DNA from: Pelagomonas calceolata
Taxonomy: Eukaryota
Assembly: GCA_918797485.1 (NCBI GenBank)
Contig: CAKKNE010000002.1
Span: 1,364,001-1,428,000 of the forward strand
Reading direction: 5' to 3'
Length of the DNA: 64,000 nt
This document shows, one piece after another, positions 1 through 64,000 of this stretch. Within the stretch, counting starts at the first letter, position 1, and each line of letters starts with the position of its first letter. Below the pieces are notes generated by a model that made no database searches, had not been told where the DNA came from, and worked only from the letters and a program-made list of their open reading frames with translations. The position numbers and the translations under genes were made by a program.

Positions 1-902
1 TCGTCGGACCCCATACTACCCGAGCGATAGTCAATTACAAGTATATGACATCTACACGCCGAGAAGGGTACTTTGGGCTGCCCACGCTCGTGACGTGAAC
101 ATCTTGATCTGGACCTCGCTTAAGTCAGTCGGTCATGGAACAAACGATCGCGTTATGGTCCATGGTGATGGTACACGGGCTGATGGTCGCAAGTCCAGTC
201 ATTAAGTCCATTTAAGCAAGATACTGTGGTCGCGAGACCGATGACCCGCGCCGAGCATCTTTGGGTCTCAGAGCAATGTAGTACACAATCAAGCCGGTTA
301 TCTGGCCCGTCCCGTAACCAAAGCGCCTGAAATGCAAATTTATTGTACAAACCACCGGTCTGGGCCCTTTCCAGTGCCCCGTCTCCGCACCGTCGTCCGC
401 GGAGAACGGGCAAGTCGGTCGATTGTGAATAGAAGAACGGCGTTATGATCCATCCGGATAGTGTCGTCGCTGATACTCGCATACCCAGGTGCAGTGCCTT
501 CCTTTGGGTAAACGCGAGGGCGTGGAGATGCTGATTCGCGCGGCTCTAACGGAGCATCTAAAATAAATAGGTAAGTGTTCAATCGGCCTAGATGGCATCT
601 ACCGACAACAAACGAAACAAAACGAACATAAACTCGGGAGTTGTCTAGTAGAATTCTTCTCCCGCCCTCCGGGCGCGCGCCGTCGGCTCCGGTTCCGTCG
701 AATTTGTATGAAAACTGGGCTGGAGTTGGTATGATGTACCAACTGGACGGTAGAAGGCGGCGCCAATCGCTGGTGTATTTTGGCGAGCCGCAAGACCTAG
801 TGATCTAGCGTATCGACATACTAGGAATCCGTATATATATATACTAGTAGCTATTAGCGATTGATATTAATACAAGTATCCTAGTGGCAGCACGACCGGC
901 GC

Positions 903-1907
903 CTATCGAAAGACCAGGCGCGTCGTGAGAGCGCTGTGGAGGTCGTCGAAGCCGACGTTGTGATGGTCGACATAGTCGTCCTCATAGTCGTCCTCGCCGG
1001 CGTAGTCCTTGAGCCAGCCGGTGAAGGTACAGAGAATCCGACGAACCTCGACGTAGCCCGGACCGACGACCACCGAAGCGTCCGGCGAGTGGGTCCAGGG
1101 TACGCCGTCTCGCGGGAACTCGGCGTCTAAGCCGATTTGCACTTCCGCCGTCACTTCATGGGCATAATCTCGGCCCAGCCGATTGAGCAGGTAGTCGGCC
1201 GTAAGGTCCTTCGGCATAGCGGGGTTGTGACGAATCGTATGCAAGTGAGGTTTGCCGAGCGCGGTTTGCTGCTCGCACATCGCCGGCAGGGACCCGCGGA
1301 GCGAGGGATAGGCCGCGAATTTACCCTTGTGGTCATCCATCCCAAAGGTACTGCCGCACCACATGTCCAACGTGTCAGCTGGCACGAGGGTCGCGACGCG
1401 CCCGTCGCTCTTGCGGATCACGACGTAGCTAACCGACACCGGCGCACGAAACGGAGGAAACGAATTGTCGGTCGACGTGTCTACTCTCGCACGCAGGTTC
1501 TCAAAGATTAAGCCAGCCCGGAGGCCCCCCGTGTCGAGGCTATTATGAGGGCAATTCCGCGTCATCACGTCGCGCGCCTCCCGCGCCACAGAACAGATCG
1601 CGCGCCCGTTCTGCGACAGCTCCAGCTGAATCAGGTGATCGTCGAGATCGAGGAGAGGCCGTGGTGTGGCGCCGCGCAGGGCGGCCGCGTGCTGCCGGTA
1701 GTACTCGCGCGGCCCGCGCCGCAGCACCGCCTGGCGGAGCGCACCGCACGCGGTGGAAGGCCAGCGCGCCTCGCACAGTGCGAGCCATAGATCTGGCGCG
1801 CGCGCCGCAGCCGCCCACGCTTTGCAGAGGGCTGCCCCCCTGGGGATCTCCGCGGCAACGAGGAACGACAGCGCGTGCTTTGTTATGTCGGCAGGGAGGC
1901 TGGCCAT
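903..1907 (-). CDS. F-box domain protein
   Basis: N-terminus MASLPADITKHALSFL...LCKAWAAAARAPDLWLALCEARWP fits the F-box pattern; first ATG at 1907 within ORF 903..1985. Confidence 0.65.
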   Translation of the reverse strand: MASLPADITKHALSFLVAAEIPRGAALCKAWAAAARAPDLWLALCEARWPSTACGALRQAVLRRGPREYYRQHAAALRGATPRPLLDLDDHLIQLELSQNGRAICSVAREARDVMTRNCPHNSLDTGGLRAGLIFENLRARVDTSTDNSFPPFRAPVSVSYVVIRKSDGRVATLVPADTLDMWCGSTFGMDDHKGKFAAYPSLRGSLPAMCEQQTALGKPHLHTIRHNPAMPKDLTADYLLNRLGRDYAHEVTAEVQIGLDAEFPRDGVPWTHSPDASVVVGPGYVEVRRILCTFTGWLKDYAGEDDYEDDYVDHHNVGFDDLHSALTTRLVFR

Positions 1908-2364
1908 CGCTGGTCGCTGCTGGAAATCTTGCACGTCGATGGCGTAAGCCGGCGTCTGATGCCAACGAATTGCGCCGTCGCACACGACCGCAGGCCCGGG
2001 CAGCTTTCAAACACCCTGGGAGGCATCTCTGTGGTGCCGGAGCGAGGCCCCGCGCCGGTTTGTTTCGCCATCGTACGTCGGCAAAGAGTCTTCCACGTGT
2101 CCGGGACCGGAGGAATCCGTCGGATGCATTCCAGACACTTCTCGAACCTACTAGCCCTCAGCCCAAGGCAAAACTCGCCAGCTTGCCCTCGCGCTACAGC
2201 GTCGCGGAGCCACCGCCAGACACAAAGCGCAGCTTATCACTGCCAACCGCGCCCGCGCGTGCATTCCTGCCGCAAGCGCGGCGCGATTTGACCTCGCCTA
2301 GCCCACAAACAGCGAGGGCAAGCACTTCGCTGAATAAGCGCAGCGCGCCGGCGCCGCAGCAACC

Positions 2365-3534
2365 ATGCGGATCGGCAAATGTCCGCGAACCGCGTCCAAA
2401 AGCACTCCGCCTTCACACTGTAACTGCGTGGCGCAATGGATAGCGCATCAGACTTCTAATCTGGGGGTTGCGGGTTCGAGTCCCGCCGTGGTTACACCGA
2501 TTGAGACCGACCGATTGGCGCAACGGTAGCGCGTCAGATTCCAGTCCTGAAGGTTACGTGTTCGAATCACGTATCGGTCACGTCTCCAATCGCACACACA
2601 CAACGAACGACCGATTGGCGCAACGGTAGCGCGTCAGATTCCAGTCCTGAAGGTTACGTGTTCGAATCACGTATCGGTCAGTTCCTTGGCGGCCGGAGAG
2701 CGCGCGCGCCCGGACTGAGTTGCCCGCAACTCACGCGTTCGCCCCCTCGCGCAGGCCACTTCTGCTCGAGCCCGATCTACCCCGGCCACGGCATCGCGTT
2801 CGCGCGCAACGACGCCAAAGTGGTACCGCGGCGGCGTCCGCTCCTTTACTTTCAACCGCGTGGCGCAATGGATAGCGCATCAGACTTCTAATCTGGGGGT
2901 TGCGGGTTCGAGTCCCGCCGTGGTTACGACCGATGGAGACCCTTTGACCGATTGGCGCAACGGTAGCGCGTCAGATTCCAGTCCTGAAGGTTACGTGTTC
3001 GAATCACGTATCGGTCAGGCGTCTCCATCGCACACACACTTATGTGAGAGACCGATTGGCGCAACGGCAGCGCGTCAGATTCCAGTCCTGAAGGTTACGT
3101 GTTCGAATCACGTATCGGTCACATCATCACACACGCCGAGGAGCAACGTCTCACGCGTACGTCCCCCGCCGCAGTTCCACTTCTGCCGCTCGAAATGCCA
3201 CAAGAACTTTAATCTGAAGCGCAACCCGCGGAAAGTCCGCTGGACCAAGGCCTTCCGCAAGGTGCGCGGCAAGGAGATGGCCGTGGACCCGACCTTCGAG
3301 CTCGAGAAGCGGCGGAACCGGCCCGTGAAGTACGACCGGGACCTCGTCGGCGCGACGCTGCGCGCCATGGCGCGGGCCCAGGAGGTCCAGGCGAAGCGGG
3401 CCGCGGCGCACCACAAGAACCGCATGGTCAAGCACCGCGAGAACGACGCCGTGCGCGCGCGCGCGAAGATCGCGGAGCACGAGCTCGCGGCGGGCGGCGG
3501 CACCTTCGAGGCCGGGGACCAGCGGTATGTTTAA
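2365..3534 (+). CDS. RLP24: 60S ribosome biogenesis protein RLP24 (L24e family); exons 2365-2380, 2755-2822, 3175-3534
   Basis: Splicing at GT 2381..AG 2754 and GT 2823..AG 3174 gives [57 protein letters not shown]...RNRPVKYDR, the RLP24/RSL24D1 signature, with phases consistent. Confidence 0.93.
2422..2494 (+). tRNA. tRNA-Arg(UCU), in RLP24 intron 1
   Basis: 73-nt cloverleaf: acceptor AACTGCG/CGTGGTT, anticodon loop CT-TCT-AA, T-loop TTCGAGT. Confidence 0.93.
2509..2580 (+). tRNA. tRNA-Trp(CCA), in RLP24 intron 1
   Basis: 72-nt cloverleaf: acceptor GACCGAT/ATCGGTC, anticodon loop TT-CCA-GT, T-loop TTCGAAT. Confidence 0.92.
2609..2680 (+). tRNA. tRNA-Trp(CCA), in RLP24 intron 1
   Basis: Identical to 2509-2580. 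Confidence 0.92.
2854..2926 (+). tRNA. tRNA-Arg(UCU), in RLP24 intron 2
   Basis: Same as 2422-2494 except C4 (acceptor AACCGCG). Confidence 0.93.
2946..3017 (+). tRNA. tRNA-Trp(CCA), in RLP24 intron 2
   Basis: Identical to 2509-2580. Confidence 0.92.
3050..3121 (+). tRNA. tRNA-Trp(CCA), in RLP24 intron 2
   Basis: Same as the other Trp copies with one D-loop change (GGCAG vs GGTAG). Confidence 0.92.
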
Positions 3535-3893
3535 TTTGTTAGTCGTTCATTTTTTGCTTCCCGCGATCGCGGCGACGCCGTCCGCGGCGTCGGGAGCGCG
3601 TCTGCTAGTGTCTTTACTACCGCTAGCTGCACTGGCAAGCCGCAGGACACAGCACAGCCGCGTTGCGCCGTTACTGGCGAGCTACCTCGCTGAGAGATAG
3701 CATTTCTGTCATATCAACGCCGCGCGAGCGCTGCGCTGACGCCGCCGCGCTGGGACTTACATAAACACTTGTGCAAGGCAAGGCAGGCTCGCTGGCACGC
3801 TCTGCAATAGCGCCGCTCGCTGCGAGACGCTCCCAGAATCACTGCGCAATCGCTGCGCTGAAACACCACAAAGAACACACCGCGCAAAGGACG

Positions 3894-4805
3894 ATGATCT
3901 GCGTGCCCGGCGACGACGTCGCGCCGCTCCAGGACGGCCTCATGCGCGGCCACGGCACCTACGCGCACTCTAATCAGTTGGTGAGCTGCGGTGCTGGTAG
4001 GATCGAGCGCGTGAACAAGCTCGCGTCAGTACGGCCCGTGAGAGGGAGGTACACGGGCTCCGTCGGCGATTTGGTCGTCGGCGAGATCGTCGAGGTCGCG
4101 CACCGGAGCTGGAAGGTCGACGTCGGTTCGACGCGGAAGGCCACGCTAGCCATCACCTCCGTGACCCTCCCAGACGACGCGCAACGCGTGAGAACACATG
4201 AAGATACGCTCGCGATGAGGGAATTATTCAAGGAGGGCGACGTCGTCGTCTGCGAGGTCCAGGCCGTGAACGCCGACGGCCAGCTGCATTTGCACATGAA
4301 ATCGAATCGCTACGGTCTGCTCGAGAACGGCTGTGTCGTTCGAGTGAACCAGCACCTCGTGAGGAGGCTGAAGCACCACTTCGTGGAACTGCCGGACATT
4401 AATGTGGAGCTGTGCGTCGGGCACAACGGTAGGGTGTGGGTCCAGCGGGCGATTCCGTCGCAGTGGATCGAGGCGGAGGCGCAGGACGGCGGCGGCGGCG
4501 CGGGCGAGGCCGACGCGCTATTGAGTGCGGAGGCGTGGCGAAGAGTAAGGAAGCGGCACAGCGCCCTGCCCCTCGAAGACAATGAGAGGGAGGCGTGCTG
4601 CCGCGCGCGGAACGCGGTCGCGGTCTTGGGGAGCGGCGGCTGCGTCGTCGACGGCGACTCGATTCTCAAGATCTACCGCGCGTCGCTGGGCGACGCGCCG
4701 TCGAAGATGCTGACGCGGGCCGTGGCTCAGAAACTCGTCGCGGACTTCCTCGGCGAGCGCGCGCCGGAGCCCATGGACGAGGGGGAGGACGCCATGCAGC
4801 TCTGA
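3894..4805 (+). CDS. RRP4: Exosome complex component RRP4
   Basis: MICVPGD...MRGHGTY...RVNKLASVRPVRGRYTGSVGDLVVGEI...GHNGRVW: RRP4 N-terminal, S1 and KH motifs. Confidence 0.9.
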   Translation: MICVPGDDVAPLQDGLMRGHGTYAHSNQLVSCGAGRIERVNKLASVRPVRGRYTGSVGDLVVGEIVEVAHRSWKVDVGSTRKATLAITSVTLPDDAQRVRTHEDTLAMRELFKEGDVVVCEVQAVNADGQLHLHMKSNRYGLLENGCVVRVNQHLVRRLKHHFVELPDINVELCVGHNGRVWVQRAIPSQWIEAEAQDGGGGAGEADALLSAEAWRRVRKRHSALPLEDNEREACCRARNAVAVLGSGGCVVDGDSILKIYRASLGDAPSKMLTRAVAQKLVADFLGERAPEPMDEGEDAMQL

Positions 4806-4907
4806 CTCCATCGCGGCGACGGCGTGCTGGCGCGGATTTAGCGTGGCATATACGCCATCGACGCGGAGGCTCGTCACCGGGGGCAGTTCTAACTACATGT
4901 TTGTTAC

Positions 4908-5921
4908 TTACCCCGTATTCCACTGCGCAGCTATCTCCTGGAGCTCGCGCATCGCGTTGTCCGACGCCAATTTCGCCTCGGCCGCGTCTTTTTTAATGGC
5001 TGCCCGGTCTCGCGCCGCGGCCATCTCGCGCGCGTAGGCCTCGGCCTCGGCCTTCCTCCCTTCCAGGGTCTCTAATTTCGAGTCCAAAGCGAAGTTTGTG
5101 TCCAATCGCGCATCAAGTGAAGAAGGGATCCGGTCCAGGCCCGCCTTGATGGACAGCCGCGTATTCGGCGGCACGAAATCCAAAGCGCCGCCGTCGTCGA
5201 ACCGCACCTCTTTAAACAACCGCCGCAGCTCCCCGACGGACGTCCCTCCAACACCCTGGATGCGGCCCCAGTACTCGCCCGCGCCCGCGGCCTGTACCAG
5301 ATCCTGCGCGATCCTCAAGGGCGTCGGCGTCGGGTCGCCCTCACTCAGCCTTGCTTTGAGGACGTCCGTCGGTGTTGGCCATGTACCTAAAGCCTCCAGA
5401 ACTACGTTGTTGGGAGCAGTGGTAAAAATAGTAGCGGGGTAACAGGCCGTCTGCCACTTTGGGTGTAATAAAACTTTGCAGCCGCCCGCTTGACTGACCA
5501 TGTACTTCAGGAGGCACTGGTGGCCTGAGACTTCGTCATACACACAATTCGAGGATTTATCATGCTTCGGTAGACCCGAACAAGGGTCGATGTAGTCGCA
5601 CCAGTGCGGCTCCAGCTTTTTTCTCACTGCTTCCGCAAACGCGAAGAACGCCTCCAGACACCGATCTTTCTCTATAGCCGCATCATCTCCCCAATTGACC
5701 ATTTGCATCGCGGTATGTTGTGTTGTTGGTATTGCTACTACCGCATCGTCGAAGGTGATTTTGCCGCCGAAGACCTGCTGCAGTTCCCGTAGTACGGCTC
5801 GCGGCGCGACGTGCGCACTCACTTCTATCTCGTCCTTGTCGTGTACGAGTAGGTGCGGCGGTTTGAGCGTGACTGTCGTCTTGCTCGGTAGCTTTTTGAC
5901 GCGTTGGACGTGGGCCGACAT
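4908..5921 (-). CDS. MMADHC/CblD-like cobalamin trafficking protein with C-terminal extension
   Basis: EKDRCLEAF...WCDYIDPCSGLP...GCKVLLHPKWQTACYPATIFTTAP matches the MMADHC domain. Confidence 0.8.
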   Translation of the reverse strand: MSAHVQRVKKLPSKTTVTLKPPHLLVHDKDEIEVSAHVAPRAVLRELQQVFGGKITFDDAVVAIPTTQHTAMQMVNWGDDAAIEKDRCLEAFFAFAEAVRKKLEPHWCDYIDPCSGLPKHDKSSNCVYDEVSGHQCLLKYMVSQAGGCKVLLHPKWQTACYPATIFTTAPNNVVLEALGTWPTPTDVLKARLSEGDPTPTPLRIAQDLVQAAGAGEYWGRIQGVGGTSVGELRRLFKEVRFDDGGALDFVPPNTRLSIKAGLDRIPSSLDARLDTNFALDSKLETLEGRKAEAEAYAREMAAARDRAAIKKDAAEAKLASDNAMRELQEIAAQWNTG

Positions 5922-6328
5922 TGCGCCTTACTGCACGTTCAGCACTGCACAGGCTATGTCCAGCTTTTTTGGTTCGCGGGGATGCTCGCTTGCGCACACC
6001 CTGCACACTCAGCACTGCACACTCAGCACTGCACAGCCAAAATGGCTGGCTTTCTTGGCAAAATAGATCGCGTTTGCTGGCTGCAGCGCAGTTATGTGTT
6101 GTTAGAACTGCCCGAGCGTGTTTATCGATGCTTTGCACACGATTTTAAGAGGTGTGTTGGCCAGCGCTGAGCCTCTGCTGCATGGCTCAGCCGCGAAGGC
6201 GTCGTGCCCGTCTGGAGCTGTCAATGACTCGTCTGTACAGTTGCTACACGTTCCAAAGACCAGAATGCCCGGGACCCGCACGACCCCGTCATCGAATTTT
6301 GCCCACCTTCTCCAAATTTGACGCTAAA

Positions 6329-7101
6329 ATGGCCACTCCCGAGACCTTCTCGGAGACAGGAAGCGAGACGATGTACGAGAAGGTATGCTCCCAGCGTCCA
6401 GCTTGGCCCGATGTCTTAACGTTACGTACGGCCGGAGATCCAGCGACGAAGACCAGAGAGGCGCCCTCACTTTGCGCGCGCGGTGGCGCGTCAGCGCGGC
6501 CGCCAAGGCCTGCGCATCACGCTCCGCAGCACCCAGCACAATGTCGCCCGTCGAGACCGCCGGATATTATACACACGCTCATTCGCGCATCGTCCGGCCT
6601 CACGAACCCGCGGGAAAAGAATTTGGCGATATACCACGCTGCCGCCGCGCACCCGACGAAACGCTGCCGCCGCGCCACCCACGAACCCGCCGCGCGCAGG
6701 CCCTCGCGAAGCTCCAGTCGACGCGCGCGAGCCTCACGGACTACGCCTTGGAATTGGACAAGTCCGCCGACGCGAAAACCGGCTACAAGGCCAAGTACGC
6801 CGACGGCAAGGACTACGTGCTGGCGACGTACGAGAAGACGAAGACGCAGGTCAACGAGTACGCCGTGGAGCCGACGACGACCTACGCGACGGAGACCTAC
6901 GCTTATGTGGGAGACAAGTTCGTGTCGACGAAGGACTACACGTACGAGACCTACGATTCCGCCAAGACCTACACCTACGACACGACGCTGTCGATCGTCG
7001 AGAACGCGCAGGCCATGGCCGAGAAGATGATGCTCGCGATGGGCAGCCGCAAGGAGGCGCCCGAGACGGTCGCGGCGGAGGCCGAGGTCATGGAGGCCTA
7101 G
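6329..7101 (+). CDS. Small Thr/Tyr-rich repetitive helical protein (LEA- or perilipin-like?); exons 6329-6382, 6700-7101
   Basis: Phase-0 intron GTATGC 6383..CGCAG 6699; strongly biased codons in exon 2; TYETYDSAKTYTYDT-type repeats. Confidence 0.6.
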
Positions 7102-7711
7102 AGTGGTCTTTCCCTCCCCTGTTCGTTGCTTATAAATCCTGGTGAATAGTCTTCTTTGCTACGCGTCGGCGGCGTCGGGGCTGGGTGCGTCGAGATTCGT
7201 CGGCGGCTAGTCTCCACTAGATCTCTCGCGGCGGCGTCGAGGCGTGTGCGTCGAGATTCGTCGGCGGGCGCGGGCCGTGTCCTTCGTGACAGCATAATTC
7301 CTTCTACGGAGCGCCGCCTCGTAGGCGCGTCGTCGTCGTCGTCGTCGTCGTGGCACCCCGCATAAGCCCGGCACCTCGCTTGAGGGGGTCCGCCCGCGGC
7401 TTCGAGCTAGCGCCTGTGAGACACTAGCAAGCAGCCAAAGCCACCCAAGCATCTCAGTGCCGACAGCTGGGTTACGCTGCTCGCGAGCAGCCAAAAACCA
7501 TCTGCGGACACTCTCAGTGAGCGCGACCACTGCTACACGCCGTGATTCGGCCTCCGCCGCTCTGCAAGCAGCGCTACAGGCAGGAAGCCGACGACGCTGT
7601 TGCGCCTAAAAACGCGGGGCGACGCAGCGCACGGGAGATTCTCGGCGCGCGTAGCACGCAGACAACACAGGACGCAACGCAAACAGCGCGGAAACGCCGC
7701 AAGCCTAAGAA

Positions 7712-8850
7712 ATGACGGAGCGGGAAACGAGCGCCGGCTTCCACGTCGGCGGCGAGACTGTACAAACATACAACGACGAGCACTACAAGAAGCTCCGAGA
7801 GAGATGGGGTTTGGGAGATGACTTCCTCGCGACCTTCGACTTTACTAAGAACATGAAGGGCGGCGGCGGGAAGGGCGGCGACCTCATGGGGTTTACGACC
7901 GATAAACTTTTTATCGTGAAGGAGGTCAATCCGGGAGACCAGAAATCACTCCTGAAGATCACGGAGGACTACGCTCAACATCTCTTGGATCCCCACGGCT
8001 CTTTGCTAGCGAGGTTCTTCCTCCACTTTTCTAGAAAAGGAAAAGATTTCCTCGTGATGAACAACTGGATGCCTCCCCCTAGATACGATGCGGTCGATTC
8101 CATGGAAGAATTGGGCTTCGACCTGAAGACGAATTATAATAGATTCGACCTCAAGGGCTGCGCGGACGACAAAACGTTGGTAGCACTCGGAGAACCGGTC
8201 CACGCGGTGCACAAGCGCATCTTTAATGTGGGGATGTGGTGCGGCGACGCGCTCTGGACGCCGGAGCGCAAGCGCTACTTCGAGGGCAAGAAGCACGCGC
8301 GAGAGGTGAAGTTCCACGTGTCTCAAGCTACACACGACGAGATCTCCAAGCAAACGAAACGAGACGTGGCGTTCCTCCAGAAGTGGGGCCTCATGGACTA
8401 TTCGTTGGTTGTCAGTTATCACGGCGTGCCCCGGACCCATCTGGATGTAGCTCGTAGTGTATACGCGGGCACTTCCGATGGAGGCGCCCAACCCTACTTA
8501 GCTGCATCAAAGGACACATTATACATAAGCTACGTGGGCATCATCGACTTCCTCCAGGACTGGACCTGCGCCAAGAAGGTCGCCATGTGCGTCAAGTGCT
8601 GCGAGCGCAACAAGGCCACGATCCCGCCGGTCTGCTCCAGCGTCCTTTCTTTGATGAACGCCGCGGCGACGGCGTGGGGGGTCACGCCTCGTCGTCGCGA
8701 GTGATGTACCCCGCCGTACGCCGCCGACGCAATGCATACGTATACGCGCAGGTTCCGTACGGCGACCGCTTCGCGTCCTTCGTCGACGCCAAGTTTGTTG
8801 GCGACTGCGCGCCCGTGCCCGAGGTCGTCGCGCTCGACGCGACGCCCTAG
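7712..8850 (+). CDS. Phosphatidylinositol phosphate kinase (PIP5K family); intron about 8630-8751
   Basis: GGKGG, FIVKEV, RFDLKG, LMDYSLVV and VGIIDFLQ motifs; splicing gives ATIPPVPYGDRF. Confidence 0.88.
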
Positions 8851-8857
8851 AGTAACA

Positions 8858-9262
8858 TCAAGTAATTACACAGCACGCGTTATGGGGCGTCTCCGGTTTT
8901 GGAGGTAAAATAGGATAAGGAGCATCACCAGGCGCCCGGTAGATCCGCGAACTGCGCTTCGTGATCAGGTCCTTCATCATCAGCGACGGGAAGTGGACCT
9001 CGTAGCGGTCGCGATGTTGCGTCGAGGACATCGAACTTCCGGAGCCGTCCATCTCGCTCATGGCGAAGCCCGTGAAGCGCGCCACCGTCCGCCCCGACTT
9101 CGCCATGCTGTCCAACTGTTTTTGCATCTCGGCGTCGAACGCGCGCCACCGCTTCGTCCCGCGCTTTTCTTCCAGGAGGTGCCAACCGGCCTCCGTCGGC
9201 AGCGGCGGCTCGAGGCCCTCCTCGACGGCGACGTCCTGGATGTCCGCGGCGGAGCGGTCCAT
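8858..9262 (-). CDS. Small WWE-like domain protein with C-terminal CaaX
   Basis: GWHLL...WRAFDAEMQKQLD...YEVHFPSLMMKDLITKRSSRIYR resembles WWE; ends in CCVIT. Confidence 0.55.
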   Translation of the reverse strand: MDRSAADIQDVAVEEGLEPPLPTEAGWHLLEEKRGTKRWRAFDAEMQKQLDSMAKSGRTVARFTGFAMSEMDGSGSSMSSTQHRDRYEVHFPSLMMKDLITKRSSRIYRAPGDAPYPILPPKPETPHNACCVIT

Positions 9263-9805
9263 GCCGCGCCGCGGAGAGGCTGCCCCCAGGTTCCGGAGGA
9301 GCTGTGGTGGCTGCGTAGGCTGCCCGACGGCGCAGCGATGGCAGGAACCAAGTATACGTTTGTGTTTGCGGCTGCGGCAGCGTCGGTGTTATGCGTCGCT
9401 CGCAGCGGCTCGTAATCACGCTCTGAACATAAACATCCCGCCTTGTCGACATGATGGTCCGAAAAAAACCAGCGCGCTATTGTCGTTATTTCTCCTTGAG
9501 GCGAGTCAGGAGGTCTCGTAGTACGCGATGTACGGGTCCCGGGCCGGAGAGGGGCACATAGCATGAGCCCATCGGAGAGCAGCTTGAGAGGCGCATGCGC
9601 TCGCGCACGTCGCCGTGTACGGCCACTGCAAGCACAAGCACCCAGCATTGCTGTATCGTTGTGGAAACTGTTCCATAAAACGAGAACAGAACGAATTTGC
9701 ATCGATAGCGGTGCTCAGCTACTGCAAAACAAAGGCTGCAACACGGCACACGAGCCGTAGCACTCGACTCGTCGCGCGTGACCAACAACAAACACTGCCA
9801 AGATA

Positions 9806-10825
9806 ATGTCCTTCGCCGCCGTCACGGGTCGAGCCGTCCGCTGGGGCGTCATGGGCACGGGCACGATCGCGCACGACTTCGTCAAGGTGCTGCAGGCGCT
9901 ACCAAATTGCGAAGTCGCCGCCGTCGGCTCGCGGTCGGACGAAGGAGCAGCTAGATTTGGGGATGCGCATAACATTAGTGGAAGGCATGGCTCCTATGAA
10001 AGTTTAGCGCGGGACGACTCGTTGGACATCGTCTACGTCGCGACGCCGTCGATGCGCCACGTCGACGACTCGTTGTTATGTCTTGAGGCCGGGCGCCACG
10101 TGCTCTGCGAGAAGGCCATGGCGCCCTCGCTCCAAGAAGCGAAGAAAGTAGTAGATAAAGCGGTAGCCGAGGACCGCTTCTTTTTACACGGCGTGTGGTC
10201 GCGGTTTTTCCCAGCCATGGCCGAGATCCGCAAAACACTCCGGAGCGGTATTATTGGAGACGTCTACGCGGCGCACGCGTCCTTCGGCCAGAATGATGGG
10301 GCGGGGCAAGCTTCCGCCACGTTGGAAACGGGTATTTACTGCGCGCAGTTTCTGCAGTGGGCATTTGATGGAGATGCTCCCGAATCTGTGGAAGGTGTAT
10401 CTTATTCTTTAGCGGATTCCGGTCTAGATCAACATGTGGGCGCCTTGCTACGATTCCCGGGCGACCGCATCGGCACGTTCGAGTGTTCATTAAGGCACCC
10501 GACGCCGCGCGGCGCGACGATTTGTGGTAGCAAGGGCGTTTTGCAGGTGCCGTTCCCCTTCTGGTGTCCTACACAATTCAGTGTGCAGACGATGACCGGT
10601 TTAGGATCGCAGGACTGGTCCGAGCCCCAGACTTATACTTTCGACCTGCCTGCCGTGGAGGGCCCCTTCAACTTCGTGAACTCCGAAGGTTTATTATATG
10701 AGGCCCAGGCCGTCAACGACTGCCTCGCCCAAGGAAAGGCGCAGTGCGACCAGTTCGACCATCGGGAAAACCTCGCGGTCATGGGGGTCCTCTCCGAGAT
10801 CCGCGGCCGCTGGGGCGGCTCCTAG
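9806..10825 (+). CDS. Gfo/Idh/MocA oxidoreductase (DHDH-like)
   Basis: VRWGVMGTGTIAHDF, DIVYVATP, HVLCEKAM and WSRFFP motifs. Confidence 0.9.
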   Translation: MSFAAVTGRAVRWGVMGTGTIAHDFVKVLQALPNCEVAAVGSRSDEGAARFGDAHNISGRHGSYESLARDDSLDIVYVATPSMRHVDDSLLCLEAGRHVLCEKAMAPSLQEAKKVVDKAVAEDRFFLHGVWSRFFPAMAEIRKTLRSGIIGDVYAAHASFGQNDGAGQASATLETGIYCAQFLQWAFDGDAPESVEGVSYSLADSGLDQHVGALLRFPGDRIGTFECSLRHPTPRGATICGSKGVLQVPFPFWCPTQFSVQTMTGLGSQDWSEPQTYTFDLPAVEGPFNFVNSEGLLYEAQAVNDCLAQGKAQCDQFDHRENLAVMGVLSEIRGRWGGS

Positions 10826-10909
10826 TAGTAAGTAACAATTAACATCACATGGCTTGGGGCGGTAACATCTAGTACTAAGTAACAATTAACATCACATGGC
10901 TTGGGGCGG
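10822..10909. repeat. Tandem duplication of about 41 bp (period 47)
   Basis: CTAGTA(G/C)TAAGTAACAATTAACATCACATGGCTTGGGGCGG at 10822-10862 and 10869-10909. Confidence 0.9.
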
Positions 10910-11464
10910 CAGCGACAGCCCGCGGCGGCGGGGAGGCTTCCGCCGCGGCGCCGGCGGTACGACGTCAGCGCGTGGGCGGAACGGCGCCACGGCGTCGTCG
11001 TCGGGACCCGGAGCGCTTAACAGTCCCGGACACTCGTCGACGAAGAGGCGTGCGGCGGCCGCGTCGCCGCCGACTGCCCGCAACGCGGCCGCCGCGACCC
11101 ATATCTCGACATCACACTTCTGCGCGAGGTCGTACGCTCCTCCCCCGATTGGACCGCCGAGGGCCGCGTCCAACCCCACGGCGAGCGCGTCGTGCGCCAC
11201 GGGGAGCAACGGCGCCTGTGCACCTTCGGCGCGGCGCAGATCGAGTCGTAGCTCGACGTCAGCCCGCGGCGGGATGGGGCTTCGATACTGCGGGAACACG
11301 TCTAAGGCACCGCGCGTCGAGATAAGGACGCCTGCCCCACAAAACCCCGCGTTCGACGCGAAGCGCAGGATGCGGGACCCGTCTTCCGCCCGTAACGTCA
11401 CCGAAAATTCGTCGTCGAGCGGTCGTTTGTCGATGAAAACGGCCTTCGTCGCCGGCCGCGGCAA
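10892..11464 (-). CDS. Hypothetical protein (start uncertain)
   Basis: 190-codon ORF with protein-like composition but no ATG start and no recognised motif. Confidence 0.35.
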   Translation of the reverse strand: MPRPATKAVFIDKRPLDDEFSVTLRAEDGSRILRFASNAGFCGAGVLISTRGALDVFPQYRSPIPPRADVELRLDLRRAEGAQAPLLPVAHDALAVGLDAALGGPIGGGAYDLAQKCDVEIWVAAAALRAVGGDAAAARLFVDECPGLLSAPGPDDDAVAPFRPRADVVPPAPRRKPPRRRGLSLPPQAM

Positions 11465-11766
11465 CTCCGCGTCGTTGGCGAGCGGCGCGGCGCGTTAAGC
11501 AGTACGTTCTGCAAGACTACAAGCAGTTGCTCCGCACCCGGTCCCTGCTCGTACGCGACCGAGCGACCTTGGCCCCCGAAACGCCGGAGGTGATCCGGCG
11601 CCTCTTCGGCGGAATCGCCGCGGTGCCGACGCCCAGCTCCCGGCCGCCGCCGAAGCGCTCGGCGGGCGTCCCCGACCCCATTTTCTGGAAGGTCCTGGAG
11701 TACTGGCGACTGGGCGACTGGCGGCGACCGTGTACTCTCCCGCTCGAGCAGTAGTACTAAGCACAA

Positions 11767-13527
11767 TTACTCACACGCATCGACCATCTGGTTCGGCCCC
11801 CGCGCCAGCGCCACCAAATCAACGTCCGCGCCATCGACGACGCGCGCCGCGCATGCCATAGCCCGCTTCCGCATCTTCCGCAGCTCGGCCGCCGCGGCAC
11901 CAATAGTAATTTCGACAAACACAAGCTCGTCGCCGGGCCGGCACTGGCCGACCTTCCACAGGTCGCACCGCGCGACGACCGCCGGTACACTATAACCTCC
12001 GGTCGTCTGGTGGTCCGCTAGCAATATGACGGGGTTGCCGTCCGGCGGTAATTGTATAGTCCCGGCGGCGCAGGCCTCGGAGAGCTGCTGCCCCCCCTTT
12101 AATGACGCCGCGGCCTCCACCACCACAGCCATGCGGTCCGACCGCGGCGACGCGGTGAACGGGCCCGCGTCCAGCAATTTTGATAGTGCCGCGTCGGCGT
12201 CCGTCTCTGATGTTCCGTCGTCGCTCGCCGGGTCGCCGGGCCCGGGCAGCACGCGCAGCGTCCACGTCCGCGCGCCCGGCGTCCTTCCCATATGATCGTG
12301 CTTCGCCCGGCGCGGCGCCGCGCGGCCGCCCTCTTTGATACACGCGACGCCGTCCCCCGCCGCGAGCGGCGCCGGCCCGAGGCCCGCCCGCACGTCGCTC
12401 GACCGGCTCCCCAACACCAACGGCGCCGCGACGCCGCCCTCCAAACCAACATAGGCCCGCGCGCCGTCCCGCGGGATGCCGAGCCGGAGCTCGTCGCCCG
12501 CGCGCAGCACGACCGCCTCGTTGACTTTACAAGAGACGGAGCCGCCTCCACCTCTCAGTATCGTCGCCTGGCAGTCCGCGCCGGCGACGGAGACGGCCCG
12601 CGTCTCCCTACTCCTTAACCTCAACCCGCCAAGACACTCTAAAACAGCGGCATCGACCTCGTTCCCGACGAGCGCGTTCGCCGTCCGCAGACTCATCTCG
12701 TCCGCGGCGCCGCATCTACTAACACCGCACGACTGGTGCCGTCTTCCTAAATCCTGGACCAGCGTCTGCGGGCCGCCCGCCAGGACCTCGAAGCTCGCGT
12801 CTTCCACACGTTGTGGTGCTTCTTTCACTTGGGGCGCTGCATCGTCCAACGCCGCAACCGCAGAGAACCGGACGGCGTCGCCCGGCTTCAGCAGAGAAGG
12901 CGGCTCCCGGGCCGGGTCGAAGAGCACGGCGTCGGTCCGCCCTAGTAAATGCCAGCCGCCCGGCGTATCCCTCGTATACACGCCCGTCTGGCCCGCCGCG
13001 ACGCCCACGGCGCCCCTTGGTACCAATTGCCGCGGCGTCGGCAGCCGCGGCACCTTTGCCAAACGCTCGTCCAAACCACCAAGATAAGGGAAGCCCCCCG
13101 TAAATCCTAAAAAGTAGACGCGGTACTCCGGCGCGGCATGGACGGCCGCGACGTCGTCCACTCCCGCGATCTCGCCGGCGGCCTCGAGGTCTTCGCCATC
13201 ATACAACACGGGGATCTCGACAACGTTTCGTGTGGCGTCGCCGTCGTCCTCGCGGCTCGCGGCCTCATTTATCCAATTCTCGACGTCGTCCCGCGATATC
13301 TCCGTGCAGTCGTAGTGCACGGCCAGGGACGCGTAGGCGGGCACGGCGTCGGTGACGCCGCGCGGCTTTTCGTTCAGCGCGTCGAGGCGCCTCAAGACAC
13401 TTTTGTTCGTCGCCTCGTCGATACCATTGCCGAAACGCAGGATCAGCGTGCCCTCGCCGGCGGCGCGGAACCAGGGCTGGCTCGAGAGCGCGCGCGTGCG
13501 CGCTGCTGTAGCTGCCATGCGGCGCAT
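11767..13527 (-). CDS. Fused PxpB-PxpC (5-oxoprolinase B/C; allophanate hydrolase subunit 1+2, KipI-KipA-like)
   Basis: DAVPAYASL, YFLGFTGGFPYLGGLD, QTGVYTRDTPGGWHLLGRT (PxpB); QTLVQDLGR, SDRMA, GTIQLPPDGNPVILLADHQTTGGY (PxpC); Arg/Ala/Ser-rich N-terminus. Confidence 0.88.
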   Translation of the reverse strand: MRRMAATAARTRALSSQPWFRAAGEGTLILRFGNGIDEATNKSVLRRLDALNEKPRGVTDAVPAYASLAVHYDCTEISRDDVENWINEAASREDDGDATRNVVEIPVLYDGEDLEAAGEIAGVDDVAAVHAAPEYRVYFLGFTGGFPYLGGLDERLAKVPRLPTPRQLVPRGAVGVAAGQTGVYTRDTPGGWHLLGRTDAVLFDPAREPPSLLKPGDAVRFSAVAALDDAAPQVKEAPQRVEDASFEVLAGGPQTLVQDLGRRHQSCGVSRCGAADEMSLRTANALVGNEVDAAVLECLGGLRLRSRETRAVSVAGADCQATILRGGGGSVSCKVNEAVVLRAGDELRLGIPRDGARAYVGLEGGVAAPLVLGSRSSDVRAGLGPAPLAAGDGVACIKEGGRAAPRRAKHDHMGRTPGARTWTLRVLPGPGDPASDDGTSETDADAALSKLLDAGPFTASPRSDRMAVVVEAAASLKGGQQLSEACAAGTIQLPPDGNPVILLADHQTTGGYSVPAVVARCDLWKVGQCRPGDELVFVEITIGAAAAELRKMRKRAMACAARVVDGADVDLVALARGPNQMVDACE

Positions 13528-13954
13528 TGTGAGTGCTGCACCGCAGTGGTGAGCAGTGCCGAGCGAAATGTGGGTTCGCAAGAACGACAGCAATCAAGCA
13601 CACCTTCCAAATCGAATTGTAACCTTGAGTAATGCTTGGCTTTTGGCTTGGGCAAAGTTCCTGTGGATGCTAGTATCTTTACGACGCTAGCTGCCAGCCG
13701 GGAGGACCGAGGCAAACGACGCGGTTAACCAGCCCGTCTCGCGCGCATAGATCGTCCAGAGGCTCAGTGCACTGCTGCCACAATGCTGCATCGCTGCGGC
13801 TAAGTCAAACGGCTGTCAAGCAGCAGAGCCAAGCACTGCCAGCAAAGCGAGCACAGCACACGCAGCGCCGATGCACTGCCAGAGGCTTGCGAGCACAGCG
13901 TAAAACCGACACGCAACCGCGCTGGTCAGTGCATTAAAACAGCGCCAGGAACCG

Positions 13955-14701
13955 ATGACGACCACCAAAGACGTCCTACTCCCGCTCGCGACGTCCTCGC
14001 TCGCCTGCAGCGCGACCTTGATCGAGCTGACGATCCCGCAAGTCGTGCGGCTCAGCCAACCGACGGCCGCGCCGCTGCCCGCGACACCACTAACAGCGCG
14101 CCTGGCGATGCTGCCGCGGCTGCTCGGGCCCCAGACGGCGCTCACGGTCGTCCAATTTGGCTTCATCCGCGAGCTGCGCGACGCCATGGACCGCTGGCGC
14201 GGGCCGCACCCGCTGCACCTCAGCCTGTCCTACGGCCTCGTCTCGGGCCCGTGCCGGTCGGCGGCCTACAATTTGTTAATTGCCGGTACGTACGCGCACC
14301 ACGGCCGCGCGTCGCCGGGCGACGCCTCGCTCGCGCGGTTCTGGCGCACGAAGGTCGTCCCGGGCCTCGCCTGGAGCGTCCTGCGCGACAGCGGCTCCGT
14401 CGGGGGCGGTATTGTGGTCGCGCCGCTCGTCGTGCCCCGGGACGCGTCGCCCCCCGTAAAATTCCTGGGCGGCCTCGGCTGCGGCGCGTGCTGCGGCCTG
14501 GCCACGCAGTTGTTCCACAACGCGGCGCTCACGGCCGGTCGCATGGCCGAGGCCGGCACGCGCCCGGGCACGCTCGAGGCCATGCGCCTCTGCCTCGCGG
14601 AGCACGGCGCGAGCGCGCTGTACGTGAACTACCCGTACCGCGTCGCCGTCATCGCCTTGTGGACGGGCATCCTGCACGTGGCGGACCCGTTTCGGAGGTG
14701 A
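13955..14701 (+). CDS. Membrane protein, divergent mitochondrial-carrier-like
   Basis: Hydrophobic segments; PGLAWSVLRD and EHGASALYVNYPYR resemble carrier repeats. Confidence 0.45.
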   Translation: MTTTKDVLLPLATSSLACSATLIELTIPQVVRLSQPTAAPLPATPLTARLAMLPRLLGPQTALTVVQFGFIRELRDAMDRWRGPHPLHLSLSYGLVSGPCRSAAYNLLIAGTYAHHGRASPGDASLARFWRTKVVPGLAWSVLRDSGSVGGGIVVAPLVVPRDASPPVKFLGGLGCGACCGLATQLFHNAALTAGRMAEAGTRPGTLEAMRLCLAEHGASALYVNYPYRVAVIALWTGILHVADPFRR

Positions 14702-14724
14702 GTTGTGATACATGTCAAAATTAT

Positions 14725-16344
14725 TTATTCGCTCCCCCGCTCGACCGGCTCCCAGACGTCGTCGTCGTCGGGCGGCGCCTCCCAATCCCCTCCGTCGTCG
14801 ACACTGAAGCCGATCATGCCCTCCGCGAGGTCCGCCGTTTGATTGGACGTGATCGCCGCGGCGACGTGCAGGTCCTCGAGCCGCCGGTCGTCCGGCGCGG
14901 CCGTCCGCTCCAAGTGCCAGCGCGCCCGCTCGCGCGCGGCCCGCGCCGTCCGCGCGTCGCCCTGCCAGTTCGCGATCTCGTACAATGTGAAGTAGTCGAG
15001 CGCGACGCGCGCGTGCGGGAGGGGCGCGTAGATCTTTTCTCGCAATTCGGCGACCTCGCGGAAGAGCTCGAGCGCGTCATCATACCTCTCGGACCCGAGC
15101 GCGCACTCCGCCCGGGCCTGCTGCGTCTGGACCCGGTGCACGTGCGTCTCGGAGCAATTTCCGAGCGCTGCCAGCGCTTCGTCCAGCAGCGCGGCCTCCT
15201 CATCCCCCTCTTTTTCGTGCGCCTCCCGTCGCAGTCGCTCGTTTCTCACTAAACGTTGTGGGGAGACTGATCTACCTTCTTCATCACCGTCCAACAACGC
15301 GTCCCGCGCGCTCCAAGGTGCGGTACATCTTTCACACGCGCAGTCGAAGCCATAAATTGATCTCAGCCTTTCCCGTCGCTGCTCCGTCGGCACGCCGCAG
15401 TCCACATAAGAATGTGTAATTTCGTCCCCCTCTGATATATTGCGGCACGCCATGAAGCACTGCCTCCCCTGCGCGTCGTAGGCCACGCAGGTTGTTGGAT
15501 AACACGAGTGATTCAGTAAAGCCCCCACGGGCGACAACAGCGCCGATACTTCGTCCAACACGTCGTCCTGCCTACAAAAATTGTTCCTTCCACTCGCTTT
15601 GATCAGCTTCTGGACCAACTCGACGTCAGGCTCCGCACACCAGTCGGCGCCGACGCAGTGCCTTGCAATGGCTCGAGCTCTGGCGTCGTCTTCACTTGTA
15701 CAAAATTTGAGCATCAATTTTACATCTTCAATAGCACCCTTCTCGCCGACGGGTCTCGAGCGCAGGTCGTTCTTGCGCATGCGCCGCGCGGCCCGGCACG
15801 CCAAAATAGCGTCCGAGACGGCGGTCTCGTCGTTATTCAGCGCTGCGGATAAAGCGGGCCCGCCATCGCACTCCCTCCTATGGTGACTCTTCCAGTCCTT
15901 CTTCTGGCAGGCCGGGCCGCAGTACAAAACATGACCGCAGCCACCGCACTTTTTTCTATGGCCAGCCTCGATGCTACAAAAACAGTGCGCGCACCGCCGT
16001 TCTCGGCACCGCGGTAATAATGCCGCCGCGAAGGGCTCGACCTTCAGCACGCAGCTGCCCTCCTGGAACGCGCGGCGGGCCACGAGCTTCCGGCCGACGC
16101 TCGCGTCCAACTCCACACCTAAACCAAACCGGGCGAGGCGCGCGTCCTGCTCAGCTACACTACTGTCCTCGACCTTGGACTGCTCATAACTCACATCGAC
16201 GCGTTGCGCCGACGAACTCTTTTGCATTCGCTCCCATGCGTCTTCCAGACTCTCCTCGGGCTGCGTGGCGCCGGCGGCCTCGAGGACGTTCGTCACCAGC
16301 GACGACTTGCCGCTCAGGGGCTGCTCCTCGGCTAGGGCGCTCAT
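14725..16344 (-). CDS. SET and MYND domain (SMYD) lysine methyltransferase
   Basis: GRKLVARRAF, CAHC...CGGC..YCGPACQKKDWKSHHRREC, LLNHSCYP, GDEITHSY, YGFDCACERC. Confidence 0.92.
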   Translation of the reverse strand: MSALAEEQPLSGKSSLVTNVLEAAGATQPEESLEDAWERMQKSSSAQRVDVSYEQSKVEDSSVAEQDARLARFGLGVELDASVGRKLVARRAFQEGSCVLKVEPFAAALLPRCRERRCAHCFCSIEAGHRKKCGGCGHVLYCGPACQKKDWKSHHRRECDGGPALSAALNNDETAVSDAILACRAARRMRKNDLRSRPVGEKGAIEDVKLMLKFCTSEDDARARAIARHCVGADWCAEPDVELVQKLIKASGRNNFCRQDDVLDEVSALLSPVGALLNHSCYPTTCVAYDAQGRQCFMACRNISEGDEITHSYVDCGVPTEQRRERLRSIYGFDCACERCTAPWSARDALLDGDEEGRSVSPQRLVRNERLRREAHEKEGDEEAALLDEALAALGNCSETHVHRVQTQQARAECALGSERYDDALELFREVAELREKIYAPLPHARVALDYFTLYEIANWQGDARTARAARERARWHLERTAAPDDRRLEDLHVAAAITSNQTADLAEGMIGFSVDDGGDWEAPPDDDDVWEPVERGSE

Positions 16345-16647
16345 TGTCCGCCGCGTGCACGTATGCAGCCGCGCGACGCGCGGTTTTGCGGATTTTTTTG
16401 ACCTCCTAAATCATAGACATACTAGGAATCACTGTCTCGGTGAAGGTGGTAGGCGTAAAACGCACCCTTGGGCGGTTCCTGCGAGGTTTCGGATCGCTGC
16501 GATCGATTGTGAGCCGAGCCGTAACTCTGCCCGCTAAGCGCCGGCGCCCACCAGCTCCTCAGCCGGCCTAGCAGCCCTGGGAGGAGCTTTGTAGGCCTAC
16601 GGGACGCGCGCGCAAACGGGACGCGCGCGGAAACAACGTCACAAAAA

Positions 16648-17286
16648 ATGCGTCGCCGCCTCGCGCTGTACGCACTCCTGCTGGCGCCCGCGGCCGCCGC
16701 CCTACGCCGCGGCGACGCCGCGCCGGCCTTTGTCGGAGAAAACTATGATGGCCAACAGGTCACGCTCGCGTCGGCGACGGGCCCGAAGGGCCTGGTCCTC
16801 TGGTTCTACCCGAAGGCGGGTACCGGCGGCTGAACGCGCGAGGGCGAGAACTTCGAGCGCCTGCGGCCGCAGTTCGAGGCCGCCGGTTATAAAATAGCCG
16901 GCTGCTCGGTGGACCCGCCCGACTACAACCGCAAATTCGCCGAGGAGCACGACTTCGGCTACCCCCTGATCTCGAACGGCGAGGCGGTGATCCGCCAGTT
17001 CGGCGCCTGCCGCCGCGAGGACCGGTGCACGGGCAAGCGGACGACGGCCGTCATCCGCGCGGACGGCACGCTGCTGGACTTCGTCGACCCCTTCGACGCC
17101 GACAGCGGGCCCGACGACCTCCTCAAGCGGCTCGTTGCCGCGGACGGCGCGCCGCCGCTCACGCTCCACGAGCCCGGCGCGCACATGGACGGCCTGGAAC
17201 GCGTGCGGAGGCGTCGCAAGAAGAAGGGCCTGCGCGGCCACGACACCTTCCACCACTCGGGCGAGCACCGGCGTGCGGGCGCGTGA
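16648..17286 (+). CDS. BCP/PrxQ-type peroxiredoxin, selenoprotein (in-frame UGA 16831-16833 read as Sec), with signal peptide
   Basis: GDAAPAF...LVLWFYPKAGTGG*TREG...GCSVDPPDYNRKFAEEHDFGYPLIS...RTTAVI: UGA sits at the peroxidatic Cys of PxxxTxxC and the frame continues. Confidence 0.88.
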
Positions 17287-17291
17287 CGGCG

Positions 17292-17361
17292 CGGCCGGCG
17301 GGACCCGTGACGCGGGCGGGGTTCTTGGTGCGCCCCGCCCGCCGACATCTCCCGCCGACCG
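17292..17361 (+). promoter_or_regulatory. SECIS-like element (GUGA/GA core)
   Basis: Helix I CGGCGGGA/TCCCGCCG; GTGA 17307-17310; helix II GCGGGCGGGGT/GCCCCGCCCGC; GA 17344-17345; directly after the stop of the UGA-containing gene. Confidence 0.75.
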
Positions 17362-17804
17362 AGCTGTCTGGCGTTCTGTACCCCTAATTGTATTTTGTTT
17401 TCCACGAAGTATCCCGCGTCCGCCCTAGAGCTCGCGGCCGGTCTCTCTGCTTGTGCTACAGCGGCAGCGTCGACGGGATATGTTGATTTAGCCCACATCC
17501 GTGGACCCGCGAGACCACCCCCGGGAAGCTCGGTGGCGCGTATTCTTCGAAGAACCAGGAAGCATGTCCTCCCTAGAGCTGCCGGGCGCTCTCCGAGTTT
17601 GCTACTACGGCTCTAGCGTCAATTGACGTCAGCACGTGCCGGGACGTTCAGAAGCCTGCCTCGCCTCGGCCTCGCCGCTGCGATCCCAGCGCCGCAATTT
17701 CTTAGCTGCCCGAGAGCCGGCAGCTGCCCCAGAGGTCCAGCAAACCCTACAGCCACACTCTGCTCAAAGCACGCTGCCTCGCGCCGCGAGAACCAGCAAA
17801 AATC

Positions 17805-19189
17805 ATGAAGCTCCTCTTCCTGCCTACCCTAGCACTCGCGGGCACTTTTGTCGACGACACGGGTGTTACCCACACCACAACCAAAGCAGCGCCGACCATT
17901 ATCGCTGCCGTGGGCGACGCCCTTTCGCTGGCGCCTGTGCGGAAATCATCGCGACCTCGCCGGCCGCCTGTCTCAGTGCTTGATTTCCACGCAGGCTGGA
18001 ACATATGGGCGTGCCCCATGCGCAAATTATCGGCACGTATGGCGAGCGCTGCACCTCCGGCTCTAATCTGAATGGAGCGTACGGCAACGGCAACGCGTGG
18101 GACGCCGACGGAGCTCTCGACCACACCGCCACCGCGCACGACCCCCAGCATTGGCCCACGGACCCCCTGAGCGCCGACGAGGCGGCCATGATCGCTCAGT
18201 CGACCGACCTCACGCCGTCCTGCTCGGGCATCTGCTTCTGGTGCGCCGGCAACGGCAAAGCCGAGATCACGACAATCCTCGACGCGACCGGCTGGCCCGA
18301 CTACATCCTAGTGGGCCCCTACGGCGGCATTTGGCCGCTCGAAGGAACGTACGGCGATCCTTACGTCCTCGGCAACGCCACCGAAAGGGGCGTAAAGGTC
18401 ATCACGATACTCGATAATTATAACGATGGGGCGCTCGGAGTCGGGACCGACCTGGCAGTCCGGGCCGGCTACATCGAAATCACGAAGCGCTACGAGGAGC
18501 TCGCCACTTTCCTCGGCGCCACCACCAACCTCGACTCCGAGAAGAGGACGTTCTGCGCGGAAATGAACAATTTCAAGGCCACGGCGGCGGCGGCGGCCAC
18601 GCGTGGCGTGCGAGCCATGGGGGTTTTCGCGCCCTACATCTCCGTGGCCGGCGGCGTGACAAATGGCTACCTCTACGGCGCCATCACTGACCAGGTATCG
18701 TTCATGCTCGAAGAGTTAGGCATGCAAATATTGCACAATAACAGCGGCTACGCGCCCCTCGATGCCGCCACCCTCGGGAAACACTACCCGATCGACTTCT
18801 GGCTCTACGACGTCCGCGTCACGCTCGATTTTATTTCCGATACATTCTCCACGGCGTGGCCGCACCCGGCACTCGTTGCCGACCAGTACGCGCGCTACCC
18901 CAACGGTGGCCACGTCCACTCGTACGAGCACGGCACCGAGATCCTCAAGCACGTCGGTGAGGCGCTCGGCAAGGCCCAGCGCATCGAGCCCGCTACTACA
19001 TGCACCGAGGTCGCCGACGTCACGGACGTCCACTACCGTACCGTCGGCCTCGGCAAGGGCCAGTACGCCTGCCCCAAGCCCGTCGAGTACGACTGGTGCG
19101 TCAATTACGTGTCGTCCGACTCCGCTTACCTGGCGCGCCCCGGAGTCGTCGTCGCCGCCTTGGCGGCCGTCGCGGCGGCCCTCCTCTGA
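17805..19189 (+). CDS. FBP1-like surface ferric-siderophore binding protein; probable GC-AG intron about 17927-17994
   Basis: Signal peptide, TFVDDTGVTHT start typical of Fe-siderophore binding proteins, IIGTYGE, D-F-W-L-Y-D-V-R and WPHPA segments, hydrophobic C-terminal anchor. Confidence 0.65.
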
Positions 19190-19539
19190 TCAGGAGTGGT
19201 CTGCTGAATTCAAAGTCGAAGAACGCGCGGGCTCCCCCCCACAAGTCGCCCCCAAGTGCTGCCGCGCGAAACTGTCAAAACTAAGTTGCTTGCTTGACTG
19301 CTCGGTGAATTTCCCATGACCGGTGGCGGAGCCATAGAGCACCCGTCCCGACGCCGCGTAGACGCCGCGGCGGGTTCGGGGCTCGAGCTCGTGGCACTTT
19401 GTGTCGGGGGCTGCAGTCCTTTGCCCAGTGCTTCCGCCGTCTGCTGTCAGGCTTCTGCCGCGGCGACCGCGCGCCCCGAACGAGGCCGCGGCGCGCCCCC
19501 GGGCTGCCCCGGCCCCACCAGCGGGGCCGTAGAACAACC

Positions 19540-21852
19540 ATGGAGCCGGCCCAACTGAGCCAACTGCGCCAGCGCGCCGCCCTCGCCACGGCCCTCTTTT
19601 CGCTCCTCGTCTACCTCGTCTGCCTCTGGTGGTGGGAGACGAAGTCCTGGGAGCGCTTCGTCGTCCTCCAGGAGACGCCCAAGTGGATTACCTACGGCAC
19701 GGCCTGGGAGGCGCAGTGGGCCATCGCGGCCTGCGCCCTGGCGCTCTGCGCCGCGGCCTGCGCTTTTTGCGAGGGGTTTGAGTTTCCCGCATCGATCACG
19801 AAGACGCTCGACAAATGGAAGGAGATCGAGCCCGTGCTGCCCGGGAAGTTAAGGCGGTTGCGGCTCGGCGGCGGCCACCGCCTCGGCACGCTGGCCATGG
19901 CGTTGATCCTGTGCCGCATCATCTCCCTCCACATCGTCATGTACCGCGGCTCGCGGCCGAACCACCCGGCGAGCTGGGGCAAGATGGTCGGGACCCTTGA
20001 TTTAACTAATGATGGTAAAAAAGACACGCGCGCGGACCATATTAGAGCTTTGAAGTCGCACGCCTTCCAACTGGGCTGGGACTGCCTGGTGCCCATGTCG
20101 CTATTGGGCATCCCGACGGCGCAGTTCTCGCCACCGTTACGAGCGGTCGGGCTCAGCCACGAGGCGGCGATCGCCTTCCACCGCGTTTTAGGAAGAGCCA
20201 CGCTGATCCTGGTGAGCGGCCACTTCGGGTTTTATGGATTAGCCTGGGCCATGGACGGCGGCGCCAAGCTCTTCTGGGACGAGACGCTGCAGGTCTGCCA
20301 CCACGGGCCGCGCGTCACGAAATTACCAATAGGAAGGGCCTTCCGGCCAGGGTGCATGGGCATCTCGAACTTCTTCGGGTTCCTGGCCTGGGGCTTCGGG
20401 ATTTTGCTGGGCATCGGCAGCTTCTACATGGTGCGGCGCCGGAGCTACGCGCTGTTCATGGCGACGCACCAATTGCATTGGCTCTGGTGGTTCTTCGCGT
20501 GTTTGCACTGGCCCGGGGCCCTGGCATTCGTGGCGCCGGCCTTGATCTTCTTCGTGGCCGACTGCGCGCGACGTTTAGTGTCGGAGAGAACCGTAAGATG
20601 TGCCGTCGTCCGGCACGGCCCGAAGATTACGACCGTACTCGTCCCGTGCCCCGGCTACACGGTCAGGCAGTTGACGGGCGGCGTCTTTCGGTTGCGGTGC
20701 TTCCGGATCAGCCTCATGTGGCACCCGTTCAGCATCGCCGGCGCGGTGGAGACGCCGGACGGGCCCGTGGCGCTGATCCACGTCTTCGACGCGAGGGACG
20801 GCAAGGAGGGCACGTGGACCAATGCCCTCTGCCGGCTGGCGGCGTCGGCGCCGTTCATCGAACTGGAATGCCGCGGGCCGATCATCGCTCCCATCAGTTT
20901 ACAACAAAAGGCCCGGGAGGCGGCGCGCGGCCGGCCGTTGCTGATCGTCGCGGCGGGGTCGGGCCTCGCGCCGGCCGTGGCCTTCCTGCGATTGGTACGG
21001 CTCTCCAACCCGGTGCCGAACCAGCAGATCCGGTTCGTCGCCATCGTCCGGTCGGCCCAGCAAATAGAGGTGCTCGACGCCTTCTGCCTGCCGACGGCCG
21101 GCGCCGCCACCCAGGAGCCGTGGCTCCAGACCGAAATCCACGTCACGCGGCGCAAGGCGGCGCCCACCCTGGAGGGATCCCCGTCGATACCTCGGCACGG
21201 CCGCGTCGTCATACGAGCCGACACTAACGCAAATCTGGTGGCCGTGCCGACGCCCTGGCCCACGAACATCCTCCACGACACGAAGAACCCGCTCACCGGC
21301 GCCGGCGACGAGGAGGAGGCCAAGGAGGCGCCGCGGGTCTCCGACCCGGCGCCGCCAGGCCCAGCTTCTACAGAAGACGCCGTCTCCGTGCTGGCCGCGG
21401 CCTTCTGCTTCGTTTTTTTCAGCTACGTCGTGCTGGCGCGCGAGGACGCGCCCTTCGCCCGCGAGAGCGCCTACTTTTTTGATGAGTCGAAGACGGGAAA
21501 TCCCAACACGATCTCCGGCGGCCTGTCGCTCATCGTGTGCACGGTCGCGGCCTTCGCGGGCGCCTACGGCTCTTTATTAATTTGCGGCTGGGTCCGGCGG
21601 CGGCGGAGCGTCGAGGACGAGGCCGTCTCCCCGAAGGACGTCGAGCTGCGCGTACCATCATCGCCGCGGGGCGCCGAGGTCGTTTTGGCGACGGCGGGCG
21701 CGCGGCCAGATCTCGGCGAGGTCGTGCGGCGCGCGGACGCGCAGCTCGGGCTGCGCGCCGAGGTCCTGGCGGGCGGGCCGGACGTGCTCCTCGAGGGCCT
21801 CGAGGACCGGCTCGGCGGACGGGCCGTCGAGCGGATGACGTGGTCCATGTAA
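19540..21852 (+). CDS. Ferric reductase (FRE/NOX family)
   Basis: Multiple transmembrane helices, heme His pairs (FHRVLG...GH; THQLH...LH), FAD motif WHPFSI, NADPH motif AAGSGLAP. Confidence 0.88.
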   Translation: MEPAQLSQLRQRAALATALFSLLVYLVCLWWWETKSWERFVVLQETPKWITYGTAWEAQWAIAACALALCAAACAFCEGFEFPASITKTLDKWKEIEPVLPGKLRRLRLGGGHRLGTLAMALILCRIISLHIVMYRGSRPNHPASWGKMVGTLDLTNDGKKDTRADHIRALKSHAFQLGWDCLVPMSLLGIPTAQFSPPLRAVGLSHEAAIAFHRVLGRATLILVSGHFGFYGLAWAMDGGAKLFWDETLQVCHHGPRVTKLPIGRAFRPGCMGISNFFGFLAWGFGILLGIGSFYMVRRRSYALFMATHQLHWLWWFFACLHWPGALAFVAPALIFFVADCARRLVSERTVRCAVVRHGPKITTVLVPCPGYTVRQLTGGVFRLRCFRISLMWHPFSIAGAVETPDGPVALIHVFDARDGKEGTWTNALCRLAASAPFIELECRGPIIAPISLQQKAREAARGRPLLIVAAGSGLAPAVAFLRLVRLSNPVPNQQIRFVAIVRSAQQIEVLDAFCLPTAGAATQEPWLQTEIHVTRRKAAPTLEGSPSIPRHGRVVIRADTNANLVAVPTPWPTNILHDTKNPLTGAGDEEEAKEAPRVSDPAPPGPASTEDAVSVLAAAFCFVFFSYVVLAREDAPFARESAYFFDESKTGNPNTISGGLSLIVCTVAAFAGAYGSLLICGWVRRRRSVEDEAVSPKDVELRVPSSPRGAEVVLATAGARPDLGEVVRRADAQLGLRAEVLAGGPDVLLEGLEDRLGGRAVERMTWSM

Positions 21853-21966
21853 AAGTATCGTAATTCGAGTTTTACTTCGACGGGATGGGGGGGGGTGGGG
21901 TTCGTGGGTGTTGGTTGATTGTGTACCAAGGTACTTATCATGGGGAGGGGGCATGTACGGCGTCGC

Positions 21967-22428
21967 CTACTCGGTGAAGTCGTCCTGGTAGCGCACGCCA
22001 GCACACATACCGCAGGCGAGGTGCTCCTTCTCGTTCAAGAACGTGCACTGCGCGCACGCCCACTTGTCGTCGACGACGACGGCGGCGGCCTTGGGCTTGG
22101 ACGCCGGCGCGGCCTTCTTCTTCACGACGACCTTCTTGACGATGGGCTTGCGCTTGGAGGCCGAGGACGCGCCGCCGAGCTTGTTGCCGTTGCCGGAGAA
22201 GGGCGTGACGTGGGGGCGGCGCGCGCGCGGCTGCGGCCCGCGGGGGAGGCCCGGGCGCCGCGCCACCCAGGGCGCGCGCCCCTGGACGGCGCGTTGGCCG
22301 CCTCCGAACATGATCGCGCCGGCGGCCACGGCCTCGATGTCATGGGTGGGGGACGAGATGTCGTAGTCCAAGCCGCTCGCGCCGAGCGAGAACTTGCCGT
22401 TGAGCTGCGGGATGGTGCCGCCGGACAT
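21967..22428 (-). CDS. Small protein with C-terminal RanBP2-type zinc finger
   Basis: WACAQCTFLNEKEHLACGMC. Confidence 0.65.
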   Translation of the reverse strand: MSGGTIPQLNGKFSLGASGLDYDISSPTHDIEAVAAGAIMFGGGQRAVQGRAPWVARRPGLPRGPQPRARRPHVTPFSGNGNKLGGASSASKRKPIVKKVVVKKKAAPASKPKAAAVVVDDKWACAQCTFLNEKEHLACGMCAGVRYQDDFTE

Positions 22429-23197
22429 GGTGCCTGCGCGGCGAAAATTCGAATTCGTCGAGCAACGATGCGCGCGACGCGACGGGGACGACGCCCGTCG
22501 GCCGGCGCGGCGTCGCGGGGCCACTCGGGGGGTATTGTGGCGTCATTCGCCCCGCCTGCGACCGCCGCGCCGCCGCCGGCCGCTAAGCAAACAGCGCTTT
22601 CCTCAGGCTCACTCCAGTCGCCATAACTCTCCGCGCGCGGTAGTTTGGGAGCGGCGCCGCGGCCCACGGTTATATATGAGTTAGGAGGACCGCCCTGAGG
22701 CCGTCGCTAAGTCGAAATGGCTGAGCTGACCTAGCTAGGTGGCCCCCTAAAGCAAGCTGATCGATCGCGCCGTCCTCAGCGAGGTAAAGCTGCCCAAAGC
22801 AAAGGACAACGAGCCTTCATACACGTCTAAAACATCGCAAGACTCTCGGGATTTCTGGGCAGCCGCGCGAGGCCCGCGAGACAGGCACACAGGCAGGTCT
22901 TGGAGCGATCCGGGTCAAAAAACTTCCACACGTCTGAGAGCGACAAAATTCTCTGAGACCGCGTGATTCACGCGCGGGGCCGTCAGTACGGGTTTCTCGC
23001 GTTTTGCGCAGACACCGAGTCGGCCAGCGCATTCATAGCCATGGTGGCGATTTATTTAGTGCTGCTGTTGCAGCAATTGCTGTGCACTGCAAGCTTGCAG
23101 CTGCAAAAAACGCGAACGCCTGCGGCTACGCGCAGCGCATATACGCACGTAACTCAACTAGCTTCCGGTTTCGCGTGCGGCGCATGGCGGGCGTCAT

Positions 23198-26100
23198 ATG
23201 TCACATCACTGGGTGCTAGTCGTCGTCTGGGTCAAGATCGACAGCAAGTGGGTCCTGATTTATTTTTGGATCTGCCTCTCTCATTGGCATATTTTTGTCG
23301 AGGCCGCCGCGGCAAACGGCGTGAATTTTTTGCCAGTTTCGGCGTTCACCGTCGGCGAGCGCCACGTCTACCCGTTAACCGACAAGGTTACGGGTGTGCG
23401 CGTGCCCGACGCCGTCCGCTGTGAGGCTGCTGGCGGCAAGAAGGCGCCCGCGGTCGTCTTCGGGGGGCGTTGTGATTGGAACCCCGCGGATTTGCTCGAA
23501 GCTCGTCGCAATTTCAATAAGATAATGTGGAAACCTTCCGCCATGGGTTCTTTCTTACTCATGCTGGTCATTTCCTCATTCCCGCAAAATTGTTGGAAGC
23601 GGCGTCTGAATACCTTTTTTTCAACCACTGCGCCATCGATACGAGACGTGCCCACCGCTCCCGGCCGACTGGAGCGTCGCGTCGCCGGCGTGACACTGGC
23701 CACGGCCTCGACGCGCCGGGCGCCCTTCGAAGAGCGCGACGCCATCGACGCGAATTTACTACCATTTTTCACCACGTCGCTCGTTCCTCGCGCAGATGGG
23801 CGGCCTGTCGCCGGCGGCGCGACCCAGTTCGCCGCGACGCACGCCAAGGCCTCGTACTTGGAGCTGGTCCCGGGCTACGGCCGGAGCGGCGAGAAGACAA
23901 TTAATGATGGTGTTCTTCGCCGCGACCTCGCCCAATTCTTAGCAGCTTTAGATGATCAAGACCGCAAGTTGACGCATATTGACGTCATCGACAGCGCTAT
24001 AGAGTATCAGCCAGATCTCTACACGCTGGGCGAGTCCGTTGAGGCAAAGGTCGATTTCGCTGATCATGTTATTAAGTGGAACAGAGACGCCTCGATCGAG
24101 CGTGCGGACGAGGTGAACGCGGGCGCAGTGACGCGCCTGTCGCGGCTCGCCTCCGAGAAGCCCCGAACCATTGTTTTTGCTGCTCCGGTGCTCAAATACG
24201 CCGCAGATATTCATCTCCTACATGCTCTGGGCGGCAAGACGAAGGCAAACGACTTCGCTGTCGTCGACAAGTTGCCTAAAAACGGCAAGCTCGGCCCGGG
24301 CGGCGTCCATCAGGTCGCCGTCAGGACCCGGACCGGGGGTACTGCCTCCGCCCCACAATACACGTACCAGCTGCACACCTATCAAAAGAAGAAGTACTGG
24401 AAGCCCAATACGAGCCCGCCCAAGGCTCTCAGCATTACGTTTGAGTTACTGGATAAATTGCTCAAGAGCGGCCATTTACCGGAAGGTGCGCTACCGGCGT
24501 CCTTCAGAAGTGTAGAATGCCTTCACGCCATCGACGCGACTCGTGTCCATCTCACAATGAAGTGGGTGGTTTATTTTTCGATTTTGAGGCCATCTGGACC
24601 GACACGATGCGTCGTGGGTGCGTTAAGAGTACTCGAAGCGCCGCGGTCGCCGACGTGCGGTGCGTCGATGCGTGGCCCCACGGTTCCGCGGGGTCTCGGA
24701 GGCGCGGTGACGCCCGTGCCCGAGCGACTGGACCTTCGCGACGCGGAGCGACGGCCACGGCCGCGACGGGCCTCGACGCAGCTCGGAGGCGCCGCGCGTC
24801 CGACGTGCGGCGCGGCGATGGCGTGAGGCCACCTCTCCGCGGCGGCGCGAAGTTTCGACGACGCCCGTGCCCGAGCGACTGGACCTTCGCGACGCGGAGC
24901 GACGGCCACGGCCGCGACGGGCCTCGACGCAGCTCGGAGGCGCCGCGCGTCCGACGTGCGGCGCGGCGATGGCGTGAGGCCACCTCTCCGCGGCGGCGCG
25001 AAGTTTCGACGACGCCCGTGCCCGAGCGACTGGACCTTCGCGACGCGGAGCGACGGCCGCGGCCGCGACGGGCCTCGACGCAGCTCGGAGGCGCCGCGCG
25101 TCCGACGTGCGGCGCGGCGATGGCGTGAGGCCACCTCTCCGCGGCGGCGCGAAGTTTCGACGACGCCCGTGCCCGAGCGACTGGACCTTCGCGACGCGGA
25201 GCGACGGCCACGGCCGCGACGGGCCTCGACGCAGCTCGGAGGCGCCGCGCGTCCGACGTGCGGTGCGTCGATGGCGTGGCCCCACGGCTCCGCGGGGTCT
25301 CGGAGGCGCGGTGACGCCCGTGCCCGAGCGACTGGACCTTCGCGACGCGGAGCGACGGCCGCGGCCGCGACGGGCCTCGACGCAGCTCGGAGCCGCCGCG
25401 CGTGCGACGTGCGGTGCGTCGATGGCGTGGCCCCACGGCTCCGCGGGGTCTCGGAGGCGCGGTGACGCCCGTGCCCGAGCGACTGGACCTTCGCGACGCG
25501 GAGCGACGGCCGCGGCCGCGACGGGCCTCGACGCAGCTCGGAGCCGCCGCGCGTGCGACGTGCGGTGCGTCGATGGCGTGGCCCCACGGCTCCGCGGGGT
25601 CTCGGAGGCGCGGTGACGCCCGTGCCCGAGCGACTGGACCTTCGCGACGCGGAGCGACGCCATCGACGCGACGGGTGGTGCCGTGACGTTCTCGATCTAC
25701 ACAGGTACTATTGTAGAAGTCGCCTCTCCGGAGGCGATCGGCCCGGCTATTCTAAATGTTGTGAAAGCGTCGAACGCCGTGCGCAAGGCCTACGGCTTCC
25801 GTAAGCTCATGCCTACGACTCTTGCGCACGAGTACACGCTGAACCGCAACGACACGCGCGACAAGTCTTCTCTTGCAGTCCTGCATCTTCTGGAGTTACC
25901 AGAAATAAATGAATTAGTTCCACTGGGCTATGGTCAATCAGAAGTGAAACACCCCATCTCGTTTAAAGTTGACGATATTTATGTGCCGGCGTCGGTGGTA
26001 CACGTCACGTACCTTATGGCACCTCAATCACACTGCGACGTCCAATGCCTTATCGATTCAACGGTGCCACAACCGCCCCTTTTCGAACATTCTGCCTGTC

Positions 26101-27470
26101 TTATTGCCCGCATCAAGCTACATGAGGACTCGAAGCCGTTTCATCCGAAGGCCGGCAAGGGCGGGGGCAGGCCGTTCTCTATTACAATTAAGGAAGAGGG
26201 CAAGGCTGATGTTGTTTTGGACGCCACATCAGAGCCTGATGGTATTAGGTTATTGGGAGAGAAGGGCATTACTGTATCACAGAAACCCATCAATAGTCGT
26301 TTGTCCGGGAAGGTTACATCAGACTTAACCCGAAACGGCAAGACGTGTAAATTTGCCTATAAGAAGATTACTCTCCCGAAAAAGGAAGAGCTGGAACAGG
26401 ATATGTATATGGTGCTACCGTTAAATAATGAGAAACTTTTGGAGGCGTTGCATGCAGGGTTTAATTCTACTATTGCTGCGAGAACTGCGTTCATGGATCT
26501 CGACGCCCTACGTGCGGATCCACTAAGATTTTTCCTGGAGCGGGACAACATTGAATTAAGTGACGAGCTGAAGGAGATCGTGGCCCGCGGCTTCGTTACA
26601 AAGAAAGAGTTGAAGGACAAACTCCTGCCGTACCTCACGGGATACAAAGCGCGCATAGACGCGCAGTTCGACGAGTTCCTGCCGTCGGAGACCTTCATTA
26701 ATACCAACGTCGCGTCTACGGAATTTGCTGAAGATGCGGATGCTCTGGAAACGAAGGTCACTGCGGAGATGACGTGGTTGTATGATGCGGTCGACGTCTT
26801 TGATAAGGAGCAGGCCGCCGCGGCGAAGCAGCGCAAGGCCGCCAAGGCCGCCAAGGCCTCTAAGGCGTCGCCGAAGAAGCGGAGCCGCAAGCGCAAGACT
26901 ACTGTTCCCGAAACGACCTTCATTAATAGTGACGACGCGTCCGACGAGGAGGCCGTGGCCGACGACGAGGAGTCTGCTGTCGGCAGCGAGGACTGCGGCT
27001 TGGATGACGACGTGGAATCGTTCAAAGGGAACTCGTCGGACGAGTCTTCCTCCGATGACGACGAGGTTATGCCCGTGGCTCGACCGCTACCTGATAATCA
27101 CGGTCCTCAATCCTTCGAGCCGTTCGACCGCGTGGAAGCGTTTTACCGCCCGGATAACATCTGGTGTCCGGCGACGGTTCACTCACCGAACGACGACGGG
27201 ACCTATAATGTCGACTACGACGACGAGTATTTTGAGCCTAACCTCCCAGCGAATCTGGTGCGTCCGCTAAAGCGCCGCAAGGTCGCCGCGCCGCCGGCCG
27301 CGGGGGCTTATCAAATCGGCGACAGCGTCGAGGCGCGCTGGTGTGGTGGCGAAGACTGGTTCCCGGGCACGATCCACAAGTGCCACCCCGACGGCATGTA
27401 CCACATCAAGTTCTTCGACTTCAGCGAAGACGACTCTGTATCTCCTCATCACGTCCGCCGCGCACCGTGA
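23198..27470 (+). CDS. Large uncharacterised multi-exon protein with two C-terminal Tudor/Agenet-like domains (5' end uncertain; introns about 23394-23795 and 24486-25704)
   Basis: Phase-1 GT 24486..AG 25704 joins HLPEG-TIVEV; FEPFDRVEAFY..WCPATV..GTYNVDYDD and YQIGDSVEARW..WFPGTI..GMYHIKFFD; NLS-like and acidic tracts. Confidence 0.6.
24649..25659. repeat. 151-bp tandem satellite, about 6.7 copies, two unit variants
   Basis: GACGCCCGTGCCCGAGCGACTGG recurs at 24709, 24860, 25011, 25162, 25313, 25464 and 25615. Confidence 0.97.
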
Positions 27471-27692
27471 CCGGACGGACCAATAGTACCAGACGCTCCT
27501 GCGCCTTACCATGACTACAGCGACCGCCACATTTGACTGGGTCCCATAGTTGGCGGTAGTACGAGTAAGAATAATATACCTATATCTATATATCCCGTGA
27601 CCGCCAGCTAGCGGCTGTAAGATACTAGCAAGCGCTGCTGAGGCTCAGCACCGGCGGACACGTCGTCTGGCGTGCCAAACCACAATTGCGCA

Positions 27693-28301
27693 ATGGCACG
27701 ACTGTTATTCTTCGTACTGATCGCTGTGAACGCGTTGCAGCGACCAATGGCGCCGCCGCGACGGCTGCACTCAATAGCGCCTGCGCCAGCAGTGGCTGCC
27801 CTGCCTGCGCTACCTGCCCTGCCTGCGCGCAAGGCATCCGTAGTGCTCACCAGCGCGGTCATGAACGACGAAACAGCGGAAGCACCAAATGAAAAGCCGG
27901 AGCCCCTCTGGAAGAAGTTCGGCGAAGCTGGCGTGATCGCGTACGTCGGCATTAACGTGTTCTGGTACGCGATCGGCGTGAATTTGTTCCTGCGCGGCAT
28001 GCCCATCAAGCAGGCGGGCGGCGCGAAACTCGCGTACAAGCGGTTCCTCGCCGCGTGGGGTCTGTGCTTCGCCGCGTCGCACAGCCTCGGCCCCGTTCTG
28101 CCCGCGGTGCGCGCTGCGGGGGCCGGCGCGCTGAGCCCGCTGTCGTCGGCGCTGCTCGAGCGCGTGCGACGACGGCTCCCGGCGTCGACGCCGCGCTGGG
28201 TCGCGCCGTCGATCGCTTTTATCGGCCTCTGCGGCCTCTTCGGCGTCCTCTCGTTCTTCACGCTCACGACGGAGCTCGTGCGCGTGGCCGCGGCGGCGTA
28301 G
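27693..28301 (+). CDS. Membrane protein with signal and transit-like presequence (probably plastid)
   Basis: MARLLFFVLIAVNAL signal, Pro/Ala-rich linker, then WKKFGEAGVIAYVG and hydrophobic helices. Confidence 0.6.
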   Translation: MARLLFFVLIAVNALQRPMAPPRRLHSIAPAPAVAALPALPALPARKASVVLTSAVMNDETAEAPNEKPEPLWKKFGEAGVIAYVGINVFWYAIGVNLFLRGMPIKQAGGAKLAYKRFLAAWGLCFAASHSLGPVLPAVRAAGAGALSPLSSALLERVRRRLPASTPRWVAPSIAFIGLCGLFGVLSFFTLTTELVRVAAAA

Positions 28302-28334
28302 TAATGTACTGGTGGTTAGCCGGGGGTCAGGGGC

Positions 28335-31300
28335 CTAGTCCGAGTCGCTCGCGTAGCGCTTCGGCGGCGAGCGCGAGCCGGACGCCTGCAGGCGGCTGCG
28401 GAACCGGTTCATGAGCTCCGAGTTGTCCGAAGGGCGCGGCGCCTTGACGGGCGACTCCTCGGACGCCGACGACTCCTCGTCCGACTCCGAATCGGTCTCG
28501 TAGGACGAAGAGGAGGCAGCTTTTTGGGCCTCGGTCTTGGCGCGCCGGTTAGCGATGGCCTGCTCGAAGGGCGACGGCCCCGGCGTCCTGAAGGCGACCG
28601 CTGGGTCCTGCAACGAGGAGCTCGACGCCGACGGCGCCGCCGCCGGCGCGAAGGCGTCGCCTTGGACAGCAAAGGGGTCCGAGCTCACGCTCGGAGCCGA
28701 CGGCGGCTGGCCGAACGGGTCGGAGAATCCCGAGCCCTTCGACGAGATCGAGGGGGCGGCCGGTGCCGCGAAGGGGTCCGCGCCCCTGGAAAATGACGAA
28801 GCCACGCTTGGAGCCTTGGGCGCGCCGTCGAAGGACGACGCAACGGAGGACACCGACGGCGGCGCGGGCGGCGCGCCGAAGGGGTCGGGCGTCGCCGGCG
28901 CCGGCGGCACGGAGCCGCTCCGTCGCTGCGGCTTGGCCTGGGCCGGCGAGGCCTTGGGCTCCGTCGACGAGCTCCTCCGGGTCCCGTCGCCCTTGGCTGC
29001 AAAGCGGCTCCGCGCCGCCGGCGGCTGTGCTGGCCTTACGAGGCCCGGGCCCGACGTACTCGACGCGACGGACGGCACCGAGGCCGTACCGAAGGGGTCC
29101 GAGAAGGCGCTCGAGGTCGAGGGCGCCGGCGCCGGCGCCGACCACTCCGCCTGGAGGCGCCGCGCCATCTCCTCGTCGGTCTCCTTGGGCTTTGACGCCT
29201 TAGGGGGCGGCTTCGGAGGTTCTTCCTCCTCGTCGGACGACGCCTCGGAGCTACCCTCCTCGGAGGACGACGAGGACTCGGCCGGCTTCGGCGAGAGGAC
29301 CGTGCGCACGGAAGGCTTCGGCGCCGACTCGGCCGTCGCGTCGGAAGGAGCCGACCGCCGCGGTCGCAACGACGCCGGCGGCGACGCGCCGGAGCCGGAG
29401 AGGCGCCGCACGGTAGCCGAGACGTCATCCACGCGCAGCGCGAGCGCACTGTAGTCGTCGTGAGCCTTGGAGGCCTTGTGGTCCGCACCGCGCGCGCCGG
29501 CCGCCGCTTCGCGCGCCGCTCTTTCCAGGGCCGCTACCTTTCGTTCCAAGTCGGCGCATCGCTGCCGCGCGTCGTCGTCGACGTTCGTGCCCCGCGTCGG
29601 CGACTCCGCGTAGCGCCGGAGCGACTCGCGGCCCGGCGTCGACGGCGGCTCCGTCGCCGACTCCTCGAGGGCCGCCACGCGATCGCGCACGGCGTCGACG
29701 CGCTTCGGGATGGCGTCGGCGATCTCGCGCGCGGCCTCGGCGGCGTCCGCGGCCTGGGAGGCCCGCGCGGCGCCCTCGTCGACGCGACGGCCGAACGACG
29801 CCAGGTTCGTCTCGAGCGCGTCTCTCGCGTCGCCCAGCGCCGACTCGAGCTCGCGGCCGCGGTCGCGCGCCGCGCGCTCGTTGTCGTCCAGGGCCTGCTT
29901 GAGCGCCTGGAGCTTCTCCTCGCACGTCGCCAGGCGCTGCGGGGCCAGCTCGCCCAGCGCCGCCCGGTACGACGTCGAGGCCTCCTCGAGGCGCCCGACG
30001 CGCTGGACCACATCTCTTTGAAGTTCGGCGGCCGCGTCCAGCGCGGCCAGGTGCTCGAAGGCCTCCGACGCGTCGCCGCGCTGCCACGTCTCCAGGGCGT
30101 CCAGCCGCGCGCGGTCCGTCGCGCTCCGCCGCTCCGCGTCCCGGAACCGGCCGACCTTCGCGTCCAAAGCGTCGACGCGCGCGTCGACGCTCTCGACCTT
30201 GCCGGCGAGCTCGCCCGCGCGCTTGACGGCCGGCGCCTCCTCGGCGAAGGCCCGCGCCGTCGTCTTCGCCACGTCGAGCTTGCCCTCGATGGCGCCGATC
30301 GCGCGATCACATCTCGCTAAACCTCGTACTAAATCGGCGCGGTCGTCGCGCCAGTCGTCGGACCGCTGGTCGAGCGCGCCGTAGAGCTCCGTCCTCAACG
30401 AATCCAGGGACTTGTGCGTCGCCGCCCGCGCGTCGTCTAACGCGGCCCGCGCCGTTCTTGTAGCTTCGACCACTTGCCCGATCTTGTCGGCGCACTCGGC
30501 GCGCACCGTCTCCAATTGCTGCTCGAGCTTTTTCTGGGCGAGCCGCGCGTCGCGCAGATCGGCCTCCCGCGCGCGTTTCAGCTCGTCTACTTCATTTCGC
30601 GCGCTGTCGACGTCCCCCACCAACTTGGCCACAGCTTTATCGACGGCCTTGGCCGCGCGGTCGTCGTCTCCATAAGATCCGGAGGAACCTCCCCCCAACG
30701 CCGCCGCGCGGCTGTCCAACGTGTTCTCGAGCTGGCGCCGCGCGTCCATGAGCGCCTCGGACGCCTCCGCTCGTAAAGAGCTGCCCAACGATTTCGAAAG
30801 TTTGTCCTCGAGTTTTGATTCCGCGGCCGCGAAGGCCTGCTGCACCGCGGCCTGGACGGCGCTTTCCACGGCCGCCGGCGCCGCGCGCGCCGCGGCCATG
30901 TCGTCGCCGCCCAACGACTCGCCGCTTCGCAACCGCAACGCGGCGACCTGCCGCCTCAAGTCCTCGAGCTCGTGCTCCATGGCCGACTGGCCCGCCGCGA
31001 CGGCGCCCTGCGCGGCAGCTTGCGCCTGCCTTCTCGCTGCATCTAAGACGCCCTTGACCTCGGCCTGCGTCGCGCTGCGCTTGTTGCTCTCGGTGATGCG
31101 CCGCTGCGACGCCTCGAGGCCGGCCTGCGTCGCCGCGGCCTTCTCCAAAGCAGCATCCACCCTGGACCGCCACTGCTCCGCGTCGGCCTGCCAGGCCAGC
31201 ATCTTCGACGCGTGGCCTCTTCTGGCATGCACTTCTCTCGCAAGAGCATCTACGGTAGCTTCCCTCGAGCGCCGCGCCGTCGCGGCCGCCGTCTCCGACG

Positions 31301-31634
31301 CGCGTAGAGTGGCGACTTCGTCTTCGAGCCGCTGCAGCGCATTGTCTCCCCCTTGCACATTTCCCACGTTCCACCTTGCTAACGCCCGAGCGACACTTCG
31401 CTCGATGGCGTCGTCATCGATAAAAGTTTCGACGGACTCGCTCGGCACTGGTCTTTTATCCCTCTCTTCAAAGGCGTCCCAGGACTGGCGCTCCGCCGAC
31501 CGTCGCACGGATTCCGCGGGGCGCGCGGGGCTGTAGCGCGTCGATAAAGCGTTGAGGTTGGCGTTCGTGCGCTCGATGATGCCGCTCAGTTGCTGCTCCC
31601 ACTGCTGGTGGCTGAGCGAGGCGGCGGCGCTCAT
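28335..31634 (-). CDS. Long coiled-coil protein with low-complexity C-terminus containing DPF motifs
   Basis: 1099-codon ATG ORF rich in A/E/L/R heptads; several SDPF/DPF motifs. Confidence 0.75.
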   Translation of the reverse strand: MSAAASLSHQQWEQQLSGIIERTNANLNALSTRYSPARPAESVRRSAERQSWDAFEERDKRPVPSESVETFIDDDAIERSVARALARWNVGNVQGGDNALQRLEDEVATLRASETAAATARRSREATVDALAREVHARRGHASKMLAWQADAEQWRSRVDAALEKAAATQAGLEASQRRITESNKRSATQAEVKGVLDAARRQAQAAAQGAVAAGQSAMEHELEDLRRQVAALRLRSGESLGGDDMAAARAAPAAVESAVQAAVQQAFAAAESKLEDKLSKSLGSSLRAEASEALMDARRQLENTLDSRAAALGGGSSGSYGDDDRAAKAVDKAVAKLVGDVDSARNEVDELKRAREADLRDARLAQKKLEQQLETVRAECADKIGQVVEATRTARAALDDARAATHKSLDSLRTELYGALDQRSDDWRDDRADLVRGLARCDRAIGAIEGKLDVAKTTARAFAEEAPAVKRAGELAGKVESVDARVDALDAKVGRFRDAERRSATDRARLDALETWQRGDASEAFEHLAALDAAAELQRDVVQRVGRLEEASTSYRAALGELAPQRLATCEEKLQALKQALDDNERAARDRGRELESALGDARDALETNLASFGRRVDEGAARASQAADAAEAAREIADAIPKRVDAVRDRVAALEESATEPPSTPGRESLRRYAESPTRGTNVDDDARQRCADLERKVAALERAAREAAAGARGADHKASKAHDDYSALALRVDDVSATVRRLSGSGASPPASLRPRRSAPSDATAESAPKPSVRTVLSPKPAESSSSSEEGSSEASSDEEEEPPKPPPKASKPKETDEEMARRLQAEWSAPAPAPSTSSAFSDPFGTASVPSVASSTSGPGLVRPAQPPAARSRFAAKGDGTRRSSSTEPKASPAQAKPQRRSGSVPPAPATPDPFGAPPAPPSVSSVASSFDGAPKAPSVASSFSRGADPFAAPAAPSISSKGSGFSDPFGQPPSAPSVSSDPFAVQGDAFAPAAAPSASSSSLQDPAVAFRTPGPSPFEQAIANRRAKTEAQKAASSSSYETDSESDEESSASEESPVKAPRPSDNSELMNRFRSRLQASGSRSPPKRYASDSD

Positions 31635-31935
31635 TTTTGGGCGTGCGGGCAGCTTTTGCGGCTTATGTGGAGTCGTGTGGTGTGCGCCGCACCAGCCTTC
31701 AGCCCGCAGGGCGCCCTAAATTTGGCGTCTCCGCACCAACTGCTGTTGTTTTTTGGCATGCAATTCGGGCGCTGGTGGTGGGCGCGCAGGAATACGAATC
31801 GCGGTCGTCCTAGAGGTCTGGCGTGGTGCCGGGAACTGTGTTGGTTTTTTTAATTTTTGCGCGGGTTGTCCGACCCGAATTTACACATGTTGCAAGGATG
31901 GGCAGCCCATCGCATTGCCTCAGGCGGACAAAGCG

Positions 31936-33795
31936 ATGGAGGATTACGTCTCGCGCCATCATCAAGACGTGCTGCGGAAGGCTGAGGCGGGCGACGCAGA
32001 TGCACAGGCGACATTGGGATCATTTTTTTTCAATGGGGTGCCCGAAGCTGGCCTCGAGCCGTACTTTGAGCTGGCAGCGAGGTGGCTTTCAAAAGCAGCT
32101 GGGGCACACCACATTCAAGCGCAGGCCCTCTTGGGTGTGCTGTACCTCCGCGGTAACGGTGTCCCCCAAAACGAGCGCCGTGCCGCGAAATGGTTGCAAC
32201 AAGCGGCGGATGCGGGCGATGCGGCGGCGCAAAGTCAATACGGAGCATTGCTCTATACAGGGCAGGGAGTCGATAAAGATGATGCGCGCGGCGTGTCGTA
32301 CTGGCAGAAGGCTGTGGCGCAGGACCACCTGCCAGCGATGGTGAGCCTAGGCGTGGCCCTTCACAAAGGCGAGGGTGTGAAGCAGAACAAGACCAAGGCT
32401 CTTGCGCTCATGTCGGCCGCCGCGCGCCAGGGTGATGAACATGCCGTAATGATCCTGGCTAAATGGGATTTGGAGGCGGCAGCGGAAGCGGAAAAGACTA
32501 AAATAGAGGCGGCGGCGGAGGAATCCCGGCGGCGCACGGACGAGTTTCTCTTTTCCACTGGCGTCGCCGGCGCGGCCGCGGACAAGCTCCGCTCGCTCGC
32601 GCCGGACCACCAGGCGCGGCTCCGCCGCCGCCTCGTGATCAGCGTCGCCGCGGGCGCGAGCGCCGCCGACCTCGAAGTCATGATAATGAGGGCCGACGAC
32701 CACCAGTACGCGGCGATGGCGTCGGAACTCGCGGCCCTGGACCCGTCGCTGCGGCCCGTGGCCAAACGCCTTGCGCTGACGTCGGCGGCGGTGTGGTCCC
32801 TGTCGACGCTGGATTCGCTGCAGCAGGAGGGCCTCGCGTGCCGCTTCGCCGAACCGGGCCTCCTCGCCGACATCGTCGATCTCGATGACTTCATCGCCCG
32901 GGCTTTTGCGACGGAGAAGACGTTTGAAATTCTGTTGCGCGCAAGCGTGTCGTTCATGGAGCCGGATCTCGTCAACTATATTCAAGGCCTCCCCTTCGAC
33001 CTGTCGCGGAGTTGCGTCAAGGAGCTCCGGGCCCTCGACGAGCAGAAGCAGCGTGGGGTGGCGGACACGCTGGCGACCGTAGACTTGCGCGACATTGACG
33101 ACCCGTCTGCCTACGTCCTCGAGTGCCTTGACTTGTCGAAGCGGCTGGATGAGGACGCGGCGGAGCTGGCAAAAAAGGAGGCAGCGGCGGAGCGAGCGGC
33201 GGCGGAGCTGCTGCGCGAGGAAGAAGATGAGGCTGCGGCGGCGCGGGCCAAGCGCGCCAAGAAAAAGAAAGCCAAGAAGAAGCGGCGCGGTGCGGCGACG
33301 GCGACGGCGCCCGACGAGTCCAAGGTCGAGGTCGCGCCGGCGGCCGAAGAGAATAAGGTCGAGGAGGAGGACCAGGCCTCGCTGGACCTCGCGCAGCGGC
33401 TCACGCTCGAAGACGCGCCGCCGCCGCCACCACCGCCCGGAAAGGTGCTCGTCGACGAAATTCTCGACGATGCCGCTGCTCGCGCGGCCGCGCTCGAGAC
33501 GTCCCTGACGGCGCACCAAGCGGAGCTCAAGCGGCTCAAGGCCGTTCTGAAGGAGCGGGGCGTGCCGGACGGCTACCTTTGTCCCATCTCGCTCGAGGTG
33601 ATGGAAGATCCAGTGATCGCGGCCGACGGCCACTCCTACGAGCGATCGGACATCGAGGCTTGGTTCAACCGCGGCAACGACACGTCGCCCAAGACGGGCG
33701 GCGCGCTGCCGCACCAGTTCCTGACGCCGAACCACAACCTGAGGAGCGCGATCCAGGACTTCCTCGCGGAGGTCCGACAGTTCGCGGACATGTGA
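31936..33795 (+). CDS. Sel1-repeat and U-box E3 ligase-like protein
   Basis: AEAGDADAQATLG and GNGVPQNERRAAKWLQQAADAG repeats; PDGYLCPISLEVMEDPVIAADGHSYERSDIEAWF...PNHNLRSAI. Confidence 0.9.
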   Translation: MEDYVSRHHQDVLRKAEAGDADAQATLGSFFFNGVPEAGLEPYFELAARWLSKAAGAHHIQAQALLGVLYLRGNGVPQNERRAAKWLQQAADAGDAAAQSQYGALLYTGQGVDKDDARGVSYWQKAVAQDHLPAMVSLGVALHKGEGVKQNKTKALALMSAAARQGDEHAVMILAKWDLEAAAEAEKTKIEAAAEESRRRTDEFLFSTGVAGAAADKLRSLAPDHQARLRRRLVISVAAGASAADLEVMIMRADDHQYAAMASELAALDPSLRPVAKRLALTSAAVWSLSTLDSLQQEGLACRFAEPGLLADIVDLDDFIARAFATEKTFEILLRASVSFMEPDLVNYIQGLPFDLSRSCVKELRALDEQKQRGVADTLATVDLRDIDDPSAYVLECLDLSKRLDEDAAELAKKEAAAERAAAELLREEEDEAAAARAKRAKKKKAKKKRRGAATATAPDESKVEVAPAAEENKVEEEDQASLDLAQRLTLEDAPPPPPPPGKVLVDEILDDAAARAAALETSLTAHQAELKRLKAVLKERGVPDGYLCPISLEVMEDPVIAADGHSYERSDIEAWFNRGNDTSPKTGGALPHQFLTPNHNLRSAIQDFLAEVRQFADM

Positions 33796-33820
33796 GTGTG
33801 ATAAGATACAAATGTAACAA

Positions 33821-35683
33821 TTAGAGCGGCTCCGTCTTCCGCACGAGCCAGTCGAGCGCCTGCCCCTCTAACAAGGGAGCCAGCTGCGCGCGCACGTCCG
33901 CGTGGTACGCGTCGACCCACTGTCTTTCGGCCGCGTCGAGCATTGTGACATCAATACAAGTCGCGTCGATGGGGATGAGTGTTAAATAAGAGAACTTGAG
34001 AAATGCCTTGCCGTCCGGCACCTTTGCTACCTCAGCCTTCTCAACGGCCAGTAAATTCTCGATGCGCACGCCGAAGCATTCAGCCTGGTAGTAGCCCGGC
34101 TCGTTACTCAACACCATGCCCGCCTTGATTATATTCGTGTTCCCGAAGCGCGGACTCACGGAGATGGGCCCCTCGTGCACATTTAAAGCAGCACCGACCC
34201 CATGCCCCGTGCCGTGGCCGTAATCCAAACCGCAGGCCCACAGGGCCTTCCGCGCAAACGCATCTAAGACGAACCCTATGGTACTCTCGGGGAAGATTGC
34301 TACGTCCAATCCGATGTGGCCCTTCAGAACAGCCGTAAATGCGCGCTTCTCTTCCTCGGTCGGTCTGCCAAAGTGCATCGTCCGCGTCGCGTCCGTCGTG
34401 CCGTCGGAATATTGGCCGCCCGAGTCCACTAAGAGTAGGGTGGAGGTCGTCACCGGCGAGTCGGACGGCGAACCATGAATCAGGGCGCCGTTGCCGCCCG
34501 CGCCTGCTATGGTTGGAAATGAAGGTTCGATGAACGTGGGATCTCGCGACCGCTCCTCTATCAATAGAGCGTCGACGTCGAGCTCCGACGTCGCCTCACC
34601 GCTCACGACCCGTTTTTCCAGCCGAGCAAAGGCCCGCGCAACGGCCGCGCCGTCCCTCACATGGGCCGCGCGCATCCCTCGTAACTCGCCCTCATTCTTC
34701 ACCGCCTTGAAATCGGCGACGGGGCACTGTTCATTAATACGGTTGGGCTCGGGAATCGCATCCACCACAGCCGCGGAGCACCTCGATGGATCGACGCAGA
34801 CCGTGGCTTCCGCCGCCGCGGCTCTCAAGAAAGGTAGCGCGCGGTCGTAGTCTCTTATATCCACACTCGCCGCTTGCAGCGCTTCATGTACGTCCTTTGG
34901 TACCTTAGCCTCGTCGACGAATAACGTCGCGGTGTCGTGGTCTATATAAGCGTACGCCAGAGCCACTGGATTGCAGGCCACGTCGCCGCCCCTCACATTG
35001 AACAGCCAGCAGACCTCATCTAACGCACTAATGACTAGACCCGAGGCGCCCAGCTCTTGAACGGCAGTGCGCACCCTCCCTAGCTTCGACTCAACACTTT
35101 CACCGGCGAACTCCAAAGGATGCAGCCGCAGCATCGACGAGGGCATCGCCGGCCGGTCGGCCCAGACCTTGTCGACGGGATTTTCGTCGAGGTGCCTCAC
35201 CTGAACGTGCTCCTCCAGCGACGAAGCGAAGCTTGATGCCGTCACGCGCGCGTCGATGCCGACCGTTTCTACTTCTGATGCTTCGTCGGTGCCGAACCAG
35301 GCCGCGATGCCGTCGACGCCCGGCGCGCCGGCCTTGACCAGTTCCCAGCCTTCCCCGAGTTGTTGGGAGGCTTGCAGCCAGTACCTCCCATCCGTCCAGC
35401 ACAATGCGCGGTCCTTGAGCACAACGGCCGTACCGGCACTTCCAGTGAAGCCGCTCGCGAAGGCCCTCCTCTCGAAACACGGCGCGACGTATTCGCTGAG
35501 GTGCGGGTCGTCGCTCGGGATGACAAACGCGTCCACATTATTCTTGTCGAGCTCTTCCCTCAAAGCGTCGAGTGTTTTTGTGGATCCGGCGCGCAGTCGT
35601 ACACTGCGCCTGGAGATGGAGCGGGCCGCCGCCAGGCCCCGGGCGCGGCAGGCGGCCGCCGTCAGCAGGTACATATATAGCAT
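33821..35683 (-). CDS. Xaa-Pro aminopeptidase (M24B)
   Basis: DPHLSEY, SGFTGSAG, TDGRY, DSGGQYSDGTTDATRT, HGTGHGVG, NVHEGP, SNEPGYY, GVRIEN. Confidence 0.95.
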   Translation of the reverse strand: MLYMYLLTAAACRARGLAAARSISRRSVRLRAGSTKTLDALREELDKNNVDAFVIPSDDPHLSEYVAPCFERRAFASGFTGSAGTAVVLKDRALCWTDGRYWLQASQQLGEGWELVKAGAPGVDGIAAWFGTDEASEVETVGIDARVTASSFASSLEEHVQVRHLDENPVDKVWADRPAMPSSMLRLHPLEFAGESVESKLGRVRTAVQELGASGLVISALDEVCWLFNVRGGDVACNPVALAYAYIDHDTATLFVDEAKVPKDVHEALQAASVDIRDYDRALPFLRAAAAEATVCVDPSRCSAAVVDAIPEPNRINEQCPVADFKAVKNEGELRGMRAAHVRDGAAVARAFARLEKRVVSGEATSELDVDALLIEERSRDPTFIEPSFPTIAGAGGNGALIHGSPSDSPVTTSTLLLVDSGGQYSDGTTDATRTMHFGRPTEEEKRAFTAVLKGHIGLDVAIFPESTIGFVLDAFARKALWACGLDYGHGTGHGVGAALNVHEGPISVSPRFGNTNIIKAGMVLSNEPGYYQAECFGVRIENLLAVEKAEVAKVPDGKAFLKFSYLTLIPIDATCIDVTMLDAAERQWVDAYHADVRAQLAPLLEGQALDWLVRKTEPL

Positions 35684-36064
35684 ATATGCACGACAGCTCT
35701 CAACAAGCTGTCTGTCTGAGTGTGCTCTCTGTGCTCTGCGTGGCAGCAAATGCACGACCTGTTGACTGTGCGATCACTGCCGAGCGATTGGTTTAGAGGC
35801 TGCTTTCGCTGTGTGCTATCTATCCGCTGCAAGCACGTCGATGGCCGCGCCTTGCTTGGCAAGCGCTAGCGTCGTGTAAGACACTAGGAAGCAAAGCGTC
35901 CGCGCCACCACGGTATATATCCGAGACGAGCGCATTCACACACTGCAGGACAGTGCGTTACCATCCTGACGCCTTCAATTTTGGCATCGAGGGGTCATCT
36001 CTGGGCTTTGAAATTTGCCATTTAATCTGGAGTCAATTTGGGAGCGGTTTCAGCGGCCGCGATA

Positions 36065-37601
36065 ATGGCGCGAGGCCTCATACTCCTGTGGCTGGTCGCC
36101 GCCGCGACGGCCTCACAAAGGAGGAAGAACAAAAAGAAAGCTGATGCTGCCGCGGCGGGCCGGCCGCCGAGTATGACCCTCGACGCGCTCCCTCTCAAAT
36201 ACAAAGACGACGCCGTCGGCCGCTACGCGAAGACCTGGGCCACCGCGCACACGAACCGGAGCGGAATGGCCCACTTTTTGGAGCGCTTCGGCGCTATTGA
36301 TGTGGGTTGCACCTACGACGTCGAGAGTTCAGGTGAAGGCGCCAGCCTGCCGCGGCTCGTTTTCAAGTTCGCCGACGGCTCATCAACACGCGCGGAGCCC
36401 GGCTGGCCGGACCACTTCAAGACGCGGCCGGCCGTCTGCGAGTATGCGCGAGGGCCCCGCTTTGATTCGGACGCGGCGATGTTACTGGTGTCGTCGTCGA
36501 CGGACTATCTGTTTCGGCTGTGGCCGTTGTTCCTGAACAAGATCCTCTACGCTGCAGCTGCCAACCTACGCCTCTTCGTCTGGATCGGCGAGCTCCCCGC
36601 GGCGGCGACGCGGGCGACCGCCGCCGGATGCTACCTAAGCCAACCGAACCGAGCCAGGTTCGACCAGAAGCCCATGCTTATGCACGCTCAGCAAAGAAAG
36701 TTGGCCGACAGCTACACGACGGACTCTTACGACGTGAAAGACGTCACGCGCGTGAGCAATCATCACGTGATGCGCGGTGCGGAAATCAACCCGGTCCTGC
36801 GCCTGCTCGACGGCGTGGAGGCTCCGCGCCATGTGAAGAGTCTCCACGCAGGTCAAGATGCCCGCGACGCTAGCGGTGCTCGCCCACCCTTCAGTAAGAG
36901 GCGTGTACTACGTCGACTTGGATAGCGTCGCGCAGCTCCCCTTCAATTTGACGAATGTAAAACGGACGCACGGGCAGTACGCCGACGTTGTTTTCAAGTG
37001 GACAAAAAAATTAGGACCAGCTACGTTACGGTGGAAGGTCATGGGTTCCAGATTTTATGTGCGGGACACTCAGTTTGGGCGTCGCTTCTTCGAGCGATGG
37101 TTCGATAATCGTTGTTCGTTCAAGGACCAGTATTCGTTGTGGCACACGATCCTGGAGCTTTCTGCGGAAGCCGGGTGCGTCGATTATAAGGGCGAGATCT
37201 GGGAGCGCCACTCCTACGATTCGGTAAGACACATGAAGCCTAGTATGGCGGGCGCCGAGCTGCAGCTGACGTGCGATGTGATCCATGGGAAGTGCCCTAC
37301 GTTTAAATACGGGAACGAGGGGCCCTCCCATCCTTGCGTTTACGACGACGTGCCCGACGTCCTGGACAACGTGTTGCACCACGCGATCCCGCCCGACGGG
37401 CCGGGCCTGCGCGAGGTGACTTATGGTGGGAAGACGCTGGTCGTGGAGAACACGTGCTTCTACGCGGGGAACCGGGCGCGCATCGACGATCAACGCGACC
37501 AGAAACGAGGCCTCTGCAAGTACGCGGGCAGCTGGCGCGAGTACCTCGAGAAGCTCGGCGTCGTGGGGAGGGATACTTCGGTTCATCCGTGGGGGGACTA
37601 A
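36065..37601 (+). CDS. Secreted/Golgi glycosyltransferase-like protein (GT34-like); intron 36767-36851
   Basis: Signal peptide; NKILYA, spliced NHHVKMPA, YYVDLDS (DxD), FFERWF..KDQYSLW. Confidence 0.6.
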
Positions 37602-38479
37602 GTATTAATCCACACCGTCAGCGCCACGCGGTCCGCGCTGGCCGCGAGGACGGCGTGCTCGACGGCGCCAGAATCGAAGATCACGAGGCGTCCGCCAAGC
37701 GGCGCGACGTCGAACGGCTCGCGCCCGCCGATCCAGCACCGCAGCGCGCCGCCGTCGCGTTGTATTTGCCAGTCGTCGTTCAGATATAAAATAGCGGTCA
37801 GCGCGCGGCCGCGGTAGTCGCTTAATCTCAACCACTCCAACAATCCTAACTCTTCGACGCCAAGCGAACACCTGTCGAGGTGCCGGTCGTAGCCCTTGCC
37901 CCGCGACGTGTAGCGCGCGAGCTGGCACTGACGCGGCACTCTATGATGCGAGGCCTTAGTGGAAATAGACGAGTGAAGCGGGAGAGGGATGCGCGCCGCC
38001 GCGCTATCGAGGTAAAGGCGCCGTTGACGAAATTTGATTTCTGTTCACGTGATCACTTCGTAGCCGCGCCGCGCCAGCGCGTCGGGGACGCCGCGGAGGA
38101 GGCGCATGGCCTGTCGAAGGCCGGCGCCGACGTCGTCGTCGTCGCCCCGGACCCAGCACACGGAATCGCCGCGCTCACCGTGGTCGCCCGCGGGCGAAAA
38201 GCGCGCCAGCGTCGCCGCGTCGCGCCGGGCCGCCGCGAGCTCCCCGGCCGACAGGACGTCGTCGACGACCACGAGACCGCGCCGTGTCAGCGTCTCCGCG
38301 TTCGCAGCACTGAGGGCCAGCGGCGCGAAGGCGCAGGCCGCCGCCGGCTCGGCGTCGCCGATGGCCGTGCGGGTGTACGCTTCCGCGAGCATGCCCGCGC
38401 AGCCCGCCGGTACGACGAGCGCGAGGCACGCATCCCAGCTGGGGATGCGGCGGAGCGTCTGGCGCCAGAACCGAGCCAT
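37598..38479 (-). CDS. 2OG-Fe(II) oxygenase, EGLN/prolyl-hydroxylase-like; intron 37955-38056
   Basis: GLVVVDDVL, RGDSVCW, QLARY..GYDRHLD, LTAILYLN, GGALR, GRLVIFDS..VEHAV, RVALTVW. Confidence 0.85.
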
Positions 38480-38922
38480 CTCAAGGTCATGCGTGAAGCA
38501 TTGTAGCTTGCTCTTTAGAGGCTGCGATGGCTTGCACTGCGCTGCAGACTGCAGTGTGGTGGCTTGCACTGCGCTTAAGCTGCACTAGTGCACTTAACCA
38601 CACAGCAGAGCAGCACTCGACTAAGACGATCAGCAGCAGCAAATACCAATGATTCCGCCCTGCAACAGCTGCTTGCTAGCTCTTGCACCGCAGAGCTTTT
38701 GCCGAGCTTGCTAGTGTCTTACGATCGCTAGCTCGAGTTTTTGCGGGTCGGCTCAAAAAAGCCGCAAGGCAGCCTAAATCGTCGGTTTCGGGGACGTGCG
38801 AGGCGGCTGCACAACTACCAGAAACCATCGAGTACTCAGAGCTGGGCGGGCGCGGCTGGGAAGCGCTGTAGTTTCCAATTTGCCCTGTATCGGCCAGGGC
38901 TGCAAATTGACGCGAAACGACG

Positions 38923-41900
38923 ATGGCCCAGCCCGGCGAGCGCGTCTGGATAAGACACTCGACAGAAGTGTGGGAACCCGCGGTCGTCGATGCCGTCGAC
39001 GGGTTGCGGGTCCAGGTCCACGCGGTCGGCGGCGCGCGCGAACTTACCTTCAAAGATGCTGCTACTTTAGAGGACGGCGTCAAGCGTCGCAACGAAGGAG
39101 ATATTGCCACTGTGGACGATCTCGTAAGGTTGCCCTTCCTGCACGAACCGGCCATCTTGCATGTCTTAAGAAGTAGAGCCCGAGCCGGTTTGATCTATAC
39201 GAACGTCGGCGCGATCTTGTTGGCGGTGAACCCCTTCAAGCGGCTACCAGAATTGTACGGTAATAATGCGGTAGAGACACAGAGATCAGCAGGAGCATTA
39301 AGAGCCGCGGACCCGGAATCCGCACAACCACCGCCGCCCCACTGCTTCGCCGTCGCCGACCAGGCCTACCGCCAGATGCGTTCGGCACTCACAGGGAGAA
39401 AACCCGCGGACCAGGCCATCCTCATCTCCGGAGAGTCTGGCGCCGGTAAAACAGAAACGACAAAATTCGTGATGCGCTACTTAGCCGGTTTGTCGTTGCA
39501 GGGCGGGTCGTTACAGGGCCTGGAGGCGCGGGTCCTGCAGACGAATCCCGTCCTCGAAGGTTTTGGGAACGCTCGCACGTTGAGGAATGATAATTCCTCA
39601 AGATTCGGCAAGTGGATCTCGCTGGACTTCGACGAGCGAGGGCGATTAGCTCGGGCGGGTCTGCGGACCTATTTACTCGAGAAGGTGCGGTTAGTACGAC
39701 AGACGGAGGGCGAGCGGGGCTTCCACGTCTTCTACGAGGCCCTCGCTTCGAGAAAACTCAAGAACTGGCCTTCCTCTGAAAGGGAGTCGGTGTGCGTGTC
39801 TGGTAGTAGTAGAGGCGTCGATGGGCGAGATGATGGGGTGTTGGACGCGGATAGTTTTGAGGAACGTGTGCGAGCATTGACCACTTTAGGACTGGATCAA
39901 GATGGTATCAACAAGGCCTTTGCTACGTTATCAGCTGTTCTACACTTGGGCGCAGTCCGCTTCGTCAAGGAGCACAAGGGCGCGACACAAGACTCCGGGA
40001 GTAGCGTCGACCCTTCCTCGAGACATCGCTTAAATCAGGCGTCCGAAGCCTTAAAGGTCGAGCCCACGGCCCTAGAGCTAGCTTTGTGTAGGAGGAACGT
40101 CACAACAGCCGGAGAATCCTTAGAATTGCACTTACCCCCAGACGCGGCGGCAAGGTCGCGCGACGCCCTCCTCAAGGCCATCTACGGCGCTTTGTTTGAC
40201 GACCTCGTCAGGTCCTGCAACCGCGCGTTGCAGGCGGACGTCCCGACAAGCGCCTCGATAGGCCTCCTCGACATCTTCGGCTTTGAAGTGTTCGCCACCA
40301 ATAGCTTTGAACAGTTACTCATAAACTACACCAATGAAAGGTTGCAAGCGCACTTCAACAACTTCGTCTTCGAAAATGAACAAAGATTATATGCCTCCGA
40401 AGGTTTAGAGTGGGACGCCGTTGATTTTCCCGACAACACTGAAGTGCTGGCGCTCATCGAGGGGTCCAAAAAGTCTTTAACACCTTCCAAGACGAGGCAG
40501 ACCCTACCTTCGGTCCAGCAGCAGGCCGCCATCGGGTTACTGGCTACTATAGATGATGAATGCTTGCTCGTTGCGGGACGGGCGGACGCCGAAACTTCAG
40601 ATGCGGTCACCGATGACTTGGATGAGAGGTCAGCTCGAATCCTAGGTGAGCGCCTCAAAAAAACGTTCATCAACGAAGCGAGGTATGCTTGTGATGCCAA
40701 GCAGGAGCGAGGCGCATTATTCAGCGTTCATCACTACGCCGGCCCGGTCGAATATAGTGTCAGAGGCTTCGTGGCCAAGAACATGGACACTTTAGCTCCA
40801 GACGCGTCGAAATTACTCGCTACGTCGTCGTTCGCGAACGCGTTCGACACGTCATCTGCGACGTCGTTGTCTCCCGAACGCAAGTGGGGCTCCGGGCGAC
40901 GTGTCACTGGTAGAAGGGCGTCTTCACTAGCGACAACCACGGTAGCGCAACGCTTCCGGACGTCGCTAGGTGCTTTATTGGTGGAGATTCGGGCGACGTG
41001 CCCGCACTTCATAAGATGTCTGAAGCCAAATGACGCGAACGTGCCCGACGTGCTCGAAGCACCTCGACTCGTCGAGCAGCTGCGGTACTGCGGTGTTTTA
41101 GAAGCTGTTAGAGTTGCTCGGGCGGGCTATCCTGTTAGGTTACCTCATGCGGAGTTTGCTCGCAGATACAGGTGTGCGGCCCCGGCGGGATGGGTCTACA
41201 AGCCGCCCAAACTGGACGATGCTTTGGACGGGGCGCAGAAGGCGGCTTTACATGCGGCGAGAGCATTAGTGTTAGTGTTGGCGCCGGGCGCGGAGTTAAG
41301 GGTCGAGCCCGCTACTCAAGGTGATAGGAGACGAGGCGTCGCCGTCGGCAAGACCAAGGTCTTCCTAAGGAAGGACGCGTTTGAAGCCCTCGAAGCGCTA
41401 CTAGCTAGAAGGACGGCGGAGGCGGCCGTCCGGGTCCAGAAGGCGTTCCGCGGCCGCGAAGCGAGAAGGTACCTCCGCTCTGCTAGAAAGCTGGCTCATT
41501 TTGTTCAAGTAAGAGCGCGCCTCAAGTTACGAAGGAGGCGGCGGGCGGCTCTGTCGATTGCCGGCGCCGTGCGCGTCGTCGGCGCGACCCGCAAGTTTAG
41601 GGCCTCGCGACGCATCGCGCGGGCCGCGCAGACGGCGGGTCGGGGCGCGCAAGCGCGGCGGAAGCTCGGCTGGTTACGAGACGCGAAGGCCGCGCGCAAG
41701 TTGCAGAGGGTAGCGCGGCGGGGCGAAGCTAGAGGGAGCTTTCACAGGCTGCGGTCCGCGTGCATCACCTTGCAGTGTCTAGCTAGAATCCAACAAGCGA
41801 AGCAGGCGAAGCGCCACGAGCACCAACTCAGGAGGGACGCGTCTCTGGTGTTGGTCGATCTCCGCAAGGCCGAGGTCCGCACGGACGCGGTGCGCGCCGA

Positions 41901-43254
41901 GACGGCCGCGGCGATCGCCTCCGCCAAGCTCGCCAAACAAACCCACGACGAGAAAATCAAAATGTTGGATTTGGAATTAAGACGCCAGGCGACGGCGCGC
42001 GTCGCCGCGCGCGCGGAGGTGGCCGCTGTTAGAGCGGAGCGCGACGCCGCGTTGAAAGCCTTGCAGGCAGAACGGGATCTAAGGCAAGCACCTACTGACC
42101 CCGGCCTCAAGACGAAAGCGCGGGACGCCGCAAACGCCCAGCGCGACGCGCGGGCCATCGTCGACGCTTGTGCGCAAGATTGTCGAGATGCTGCTGCCAG
42201 AGCCTCGATGTCGCAGTCGGCGAAGAGTGCATTGGACGCCGAGGCCGGCCGCTCGGCCGTCGCCGCGACGGAGGCCGCGCGGCGGTGTACTGATATAGAA
42301 AAGAAGGCGAATCGGGCCGCCGCGCGCTTCGCCGAGGCGAGCGGCCGCCAATCGCGAGACACCTTCTCCGAGGACGGCGCCGTGATGACGCCGCTGGCGA
42401 CGGACGATCGGCGTGCTCTAGATGTGGCGCGCGACGCGTCGCGCTTAGCCAAGGAGGCCTTGCAAGCAGCGCGTGCGACGAAGGAGTGCCGGGCACTAAG
42501 AGCTAGAGCGGCAAGGCGGTTGGCCGACGACGCGAGGCAGCTCCAGGCCGAGGAGCCGCCGCCCGTCCCGTTTGATCTGGGCATGCAGCAGCCCATCGCG
42601 TCGGATTCTGACGGCGAGTTCCCCGAGGAGGCCGCCTCGCCGGGCATGCGCAAAGCCCGGAAGCGCATCGGGCGCCAGAAGGAGGAGATCCACGCCTTGC
42701 GACGGTTGGTCTGCGGCGGCTGGATGGCCCAGTGGCGCATGCTCTGCGAACTGGGCGAGGACCCCGTGCCGGCCGTGGACGACGACCCGTCGACACCCTC
42801 ACGCGAGAGCTTGGAGGACGACGAGGACTACGAGTTGGAGTTTAGTGGAGGCGCGCGCGTCGACCCGGCGGCGTTGGCGGGGCGCTTCGCCGCGGACATC
42901 TCGGCGCTCGACGCGGCGACGGCGCAGCTCGCCGGCGGCGCGGCCCCCGACGCGGAGGCGGCGCCGTACGCGTCGGCTTTGGCCGAGACGCTACTCCAGA
43001 TGGAGCGCGCGTCGGGGTGTCTGCGGGCGCTCGCGGCCATCGAGGTGGCGCCCTGGACGCCGGCGCAGCTCCGGGAGCAGCTCGACGCGGCCTACGGCCG
43101 CCTCGAGGACATGAGCAGCCGGCGCGGATCCATCACGCGGCGCGCGACGCCGACGCGGCGGCCGGCGAACGGCACGAACTCCACGTCGTGGGTGAGCGTC
43201 TGGAACTGCGGCGCGTTTGGGCACCGCGACGAACTCGCGGCGGACGAGGCTTGA
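38923..43254 (+). CDS. Myosin heavy chain with IQ-like region and coiled-coil tail
   Basis: GESGAGKTE P-loop, NDNSSRFGK, LLDIFGFE, HFIRCLKPN, QLRYCGVLE, GKTKVFLR. Confidence 0.97.
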   Translation: MAQPGERVWIRHSTEVWEPAVVDAVDGLRVQVHAVGGARELTFKDAATLEDGVKRRNEGDIATVDDLVRLPFLHEPAILHVLRSRARAGLIYTNVGAILLAVNPFKRLPELYGNNAVETQRSAGALRAADPESAQPPPPHCFAVADQAYRQMRSALTGRKPADQAILISGESGAGKTETTKFVMRYLAGLSLQGGSLQGLEARVLQTNPVLEGFGNARTLRNDNSSRFGKWISLDFDERGRLARAGLRTYLLEKVRLVRQTEGERGFHVFYEALASRKLKNWPSSERESVCVSGSSRGVDGRDDGVLDADSFEERVRALTTLGLDQDGINKAFATLSAVLHLGAVRFVKEHKGATQDSGSSVDPSSRHRLNQASEALKVEPTALELALCRRNVTTAGESLELHLPPDAAARSRDALLKAIYGALFDDLVRSCNRALQADVPTSASIGLLDIFGFEVFATNSFEQLLINYTNERLQAHFNNFVFENEQRLYASEGLEWDAVDFPDNTEVLALIEGSKKSLTPSKTRQTLPSVQQQAAIGLLATIDDECLLVAGRADAETSDAVTDDLDERSARILGERLKKTFINEARYACDAKQERGALFSVHHYAGPVEYSVRGFVAKNMDTLAPDASKLLATSSFANAFDTSSATSLSPERKWGSGRRVTGRRASSLATTTVAQRFRTSLGALLVEIRATCPHFIRCLKPNDANVPDVLEAPRLVEQLRYCGVLEAVRVARAGYPVRLPHAEFARRYRCAAPAGWVYKPPKLDDALDGAQKAALHAARALVLVLAPGAELRVEPATQGDRRRGVAVGKTKVFLRKDAFEALEALLARRTAEAAVRVQKAFRGREARRYLRSARKLAHFVQVRARLKLRRRRRAALSIAGAVRVVGATRKFRASRRIARAAQTAGRGAQARRKLGWLRDAKAARKLQRVARRGEARGSFHRLRSACITLQCLARIQQAKQAKRHEHQLRRDASLVLVDLRKAEVRTDAVRAETAAAIASAKLAKQTHDEKIKMLDLELRRQATARVAARAEVAAVRAERDAALKALQAERDLRQAPTDPGLKTKARDAANAQRDARAIVDACAQDCRDAAARASMSQSAKSALDAEAGRSAVAATEAARRCTDIEKKANRAAARFAEASGRQSRDTFSEDGAVMTPLATDDRRALDVARDASRLAKEALQAARATKECRALRARAARRLADDARQLQAEEPPPVPFDLGMQQPIASDSDGEFPEEAASPGMRKARKRIGRQKEEIHALRRLVCGGWMAQWRMLCELGEDPVPAVDDDPSTPSRESLEDDEDYELEFSGGARVDPAALAGRFAADISALDAATAQLAGGAAPDAEAAPYASALAETLLQMERASGCLRALAAIEVAPWTPAQLREQLDAAYGRLEDMSSRRGSITRRATPTRRPANGTNSTSWVSVWNCGAFGHRDELAADEA

Positions 43255-43317
43255 CCACTCGGCGCGGCACGCGCCGAGCGGAAATATACTGATGAGTAAA
43301 CACACAGTTTTGGTTAA

Positions 43318-44232
43318 TTACACAGTGGCCGCCGCGGCGTCGACGCCGTCTACGCGGAGCGCTCGCGTCGCGCCGGCGAGCGCGTCGACTGGCTCGTCGG
43401 CGACGACGGCGTCGCGCGAGCTCTGGCGGACGTCTGCCTCGCCTGGCTTCGTCTCCTGGTTCGCGAGCCACCGGCCCGTGTTCTGCCACCCACCACCTGG
43501 TTGAATGACGCAGTACACTTGGGCGCCGAACCAGTTGTTGTCGGCGAGCCACACGTCCACGGGGCCCGCGACCGGCAGTGCGTCCAGGAACTTCCGCGCC
43601 GCGGCGCCGCGAATCGCGTAGCAGTGCGTGCAGAAGCCGTACGTCGGCCGGAAGACCTCCTCGCTGCCCGCAACGTACTCCCGCTCACCTCTGTCGGAAA
43701 ACCCGAGGTAGACGAGCTCGGCATCCTTCGGCACGTGGGTGCGCCAGAGGTACGCGGGCGAGCCCGGCGTCCACCGCTTGTCGAAGCGGCAGTCGTCCTC
43801 CGTGATCAACAACCAGCCCTCCGTTTCGACGGCTTTCCGCCACAAGGCGACGTGTGATAAAGCGCACCCGCGCTCGCCGGCCGTCGCGCGCCGCAGGCCC
43901 GGCGCGACGTGTCGGTCCCACTCGGCGTTCCTCGTCGCGTCCCAGAGCGGGTCGAAGTCGTCGCCGTTCCCGACCGCTGCGCCGTCTACTGCTTCGAATC
44001 GCGTCCAGCGCAAACCCGTGCGTCTCGCCGACGCCTCGTACTTGCGGAGCCGGTCGCTGCGCCTTGCTAGATTGATGCAATAGCACTCGTCGAAGAAGTC
44101 GCTATACGCATTGTTGCTGCTGCTGCTGGCAGTGTTTGGGCCTTGCGCAGTGTTCTTGCCCGGTGCAGTGCTTTGTGCGGTGCTCTGCCGCTGTGCGGCA
44201 GCGCGTCTGTGCGGAGGTATGTACGCGGCCAT
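43318..44232 (-). CDS. Glycosyltransferase family 25 protein
   Basis: YCINLARRSDR, RFEAVDG, GERGCALSH, LITEDD, THCYAI, PVD. Confidence 0.88.
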   Translation of the reverse strand: MAAYIPPHRRAAAQRQSTAQSTAPGKNTAQGPNTASSSSNNAYSDFFDECYCINLARRSDRLRKYEASARRTGLRWTRFEAVDGAAVGNGDDFDPLWDATRNAEWDRHVAPGLRRATAGERGCALSHVALWRKAVETEGWLLITEDDCRFDKRWTPGSPAYLWRTHVPKDAELVYLGFSDRGEREYVAGSEEVFRPTYGFCTHCYAIRGAAARKFLDALPVAGPVDVWLADNNWFGAQVYCVIQPGGGWQNTGRWLANQETKPGEADVRQSSRDAVVADEPVDALAGATRALRVDGVDAAAATV

Positions 44233-44557
44233 CGTTGCAGCAATGGCGCCACAGCTGATAAACGCAGCGCGCGGGTCGGGTGCGCAGGAGTGATCCTAGT
44301 GTGTCTACTATGGCAAATCTGCCTTCATAGCTTCTATAGTAGCGTAGTGCGTCAGAGACGGGGCCTCCAGGGTTCGGAGACGTGATCTTTCGGATCGCCT
44401 CTGGTGACACACGGAGAGGCCGAAGGTCGGTGCGCTCGCTCATTTCGTTCGTCGCGGCCGCTGTGCACATCCGCGCGCTGCGAAGCCCCCAGAAGCAAGT
44501 TATCAACAGTCGCAGCCCCACAGCCATCATCACCAACTCCTTTCGTCGTCTTCCATC

Positions 44558-47356
44558 ATGAACGGAAGTCCCATGCAAGAACCTCGGTTGGTGCCACTCC
44601 GCGATCATCTCGCTAACACCCGCTGTGTGCCTGTGACCCAAGACGGCGCCGGCGCTGATGCCAAAGTTCCGGGGGACTTCTTAGACAAGCGCGCTGCGGA
44701 CGCAGCCGATCGCGGGCGGTCGCGGACCACGGACGACCCGGAGCTCGAAGCTACGCAGCTGGAAGACACTCAGCTGGAAGACAAAGAACCCACCGCGCCC
44801 CTACCTGCGCGAGTCGCCGTGGCGACAATGGCAGGAAACCTAGACGAACCCCGCAGTCGCTTCTTGACTTTACAAACGGGCCTAAAAGAACTGGGAATCC
44901 CGCTTCCGCCGCCCGCTGCGCCACCCGCTGCGCCACCCGCGGAACCCATTGCTTCGCCGCCGCCGACGGCGGAGTTACATGCGCGGTCCGTCGTCACAGC
45001 CGATGACGAGCAGCTTCAGAGGCTCGCTAGGTTGACTGAGGGAGGTGATTTACCAAAACTACATGAGCACAACAACGGGGGCGGCCAGGAAAGATTTGCC
45101 GGCAGTCGCCTGTGGCTGGATGATCATCGTCTTGAGTTGGTACGTGACAAGAAGAACCAGTCCGCGCACTACCAAGAAACTATGCAATGGATGAAAGAGG
45201 TGATAATGTGCTTTAGCAAACTCGGGTACTACTTTGATATCGGACTTACCGCAGACCCCCATGCCCGACTTAAAGGAAAGGACTATGGGAATCGCACTCG
45301 CGTTGACCAGAAAATGTACGGACTCGTCAAAACGGACGGCCCGGAACTTGCAAGGCAATTAGAAAAAATTTTGCAGGCATTTGCCGAGGAGCATAGCCTC
45401 AAGGGCTTCGCGAATCATCTCAAGGCAGCTGGGACAGGAAGATCGAAGGAGGGGCCGCAAACAATTTACCTGGATTACTGGAGTAAAGAACGGGACCCCC
45501 CGGAGTCTCAATACGACTCAGAGCCTTCCGATACTGACTCTGACGGCGAGGAGGAGGAGGAAGCTGTTGTACCTTCTTCTGAAAAAAAGCGAGCTAGAGC
45601 GGCGCCGGAACGTCCGCAAAGGCCAAAGCGAAAGTGTTGTCGCATTACACAAGATAAGGAGAGCGGCGACGACGAGATGAATGAATCCGAGCCAGGGCCT
45701 GAACCAGAGTCGGCGCTGACCGCTGCCCGGACGCCGCTGCCCGCTGCGCTGCAGCCGCCGGCGCCGCCCCCCGCGCCGCCGACGCCGCCGGCGCCGGCGC
45801 CGCGCCAGCGCGCCGCCGCTGGCGCCCTGCTTGACACGCCGGCGCGGCTAGGTTTCTTCGGGTTAGCCGACGGCGGAACTGAAGTCATTGACTGTGTCCA
45901 GCTGAATACCCAACGGCGCTCCGCATCGACGCCGGCCGCGCCCGCGCAACCGCCGCCGCCCGGCAGCCGCGTCGCCGTGCGGTTCAAGGACGGCATTGAA
46001 CACGCGGGCACGGTCGAGAAGGTGGAAGACGCGAACCATGCGTTCGTGCGGTACGACGACGGCCAGAGCGAGACCGTGCGCTTCCCGGACCCCGACGTGC
46101 GCGTCACGGGCTTCGGGCCCGAGGCGCCGGCGGCCAAGCCGGCCGCCAAGCCGCGCGCCAAGCCGCCCCGCGCGGCGCGCACCGCGCCGCCGACCGCGCC
46201 GCCGCCCGGCACGCGCGTCGCCGTGCGCTTCGACGACGAGGATTACGAGGGCACCGTCGACGACGTGCTGGACGCGCACCGCGCCACGGTGAAGTTCGAC
46301 GACGGTTCCGAGCATCCCATAAACTTCACGGAGCCCGGCATCCGCATCACGCGCGAGGCGCCCGCGGCGGCGCCGCCGGCCGCGAAGCCGGCGGCGAAGG
46401 CGAAGCCGGCAGCGAAGGCGAAGCCGCGCGCCGCGCCGGCCGCGAAGAAACCGCAGTCGAAGCCAGCGCCGCGGCCGCCCCGCGCCGCGCCGACGCCGGC
46501 CGCGCCCGCACAGCCGGCCGCGAAGAAACCGCGCACGGCGCCGCCGCCCGAGCCGGCGCCGGCGCCGCGCGCGCGGCCGCCCCGCGCCGCGCGCGGCGGG
46601 CCCGACGCGCGCGTCGGCCGCTGGGTCGAGGTCTGGTGGCCCGAGCAGAGCAAGTGGTACCTCGGCCACGTCGGCGAGGCGCGGTACTCGGACGCCGCTG
46701 CCGGCGTCGTGTTCCGCGTGGAGTACACCGACGGCGAGACGGAGGATGAAGTATTGCAGGAGGACGCCTTCGCGGGCGCCGGCGCGCCGCCGTCGCAGCC
46801 GGAAGGCGCTCCCAAGCGGTGGAGATTCTTCGACGGGCCTCCGCCGGCGGAGCATTACGTGCACAAGAAATGGACTCCCCAGGAGGAGAACGATCTGCGC
46901 AAGCTCGTCGCGGAGCTCGGCGAGGAGCAGTGGGCCGCCGTCTCGGAGCGCCTGGGCACGCGGAGCGAGAAAAGCGTGGAGACACACTGGAAGGTCTTGA
47001 CGGGCCAGCGCACGGCGAGCGGCTATGGCAAGCCGCACGCGCAGCCGCTCAAGGCGGCGCCGGCCATCGACGCGCGCGTCGGCCGCTGGGTCAAGATCTG
47101 GTGGCCCGAACAGAGCCGGTGGTACCTCGGCCGCATCGTCGGCCAGCGGATGCAGTCGGGGCGCCACGAGACCAAGGTCGCCTACGCCGACGGCGAGACG
47201 ATGTACGAGGCGCTCCGCGACGAGCCGTTCGACGGCGACGGAGAGCCACCCGCGGTCGTCGACGGCGAGCCCGAGCACTGGTGGTGGGCGCCCGTGCCGC
47301 CGGTGCGGAAAGTGGCGATCGATGCTCCTGCTAGCCCACGACAAGCGGGCAATTAA
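44558..47356 (+). CDS. Multidomain protein: GIY-YIG-like region, four Tudor/SH3-like barrels and a Myb/SANT domain (start uncertain)
   Basis: YYFDIGLTADPHARL...ARQLEKILQ; GSRVAVRF..GTV..VRYDDG (x2); VGRWVxxWWPEQSxWYLG (x2); KKWTPQEENDLRKLV..QWAAVSERLGTRSEKSVETHW. Confidence 0.7.
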   Translation: MNGSPMQEPRLVPLRDHLANTRCVPVTQDGAGADAKVPGDFLDKRAADAADRGRSRTTDDPELEATQLEDTQLEDKEPTAPLPARVAVATMAGNLDEPRSRFLTLQTGLKELGIPLPPPAAPPAAPPAEPIASPPPTAELHARSVVTADDEQLQRLARLTEGGDLPKLHEHNNGGGQERFAGSRLWLDDHRLELVRDKKNQSAHYQETMQWMKEVIMCFSKLGYYFDIGLTADPHARLKGKDYGNRTRVDQKMYGLVKTDGPELARQLEKILQAFAEEHSLKGFANHLKAAGTGRSKEGPQTIYLDYWSKERDPPESQYDSEPSDTDSDGEEEEEAVVPSSEKKRARAAPERPQRPKRKCCRITQDKESGDDEMNESEPGPEPESALTAARTPLPAALQPPAPPPAPPTPPAPAPRQRAAAGALLDTPARLGFFGLADGGTEVIDCVQLNTQRRSASTPAAPAQPPPPGSRVAVRFKDGIEHAGTVEKVEDANHAFVRYDDGQSETVRFPDPDVRVTGFGPEAPAAKPAAKPRAKPPRAARTAPPTAPPPGTRVAVRFDDEDYEGTVDDVLDAHRATVKFDDGSEHPINFTEPGIRITREAPAAAPPAAKPAAKAKPAAKAKPRAAPAAKKPQSKPAPRPPRAAPTPAAPAQPAAKKPRTAPPPEPAPAPRARPPRAARGGPDARVGRWVEVWWPEQSKWYLGHVGEARYSDAAAGVVFRVEYTDGETEDEVLQEDAFAGAGAPPSQPEGAPKRWRFFDGPPPAEHYVHKKWTPQEENDLRKLVAELGEEQWAAVSERLGTRSEKSVETHWKVLTGQRTASGYGKPHAQPLKAAPAIDARVGRWVKIWWPEQSRWYLGRIVGQRMQSGRHETKVAYADGETMYEALRDEPFDGDGEPPAVVDGEPEHWWWAPVPPVRKVAIDAPASPRQAGN

Positions 47357-47548
47357 CTTCCCCGGCGACGAGGAGGCGACGCGCGCTTATTTCAGATTTC
47401 AAAACGCTACACCCTAGTCCTAGTACCCCCGTTTAATCATCCACTCAATACATTCTTCTTCCCAAGTCCTTGAGCGCTCTTGACGTTAGTCCTAGCACCA
47501 TAATAACAACTTGAACACGACCAAGAAAAACACTACTTAAACCATCCC

Positions 47549-49780
47549 TTAGTCCGCACAAGTATAGAACCGCAAAAATCCATCGAAGCCCGCCGTCGCG
47601 AGCTGCGGGTGCAGCGGCGAAAACGCCACGCAGGCGACGGTCTCTCTAGCGCCGCGGCACTTCCAGACGGCGTCCTCGGCGGCACCAGCGCGGCGCACGT
47701 CGTAGACGTAGGCCGCCTTGTCCTCGGAGCCCGTCGCCAGGTAGCGCATGCACGGCGAGAACGCGATGGTGGTAGGGTCGCGCCGGCAAGCGTGCGCCGA
47801 GAACCGCGCGACGGCGTTTTGCGAGCGCAGGTCCCAGAGCGCGACGACGCCGTCGACGGCCGCCGACGCGAAGACGTCGTTCTCTGATGACCGCGGCGCC
47901 GCGAGCGCGTGCGGCGGCCTCGCGTGCGCATCCACAATCTCGCGCGCGCAGCGGCCCGCGGCCGCGTCGAGGACCCGCACGGCCCTGTCCGAGGCCGCCG
48001 CGACGATGAGCGGCGAGTAGCGGTCGTTGAGGCACGCCACGCATTCGACGCGCTGGGCGTCACTCGAAAAGCGGTGGACGCGCTTCGCCCGGCAGCGGTC
48101 CGGGTTCGAATCCAGCGCGACCGCGTCGAGCACCACGTTACCGCCGTCCGGCCCCACGACGAAGCGGTCCAGGTAGTAGAACCGGAAGCCCGAGGCGCCG
48201 CTCGGTAGGCGGCAGGCCGGCGCGTCGACGTGGCGCGTCGTCGCACCGGGCGCGGGGAAGATCTGCGGGGCCACCGTGCCGCCCGAGGCGATGATGTATC
48301 CACCACACCTAGATATGTCCACATGCGTGGCATCGTCGACACCCAACGCACAGCGCGCGAGGTCCGTGTTTTTGTATTTCGCCACGGGCGTGCGAACCAC
48401 AACGGGAGGGCCGCCGACCGTCGCGACGGCTATTGATCTCGCATCAGGAGCGAAGACCGCGTGGACGACGGACCGCTTATCCGTATCCACGGGCCCGTCG
48501 TGCTGCGGCTGGTGGACGTGCGGCGGTCCAGAAAGCACCGCGGCCTCGCGGCGCGGCGGCGGCGGCGGCGCGCGCGCCTGCTTCTTTTGGGCTTTGCCGG
48601 GCCCGTAGCCCGACGACTTGATGCGCGAGTGGAAGGTGATGGGCTTATCCACCAAAGCGCCCTTCTTCGGCCGCGGCGCCTTCTTCTGGTTGTCGTAGGC
48701 CGCCAACACCTTCTTCTCGGCCTTGCGCAGCGCGAGGTCCTTGCGCAGGGGCGAGGCGTCGGGGACGGCGTGCGTCGCGAAGAACGAGAGGGGCCCCGCT
48801 TCCACATTTGATGGACCGGCGGCGAGGACGCCCGCGACGACCGTCGCCTCGAAGGCGAGCGCGCGACAGCACCGCGCGCCGGCGACGCTCGCGGCCGCGG
48901 CGGCGTCGAGGCCGCGCGTCGCCGCGACCTCCCGCGACACGAGGTCGACGGCGAGCGTCATCGACGACGCGGCCACGTGCAGCGTCGCGCCGTCGAAGCC
49001 GAGCGCGAGCGGGTAGACGGCGTCGTCGTCCTTGGCCTCCTCCGAGGACCGTTTCGAGGAACCGAGGTCCACGGCGACGTCCTCGCGGCAGCCGCCGTCG
49101 CGCGTGCGCCAGACCCAGGCGCGCCCGTCCGCCGCCGCAACGGCGACGCGGCCGTCCTCGGCGAAGGCCAGACACGTCAGCGCCGGCGCGCAGAGCACGC
49201 TCGACTCGACGGCGCAGCACCGCCCCTCGAGGTCCCAGACCCGAAAGGACCGGTCCTCGCTGCAAGTCGCCACGAAGGGCCCGCCGCCCTCCCTGAACGC
49301 GCAGCCCGTGATGCGTCCTCGATGGCCCTCAAAGCTCACTATTTTTCGCCCATCTAAAGTATTCGCGACCTCGAGCACCTTCCCGACGCCCGCGGCGACG
49401 GCCGCGCCGCTCGCGTCGCAGGCGCAGCAGCCCGGCGCCTCGCCGCATTTGATGGCGAGGCGCCGCGCCCGGCCGTCGACGATCGCGAAGAGGCCGTCGT
49501 CGCCGCCGCCGACGGCGACCGTCGCGCAGTTTTCGGGAGGCAGCGCCAGCGCCGTCACGGTTCGCGACTCCGGCGCGACGTAGGACGTCGTCTCGTCGTC
49601 GGCCCGCCAGACGACCACCTCGGGCCTCGACCGCGGCAGGCTGAAGGCCGCGGAGCAGTGGTCGTCGTTGCAGGCGACGGCGGTCACGCGGCAGCCCGGG
49701 GCGACGAATTCATGTGGGGTAGGCAGCGCACGCATGGTTTTGGAGGCGTCCGGGCGGGCAGCGTCCGAACTCGAGGCCAT
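47549..49780 (-). CDS. WD40-repeat protein, WDR27-like
   Basis: FEGHRGRIT..TCSEDRSFRVWD, DKPITFHSRIKSSGYG, FSPCMRYLATGSEDK, VAFSPLHPQLAT. Confidence 0.85.
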   Translation of the reverse strand: MASSSDAARPDASKTMRALPTPHEFVAPGCRVTAVACNDDHCSAAFSLPRSRPEVVVWRADDETTSYVAPESRTVTALALPPENCATVAVGGGDDGLFAIVDGRARRLAIKCGEAPGCCACDASGAAVAAGVGKVLEVANTLDGRKIVSFEGHRGRITGCAFREGGGPFVATCSEDRSFRVWDLEGRCCAVESSVLCAPALTCLAFAEDGRVAVAAADGRAWVWRTRDGGCREDVAVDLGSSKRSSEEAKDDDAVYPLALGFDGATLHVAASSMTLAVDLVSREVAATRGLDAAAAASVAGARCCRALAFEATVVAGVLAAGPSNVEAGPLSFFATHAVPDASPLRKDLALRKAEKKVLAAYDNQKKAPRPKKGALVDKPITFHSRIKSSGYGPGKAQKKQARAPPPPPRREAAVLSGPPHVHQPQHDGPVDTDKRSVVHAVFAPDARSIAVATVGGPPVVVRTPVAKYKNTDLARCALGVDDATHVDISRCGGYIIASGGTVAPQIFPAPGATTRHVDAPACRLPSGASGFRFYYLDRFVVGPDGGNVVLDAVALDSNPDRCRAKRVHRFSSDAQRVECVACLNDRYSPLIVAAASDRAVRVLDAAAGRCAREIVDAHARPPHALAAPRSSENDVFASAAVDGVVALWDLRSQNAVARFSAHACRRDPTTIAFSPCMRYLATGSEDKAAYVYDVRRAGAAEDAVWKCRGARETVACVAFSPLHPQLATAGFDGFLRFYTCAD

Positions 49781-50112
49781 CCGCGGCGGGCAGCGTCCAA
49801 AATCCAGGATGAGCGCGCGGGTTTCCTGGGCAGCCCCTCCCAGCGCCAGGCAGAACTATGCGGGCCACTCCTAAGTATAAGCTCGTCGCAATTCAAACGG
49901 TAAACCCGTGCTTCCATCGAGCGAGAAGCGAGGAACGCTCTCGCATAGCAGCGGCCTCTGGTGCGCGGCGCGGGCAGTGCGAGCGCGCGCGCAGCAGCAT
50001 CAGCTCGTGCAGCGCGTAACACGACCGCGCCGCGGCAGCGCGTGCCGCGCGCGCGCCATCGCCGACGAGCGCGAAGCTTCATAGCCCCACATTGACTGCG
50101 GGCGCAGCGCGC

Positions 50113-50760
50113 TCACGACCGGAGCAGCCCCATGGCCGCCGCGACCATTTGCGACGGCGCGCGCGCCATGTACGACGCACTTCCGGCCGAGGTGAGACCG
50201 AGCGAGGGTGTCTTTTTCAACGCGCGGGGCATCGCGCGGCCCTGGTTCCGTGCAACTAGATGCTCTGCAGCCTCCGCGGCGAGCTCGCGCAGCTGCGCCG
50301 CACTTAAAGTCTTGGCCTCGCGCATGTAGCGGTAGGCTGGGGGCAGCTCCCTCTGAGCTCCGTGAGCGCAGCGGCAGCCGTAGCGCGCCACTCGTCTACG
50401 GCAGCCGGCGTCGACATCTCCGCGTGGTAGCACACTAACCGACCCGCTGCTCTGCAGACGTCGCAAAGGTCGTCAACTACCTTGGGCGTCGTCATCTGCC
50501 TGTTGGTCTGCGCGCAACAATAACACGGCCGCGCGTTCTCCGACGTCCCAGTCGCGAAGCCCTTCTTCGACACCGTCTGGAGGTTGGCCATGTCGCCCGA
50601 GCAGACGTAATCAACGTGAACGGCGCGGCCCTCTGCCTCTGACTGGTAGGTACTGAAGTGATCCGTGCGTCGTCTAAAGCTTCGTACAGGGGGCGGCTCT
50701 GCGGCGGTACGCGGCCATGGACAAGACGTGGGCCAAATTTAACAAAGACTTCACGACCGG
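50113..50760 (-). pseudogene. Frameshifted fragment, possibly of a DDE transposase
   Basis: VDYVCSGDMANLQ...G...PCYCC, with protein-like flanks in other reading frames. Confidence 0.35.
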
Positions 50761-51442
50761 CCCCATGGCCGCCGCGACCATTTGCGACGGCGCGCGCGCC
50801 AAGACGCGGGCTACATGGGGTGCGTGCTGCGGGCACGGGCCGCGCCGACGACGCCACAGCCGTCGAGGCCCACGCCGCGCCGCGCCGTGATCACGCCGCC
50901 GCCGCCTTTCCCGTCGCTGCCGCCCGCCGCCGTGTCGGCCGCGGACTCGGACGAGGCGTGGCTCGCGAAGACCAAGGGCGCGGCCACTTCGCATGACATT
51001 TCCGCGCTCGAGGCGCTGCGCGACCGGCAGCTCGTGGCGCGCGACGAGGCATTCGAGCTGATCGTCCGGGCCTTCCGCGAGACGAGGAGCATGTCAGGGT
51101 TCGTGGCGCGCGCGATTAAGCTCGTCGACGGCCTCGCGCGCACGAGGCGCGAGACCGTCGAGAAGTCACAAATTGCCGCCACCACGCCGTCGCCGACGCG
51201 GCTAGCGAAATTTGTGATCTCGCCCTCGACGATGGGTGTCTTCATCCACTACCGGTGCCCGCGCCTCTTGCTGCGTCTCGCGAAGCGCAACGTGGGCCTC
51301 GACTATCGAGTCCGGGCGACGGAGGCGTCCCGCGGCTCGACGGCGACGAAGGCCTTCGACAGCGGCTCCGCGTCAGTATAACACTTATGCAACTAGTCTA
51401 GTGGTGGCGCTTTTTGCTCCGGCTCTTCGGCGCCTTCGCGAG

Positions 51443-52207
51443 CTAGAGGTCGTCATCGTCCGAGCTCGAGAGTTCGGGCGGCTCGACACGGTGCGGTAGC
51501 GGGAAGGAGCGCGCGAGGAAAGCGCGCAGCTCGTCGTCGTCGGTCGGAAGTTCCGGCCGCGGCGGCTGGTCATGCATGGTCGTCCCGCCGCCGAACAAAG
51601 ATTGGCCCCAGAGGCCGGCCTCGCGGTGCTCGCGCTCGGCCGCCTCCGCATAAAACTCGCGGCGCGCGGCGTCCTCCTTTTCCTGCTTGCGGATGTGCTC
51701 CGTCGCGCGTTCATCGCACGTCTGATGCATGTCGCCGCCGCCCTTCGACTTGTCTTTATGTGGGCCGCGAACGACGCGCGGGTCCTTGAGAACTTCGGGG
51801 TCGTTTCGATCGACCCGCCGCGCGCCTATTTTCCCGTGCCACGGCGATTTAGCAGCAACCCTCTTATCCAGCGCGTCTCCGATGATCCCGTGACGACAAT
51901 TGAAGTGGAGGGCCGCATCTGATTGCGTGTCAAAACGAAGCATCGAACCCTTCCCCTTGAGTTCCGCGCCGTCCGGCGAGCCCATCCAGGCGTCGATGTC
52001 TCCCGGTACAGACTCATGGATAATTCGACGCGAAGAAAGTTGACGCCCTACTTCGTCATTGGCGTCTGCTCGAAGCTCCACCTGATTCAGAATATCGGTG
52101 GTGGTGGCGCTTTGGGCTGCTCCATCGCCGCTTTTCCGCAAGTATATGCCTCCAACGAGTTCGTCTTTTGTTGCCCTACGCGGCGTTGAAATCATGCTGC
52201 GCGACAT
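51443..52207 (-). CDS. Hypothetical protein with NUMOD1-like helix-turn-helix
   Basis: LRFDTQSDAALHFNCRHGIIGDAL resembles the F-x-S/T-xx-AA NUMOD1 pattern; start uncertain. Confidence 0.4.
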   Translation of the reverse strand: MSRSMISTPRRATKDELVGGIYLRKSGDGAAQSATTTDILNQVELRADANDEVGRQLSSRRIIHESVPGDIDAWMGSPDGAELKGKGSMLRFDTQSDAALHFNCRHGIIGDALDKRVAAKSPWHGKIGARRVDRNDPEVLKDPRVVRGPHKDKSKGGGDMHQTCDERATEHIRKQEKEDAARREFYAEAAEREHREAGLWGQSLFGGGTTMHDQPPRPELPTDDDELRAFLARSFPLPHRVEPPELSSSDDDDL

Positions 52208-52245
52208 ACCGGTCCTCGTACCGTTTCTACTCAGGTCTACTATAT

Positions 52246-52982
52246 ATGATCTATGATAATGCTGGCTGCTTCGACTACAAGTTCTTGACCAATCTGAGGC
52301 GCCCCACCGGGGCGCGAGGGCGGTTTGGCTGGGCGGTCAAGAGCATCTTAGCTTTCTTCTGCCCGCGCGACAAGAAGCCCATCGAAGCCGACGAGGAAGA
52401 ATTGGGCGACTTCAGCGACGGGGATGAGGACGATGAGGGGATGGTTTTAGATGATATCAAGCCGAAGGATGACGACGACATCAAGCCCGACCCCGACCCC
52501 GACGACGACGATGATGATGATGATGATGATGAGAAGCCGCCGCCGTGGTGGCTGTCGCTGGCGATGGGCCTGGCCGCGTGCGGCGCAGAAGTCACGAGAG
52601 AATTCATTGTGAGACATCGCGCTTCACGATTATTACACAGGCGGCGCTCGCGATCTGGCGCCTGATGCCCCTGGTGGACGACGGCCTGCTCGACGCCATC
52701 GGCGACGTCCCGGGCCTCGAGGTCTACAAGGAGTACTACGGCGGCCAGTGGTACCAGATCGTCGTCGCGCGGCCCTACAGGGGCGTCCAGCATCTCGTGG
52801 ACGCCTGGGGTGCGCGGCCGACCATGGCCGACCTCCTGGGGCGCAAGGCCGTCAAGATGTCGGACCTGCGGCGGCAGCTGCCGCGCCTGGAGACGCCGGG
52901 CGCTTACCAGGAGTTCGCCGCGCGCGTCCGCGCGGAGGGCAACGTCAACTCGCCCGCGTGCGCGGAGGACTGGCAGGTTTAG
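52246..52982 (+). CDS. Hypothetical acidic protein, probably two exons (acceptor AG ending 52640)
   Basis: Asp-rich ORF followed by a strongly codon-biased ORF after TTACACAG; donor and start uncertain. Confidence 0.4.
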
Positions 52983-53093
52983 GCCTGGTGACTATGCGGG
53001 CCACTCCTAAGTATAAGCTCGTCGCAATTCAAACGGTAAATTGAATCTTTATCAAAACTGGGCGAGCCCTCCACCCCCGCAAGGAGAGACCGC

Positions 53094-55098
53094 TCACAAA
53101 ATTCCGATCTGACTGCTGTCCGGCGGCGGCGCCCGGAAGTCCCCGACGACGGAGACCGGCGTCGACACGAAGGCCGCCTCGACGAAGTAGGTGGCCTTCT
53201 CCGCGCCCGCGACCTCGTCGCGGACGCAGAGGAGCTGCGCCGTCAGGCCCTCGGCGACGGCGCCGACCTGGCGCCACTGCTTTTTCGGGGGCGGCGGCAC
53301 GAGCAACGATGGTAAATTGAGCTGCTTGCCTACTATACGTTCCGCCGTCCCATCGCCGAACTCTACCACAACCGCTAAAGAATCGTCGACGTCCACGGGC
53401 TTGGGCCGCTCGAGCACCCACTTCTCTCTCCTCAACGAATTGCCGTCGGCGGCCTTGACGACCTTGGCCTCGCCTCTTTTGGAAGCTTTTATGGCGGGCT
53501 TGTGCGGGGACGCGCCGCGCGCGTCCTCGATGGACACGCCGACGACGTCGCGCGACAGCCGCGCGAGGCCCTGCTCGTCCAAATTATTGGAGTCGACGTT
53601 CTCCTTCTGGAGCTCTTTTTGCAGCGCGTCGAGGTCCAGCGGCTTCGACGATGCCTCCTCTTCTAGTAAGTGGTCGCCGGCATAGATGTCGACAAGCTTC
53701 GTCAAATCATCATCTTTCATCGAGACGGAGGACCAGATCTCGTCGATCTGGCGCTTGGCCAGCGCGTCGTAGTCGGCCTTCCTACAAATAGATTCCTGGA
53801 AGGCCGCGACTTGTTGCATGAGGCCCATCCTATCGTTGACCTGCGTGGAACGCGTGCTCATGAAGACGCCATCGCCGCGACGACGTCACGTTCACGAGAC
53901 GTGTGGACTCTCGTGTGCTCATGAAGACGGCGTACGTTCAAAGACTCCGGTCACGTACCGCCGTCGGCTCCGGCGCGGACACTATCGCTAATTCGTCCAT
54001 GAACCGTTGGAGGTCGGCCAGCACCGGGATCTGATCTAGTAACACGTCATTCACGAAGCGTCGCGCCCTTAGTAAAGTCTGTTTCCGGTACGCGTCGAAA
54101 CCGTATCTCTTCCGGATTTCTTGATGCATGCTCAGCCAGTACAGCGCGAACCAGGCCTGGGCTTCGAGCTTCGTGACATCTAACAGTCGGTCGTGGGGCA
54201 CGTCCGTCCACTCGCCGTTCTCCAATTTCTGCCAGACCCGCTTGGTGCCGTCCTGCCGCGCGCGCGTCCACGGCGGGTGCTCGATGAGAGGTATGACGGA
54301 CAGCAGAAAGTCGTGCTTGTCCACTATTCTGGAAACCGCCGCCACGGTTAATTCGCCGACGTGCTCGCAGACCATGCGTACCAACGCGACGCACGACACG
54401 GACACCGTAAATTCGATCTGGAGAGCTTGTTCTTCCAACTCTTCCCTCGCGGTTCTATTTTTGAGCTTATCCGCAAAGTCCGCGGGCTTCTCGTCGGGAT
54501 TCCTCGCCGGGTTGAGTTCGCGAAACGCCTTTGCTCTACTATGCAAAGCAGCTAACCGTCTAGCACAATAATCAGTCAAGTCTAAAGAAGCATCTTTAAC
54601 AGCACCGACGGCGTGGGCGTGGTAGCAGAGGCACTCGAGCAGGTTGACCACCGTCGCTTCGTGATACAGAACAAAATAAGCCCTCATCGCCCGCGACCGC
54701 GTGGCCTCGTTTTCTCCGCCCCCCACCAAATGTTCGACGAGCAGAGGATAGACCCGTTCCCGCCACGTCTCGATGAGTATCAAATCGTAAATCAGAGTTC
54801 CCAATTTGTCGAACGTGAGAAACGCCTCAAGGACAAACTCGTCAGATTTATCTCGCGCCGACGCGTGGGCCTGCTGGTTCAGCTTCTCGATCTGGCCGTG
54901 CTGCTCGAGCCACTGTTTATTCCCGACGTCTTGCAGGTCGAACTCCGTGAGATTTTCTACTATGCGCTCGGCCTCGTCGACCGAAAGGCAGTGCGCGCCC
55001 CCGAAGCTCTCGTCCCGGTCCTGCGCTATTTCTATGCCTCCCAAACGCTCCTCGGGCACGGACCACTGGGACTTTGGTCGCGACGTGTCTCTGGGCAT
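53094..55098 (-). CDS. ZMYND10: ZMYND10/BLU-like dynein assembly factor; intron 53841-53958
   Basis: EAERIVENL..DVGNKQWLEQH..IEKLNQQAH, YFVLYHEATVVNLLE, DYCARRL, PPW, KLEAQAW, LLDQIPVLADLQRF. Confidence 0.82.
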
Positions 55099-55584
55099 GG
55101 TGCTATGGCTGTGGCAGTGGTAACTTTTTGTTGGTGGTACGGTACGCGTCGACTGTTCAGCAGTGGTCTAGATCTATCGAGAGCTCTCTGAATTTAGATT
55201 GATGCGACTACTGCTTCACCAGCAGCCGAGATCTGCGGCGGCTGTGCGCCGAGCTCCATGCGGCCCAGCCGGCCAACTTTTTCGAACCGATTCGCGTTCT
55301 AGCGCTGCATCGCTCCAAGGCGAGCTCGCTTGACGGCCAGGGACGTCTCGGAGGTAAACGAGAGCTAACATGGAGAGTCTCTAGAATCAGTGGTCTAGGA
55401 GGCTCCGCGCGCGCGCCTGCGTGATAGCGGGCACCGCGCGAGCAAACAGAGCGTTTAGACAGCACGTCTCATCGATTAAATTTCGCGCGCGCTGCAAGAC
55501 CAGCGGCCGTGGACCAGCGGCCGAGCAAAGGCCACCGCGAGGGAGAGCCTCGAAACCGCCGCGTGCACGAACGAAGTTTGAACG

Positions 55585-57997
55585 ATGGCGAGCTACTTCT
55601 TCGCCCGCAAGAAGAAGCGCCAGCCCGTGGTCGCTGATCCCAAACTCTGGTCGACGTCGAGCGTCGACGACGACAAGCCGTTCCACGCCGAACCTAAATC
55701 GGAAAGCGAGAAGCAGCAGCTCGTTTCAGCTTTAAAAGATCACTACGTCTTCTCGGCTTTGAGTACGAACGACATCCTCCAGGTCATCCACCGCATGCGC
55801 AAGAGGTCTTTTGCGAGCGGCACGGACATCTGCACCGAAGGTCAAACAGGAGACGAGTTCTTCGTCCTGGCTGCGGGAGAAGCTGACATCATCGTCAAGG
55901 GTGAGAAAGTCGGTGCTTACAAGCCGGGCCAGTCGTTTGGGGAGTTAGCTTTGCTGTATTCTTGCACTAGAGCAGCAACAATAAAGGCCACGTCGTCGTG
56001 CACGTGCTGGGCCGTCGATGCGGCTACATTTAGGAAGGTTGCTATTCGGTCGAAGCAGGGGGCTGCTCGTGGAAGATTAGACTTCCTGAAGAAGGTACCT
56101 CTATTGCAAGGGTTAGATAGCGGCACGCTACAGCGCGTCGCCGACGCCCTGAAGCGCGTCGAGTTCGCCGCCGGGTCGAAGATCGTGACCGAGGGCGAGC
56201 CGGGCGACGACTTTTATCTGATAGAAGATGGCGAAGTAAAATGCACCAAAAGAAATGGTTCTGAGGAGCAGCACCTGCTCACGTTGAAGCGGGGGGATTA
56301 TTTTGGCGAGATGGTGTCATGCGGCGTCCCTTTTCGCACGCGGCGACGGGCGTGCGGGCGCCTCGGGTCCGCGCCACGCCATCGCCGCGCCGCCGTCACC
56401 TTACATATCGCAGGCCCTCATGCTCGACGAGCCGCGCCACGCCACCGTGACTTCCACAAGACCGACGAAGTGCTTCGCCATCTCGTCCCACGACTTCTCG
56501 AGGTTGTTCGGCCCTCTACGCGACCTCATCCAGCAGCAGATGCGGATGAGGATCCTCAAATCAGTACCTTTGTTATCGCATTTGGACGACCACGTCCTCG
56601 ACAAGCTCGCCGACGCCATGCGCATCCAGCTGTTCGACGCGGGCAAGTACGTCATCAAGGAGGGCGACAAAGGGAGTAGATTTTATATAATAAACGCGGG
56701 CGCGGCCAAGGTCACAAAAACCATCAATGGTAGTGAGGAGGACGTCGGTGTCTTAAATGCCAACGAATTTTTTGGAGAACGCGCGTTGTTGAGCGCGGAG
56801 CCGCGGCAGGCGAACATCATCGCTACCGAAGCGCTGGAGTGCTTAGTACTGGATCGTGACTCGTTCAAGAGGTGGCTGGCCGACGTCGACGACGTGCGCC
56901 AGAAGAAGGCCGCGAGGGATGCGAGACGCGTCGCGGCTCGACCCAAAGCGCAGGATCTACAACGCTTACGAACATTGGGTACGGGTACCTTTGGTAGGGT
57001 ATCGTTAGTGGTCCATACCCCCACAAACAAAGTTTATGCCTTGAAAGCCATGCAGAAGTCCCAAATCGCCGAGACGCACCAGGAGCGCAACGTCCAGGCC
57101 GAGAAGGATTTGCTGCTGGAATGTGCGCATCCTTTTGTACTAGCATTGGTAGCGACGTACCAAGATGAACACCGATTATATATGTTGATGGAGATCATCC
57201 AGGGCGGGGAATTATGGTCTCTCATATATGAAAAAGTAGATGCGACTCGTTCGTTAAGAACTGGAGGCTGCGGCGCCTTCGAGCAGTCCAGTGCAAAATT
57301 TTTTGCGGGTTGCGTCATCGAGGCGTTTGCCCACATCCACGGGAAGTCCGTAGCGTACCGCGACCTGAAGCCCGAAAACTTATTACTAGATGAAAGGGGC
57401 TACGTGAAGGTCATCGACTTCGGCTTCGCGAAGCGCGTGCCTTTCACGGACGAGGGCGGGAATCGACAGGATCGTACCTATACTATTTGTGGTACTCCTG
57501 AGTACTTGGCTCCTGAGATTGTTAGGAGTGAGGGTCATACCACAGCAGTCGACTTGTGGGCGTTAGGGTGTTTGGTCTATGAGTTACTCGTCGGTCGCAC
57601 GCCTTTTGCCGATGATTCGCAATCCACAATCTTCCGAACGATCATGAGAAGCAAGAAAGTACTGGGCGAGTCGAAGACCTGGCCTCGCGGGTTTCCTTCG
57701 GAGGGCAAGGCTTTGGTCAAATCGCTATTGGATGACGCCCCTTCGTATCGGTTAGGTGCCGGGCGGGACGGCCTCGACAGTGTCAAGCGGCACGCGTTCT
57801 TCCGCGGCTTCGACTGGAAGTCGTTGGCTGATATGAGTCAGCGCGCCCCGTACGTGCCGCCCATCAAGAACGCGATGGACACGCGGAACTTCGACCCCTA
57901 CGACGAGCGCGACTCGTTGAAGCCGTTCCGCGGCGACCAGCGGACGTTCGGCGGCTGGTCGGAGATGGGGGCGGACTTCCCGCCGCAGAAGGTCTAG
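55585..57997 (+). CDS. cGMP-dependent protein kinase-like (three cNMP-binding domains plus AGC kinase); intron 56314-56413
   Basis: FGELAL..RAAT, FGEMAL..RHAT, FGERAL..RQAN; GTGTFGRV, YRDLKPEN, DFGFAK, CGTPEYLAPE. Confidence 0.93.
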
Positions 57998-58112
57998 AGC
58001 TTGTGACGCTCGTAAGTTATGTTCTATACTACGACCTTCCGCATCGATGGCGTCGAGGCGTGACGACGCGCTCGCATCGCGCAGGGACGAGTCTTGAATC
58101 TTACGCGGCTCA

Positions 58113-60005
58113 TCAGATAGGCATCGGCAGCAGGCACATCCCGAACCCATTGTCGTGGCCTTCTGCCCGCGGATCCTGGACGAGCCGGTCGAGGCGCAGG
58201 CCGTCAGGTAAAGGTGACCCCCGTGAGATGGTGGGCGCCGCTTCACTCACGTCGTCGCGCCGCACGCGCGACACCAAGGACCGACAGCGGGACCCGCCGT
58301 CGCGCAGCAAAACGGCGGACCCGTCGGGCGATGTTAACGCGCAGCCCAAATGGAACTTCTCGTCCTTTTCCGGTATTTTAGAGGGACACGACCGCCAGCC
58401 CAACACATCAAAATCGAAGACCTCCGCGCCCACCAAAGAATCCAACAACACGGCGCCGTCGCAGGCGCAGACGTTGCGGAGCTCTTTGGGGATCGACGAG
58501 CACCCGACGACGATCCACGCCTTCGCGACGTCGTCCAAGACATATATCGTGAGAGCATTATTCAAGTCCTCTTCTTCCGCGACGGCCACGAGCGTCTCAC
58601 CTCTTGTTGTTCGCCTTCGTTCGAGCCACCTCATGGCCGCGTCCCTGCGCTCGCCCGAGTCGTCGACGGCGCCGGGCATGCGCGGCGGCTTGCCGATGTC
58701 AAAGGGGGTTGACCTCGCAAAGGGGTTGGCTTCATCTTCTGTCCTCATTTTCGCCGGCGCCGTCACGACTAGCAATTTAAGATTTTTGACCGGCCGCCAG
58801 GGCTTGAGCGAGGGCAATTTTTTACCAGTGACCGTAGAGACGACCCACTCCCTACAATCAGCTTTTTCCTTGGGTACGGTCGAGGCGGCCGCGGCGTTCA
58901 AGACGTTCAGGCCGTGCGCGCGACACGCCGTTTGGGCCACGACCAAGCCATATTGACTGGAAACGACGAACGTCCTCCTGAAGTTGAGTTGGTCGAGCTT
59001 GAAGCCCTCGTCGCAGCCCTGGATTATTGATGTGGAGCACTCTTCCGACGAAAATAGATCGACCGTCGACCACAATCCACTACAAGGGTCCCACCGGACG
59101 CCCTGGAGCGCGGGTAGCAAGTCCGCGAGCATGCCGCCGGCGTTGAACGGGTCCCTGCGCGTAGCTACGCCGAGCAACGTACCCTCCTTTTCGCGAATCC
59201 ACTGCATCGGGGCGTGGAGGCAGTCCGCGAGTAAATTAGATGCTTCCGAGAGCAGTTCCCGTCGCCCATCGACAATTTCATAAACGCGCGGTTGTCTAGT
59301 CAAAAGCTGCTTGTTCTTCAATCGCAACCTTAATGCCGCCAAATCCCCGGAGTCGTCCATCCGCAACGATCGCAACCGAATCTGGCACTGGTTCTCGTCC
59401 AACTGCGACACCGCGTGGTTCGCCAGCGCCTTCAGTTCGTCGCACGCGCCCCAGTACGTCGCGACGTCGACGACGATGACGACGCCCGTCCGCAAGGCGT
59501 CGAGCCGCGCGAGCCACGACGCCCGTATTGTTCGCAGGTCGTGGCCCCGTCTCATGGGGAGTAAGGAGGAGTCGCCCGGGCATAACGTGGCCTTGCCCGG
59601 TCTTGCCGTATCTGGCCTCGCATCTCTGAAGAACTCGCGACACAAGATGGCCGCCGCGGCCTCGACCAACGACGACTCGCCGCCTCGCGAGCGCCGGCCG
59701 CGCATGGCCACGCCCGTCGCGCCAAAGGAAGCTAACGATGCGGGATCCAAAAAAGCCAAGAAGCCCTGCTTCGACGCCGCCAGCGCCGCCGGTATCTTTC
59801 GCAGCGCCCCGGGCAGGCGGCAGTCTCTTGTAATGCGCGTGCACCACTCCTCGAAGCGAATCTCCGTCAATGTTTGGGGGTGCCCGATCTGGGGCGCTCG
59901 TAACATCGCGAGCACGGGGCGCGGGTTCCTTCTGATGGGTGTCGGGGCCTCGGATTTTGCTACTTGTTTCGGGGACGTGGGTTCCGTCTCCATGGGGTCG
60001 CCCAT
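58113..60005 (-). CDS. Hypothetical protein
   Basis: Long ORF from the first plausible ATG (MGDPMETEP); no family recognised. Confidence 0.55.
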   Translation of the reverse strand: MGDPMETEPTSPKQVAKSEAPTPIRRNPRPVLAMLRAPQIGHPQTLTEIRFEEWCTRITRDCRLPGALRKIPAALAASKQGFLAFLDPASLASFGATGVAMRGRRSRGGESSLVEAAAAILCREFFRDARPDTARPGKATLCPGDSSLLPMRRGHDLRTIRASWLARLDALRTGVVIVVDVATYWGACDELKALANHAVSQLDENQCQIRLRSLRMDDSGDLAALRLRLKNKQLLTRQPRVYEIVDGRRELLSEASNLLADCLHAPMQWIREKEGTLLGVATRRDPFNAGGMLADLLPALQGVRWDPCSGLWSTVDLFSSEECSTSIIQGCDEGFKLDQLNFRRTFVVSSQYGLVVAQTACRAHGLNVLNAAAASTVPKEKADCREWVVSTVTGKKLPSLKPWRPVKNLKLLVVTAPAKMRTEDEANPFARSTPFDIGKPPRMPGAVDDSGERRDAAMRWLERRRTTRGETLVAVAEEEDLNNALTIYVLDDVAKAWIVVGCSSIPKELRNVCACDGAVLLDSLVGAEVFDFDVLGWRSCPSKIPEKDEKFHLGCALTSPDGSAVLLRDGGSRCRSLVSRVRRDDVSEAAPTISRGSPLPDGLRLDRLVQDPRAEGHDNGFGMCLLPMPI

Positions 60006-60511
60006 CGTCCTGCTCGTTCGTTTGCGACGGCTCTGCAGCAAGGGGGCTTGGTTGTGAAGCCGCGCGACGTCGGCGCGGCGTCGCGTTGGCTGGGCGGGTG
60101 GCACCGCGTATCTGCAGCAGTATGCAGCCCCGAAGGCAGTTCGGGAACACGCTGGAGCTGCGAAATCCGCGTTGTTGAGTCGCGATAATTCCGCGTTGCT
60201 AGCTGATTGTAACACACTAGCAAGCCTGCAAAAAGGGCTGGTACACCCGAGCGCTGCGTCGCAACGTGCCCTGCGGTTCCTTTTTAGATTGCTTCGTGGT
60301 GGCCGCCAGCCAACGGAAGCCAAAAAGTGAGCTATCAGGCCGTCTTCCGGCTGTATAGGACCAGCTCCCTCCCAGCGCTGTTGCGTACAGCTCGCTACGT
60401 GCGCCGCCGCGACGCATACGTTGCGCAGAGACGACGCAGCTCTCGCACGACGCCGCTGCCTGCACAGCTTGCACTCTAGCACAGCCTTGCGCGCCGCCGC
60501 CGCGGTGCACT

Positions 60512-61021
60512 ATGGCCGCCGGCGACCAGACCTGGGACCCGCAGCTCGAGGACAAGATGGTCCGCTGGACGGGCAAGTGGGCGGAGAAGGAGATCGACCG
60601 CGCGGCGCAGCGCCTGGGCGGCGACAAGCAATTTCGTAGGAAGAAGAAGGTCGAGAAATCAAAACCGCGCGAGGCCGGCGTGTACACGCACAAGGGCACG
60701 GCCGCGCGCATCGATGGTGTGGAGGCGCCGGCGCCGGCTTCGGCCAAGCGCACGCTCCCGGGCTTGGCACCGCCGGGCGGCCACGACGACTTCGACGCGC
60801 CGCAAATCGTCGCGCCGGAAGACGCGGTCTGCTCGTCGGACCGGGCGCGGCTCGCGGCCGAGCCCGTCGCCGCGGCGCCGCGGAGTCGACCGGCGCCCAT
60901 CGCCGACGCGGGCGGTTCGCGGCGACCGCCGCCCGCGAAGCGACGGAAGCCGAGCGAGGCGCCGCGGCGCGCGAACCCGTCCCTGCTTTCTTTCGCGGAG
61001 GACGAGGAGGATGGGTTGTGA
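60512..61021 (+). CDS. Small hypothetical protein
   Basis: ATG ORF with biased codons ending in SLLSFAEDEED. Confidence 0.5.
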   Translation: MAAGDQTWDPQLEDKMVRWTGKWAEKEIDRAAQRLGGDKQFRRKKKVEKSKPREAGVYTHKGTAARIDGVEAPAPASAKRTLPGLAPPGGHDDFDAPQIVAPEDAVCSSDRARLAAEPVAAAPRSRPAPIADAGGSRRPPPAKRRKPSEAPRRANPSLLSFAEDEEDGL

Positions 61022-61225
61022 GTAAGAGTGTTTTTTGTGCGCTGTACGCGCTAGCGGCCTGTAAGACACTAGCATTTAGCCGGCGCCTCAAAAAGCGCAC
61101 GCAAAGGGTGGCTTAACAGTGGTCATCGACCCTCGCGTTGCAGTTTTGAAACCTACCCGCAGCGCTGCGACTCCGCAGCTGCAACGGAGTCAGATTTCCC
61201 ATCGCTGCACGGAGCAGATTTCAAG

Positions 61226-62386
61226 ATGGCCAACACCAACGACCCGGTGGCCAGCAACATATGGACGCGAGACGCCTGGCTGGAATATGAGCGCGACGTG
61301 GATGATATCGCGCGCCTCAGCAAGGGGCCGTCCTGCGTCGTTTATCTCCAGCGCCACGGCTACGCCAACGGCGACGACGTGCGCGCGTTTGGATCCGTCC
61401 TGCCCGCGGCCGCGCGGCAGGTGTCGGCGACGGTGCTCCGGGCGCGCCGCCTGTCGCCCGAGCTGAAGCGCATTCCCGAAGACCTCGTCGTGAGGCACGT
61501 GCTGCCCTATCTGTTTGAGGACGAACCGGTAGGGGAGAGCGCGGAGGACAGATATAACCAATTCAGGCGCATGAACCTAACCGAAGATTGCGTCGGTCGA
61601 TCACTGTCCTGTTATCTTGCGCTGCGCCGGGGCGACGCGTGGAGCCAGGGTGACGTACATCCTGGGTGGCCCAAATTCATCTTTGATATGGGGGCAGGAT
61701 ACGATCAAGGCATTCCCATCCACACCATCTGCATCATCAACATGCTCTGGTGGCAACTAAACCACGAAGGGGGCGACGCCGATGTGATGCTTCAAGCGGT
61801 CAAGCAGCAATATAATTTGGAGTCGTCGGAACACGCATCGCTCCTCCTCTGCGCGGGCGCGCTAAGCCTCTCGGTGGCTTTGCACGGCGATGATCCGGTC
61901 CAGGGGACCGGGCGGCCATTCACTGGCATCTTCGCGGCAGCGCAACCCCTCGACCTCAAGCGCGTCGAGGCCTTCATCGTCGCAAAGATCGGCTGGCGCT
62001 GCCTGCTCACGGCGCCGGATCACATCGTAGCGCATCTATTACAGTGTGGATCGACCTACGCGAATCTCACTGACGAGGAGGGAATGCTCGACGTACATGT
62101 CCGCAATGACTTGTGTAGGCGCTGTGCAAACGTATCTCGGATGCTGGCGTGCCAGGATTATTTCTTCTCGCTACCCCCAACGATAGTCGCCGCCAGCGTG
62201 CTCTACCACGTCCGCAAATCCCTTCTTACCGAGGAGACGGCGTGGAACCCCGGGCTCGAGCAGCTCTCGGGGTACGCTTCCGACTTGGTCAAAGACGTTG
62301 CCAACCTGCTCACCGACGTTGTTCCCGATCCTGCCCTCCCGGCGTGGCCGTGGATCCATATGGGAGACGCACACGACTCGGATTAG
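61226..62386 (+). CDS. Divergent cyclin-fold protein
   Basis: LKRVEAFIVAKIGWRC, FFSLPPTIVAASVL and WNPGLEQLSGY resemble the cyclin box end and Cyclin_C. Confidence 0.7.
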   Translation: MANTNDPVASNIWTRDAWLEYERDVDDIARLSKGPSCVVYLQRHGYANGDDVRAFGSVLPAAARQVSATVLRARRLSPELKRIPEDLVVRHVLPYLFEDEPVGESAEDRYNQFRRMNLTEDCVGRSLSCYLALRRGDAWSQGDVHPGWPKFIFDMGAGYDQGIPIHTICIINMLWWQLNHEGGDADVMLQAVKQQYNLESSEHASLLLCAGALSLSVALHGDDPVQGTGRPFTGIFAAAQPLDLKRVEAFIVAKIGWRCLLTAPDHIVAHLLQCGSTYANLTDEEGMLDVHVRNDLCRRCANVSRMLACQDYFFSLPPTIVAASVLYHVRKSLLTEETAWNPGLEQLSGYASDLVKDVANLLTDVVPDPALPAWPWIHMGDAHDSD

Positions 62387-62434
62387 GAGTATGACTGGAT
62401 GGGCGGCAGCGACACTGCATGTGATAAGTAACAA

Positions 62435-64000
62435 TCAATTTACGACGCGCTGCTTTCCGCGCGACGACACGTGCTGGTATAAATACACGAGCGACGCCGG
62501 CGTCAAGCCACTAATCGCGCCGGCCTCGGCGAACGTCCGCGGCCGCGCCGCGACGAGCTTTTCCCGTTCTTCAGCAGAGAGCGCGGGAAGATTTGCCTCG
62601 GAATAATCTAAATCGGCGGGGATTTTGGTAGCATCATGTTTCCGGTAGTTGTCCATGTCCCGCTTTTGCCTCGTGAGGTAGGCGGCGTACTTGCACTGGG
62701 CCGCGACGGTGTCCTCCGCGTCGGCCGCGACGTTCAAATCAACATTCTGCTCCGCACAGAACGCCTTGAGCTTGTCAAAGTCCGCGTGGGGCATGGCGAG
62801 TAACTCGGAAGCCGTCTTGTGCGGCCTTCGTTTCGCATCTCTCTCTGCTTCCGCCCCTTCCAGGAAGAACGCGCCCCAGGCCTCCGGCGCGAACCTCAAA
62901 CTGTCTAGATGTTGTACACCGTCATCTACTAATTTAGATCGTTCAAGGCACTTGTCTAGCCTGCCTGATTCCACCAAACCGACTTCCGCACCCTTCTCCG
63001 TTAACCGTAGATCCGCGTTGTCCGCCCGTAAGTGTAACCGATACTCCGCCCGACTGGTGAACATGCGGTAGGGCTCCATCGTGCCCCGCGTCACGAGATC
63101 GTCGACCAACACGCCGATATACCCCTGGTCACGACCGACAACAAAACGCCTCCTGTTCTCAAGAGGCAGGTCCCGATCCAAGGCGGATAACGCCGCGTTC
63201 GCGCCGGCCACAATACCTAGAGCTGCCGCTTCTTCGTAGCCCGTCGTGCCGCAGATCTGGCCCGCCAAGTGCAAACCTACGACATTCCTGACACCTAGAC
63301 CATGATCCAACGACCGAGGATCCACAAAATCATACTCCACATCGTACCCCGGCTGGACGATCTCCGCCCGCTCCAGCCCGACGATGGACCGCACGATTTT
63401 CTCCTGGACGTCGCGCGGCCACGCGCCCGACAGGCCGTTCGGGTATACTAAATCAGTCTCAAGACCTTCCGGCTCCAACCAGACCACGTGGGAATCCCTC
63501 TCGGAGAACCTTTCCACCTTCTTGTGGAGCGAGGGGCAGTACCGCGGCCCGACGCCGTCGGTCGTCGTTGGAGCTAGCGTATGAACGTAGTCTCGTACTA
63601 TATCATGGGTCTTCTGGTTCGTCGCCGTCCGGAAGCACTTGACCGTCTTTCTATCTTTTCTTTGGTCATTAAAGTAGGAGAAAGGTTGGGCTTCTTCGGA
63701 GGGCTGCTCGACACATTTGTCCCAGTCGATCGTTCGACCGTCGAGTCGAGGAGGCGTCCCCGTCTTCAGTCTCGATAAAGGCAAGGCCAAATCCACCTCG
63801 AGCGTCTTGGCCAGTCCACAGGAAGGCGGCTCCGTCGTCGCGGTATACGGATCGTCGCGGACGTAGCGCCCGGCCGGGAACGACTCGCTCCCGACAAAAA
63901 TCTTGCCCCTCAGAAACGTGCCCGTCGTGATGACCGCGGCCTTCGTCTCGAGTTCGCCCGCCGACGTCTGGACCGCGCGGACCTCTTCGTTATCGAAGAG
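62435..64000 (-). CDS. mnmG: tRNA uridine 5-carboxymethylaminomethyl modification enzyme MnmG/GidA (MTO1), 5' end beyond the window
   Basis: RLKTGTPPRL, GPRYCPS, WLEPEG, GYDVEYD, AGQICGTTGYEEAAALG, EPYRMFTSRAEYRL..RADNADLRLT. Confidence 0.95.
   Translation of the reverse strand, partial: LFDNEEVRAVQTSAGELETKAAVITTGTFLRGKIFVGSESFPAGRYVRDDPYTATTEPPSCGLAKTLEVDLALPLSRLKTGTPPRLDGRTIDWDKCVEQPSEEAQPFSYFNDQRKDRKTVKCFRTATNQKTHDIVRDYVHTLAPTTTDGVGPRYCPSLHKKVERFSERDSHVVWLEPEGLETDLVYPNGLSGAWPRDVQEKIVRSIVGLERAEIVQPGYDVEYDFVDPRSLDHGLGVRNVVGLHLAGQICGTTGYEEAAALGIVAGANAALSALDRDLPLENRRRFVVGRDQGYIGVLVDDLVTRGTMEPYRMFTSRAEYRLHLRADNADLRLTEKGAEVGLVESGRLDKCLERSKLVDDGVQHLDSLRFAPEAWGAFFLEGAEAERDAKRRPHKTASELLAMPHADFDKLKAFCAEQNVDLNVAADAEDTVAAQCKYAAYLTRQKRDMDNYRKHDATKIPADLDYSEANLPALSAEEREKLVAARPRTFAEAGAISGLTPASLVYLYQHVSSRGKQRVVN

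Follow-up and report, generated by a model that had tools for sequence, protein, structure and literature searches.

The window, the whole 64,000-nt stretch of Pelagomonas calceolata DNA analysed here, has a GC content of 63.4% and carries a gene for the ribosome biogenesis protein RLP24 with two GT-AG introns, each of which hosts three tRNAs. The features of the locus are as follows, with the evidence for each in brackets.

2181..2364, + strand: RLP24 5' UTR, with the main transcript start at 2181 (molecule-end pile in all four poly(A) runs)
2365..2380, + strand: RLP24 coding exon 1 (frame; junction reads)
2381..2754, + strand: intron 1, GT-AG, 374 nt, hosting three tRNAs (junction reads; contig from another study)
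2381..2397, + strand: extended GC-rich 5' intron motif, common to other tRNA-bearing introns (motif comparison)
2422..2494, + strand: tRNA-Arg(UCU) copy 1, with a G-U pair in the acceptor stem (ARAGORN, Rfam)
2498..2592, + strand: predicted spacer stem around the first Trp tRNA (fold z -2.1; arms homologous to intron 2)
2509..2580, + strand: tRNA-Trp(CCA) (ARAGORN, Rfam)
2609..2680, + strand: tRNA-Trp(CCA) (ARAGORN, Rfam)
2730..2754, + strand: branch-point-like motif with a putative branch role, and intron 1 acceptor (repeat D7 with intron 2)
2755..2822, + strand: RLP24 exon 2, 68 nt (frame; reads)
2823..3174, + strand: intron 2, GT-AG, 352 nt, hosting three tRNAs (junction reads)
2854..2926, + strand: tRNA-Arg(UCU) copy 2 (ARAGORN, Rfam)
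2931..3030, + strand: predicted spacer stem around the third Trp tRNA; relative to intron 1, both sides of one arm pair are altered (fold z -3.7; alignment)
2946..3017, + strand: tRNA-Trp(CCA) (ARAGORN, Rfam)
3050..3121, + strand: tRNA-Trp(CCA) with one D-loop difference (ARAGORN, repeat comparison, Rfam)
3150..3174, + strand: branch-point-like motif with a putative branch role, and intron 2 acceptor (repeat D7)
3175..3534, + strand: RLP24 coding exon 3 through the stop codon (Pfam PF01246; homologues)
3535..3560, + strand: short 3' UTR and mRNA end, containing the first T6 run at 3550-3555 (T-run scan; reads)

Exons 2365-2380, 2755-2822 and 3175-3534 join into a frame of 147 amino acids; left unspliced, the frame meets an early stop. 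Exon 3 matches the Pfam family L24e (PF01246, E-value 2.5e-14), and the match starts at profile position 29, which is exactly the acceptor. The name "ribosome biogenesis protein RLP24" is among the top named homologues, the nearest being that of Pelagophyceae sp. CCMP2097 (78%). In one sample sequenced in four runs, stranded poly(A) reads cross the junction 2380>2755 in 618, 282, 264 and 148 cases, and the junction 2822>3175 in 734, 342, 287 and 141 cases. Contigs from two other studies include junction 1 (X17) and junction 2 (X14), the latter weakly, in one contig of depth 4.7 with 18 letters on the short side. Leader depth set against junction reads puts retention in X21 at roughly 8% for intron 1 and 17% for intron 2. 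The main 5' end of the transcript, 2181, accounts for 179 of a depth of 468 in X21, and the 3' ends are near 3545. A candidate third intron at a GTATGT near 3525 was rejected: it has no junction, transcripts end near 3545-3560 with zero depth at 3562-3632, and homologues end the same way.

The six tRNAs, all on the + strand between 2422 and 3121, are found by both ARAGORN and Rfam (RF00005, 59-68 bits for a gathering score of 29), and no further tRNA reaches the Rfam threshold elsewhere in the 64-kb window. The order Arg(UCU)-Trp(CCA)-Trp(CCA) appears twice, one set per intron, with spacers of 14, 28, 19 and 32 nt between tRNAs; the tRNAs take up 217 of the 374 nt of intron 1 and 217 of the 352 nt of intron 2. 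In the textbook view, Pol III makes the nuclear tRNAs and stops at oligo-T. None of the six (0/6) has an oligo-T terminator just downstream, and the only run of four or more T within 2300-3700 is the one at 3550-3555, after the RLP24 stop. Internal A and B boxes are intact in 6/6 tRNAs; these boxes are demanded by the tRNA structure anyway. The original prediction had proposed the two GT-AG introns, three sense tRNAs in each, in the same order and 14-32 nt apart, and the lack of a T4 run before 3550-3555; the junction reads of all four runs, the agreement of ARAGORN with Rfam and the T-run scan bear out all of these.

The two RLP24 introns are homologous outside the tRNAs, as both spacers and the 3' ends align. 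This shared sequence indicates that one intron was copied from, or converted by, the other, and it favors the common origin that had been suspected for the pair. The spacers flanking the first Trp copy are able to pair in both introns, with one pair altered on both sides. In a wild relative (L118), whose contig is limited to exon 1 and a portion of intron 1, the Arg-Trp stretch is identical to that of RLP24 intron 1 and the 5' UTR has diverged. Three gene calls from other assemblies (P0001, P0125 and P0137) read through a Trp tRNA directly ahead of exon 3, and the cluster representative of P0137 is 85% identical to RLP24 exon 3. Where gene callers read through the tRNAs in this way, the host proteins are mis-called. 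RLP24 exon 2-3 is absent from the 119 metagenome loci among the matches listed, and viral contigs include no RLP24 relatives.

We scanned metagenome contigs with the D-arm pattern of the window Trp and Arg tRNAs and obtained at least 118 loci, which were sorted by tRNA sequence before their context was inspected; their taxonomy is based on tRNA identity and GC content. Among the matches listed, 40 loci have window-type acceptor stems (GC 0.56-0.69), 21 have a single fungal-like tRNA, 25 are dense mixed clusters, and 32 are others. The others include, among the matches listed, a duplicate of L012 (L013) and a cut-off window-type Trp that ends in an acceptor (L096); with T4 downstream in 25/64 of their tRNAs, again among the matches listed, they were not used as a control. 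At least one sense-strand intron end adjoins the tRNAs in 39 of the 40 window-type loci among the matches listed, and the exception, L063, begins at the edge of its contig and has the look of a chimera. Grouped by eye, the matches listed fall into approximately 33 separate host-intron sites, each in sense orientation (p of about 2e-10 against 50:50 by arithmetic, or 6e-11 for a count of 35, among the matches listed). No intergenic-looking or antisense copies occur among the 40 window-type loci of the matches listed. Not one window-type locus has tRNAs on both strands, versus 20/25 of the control clusters (among the matches listed). Contigs that look chimeric at the tRNA repeat are L063, L090 and L053. 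Assembly chimeras at a 72-nt repeat could mix flanks; L089 (LCAT, 92>93) is continuous nonetheless.

Protein continuity across the inserts was assessed by searching 52 exon pieces separately against Pfam. The same family is found across the insert in L047 (positions 105>107), L062 (106>107 and 59>70), L057 (69>73), L087 (23>25), L089 (92>93), L048 (133>143) and L071 (ubiquitin repeats), and families that continue across inserts in this way argue that the introns are real. A Pfam domain starts or ends at the junction, on one side, in L012b, L021, L097, L025, L067, L068, L069, L098 and L102. L009, L019, L042, L054, L072 and L117 have no Pfam match on either side of the insert. The hosts are an EF3-like ABC protein, cyclophilin, RPL8, tubulin, H2A, ubiquitin, LCAT and DJ-1, and further RLP24, a Thx-type ribosomal protein, DUF3611 and TPT. 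Among the hosts sampled, those related to translation or the ribosome (RLP24, RPL8, EF3-like and Thx-type) stand beside LCAT, DJ-1, DUF3611 and TPT. Many tRNA isotypes are found in these loci, tRNA-Sec included. In the 15 loci examined, no snoRNA or other Rfam family scores above threshold.

Poly(A) reads connect two of these loci to the alga of the window. Reads of unprocessed tRNAs with 50-90 nt of flank match L087, a Trp-Sec pair in RPL8, and L038, an Arg-Arg linker. These matching flanks place both loci in the window's species, as judged by sequence identity, and the other loci are probably from related species. Further copies of Trp(CCA), along with another Arg(UCU) gene, are represented in the RNA of the same organism. 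Letter differences in the reads at 2446, 2457, 2559/2569 and 3124 were considered as editing or modification and rejected, since the same letters occur in different tRNA genes, including Arg(UCG), the second Arg(UCU) and a Trp T-stem variant. Taken together, RLP24 appears to be one case of a lineage-wide arrangement of tRNAs hosted in sense introns, a breadth that the original prediction had not noticed. Its genome-wide scope is extrapolated, because the loci were found by the Trp/Arg pattern, among the matches listed.

In their terminators and upstream DNA, the window-type tRNAs depart from a canonical Pol III type-2 tRNA gene. A T4 run lies within 25 nt downstream of only 7 of 69 unique window-type tRNAs, with 16 of 69 having one upstream, among the matches listed. 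In the controls the downstream T4 is present for 17/21 fungal-like and 285/301 clustered tRNAs (p 1.5e-9 and 5e-47; among the matches listed). The next T4 is beyond the intron in 28 of the 30 complete introns among the matches listed; T runs are present at some loci (L087, L111 and L053). At positions -30 to -21 the A+T content is 0.23 relative to a locus mean of 0.37, with TATA-like runs in 0/34 cases, and in the fungal-like controls it is 0.69 with TATA-like runs in 6/21 (both among the matches listed). The dense control clusters likewise have no AT-rich upstream DNA, so that upstream GC-richness is weak on its own. Normal tRNA flanks have AT-rich upstream DNA and poly(T) tracts, both weaker in algae, according to the accessible part of PMC13578239 (section 20).

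The tRNA-bearing introns are tight. Among the matches listed, the median distance is 32 nt from the donor to the first tRNA and 38.5 nt from the last tRNA to the acceptor, and a shared GC-rich motif begins a median of 32 nt upstream of the first tRNA. In its strict form, which was formulated after examples had been viewed, the donor motif occurs at most 90 nt upstream in 33 of the 41 first-in-intron clusters with enough flank (among the matches listed) and in 43 of 1422 background windows. The eight clusters that miss it include L019, with the motif at -108, L118, which corresponds to RLP24 intron 1, and L025, L068 and L071, which have protein continuity. In the other direction, a detected tRNA follows 21 of 23 strict motif matches among the matches listed, at loci that were themselves picked by tRNA. 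L042 has a candidate intron free of tRNAs and without the extended 5' motif. In viral contigs, the intron 5' motif has 77 matches with one tRNA among them, which is chance level, and the 18-nt Trp pattern has one chance phage match; a companion search of a prokaryote genome collection gives 0 matches. The shortest spacers between tRNAs are 1 nt, for Trp-Sec (L051 and L087), and 2 nt, for Arg-Ala (L068). Spacers this short call for co-transcription followed by endonucleolytic separation.

Several introns look alike at unrelated sites. Six introns with a single Trp tRNA, 145-151 nt in length, occur in unrelated genes and have both termini in common. Three Arg(UCG)-Leu introns (L012b, L072 and L117) are homologous yet at different sites, and the Leu gene of L117 is truncated. 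Trp-Sec is found at two different RPL8 positions in two contig types. Such look-alike introns in unrelated genes suggest that tRNA-bearing introns spread by whole-intron copying. As to target-site duplications, the in-register repeat has a median of 2 nt and a maximum of 5 in n=32 introns, among the matches listed. As a measure of terminal inverted repeats, the 5' and 3' ends form a duplex with z below -2 in 15 of 32 introns (among the matches listed); for the two RLP24 introns z is -1.5 and +0.1. An introner of the Aureococcus type was rejected, as there is no 8-nt target duplication; a family of similar introns at unrelated sites is present, however. The tRNA introns resemble the Aureococcus and Pelagomonas introners, as described in the accessible parts of bioRxiv 10.1101/2022.06.06.494994 and PMC9481584, in forming families of look-alike introns at unrelated sites, in using both GT and GC as donors, and, for some of them, in having complementary ends. 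They differ from these in lacking the 8-nt duplication, in adding no codons where the Pfam positions are readable, in their diverged spacers and in their tRNA cargo. The word "tRNA" is absent from the accessible main text of the introner preprint (bioRxiv 10.1101/2022.06.06.494994). Pelagophytes have 0.19-0.45 introns per gene, of 100-210 nt in length (PMC9481584; bioRxiv 2024.10.30.620910; in the sections available). With such a low density and such short introns, introns would make up a few percent of the genome.

Our preferred reading, to which we assign a probability of about 0.65, is that the tRNAs are likely made by Pol II within the host pre-mRNA and likely excised by RNase P and RNase Z. 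We favor an origin in Pol II introns because of the sense-strand bias, the missing terminators, the GC-rich upstream DNA and the 1-2 nt spacers. The release from Pol II intron RNA that the original prediction put forward gains indirect support from these same four features. In this mechanism, Pol II would transcribe the host pre-mRNA including the tRNA array, and the spliceosome would free the intron. The tRNAs would be released mainly from the excised intron, so that the mRNA survives; RNase P and RNase Z would punctuate the array, followed by CCA addition. New sites would be reached by whole-intron copying. A published table of P. calceolata genes has entries for RNase P subunits, PRORP, RNase Z and Dbr1 (PMC9481584 supplement, as accessible). 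If the mechanism holds, tRNA output would follow the transcription of the host genes and not one Pol III programme.

The alternative that survives best, though we find it unlikely, has the tRNAs as Pol III units nested in introns: transcription would start just upstream of the first tRNA and yield a polycistron that crosses exons as far as some remote T run (in RLP24, 3550) or ends other than at oligo-T, and the sense position would result from intron copying. It agrees with the intact A and B boxes, and the GC-rich motif at a median of 32 nt before the first tRNA could bind an upstream promoter factor. The same P. calceolata table lists Pol III subunits, BRF1, La and Maf1 (PMC9481584 supplement, as accessible), and nematode tRNAs offer a precedent (PMC4999229, accessible part). 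The poly(A) reads bear on it through their depth, which behind the tRNAs is about 1.2-2 times that of the 5' leader, at 29-nt resolution: in X21, from 51 in the leader to 87-104 in intron 1, and from 155 to 218-229 in intron 2; in X22, from 24 to 29-34 and from 70 to 94-100. The rise in both introns is what nested Pol III units would give, and it fits cut precursors of retained introns and starts internal to the intron equally well. The poly(A) reads have no piles of molecule ends at the tRNA borders of the kind RNase P or RNase Z would leave. Against nested Pol III units is the read-through of hundreds of nt into exons that they require in 28/30 introns. They also leave unexplained the absence of intergenic or antisense copies in 40 loci and the loss of terminators that 81-95% of control tRNAs keep (all three among the matches listed).

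That the tRNA copies are mainly the cargo of mobile introns, or splicing aids, with the working supply coming from ordinary genes outside the sample, we consider quite improbable. The six 145-151 nt Trp introns with common termini in unrelated genes are what such cargo would look like, as are the homologous introns L012b, L072 and L117 at different sites, one with a truncated Leu. Human intronic tRNA-like sequences reportedly affect splicing, which we count on the same side. However, the 40 loci among the matches listed contain no ordinary copy of these Trp/Arg genes, the tRNAs are near-invariant while their spacers diverge, changes in the T stem are compensatory, and the isotypes are many, including tRNA-Sec. 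The original prediction also suggested a coupling of Trp and Arg tRNA supply to 60S biogenesis; that RLP24 is a dedicated host for it is very improbable, and a special coupling finds no support. In its favor, RLP24 itself acts in 60S biogenesis, the hosts also include RPL8 and an EF3-like gene, and the cassette is kept in relatives (L118 and the gene calls P0001, P0125 and P0137). Against it, LCAT, DJ-1, tubulin, cyclophilin, ubiquitin and TPT are among the further genes that host these tRNA types, the same alga transcribes additional Trp and Arg(UCU) copies, and RLP24 itself uses AGA in no codon and TGG in one.

A wider form of the Pol II reading, which we put forward tentatively and at less than even odds, is that in Pelagomonas-like algae essentially the whole nuclear tRNA set has left the control of Pol III and now sits in short, mobile spliceosomal introns spread by copying; each tRNA would then be a by-product of splicing, and TFIIIC may be dispensable. 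If true, this would be the first eukaryote with tRNA genes as Pol II intron cargo by rule. A loss of TFIIIC was considered and rejected as a finding: in the accessible gene table (chromosomes 1-5, about 14,500 of 16,667 genes; PMC9481584) TFIIIC terms have 0 matches, but so do TFIIIA, SNAPc and Bdp1. The accessible supplements of PMC13284251 and PMC10366177 are uninformative on TFIIIC terms, with 0 matches also for the Brf1 control. The arrangement as a whole resembles that of intron-hosted snoRNAs, and it would be a categorically new mode of tRNA expression if the Pol II origin holds for the whole set.

Intron-encoded snoRNAs lie on the sense strand of spliced Pol II introns, without a terminator of their own, often in housekeeping hosts and in several introns per host. 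The tRNA introns share with them a stable RNA in the spliced intron of a Pol II gene on the sense strand (approximately 33/33 sites among the matches listed). They differ in that the cargo is tRNA, which carries promoter boxes internally and comes in arrays of at most about six, with a proposed release by RNase P and RNase Z instead of exonucleolytic trimming. A parallel is the intronic RNase P RNA of insects and crustaceans: ancestrally transcribed by Pol III, it sits in a Pol II intron lineage-wide (PMC6797745, accessible part). That case is one gene, trimmed by Xrn2 and the exosome, whereas here there are many isotypes at dozens of sites with a putative Pol II origin. In Trypanosoma brucei, Pol II transcribes the nuclear tRNA-Sec as part of the transcript of a protein gene; unlike the tRNAs here, this is a single special case whose B box is deficient, and it lies in a polycistron, outside any intron (PMC2943599, accessible part). 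The other trypanosome tRNAs all use Pol III as far as the authors of that article could tell, and its accessible text raises, as a speculation, a Pol II origin for intronic tRNAs elsewhere. This tRNA-Sec is the only tested exception to the Pol III rule that we found.

The nested tRNAs of Caenorhabditis are also intronic, with conserved host pairing and effects of the host promoter (PMC4999229, accessible part). In C. elegans 44% of the tRNAs are intronic, which is the chance expectation, and 56% of the intronic ones are sense; the accessible text of the same article regards excision from pre-mRNA as possible in theory only. By comparison, approximately 33/33 sites are sense here (among the matches listed), in an intron-poor genome and with terminators mostly missing. 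The engineered inPTG system places tRNA arrays in a Pol II intron, where the plant's endogenous RNase P and RNase Z cut them with splicing unblocked; it is synthetic, and its tRNA is only a cutting signal (PMC6912757, accessible part). We found no published report of lineage-wide intron-hosted tRNAs in a literature coverage that is thin for subscription journals. The word "tRNA" is absent from the accessible main text of two pelagophyte genome papers (PMC9481584 and bioRxiv 2024.10.30.620910), and the accessible parts of PMC13437025 and PMC8450103 hold nothing relevant.

The natural excision of a tRNA from a pre-mRNA intron is an open possibility in the accessible text of PMC4999229 and PMC2943599, and this alga would make the question directly testable in one of the most abundant eukaryotes of the ocean. 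If the Pol II reading is true, the tRNA pool would be tied to both the transcription and the splicing of host genes. It would explain why certain introns are retained in an intron-poor genome, and introns could be gained in a new way, with a copied intron persisting because of the tRNA it carries.

Several of the tRNA arrays found in metagenome contigs contain a solitary 3' half of tRNA-Trp, which recurs in at least nine loci (L012, in its b intron, L038, L063, L079, L090, L109, L110, L111 and L113). The T-stem of these lone 3' halves changes in a compensatory manner between loci, and the leader of the 3' half has complementarity to the Trp anticodon loop. In L090, a tRNA-Trp 5' half is located downstream of the 3' half, and its trailer pairs with the 3'-half leaders, best with that of L012. 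Co-folding the L090 5' half with the 3' halves restores the cloverleaf for several loci. These predicted pairings suggest a candidate permuted or split tRNA-Trp, in which other tRNAs would be nested between the two halves. The L090 contig itself may be a chimera.

Other tRNAs of these arrays also depart from standard forms. We find insertions within the D-loop of tRNA-Leu genes and within the T-arm of tRNA-Ser(UGA) genes (L019, L038, L062, L063, L072, L090, L111 and L113), both at non-canonical positions of the sort described in Cyanidioschyzon. ARAGORN overlooks or wrongly labels these genes. The intronic set also includes tRNA-Sec, hosted by RPL8 (L051 1589-1749, and L087) and by polyubiquitin (L071). 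In RPL8, tRNA-Sec lies 1 nt after tRNA-Trp, at two different intron positions, and in polyubiquitin it precedes tRNA-Trp.

In L019 (~2305-2375) and in L090 (~950-1031), a tRNA-bearing intron opens with some 70 nt of conserved sequence. This sequence has no match in Rfam and may be a further small RNA. Three further features are in the window:

3633-4805, + strand, exosome subunit RRP4 (PF21266), the next gene, immediately after RLP24
~23640-23795, + strand, candidate intron free of tRNAs, containing a short palindromic repeat
24789-25300, + strand, repeat in four copies with 151-nt spacing

The palindromic repeat of the candidate intron recurs within the tRNA intron of locus L021. Transcription of RRP4 starts at about 3645. 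For RLP24, automatic gene calls translate through the intronic tRNA-Trp, resulting in false N-termini (protein clusters of P0001 and P0002, calls from other assemblies).

Dense tRNA islands belong to a lineage other than the algae with tRNA introns. Among the matches listed, the contigs concerned have a GC content near 50%, and an island can hold as many as 28 different tRNA genes, which lie on both strands in a conserved order. Almost every one of these genes ends in an oligo-T terminator. The islands are in these loci:

L005, L006, L015-L017, L037, L049, L052, L065, L080
L011, L020, L064
L041, L070
L016, L074

Finally, four AT-rich viral contigs (L197-L200, 29-30% GC) encode a tRNA-Trp that agrees with the algal variant of L071 in its acceptor, D and anticodon arms, a sequence similarity that points to a possible virus-host link.

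Follow-up and report, generated by a model that had tools for sequence, protein, structure and literature searches.

Peroxiredoxins carrying selenocysteine (Sec) have been described in both algae and bacteria. The algal family Sec-AhpC_a, characterized by the motif TGGUT, was reported from Aureococcus anophagefferens, Emiliania huxleyi and Symbiodinium minutum (accessible sections of Jiang et al. 2020, PMC7539508), and Sec-peroxiredoxins are likewise listed for Ostreococcus and Thalassiosira and, in a figure legend, for Aureococcus. In bacteria, the Sec-peroxiredoxin family 'Prx' (PF00578/COG1225, TxxU) is presented as a major marine family in the portions available of two papers (PMC1088965, PMC2398784). 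Here we describe a gene of this kind in a 64-kb window of the Pelagomonas calceolata genome, the window being the whole stretch of DNA that was analysed. Based on one frame, an intact transcript, a peroxiredoxin fold, a TGA in the catalytic column and a SECIS-shaped hairpin in the 3' UTR, we propose that the gene is transcribed unspliced across the UGA, and that the UGA is very probably read as Sec with the aid of the 3' hairpin, yielding a predicted secreted BCP/PrxQ-type selenium peroxidase. The features of the locus are listed in Table 1.

Since Sec-AhpC_a has already been described in algae, the gene is a new or unannotated member of a type of enzyme already known. Its domain, AhpC/TSA, and its TGGUT motif are both those given for algal AhpC_a in the accessible text of PMC7539508, a likeness drawn from the published description of motif and domain, not from sequence. 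The same text makes no mention of a signal peptide, Cys pair, tail, AA-less SECIS or Pelagomonas, and our literature search returned no relevant paper on Pelagomonas selenoproteins. As in the bacterial Prx family, a Bcp-type protein here has Sec, in this case predicted, as its peroxidatic residue. However, the identity to bacterial Sec-Prx proteins is about 25-45%, many of them carry a Cys four residues past the Sec which is missing here, and the query forms its own clade apart from them in a quick tree. Sec recoding in bacteria uses a hairpin within the coding sequence, whereas the putative recoding element of this gene lies in the 3' UTR.

Table 1. Features of the predicted Sec-peroxiredoxin locus, in window coordinates
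Feature	Positions	Strand	Basis
mRNA 5' leader, without ATG	16455..16647	+	read ends, depth
Single-exon CDS for a BCP/PrxQ-type peroxiredoxin of 212 aa, Sec predicted at residue 62	16648..17286	+	frame, Pfam, fold, RNA
Predicted signal peptide, residues 1-18 (cleavage judged by eye)	16648..16701	+	hydropathy, homologue register
Motif PxxxTxxU (P55, T59, U62)	16810..16833	+	P 112/122, T/S 114/122, C 110/122 homologues
In-frame TGA, putative Sec codon	16831..16833	+	unspliced and unchanged in RNA; 37/37 database fragments stop here
Cys121...Cys127 loop, C-x4/5-C pair common to the subfamily	17008..17028	+	relatives
Arg131, conserved active-site arginine	17038..17040	+	R in 119/122 homologues
C-terminal tail, residues 166-212, low confidence, basic run and His-rich end	17143..17283	+	pLDDT 51-64 from residue 171
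Terminal stop, likewise TGA	17284..17286	+	21 nt 5' of SECIS core
SECIS-like element	17296..17357	+	fold, shuffles, window scan

Reading frame and transcript across the TGA

Translation of 16648-17286 (+) gives a single frame of 212 codons plus the stop, with one internal stop, a TGA at residue 62 (16831-16833). This bears out the sequence-only reading, which had assigned the open reading frames 16648..16833 and 16909..17286 to one frame with the TGA as the sole internal stop. The sequence around this stop is LWFYPKAGTGG*TREG, placing the TGA at the peroxidatic position; in the alignment to the PDB sequence of Xanthomonas BCP, FYPKDSTPGCTTE stands opposite FYPKAGTGG*TRE of the gene. When the TGA is read as U, the protein finds its best PDB sequence matches among BCP/PrxQ proteins, which have Cys at the place of the TGA, and Pfam AhpC-TSA (E 4.5e-25) covers residues 22-142, spanning the TGA on either side. 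The GC3 value is 0.94 downstream of the TGA. This value and the Pfam match across both sides of the TGA indicate that the continuity of the frame is not due to chance. In alignment A2 of 122 homologues, the column of residue 62 holds Cys in 110 rows, a gap in 10 and another residue in 2, in agreement with the earlier placement of the TGA at the Cys position of FYPKAxTxG[C]T.

The AlphaFold model, built on a 123-row alignment, has pLDDT values of 97-99 over residues 21-160 and of 51-64 from residue 171 on. Its top Foldseek matches are BcpB, Bcp/Bcp1 and PrxQ, and the nearest solved structures are those of Bcp/PrxQ proteins, so that the modelled fold is of the BCP/PrxQ type. Superposition against M. 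tuberculosis BcpB (5epf), Xanthomonas PrxQ (5iiz/3gkm) and Sulfolobus Bcp1 (3drn) yields TM scores by target of 0.81-0.88 and an rmsd of 2.0-2.7 Å, suggesting the same fold. The catalytic frame of P, T and R is common to the Cys BCP/PrxQ structures and this protein; in contrast, the protein has a predicted Sec instead of Cys, an extra leader, a Cys pair and a tail, and lacks a resolving Cys at E67 or A98. The bacterial Bcp/PrxQ equivalogs NF006960 and NF053650 of NCBIfam match below their cut-offs (55.9 versus 140 and 49.6 versus 260 bits), and the protein is therefore not filed among them.

The transcript was followed in four raw poly(A) runs (X21-X24), all from one sample, with 121-152 reads aligned per run. 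The mean depth over 16810-16850 was 20.5-43.4 in 4/4 runs, all from plus-strand RNA, and no splice joint, indel or alternative base was found at the TGA in any of the four; the sole listed difference lies at position 16998 in one run. Similarly, four contig sets showed neither joints nor other letters at the TGA. Contig X11, from another study and with an RNA label that is a guess, has no differences and no gaps against 16600-17362. Among marine metatranscriptome contigs, X15 bridges the TGA without differences and X19 (16762-16895) retains it with four differences, all synonymous. A further contig, X16, bridges it with 16 differences, none of the 12 listed falling at the TGA. The UGA is thus present in the mature mRNA of the poly(A) sample and in the contig sets. 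Two earlier expectations held here: RNA without an intron over the TGA was found in 4/4 raw runs of one sample plus the contig from another study, and a sequencing error is contradicted by the absence of any other base in the raw runs and that contig.

An assembly error, or removal of the TGA by a short intron, has consequently a negligible chance of being correct. Although the TGA lies within 17 GT..AG pairs whose removal would keep the frame, and a gene model of Chrysophaeum taylorii without 12 residues at the site implies an intron there, no joints or other letters appear in the raw runs or contig sets, splicing would remove the catalytic motif, and the sample analysed refutes both explanations at the 5% level.

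We give almost no credence to an altered genetic code or general read-through by which the UGA would be decoded as Cys or Trp. The window does hold four tRNA-Trp(CCA) genes, but their anticodon is CCA, not UCA, TGA closes both the peroxiredoxin gene and the adjacent one at 18005-19189, and a Trp at this position would not be catalytic. These four belong to a set of six tRNA genes at 2422-3122, made up of two copies of the unit Arg(TCT)-Trp(CCA)-Trp(CCA); tRNA-Sec is absent from the six tRNAs of the 64-kb window.

The transcript starts near 16455, where read ends pile up in 2/4 runs and before which, upstream of 16441, the depth is at most 0.2. The depth over the 5' leader (16455-16645) reaches 78, compared with 3-9 over codons 1-27, and read ends occur at 16637-16643 in two runs. 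GC bias (0.93 in one bin) accounts for part of this gap, and a separate short RNA over 16455-16645 is possible.

Conservation of the stop in relatives

All 37 database proteins with GLVLWFYPKAG, one of which is the window's own call, end at TGG and none continues with Cys, the identity of the stop codon not being visible in protein records. These N-terminal fragments differ from one another elsewhere. Three distant relatives, P0030, P0065 and P0033, are 37-51% identical to the query in alignment A1. P0030 and P0065 are fragments starting downstream of the active site. P0033 is CTAYLR_001406 (KAJ8600432.1) of Chrysophaeum taylorii, a pelagophyte, and its model lacks exactly the 12 residues FYPKAGTGGUTR around U62, which reads as a gene prediction dodging a TGA. 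Together with the long-branched P0090, these three cluster with the query in the quick tree (SH-aLRT 96), and all retain Cys121, a second Cys 5-6 residues later and R131. Protein database searches revealed no full-length Cys member of the query clade with an intact active site. The concern that orthologues might conserve neither UGA nor Cys is answered by the relatives, which keep a stop or a Cys at the position of residue 62.

These comparisons also bear on whether the gene is a transcribed pseudogene, which lost its function when the codon of the catalytic Cys turned into a genuine stop by mutation. A change from TGY to TGA takes only one base, and an insertion after FGACR is present in some relatives (P0026, P0125, P0225 and P0226). 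However, the stop is fixed in 37/37 fragments that vary elsewhere, the indels listed in relatives preserve or restore the frame, GC3 stays high downstream, R131 persists in orthologues at 37-51% identity, which are likewise truncated or gapped at the site, and the window has a single SECIS-shaped element, situated behind this very gene. We regard decay of the gene as very improbable, and are highly confident that it is a real selenoprotein gene. Classification of variants covered 29 of the 40 listed differences (21 further ones are unlisted), leaving out 7 from the UTR and 4 that fall inside one indel. The synonymous share was 9/10 before the TGA and 10/19 after it, 9/19 being non-synonymous; the share after the TGA is thus only moderate, and GC3 there is nonetheless 0.94. 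As a separate observation, the calls of the four environmental relatives named above switch to an unrelated common sequence immediately past FGACR, which suggests a polymorphic intron or introner insertion.

The pattern PKAxTGG-TGA-T was found at no fewer than 120 metagenome loci; among the 120 listed, tblastn identifies 118 as peroxiredoxins, and in 111 the frame remains open for at least 40 residues past the TGA. As the pattern required TGA, it gives no Sec:Cys ratio. The bulk of the listed loci look bacterial, none of the 120 is a close orthologue of the window gene, and viral contigs gave 0 matches. In the quick tree, for which 37 of 102 usable loci were hand-picked, the 38 Sec rows require 11 label changes; its deep nodes are unsettled, and we claim no donor or transfer. 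Among the matches listed, L002-L120 constitute a big family of PKAFTGG-U-TxEC peroxiredoxins from soil, sediment and marine metagenomes, many members having a Cys four, not five, residues past the Sec.

The subfamily falls into an annotation blind spot, as the protein searches brought up nothing of it but fragments, frameshifted calls and one model whose active site is cut away. Variants are common in marine metagenomes, with clusters of up to 241 members, so that a scavenger of peroxide, predicted to be selenium-dependent and probably extracellular, goes uncounted.

The SECIS-like hairpin in the 3' UTR

Nine bases past the true stop starts a hairpin with the architecture of a SECIS element. 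It consists of helix I of 8 bp (17296-17303/17350-17357), a 5' core of G plus UGAC (17307-17311), a perfect helix II of 10 bp (17312-17321/17333-17342), an apical loop of 11 nt without AA or CC, and the 3' core CGAC (17343-17346). The hairpin is more stable than expected, with a z of -4.4 and 0/200 shuffles folding equally well. A geometry scan over both strands of the window returned this 3' UTR as its single match, whereas 100 simulated windows gave 0.46 loose and 0 strict matches per window, or about 0.001 per 300-nt UTR. The core lies 474 nt past the putative Sec codon and 21 nt past the terminal TGA. In the accessible part of PMC3753652, the minimum spacing between Sec codon and SECIS, determined for deiodinase 1, is given as 51-111 nt. 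The terminal UGA is thus taken to act as a stop, lying closer to the core than this minimum. Since this mRNA holds one UGA far from the SECIS and another near it, the distance rule could be tested within a single transcript. The UGA of the SECIS core is in frame with the terminal TGA, eight codons on, and read-through would add just eight residues.

Similar to eukaryotic type I and Ostreococcus GUGA SECIS elements, as described in the sections seen of PMC2375036 and PMC3753652, the hairpin has two helices around a GA/GA quartet with a 5' UGAN, lies in the 3' UTR and is farther than 51-111 nt from the Sec codon; the G before the core is likewise the rule in Ostreococcus (PMC2375036, in part). 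However, it lacks the unpaired AA or CC 10-13 nt past the quartet, its 3' core is CGAC instead of the consensus KGAW (PMC3753652, in part), and a long mini-stem is missing. The search pattern NTGA__AA/CC__GA, as given in the available text of PMC2375036, would pass the hairpin over. A partly accessible paper gives the AA consensus together with loop variation in Asgard archaea (PMC11227280). Because AA/CC past the quartet is absent, we term the element SECIS-like, not canonical. Rfam returned no SECIS match at E up to 10; this null result is uninformative, since Rfam also misses the AUGA/AAA element of locus L001. That locus (minus strand, match at 1501-1526) encodes a leader-bearing TGG*T peroxiredoxin of 39% identity and carries, 89 nt past its TAA, a canonical-looking AUGA/AAA, type II-like SECIS, the only one among 63 homologous loci when helix I was relaxed to 5 bp. 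It is probably another eukaryotic Sec-AhpC_a.

The raw-read depth over the hairpin is 0-0.7, the local GC content being 0.80-0.88. With raw depth near zero, the evidence that the mRNA includes the hairpin comes from X11, the contig with a guessed RNA label, and from a trace in X23. No contig of a relative spans the hairpin.

Two other candidates for a recoding signal were rejected: a second, canonical SECIS downstream (16834-17804) gave one pattern match with just 2/10 helix pairs, and a stem of the bacterial or redefinition type after the UGA was not significant (z -1.5). It is accordingly improbable that Sec is inserted by such another signal, with a hairpin that is no working SECIS or only a weak, selenium-gated one. 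Three departures from the consensus (the G before the core, CGAC, and no AA/CC), the poor read cover and a stem that can form 4 nt past the UGA speak for this possibility. Against it stand the SECIS geometry with its low chance expectation, the insignificance of that stem, the lack of any canonical element within 16834-17804, and the Ostreococcus precedent for the G (PMC2375036, in part). We regard the 3' UTR hairpin as the likely aid to Sec insertion.

In this role, the hairpin lends itself naturally to testing whether eukaryotic Sec insertion requires the apical adenosines. Of the features of the gene, only the AA-less SECIS is potentially new. Our literature search found no AA-less algal SECIS, which does not establish its absence from print (Gobler 2011/2013 may show one). 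A broader reading, which we consider doubtful and put forward only tentatively, holds that pelagophytes recode UGA via a SECIS class without apical AA/CC and with a CGAC core that is missed by SECIS-first searches, and that the gene in addition stands for a secreted PrxQ subfamily that is Sec-only and has a Cys pair of its own. If such an AA-less class is true, the selenoproteomes of pelagophytes, already record-sized, are undercounted.

Predicted chemistry, location and neighbouring genes

The standard eukaryotic route of Sec insertion runs through SBP2, eEFSec and Sec-tRNA. By extension from this biology, SBP2 would bind the GA/GA kink-turn of the hairpin, and eEFSec with Sec-tRNA would decode UGA62, 474 nt upstream of the core. 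Provided that the TGA is decoded, the protein carries the PxxxT/SxxC(U) motif and the conserved Arg. By analogy to other peroxiredoxins, the selenolate of Sec62 would be held in place by P55, T59 and R131 and would attack H2O2 or an organic peroxide to form a selenenic acid, which would then be re-reduced by an outside thiol; the reduction of peroxide by a selenolate, giving a selenenic acid that thiols reduce, is described in the accessible part of PMC7231847. A resolving Cys is found neither at +5, where E67 stands instead (Cys in 45/122 homologues), nor in helix alpha3, where A98 lies opposite Xanthomonas C84, and the protein does not fit a 2-Cys PrxQ of either the alpha2 or the alpha3 type. 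As both usual resolving sites lack Cys, a 1-Sec enzyme with an external thiol reductant is the most likely prediction. For the pair Cys121-Cys127, a structural disulfide appears somewhat more likely than a resolving pair.

The sequence-only reading had placed a signal peptide before the TGA, and a hydrophobic leader is seen in the hydropathy profile, with values of about 2 in the 9-residue windows that begin at residues 4-11. The register of leaderless homologues puts the start of the peroxiredoxin domain at about residue 19; 21 residues precede G22 here, compared with 3-7 in the leaderless homologues and 8 or fewer in 47/115 rows. The C. taylorii orthologue bears a similar leader. The signal peptide would send the protein to the ER, the periplastid space or the cell surface. 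Of the earlier suggestion that the protein is secreted or plastid-routed, the secretory part is favoured and the plastid part is unlikely, because the domain begins directly after the signal peptide and leaves no spacer for a transit peptide between them. The accessible text of PMC4329603 calls the transit length of bipartite plastid leaders not critical, so that the likelihood of the plastid stroma is lowered, not eliminated. The same text gives F/W/Y/L at +1 after the signal peptide as the criterion for the plastid stroma; if cleavage follows A18, a site judged by eye, the +1 residue would be L19, and L is allowed by the ASAFind rules. A His/basic tail had also been proposed and is present, with a RRRRKKK run and a His-rich end. 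The tail is retained in P0030 at about 50% overall identity, and its basic part may, speculatively, tether the protein at its destination.

A SET/MYND gene lies upstream in divergent orientation, 110 nt from the transcript start. Downstream, where the sequence-only reading had seen an iron-reductase pair, lies a ferric reductase gene at 19399-21852 (PF01794, E 1.2e-12). The gene between it and the peroxiredoxin has just a weak, sub-threshold Peripla_BP_2 match (E 0.07) and Atlas values of 0.82-0.86, a lead only. This gene (17805-19189) has no PDB sequence match, and bears an N-terminal leader and a C-terminal hydrophobic end. The two genes are reminiscent of diatom FBP1/FRE2 as described in the available part of PMC7966952, making the 17805-19189 gene a candidate FBP1-like partner of the ferric reductase. 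The main text of a pelagophyte iron paper, as far as accessible, makes no mention of peroxiredoxin or seleno- (PMC13284251). The 17805-19189 gene contains an insertion at about 17927-17994 with inverted ends and a 4-nt direct repeat, and its removal as a GC..AG intron would unite the two frames of the gene. This insertion may be introner-like. Elsewhere in the window, 11767-13593(-) encodes a 608-aa protein that resembles a carboxyltransferase and in which CT_C_D and CT_A_B are fused; in bacteria, CT_C_D and CT_A_B are usually separate proteins.
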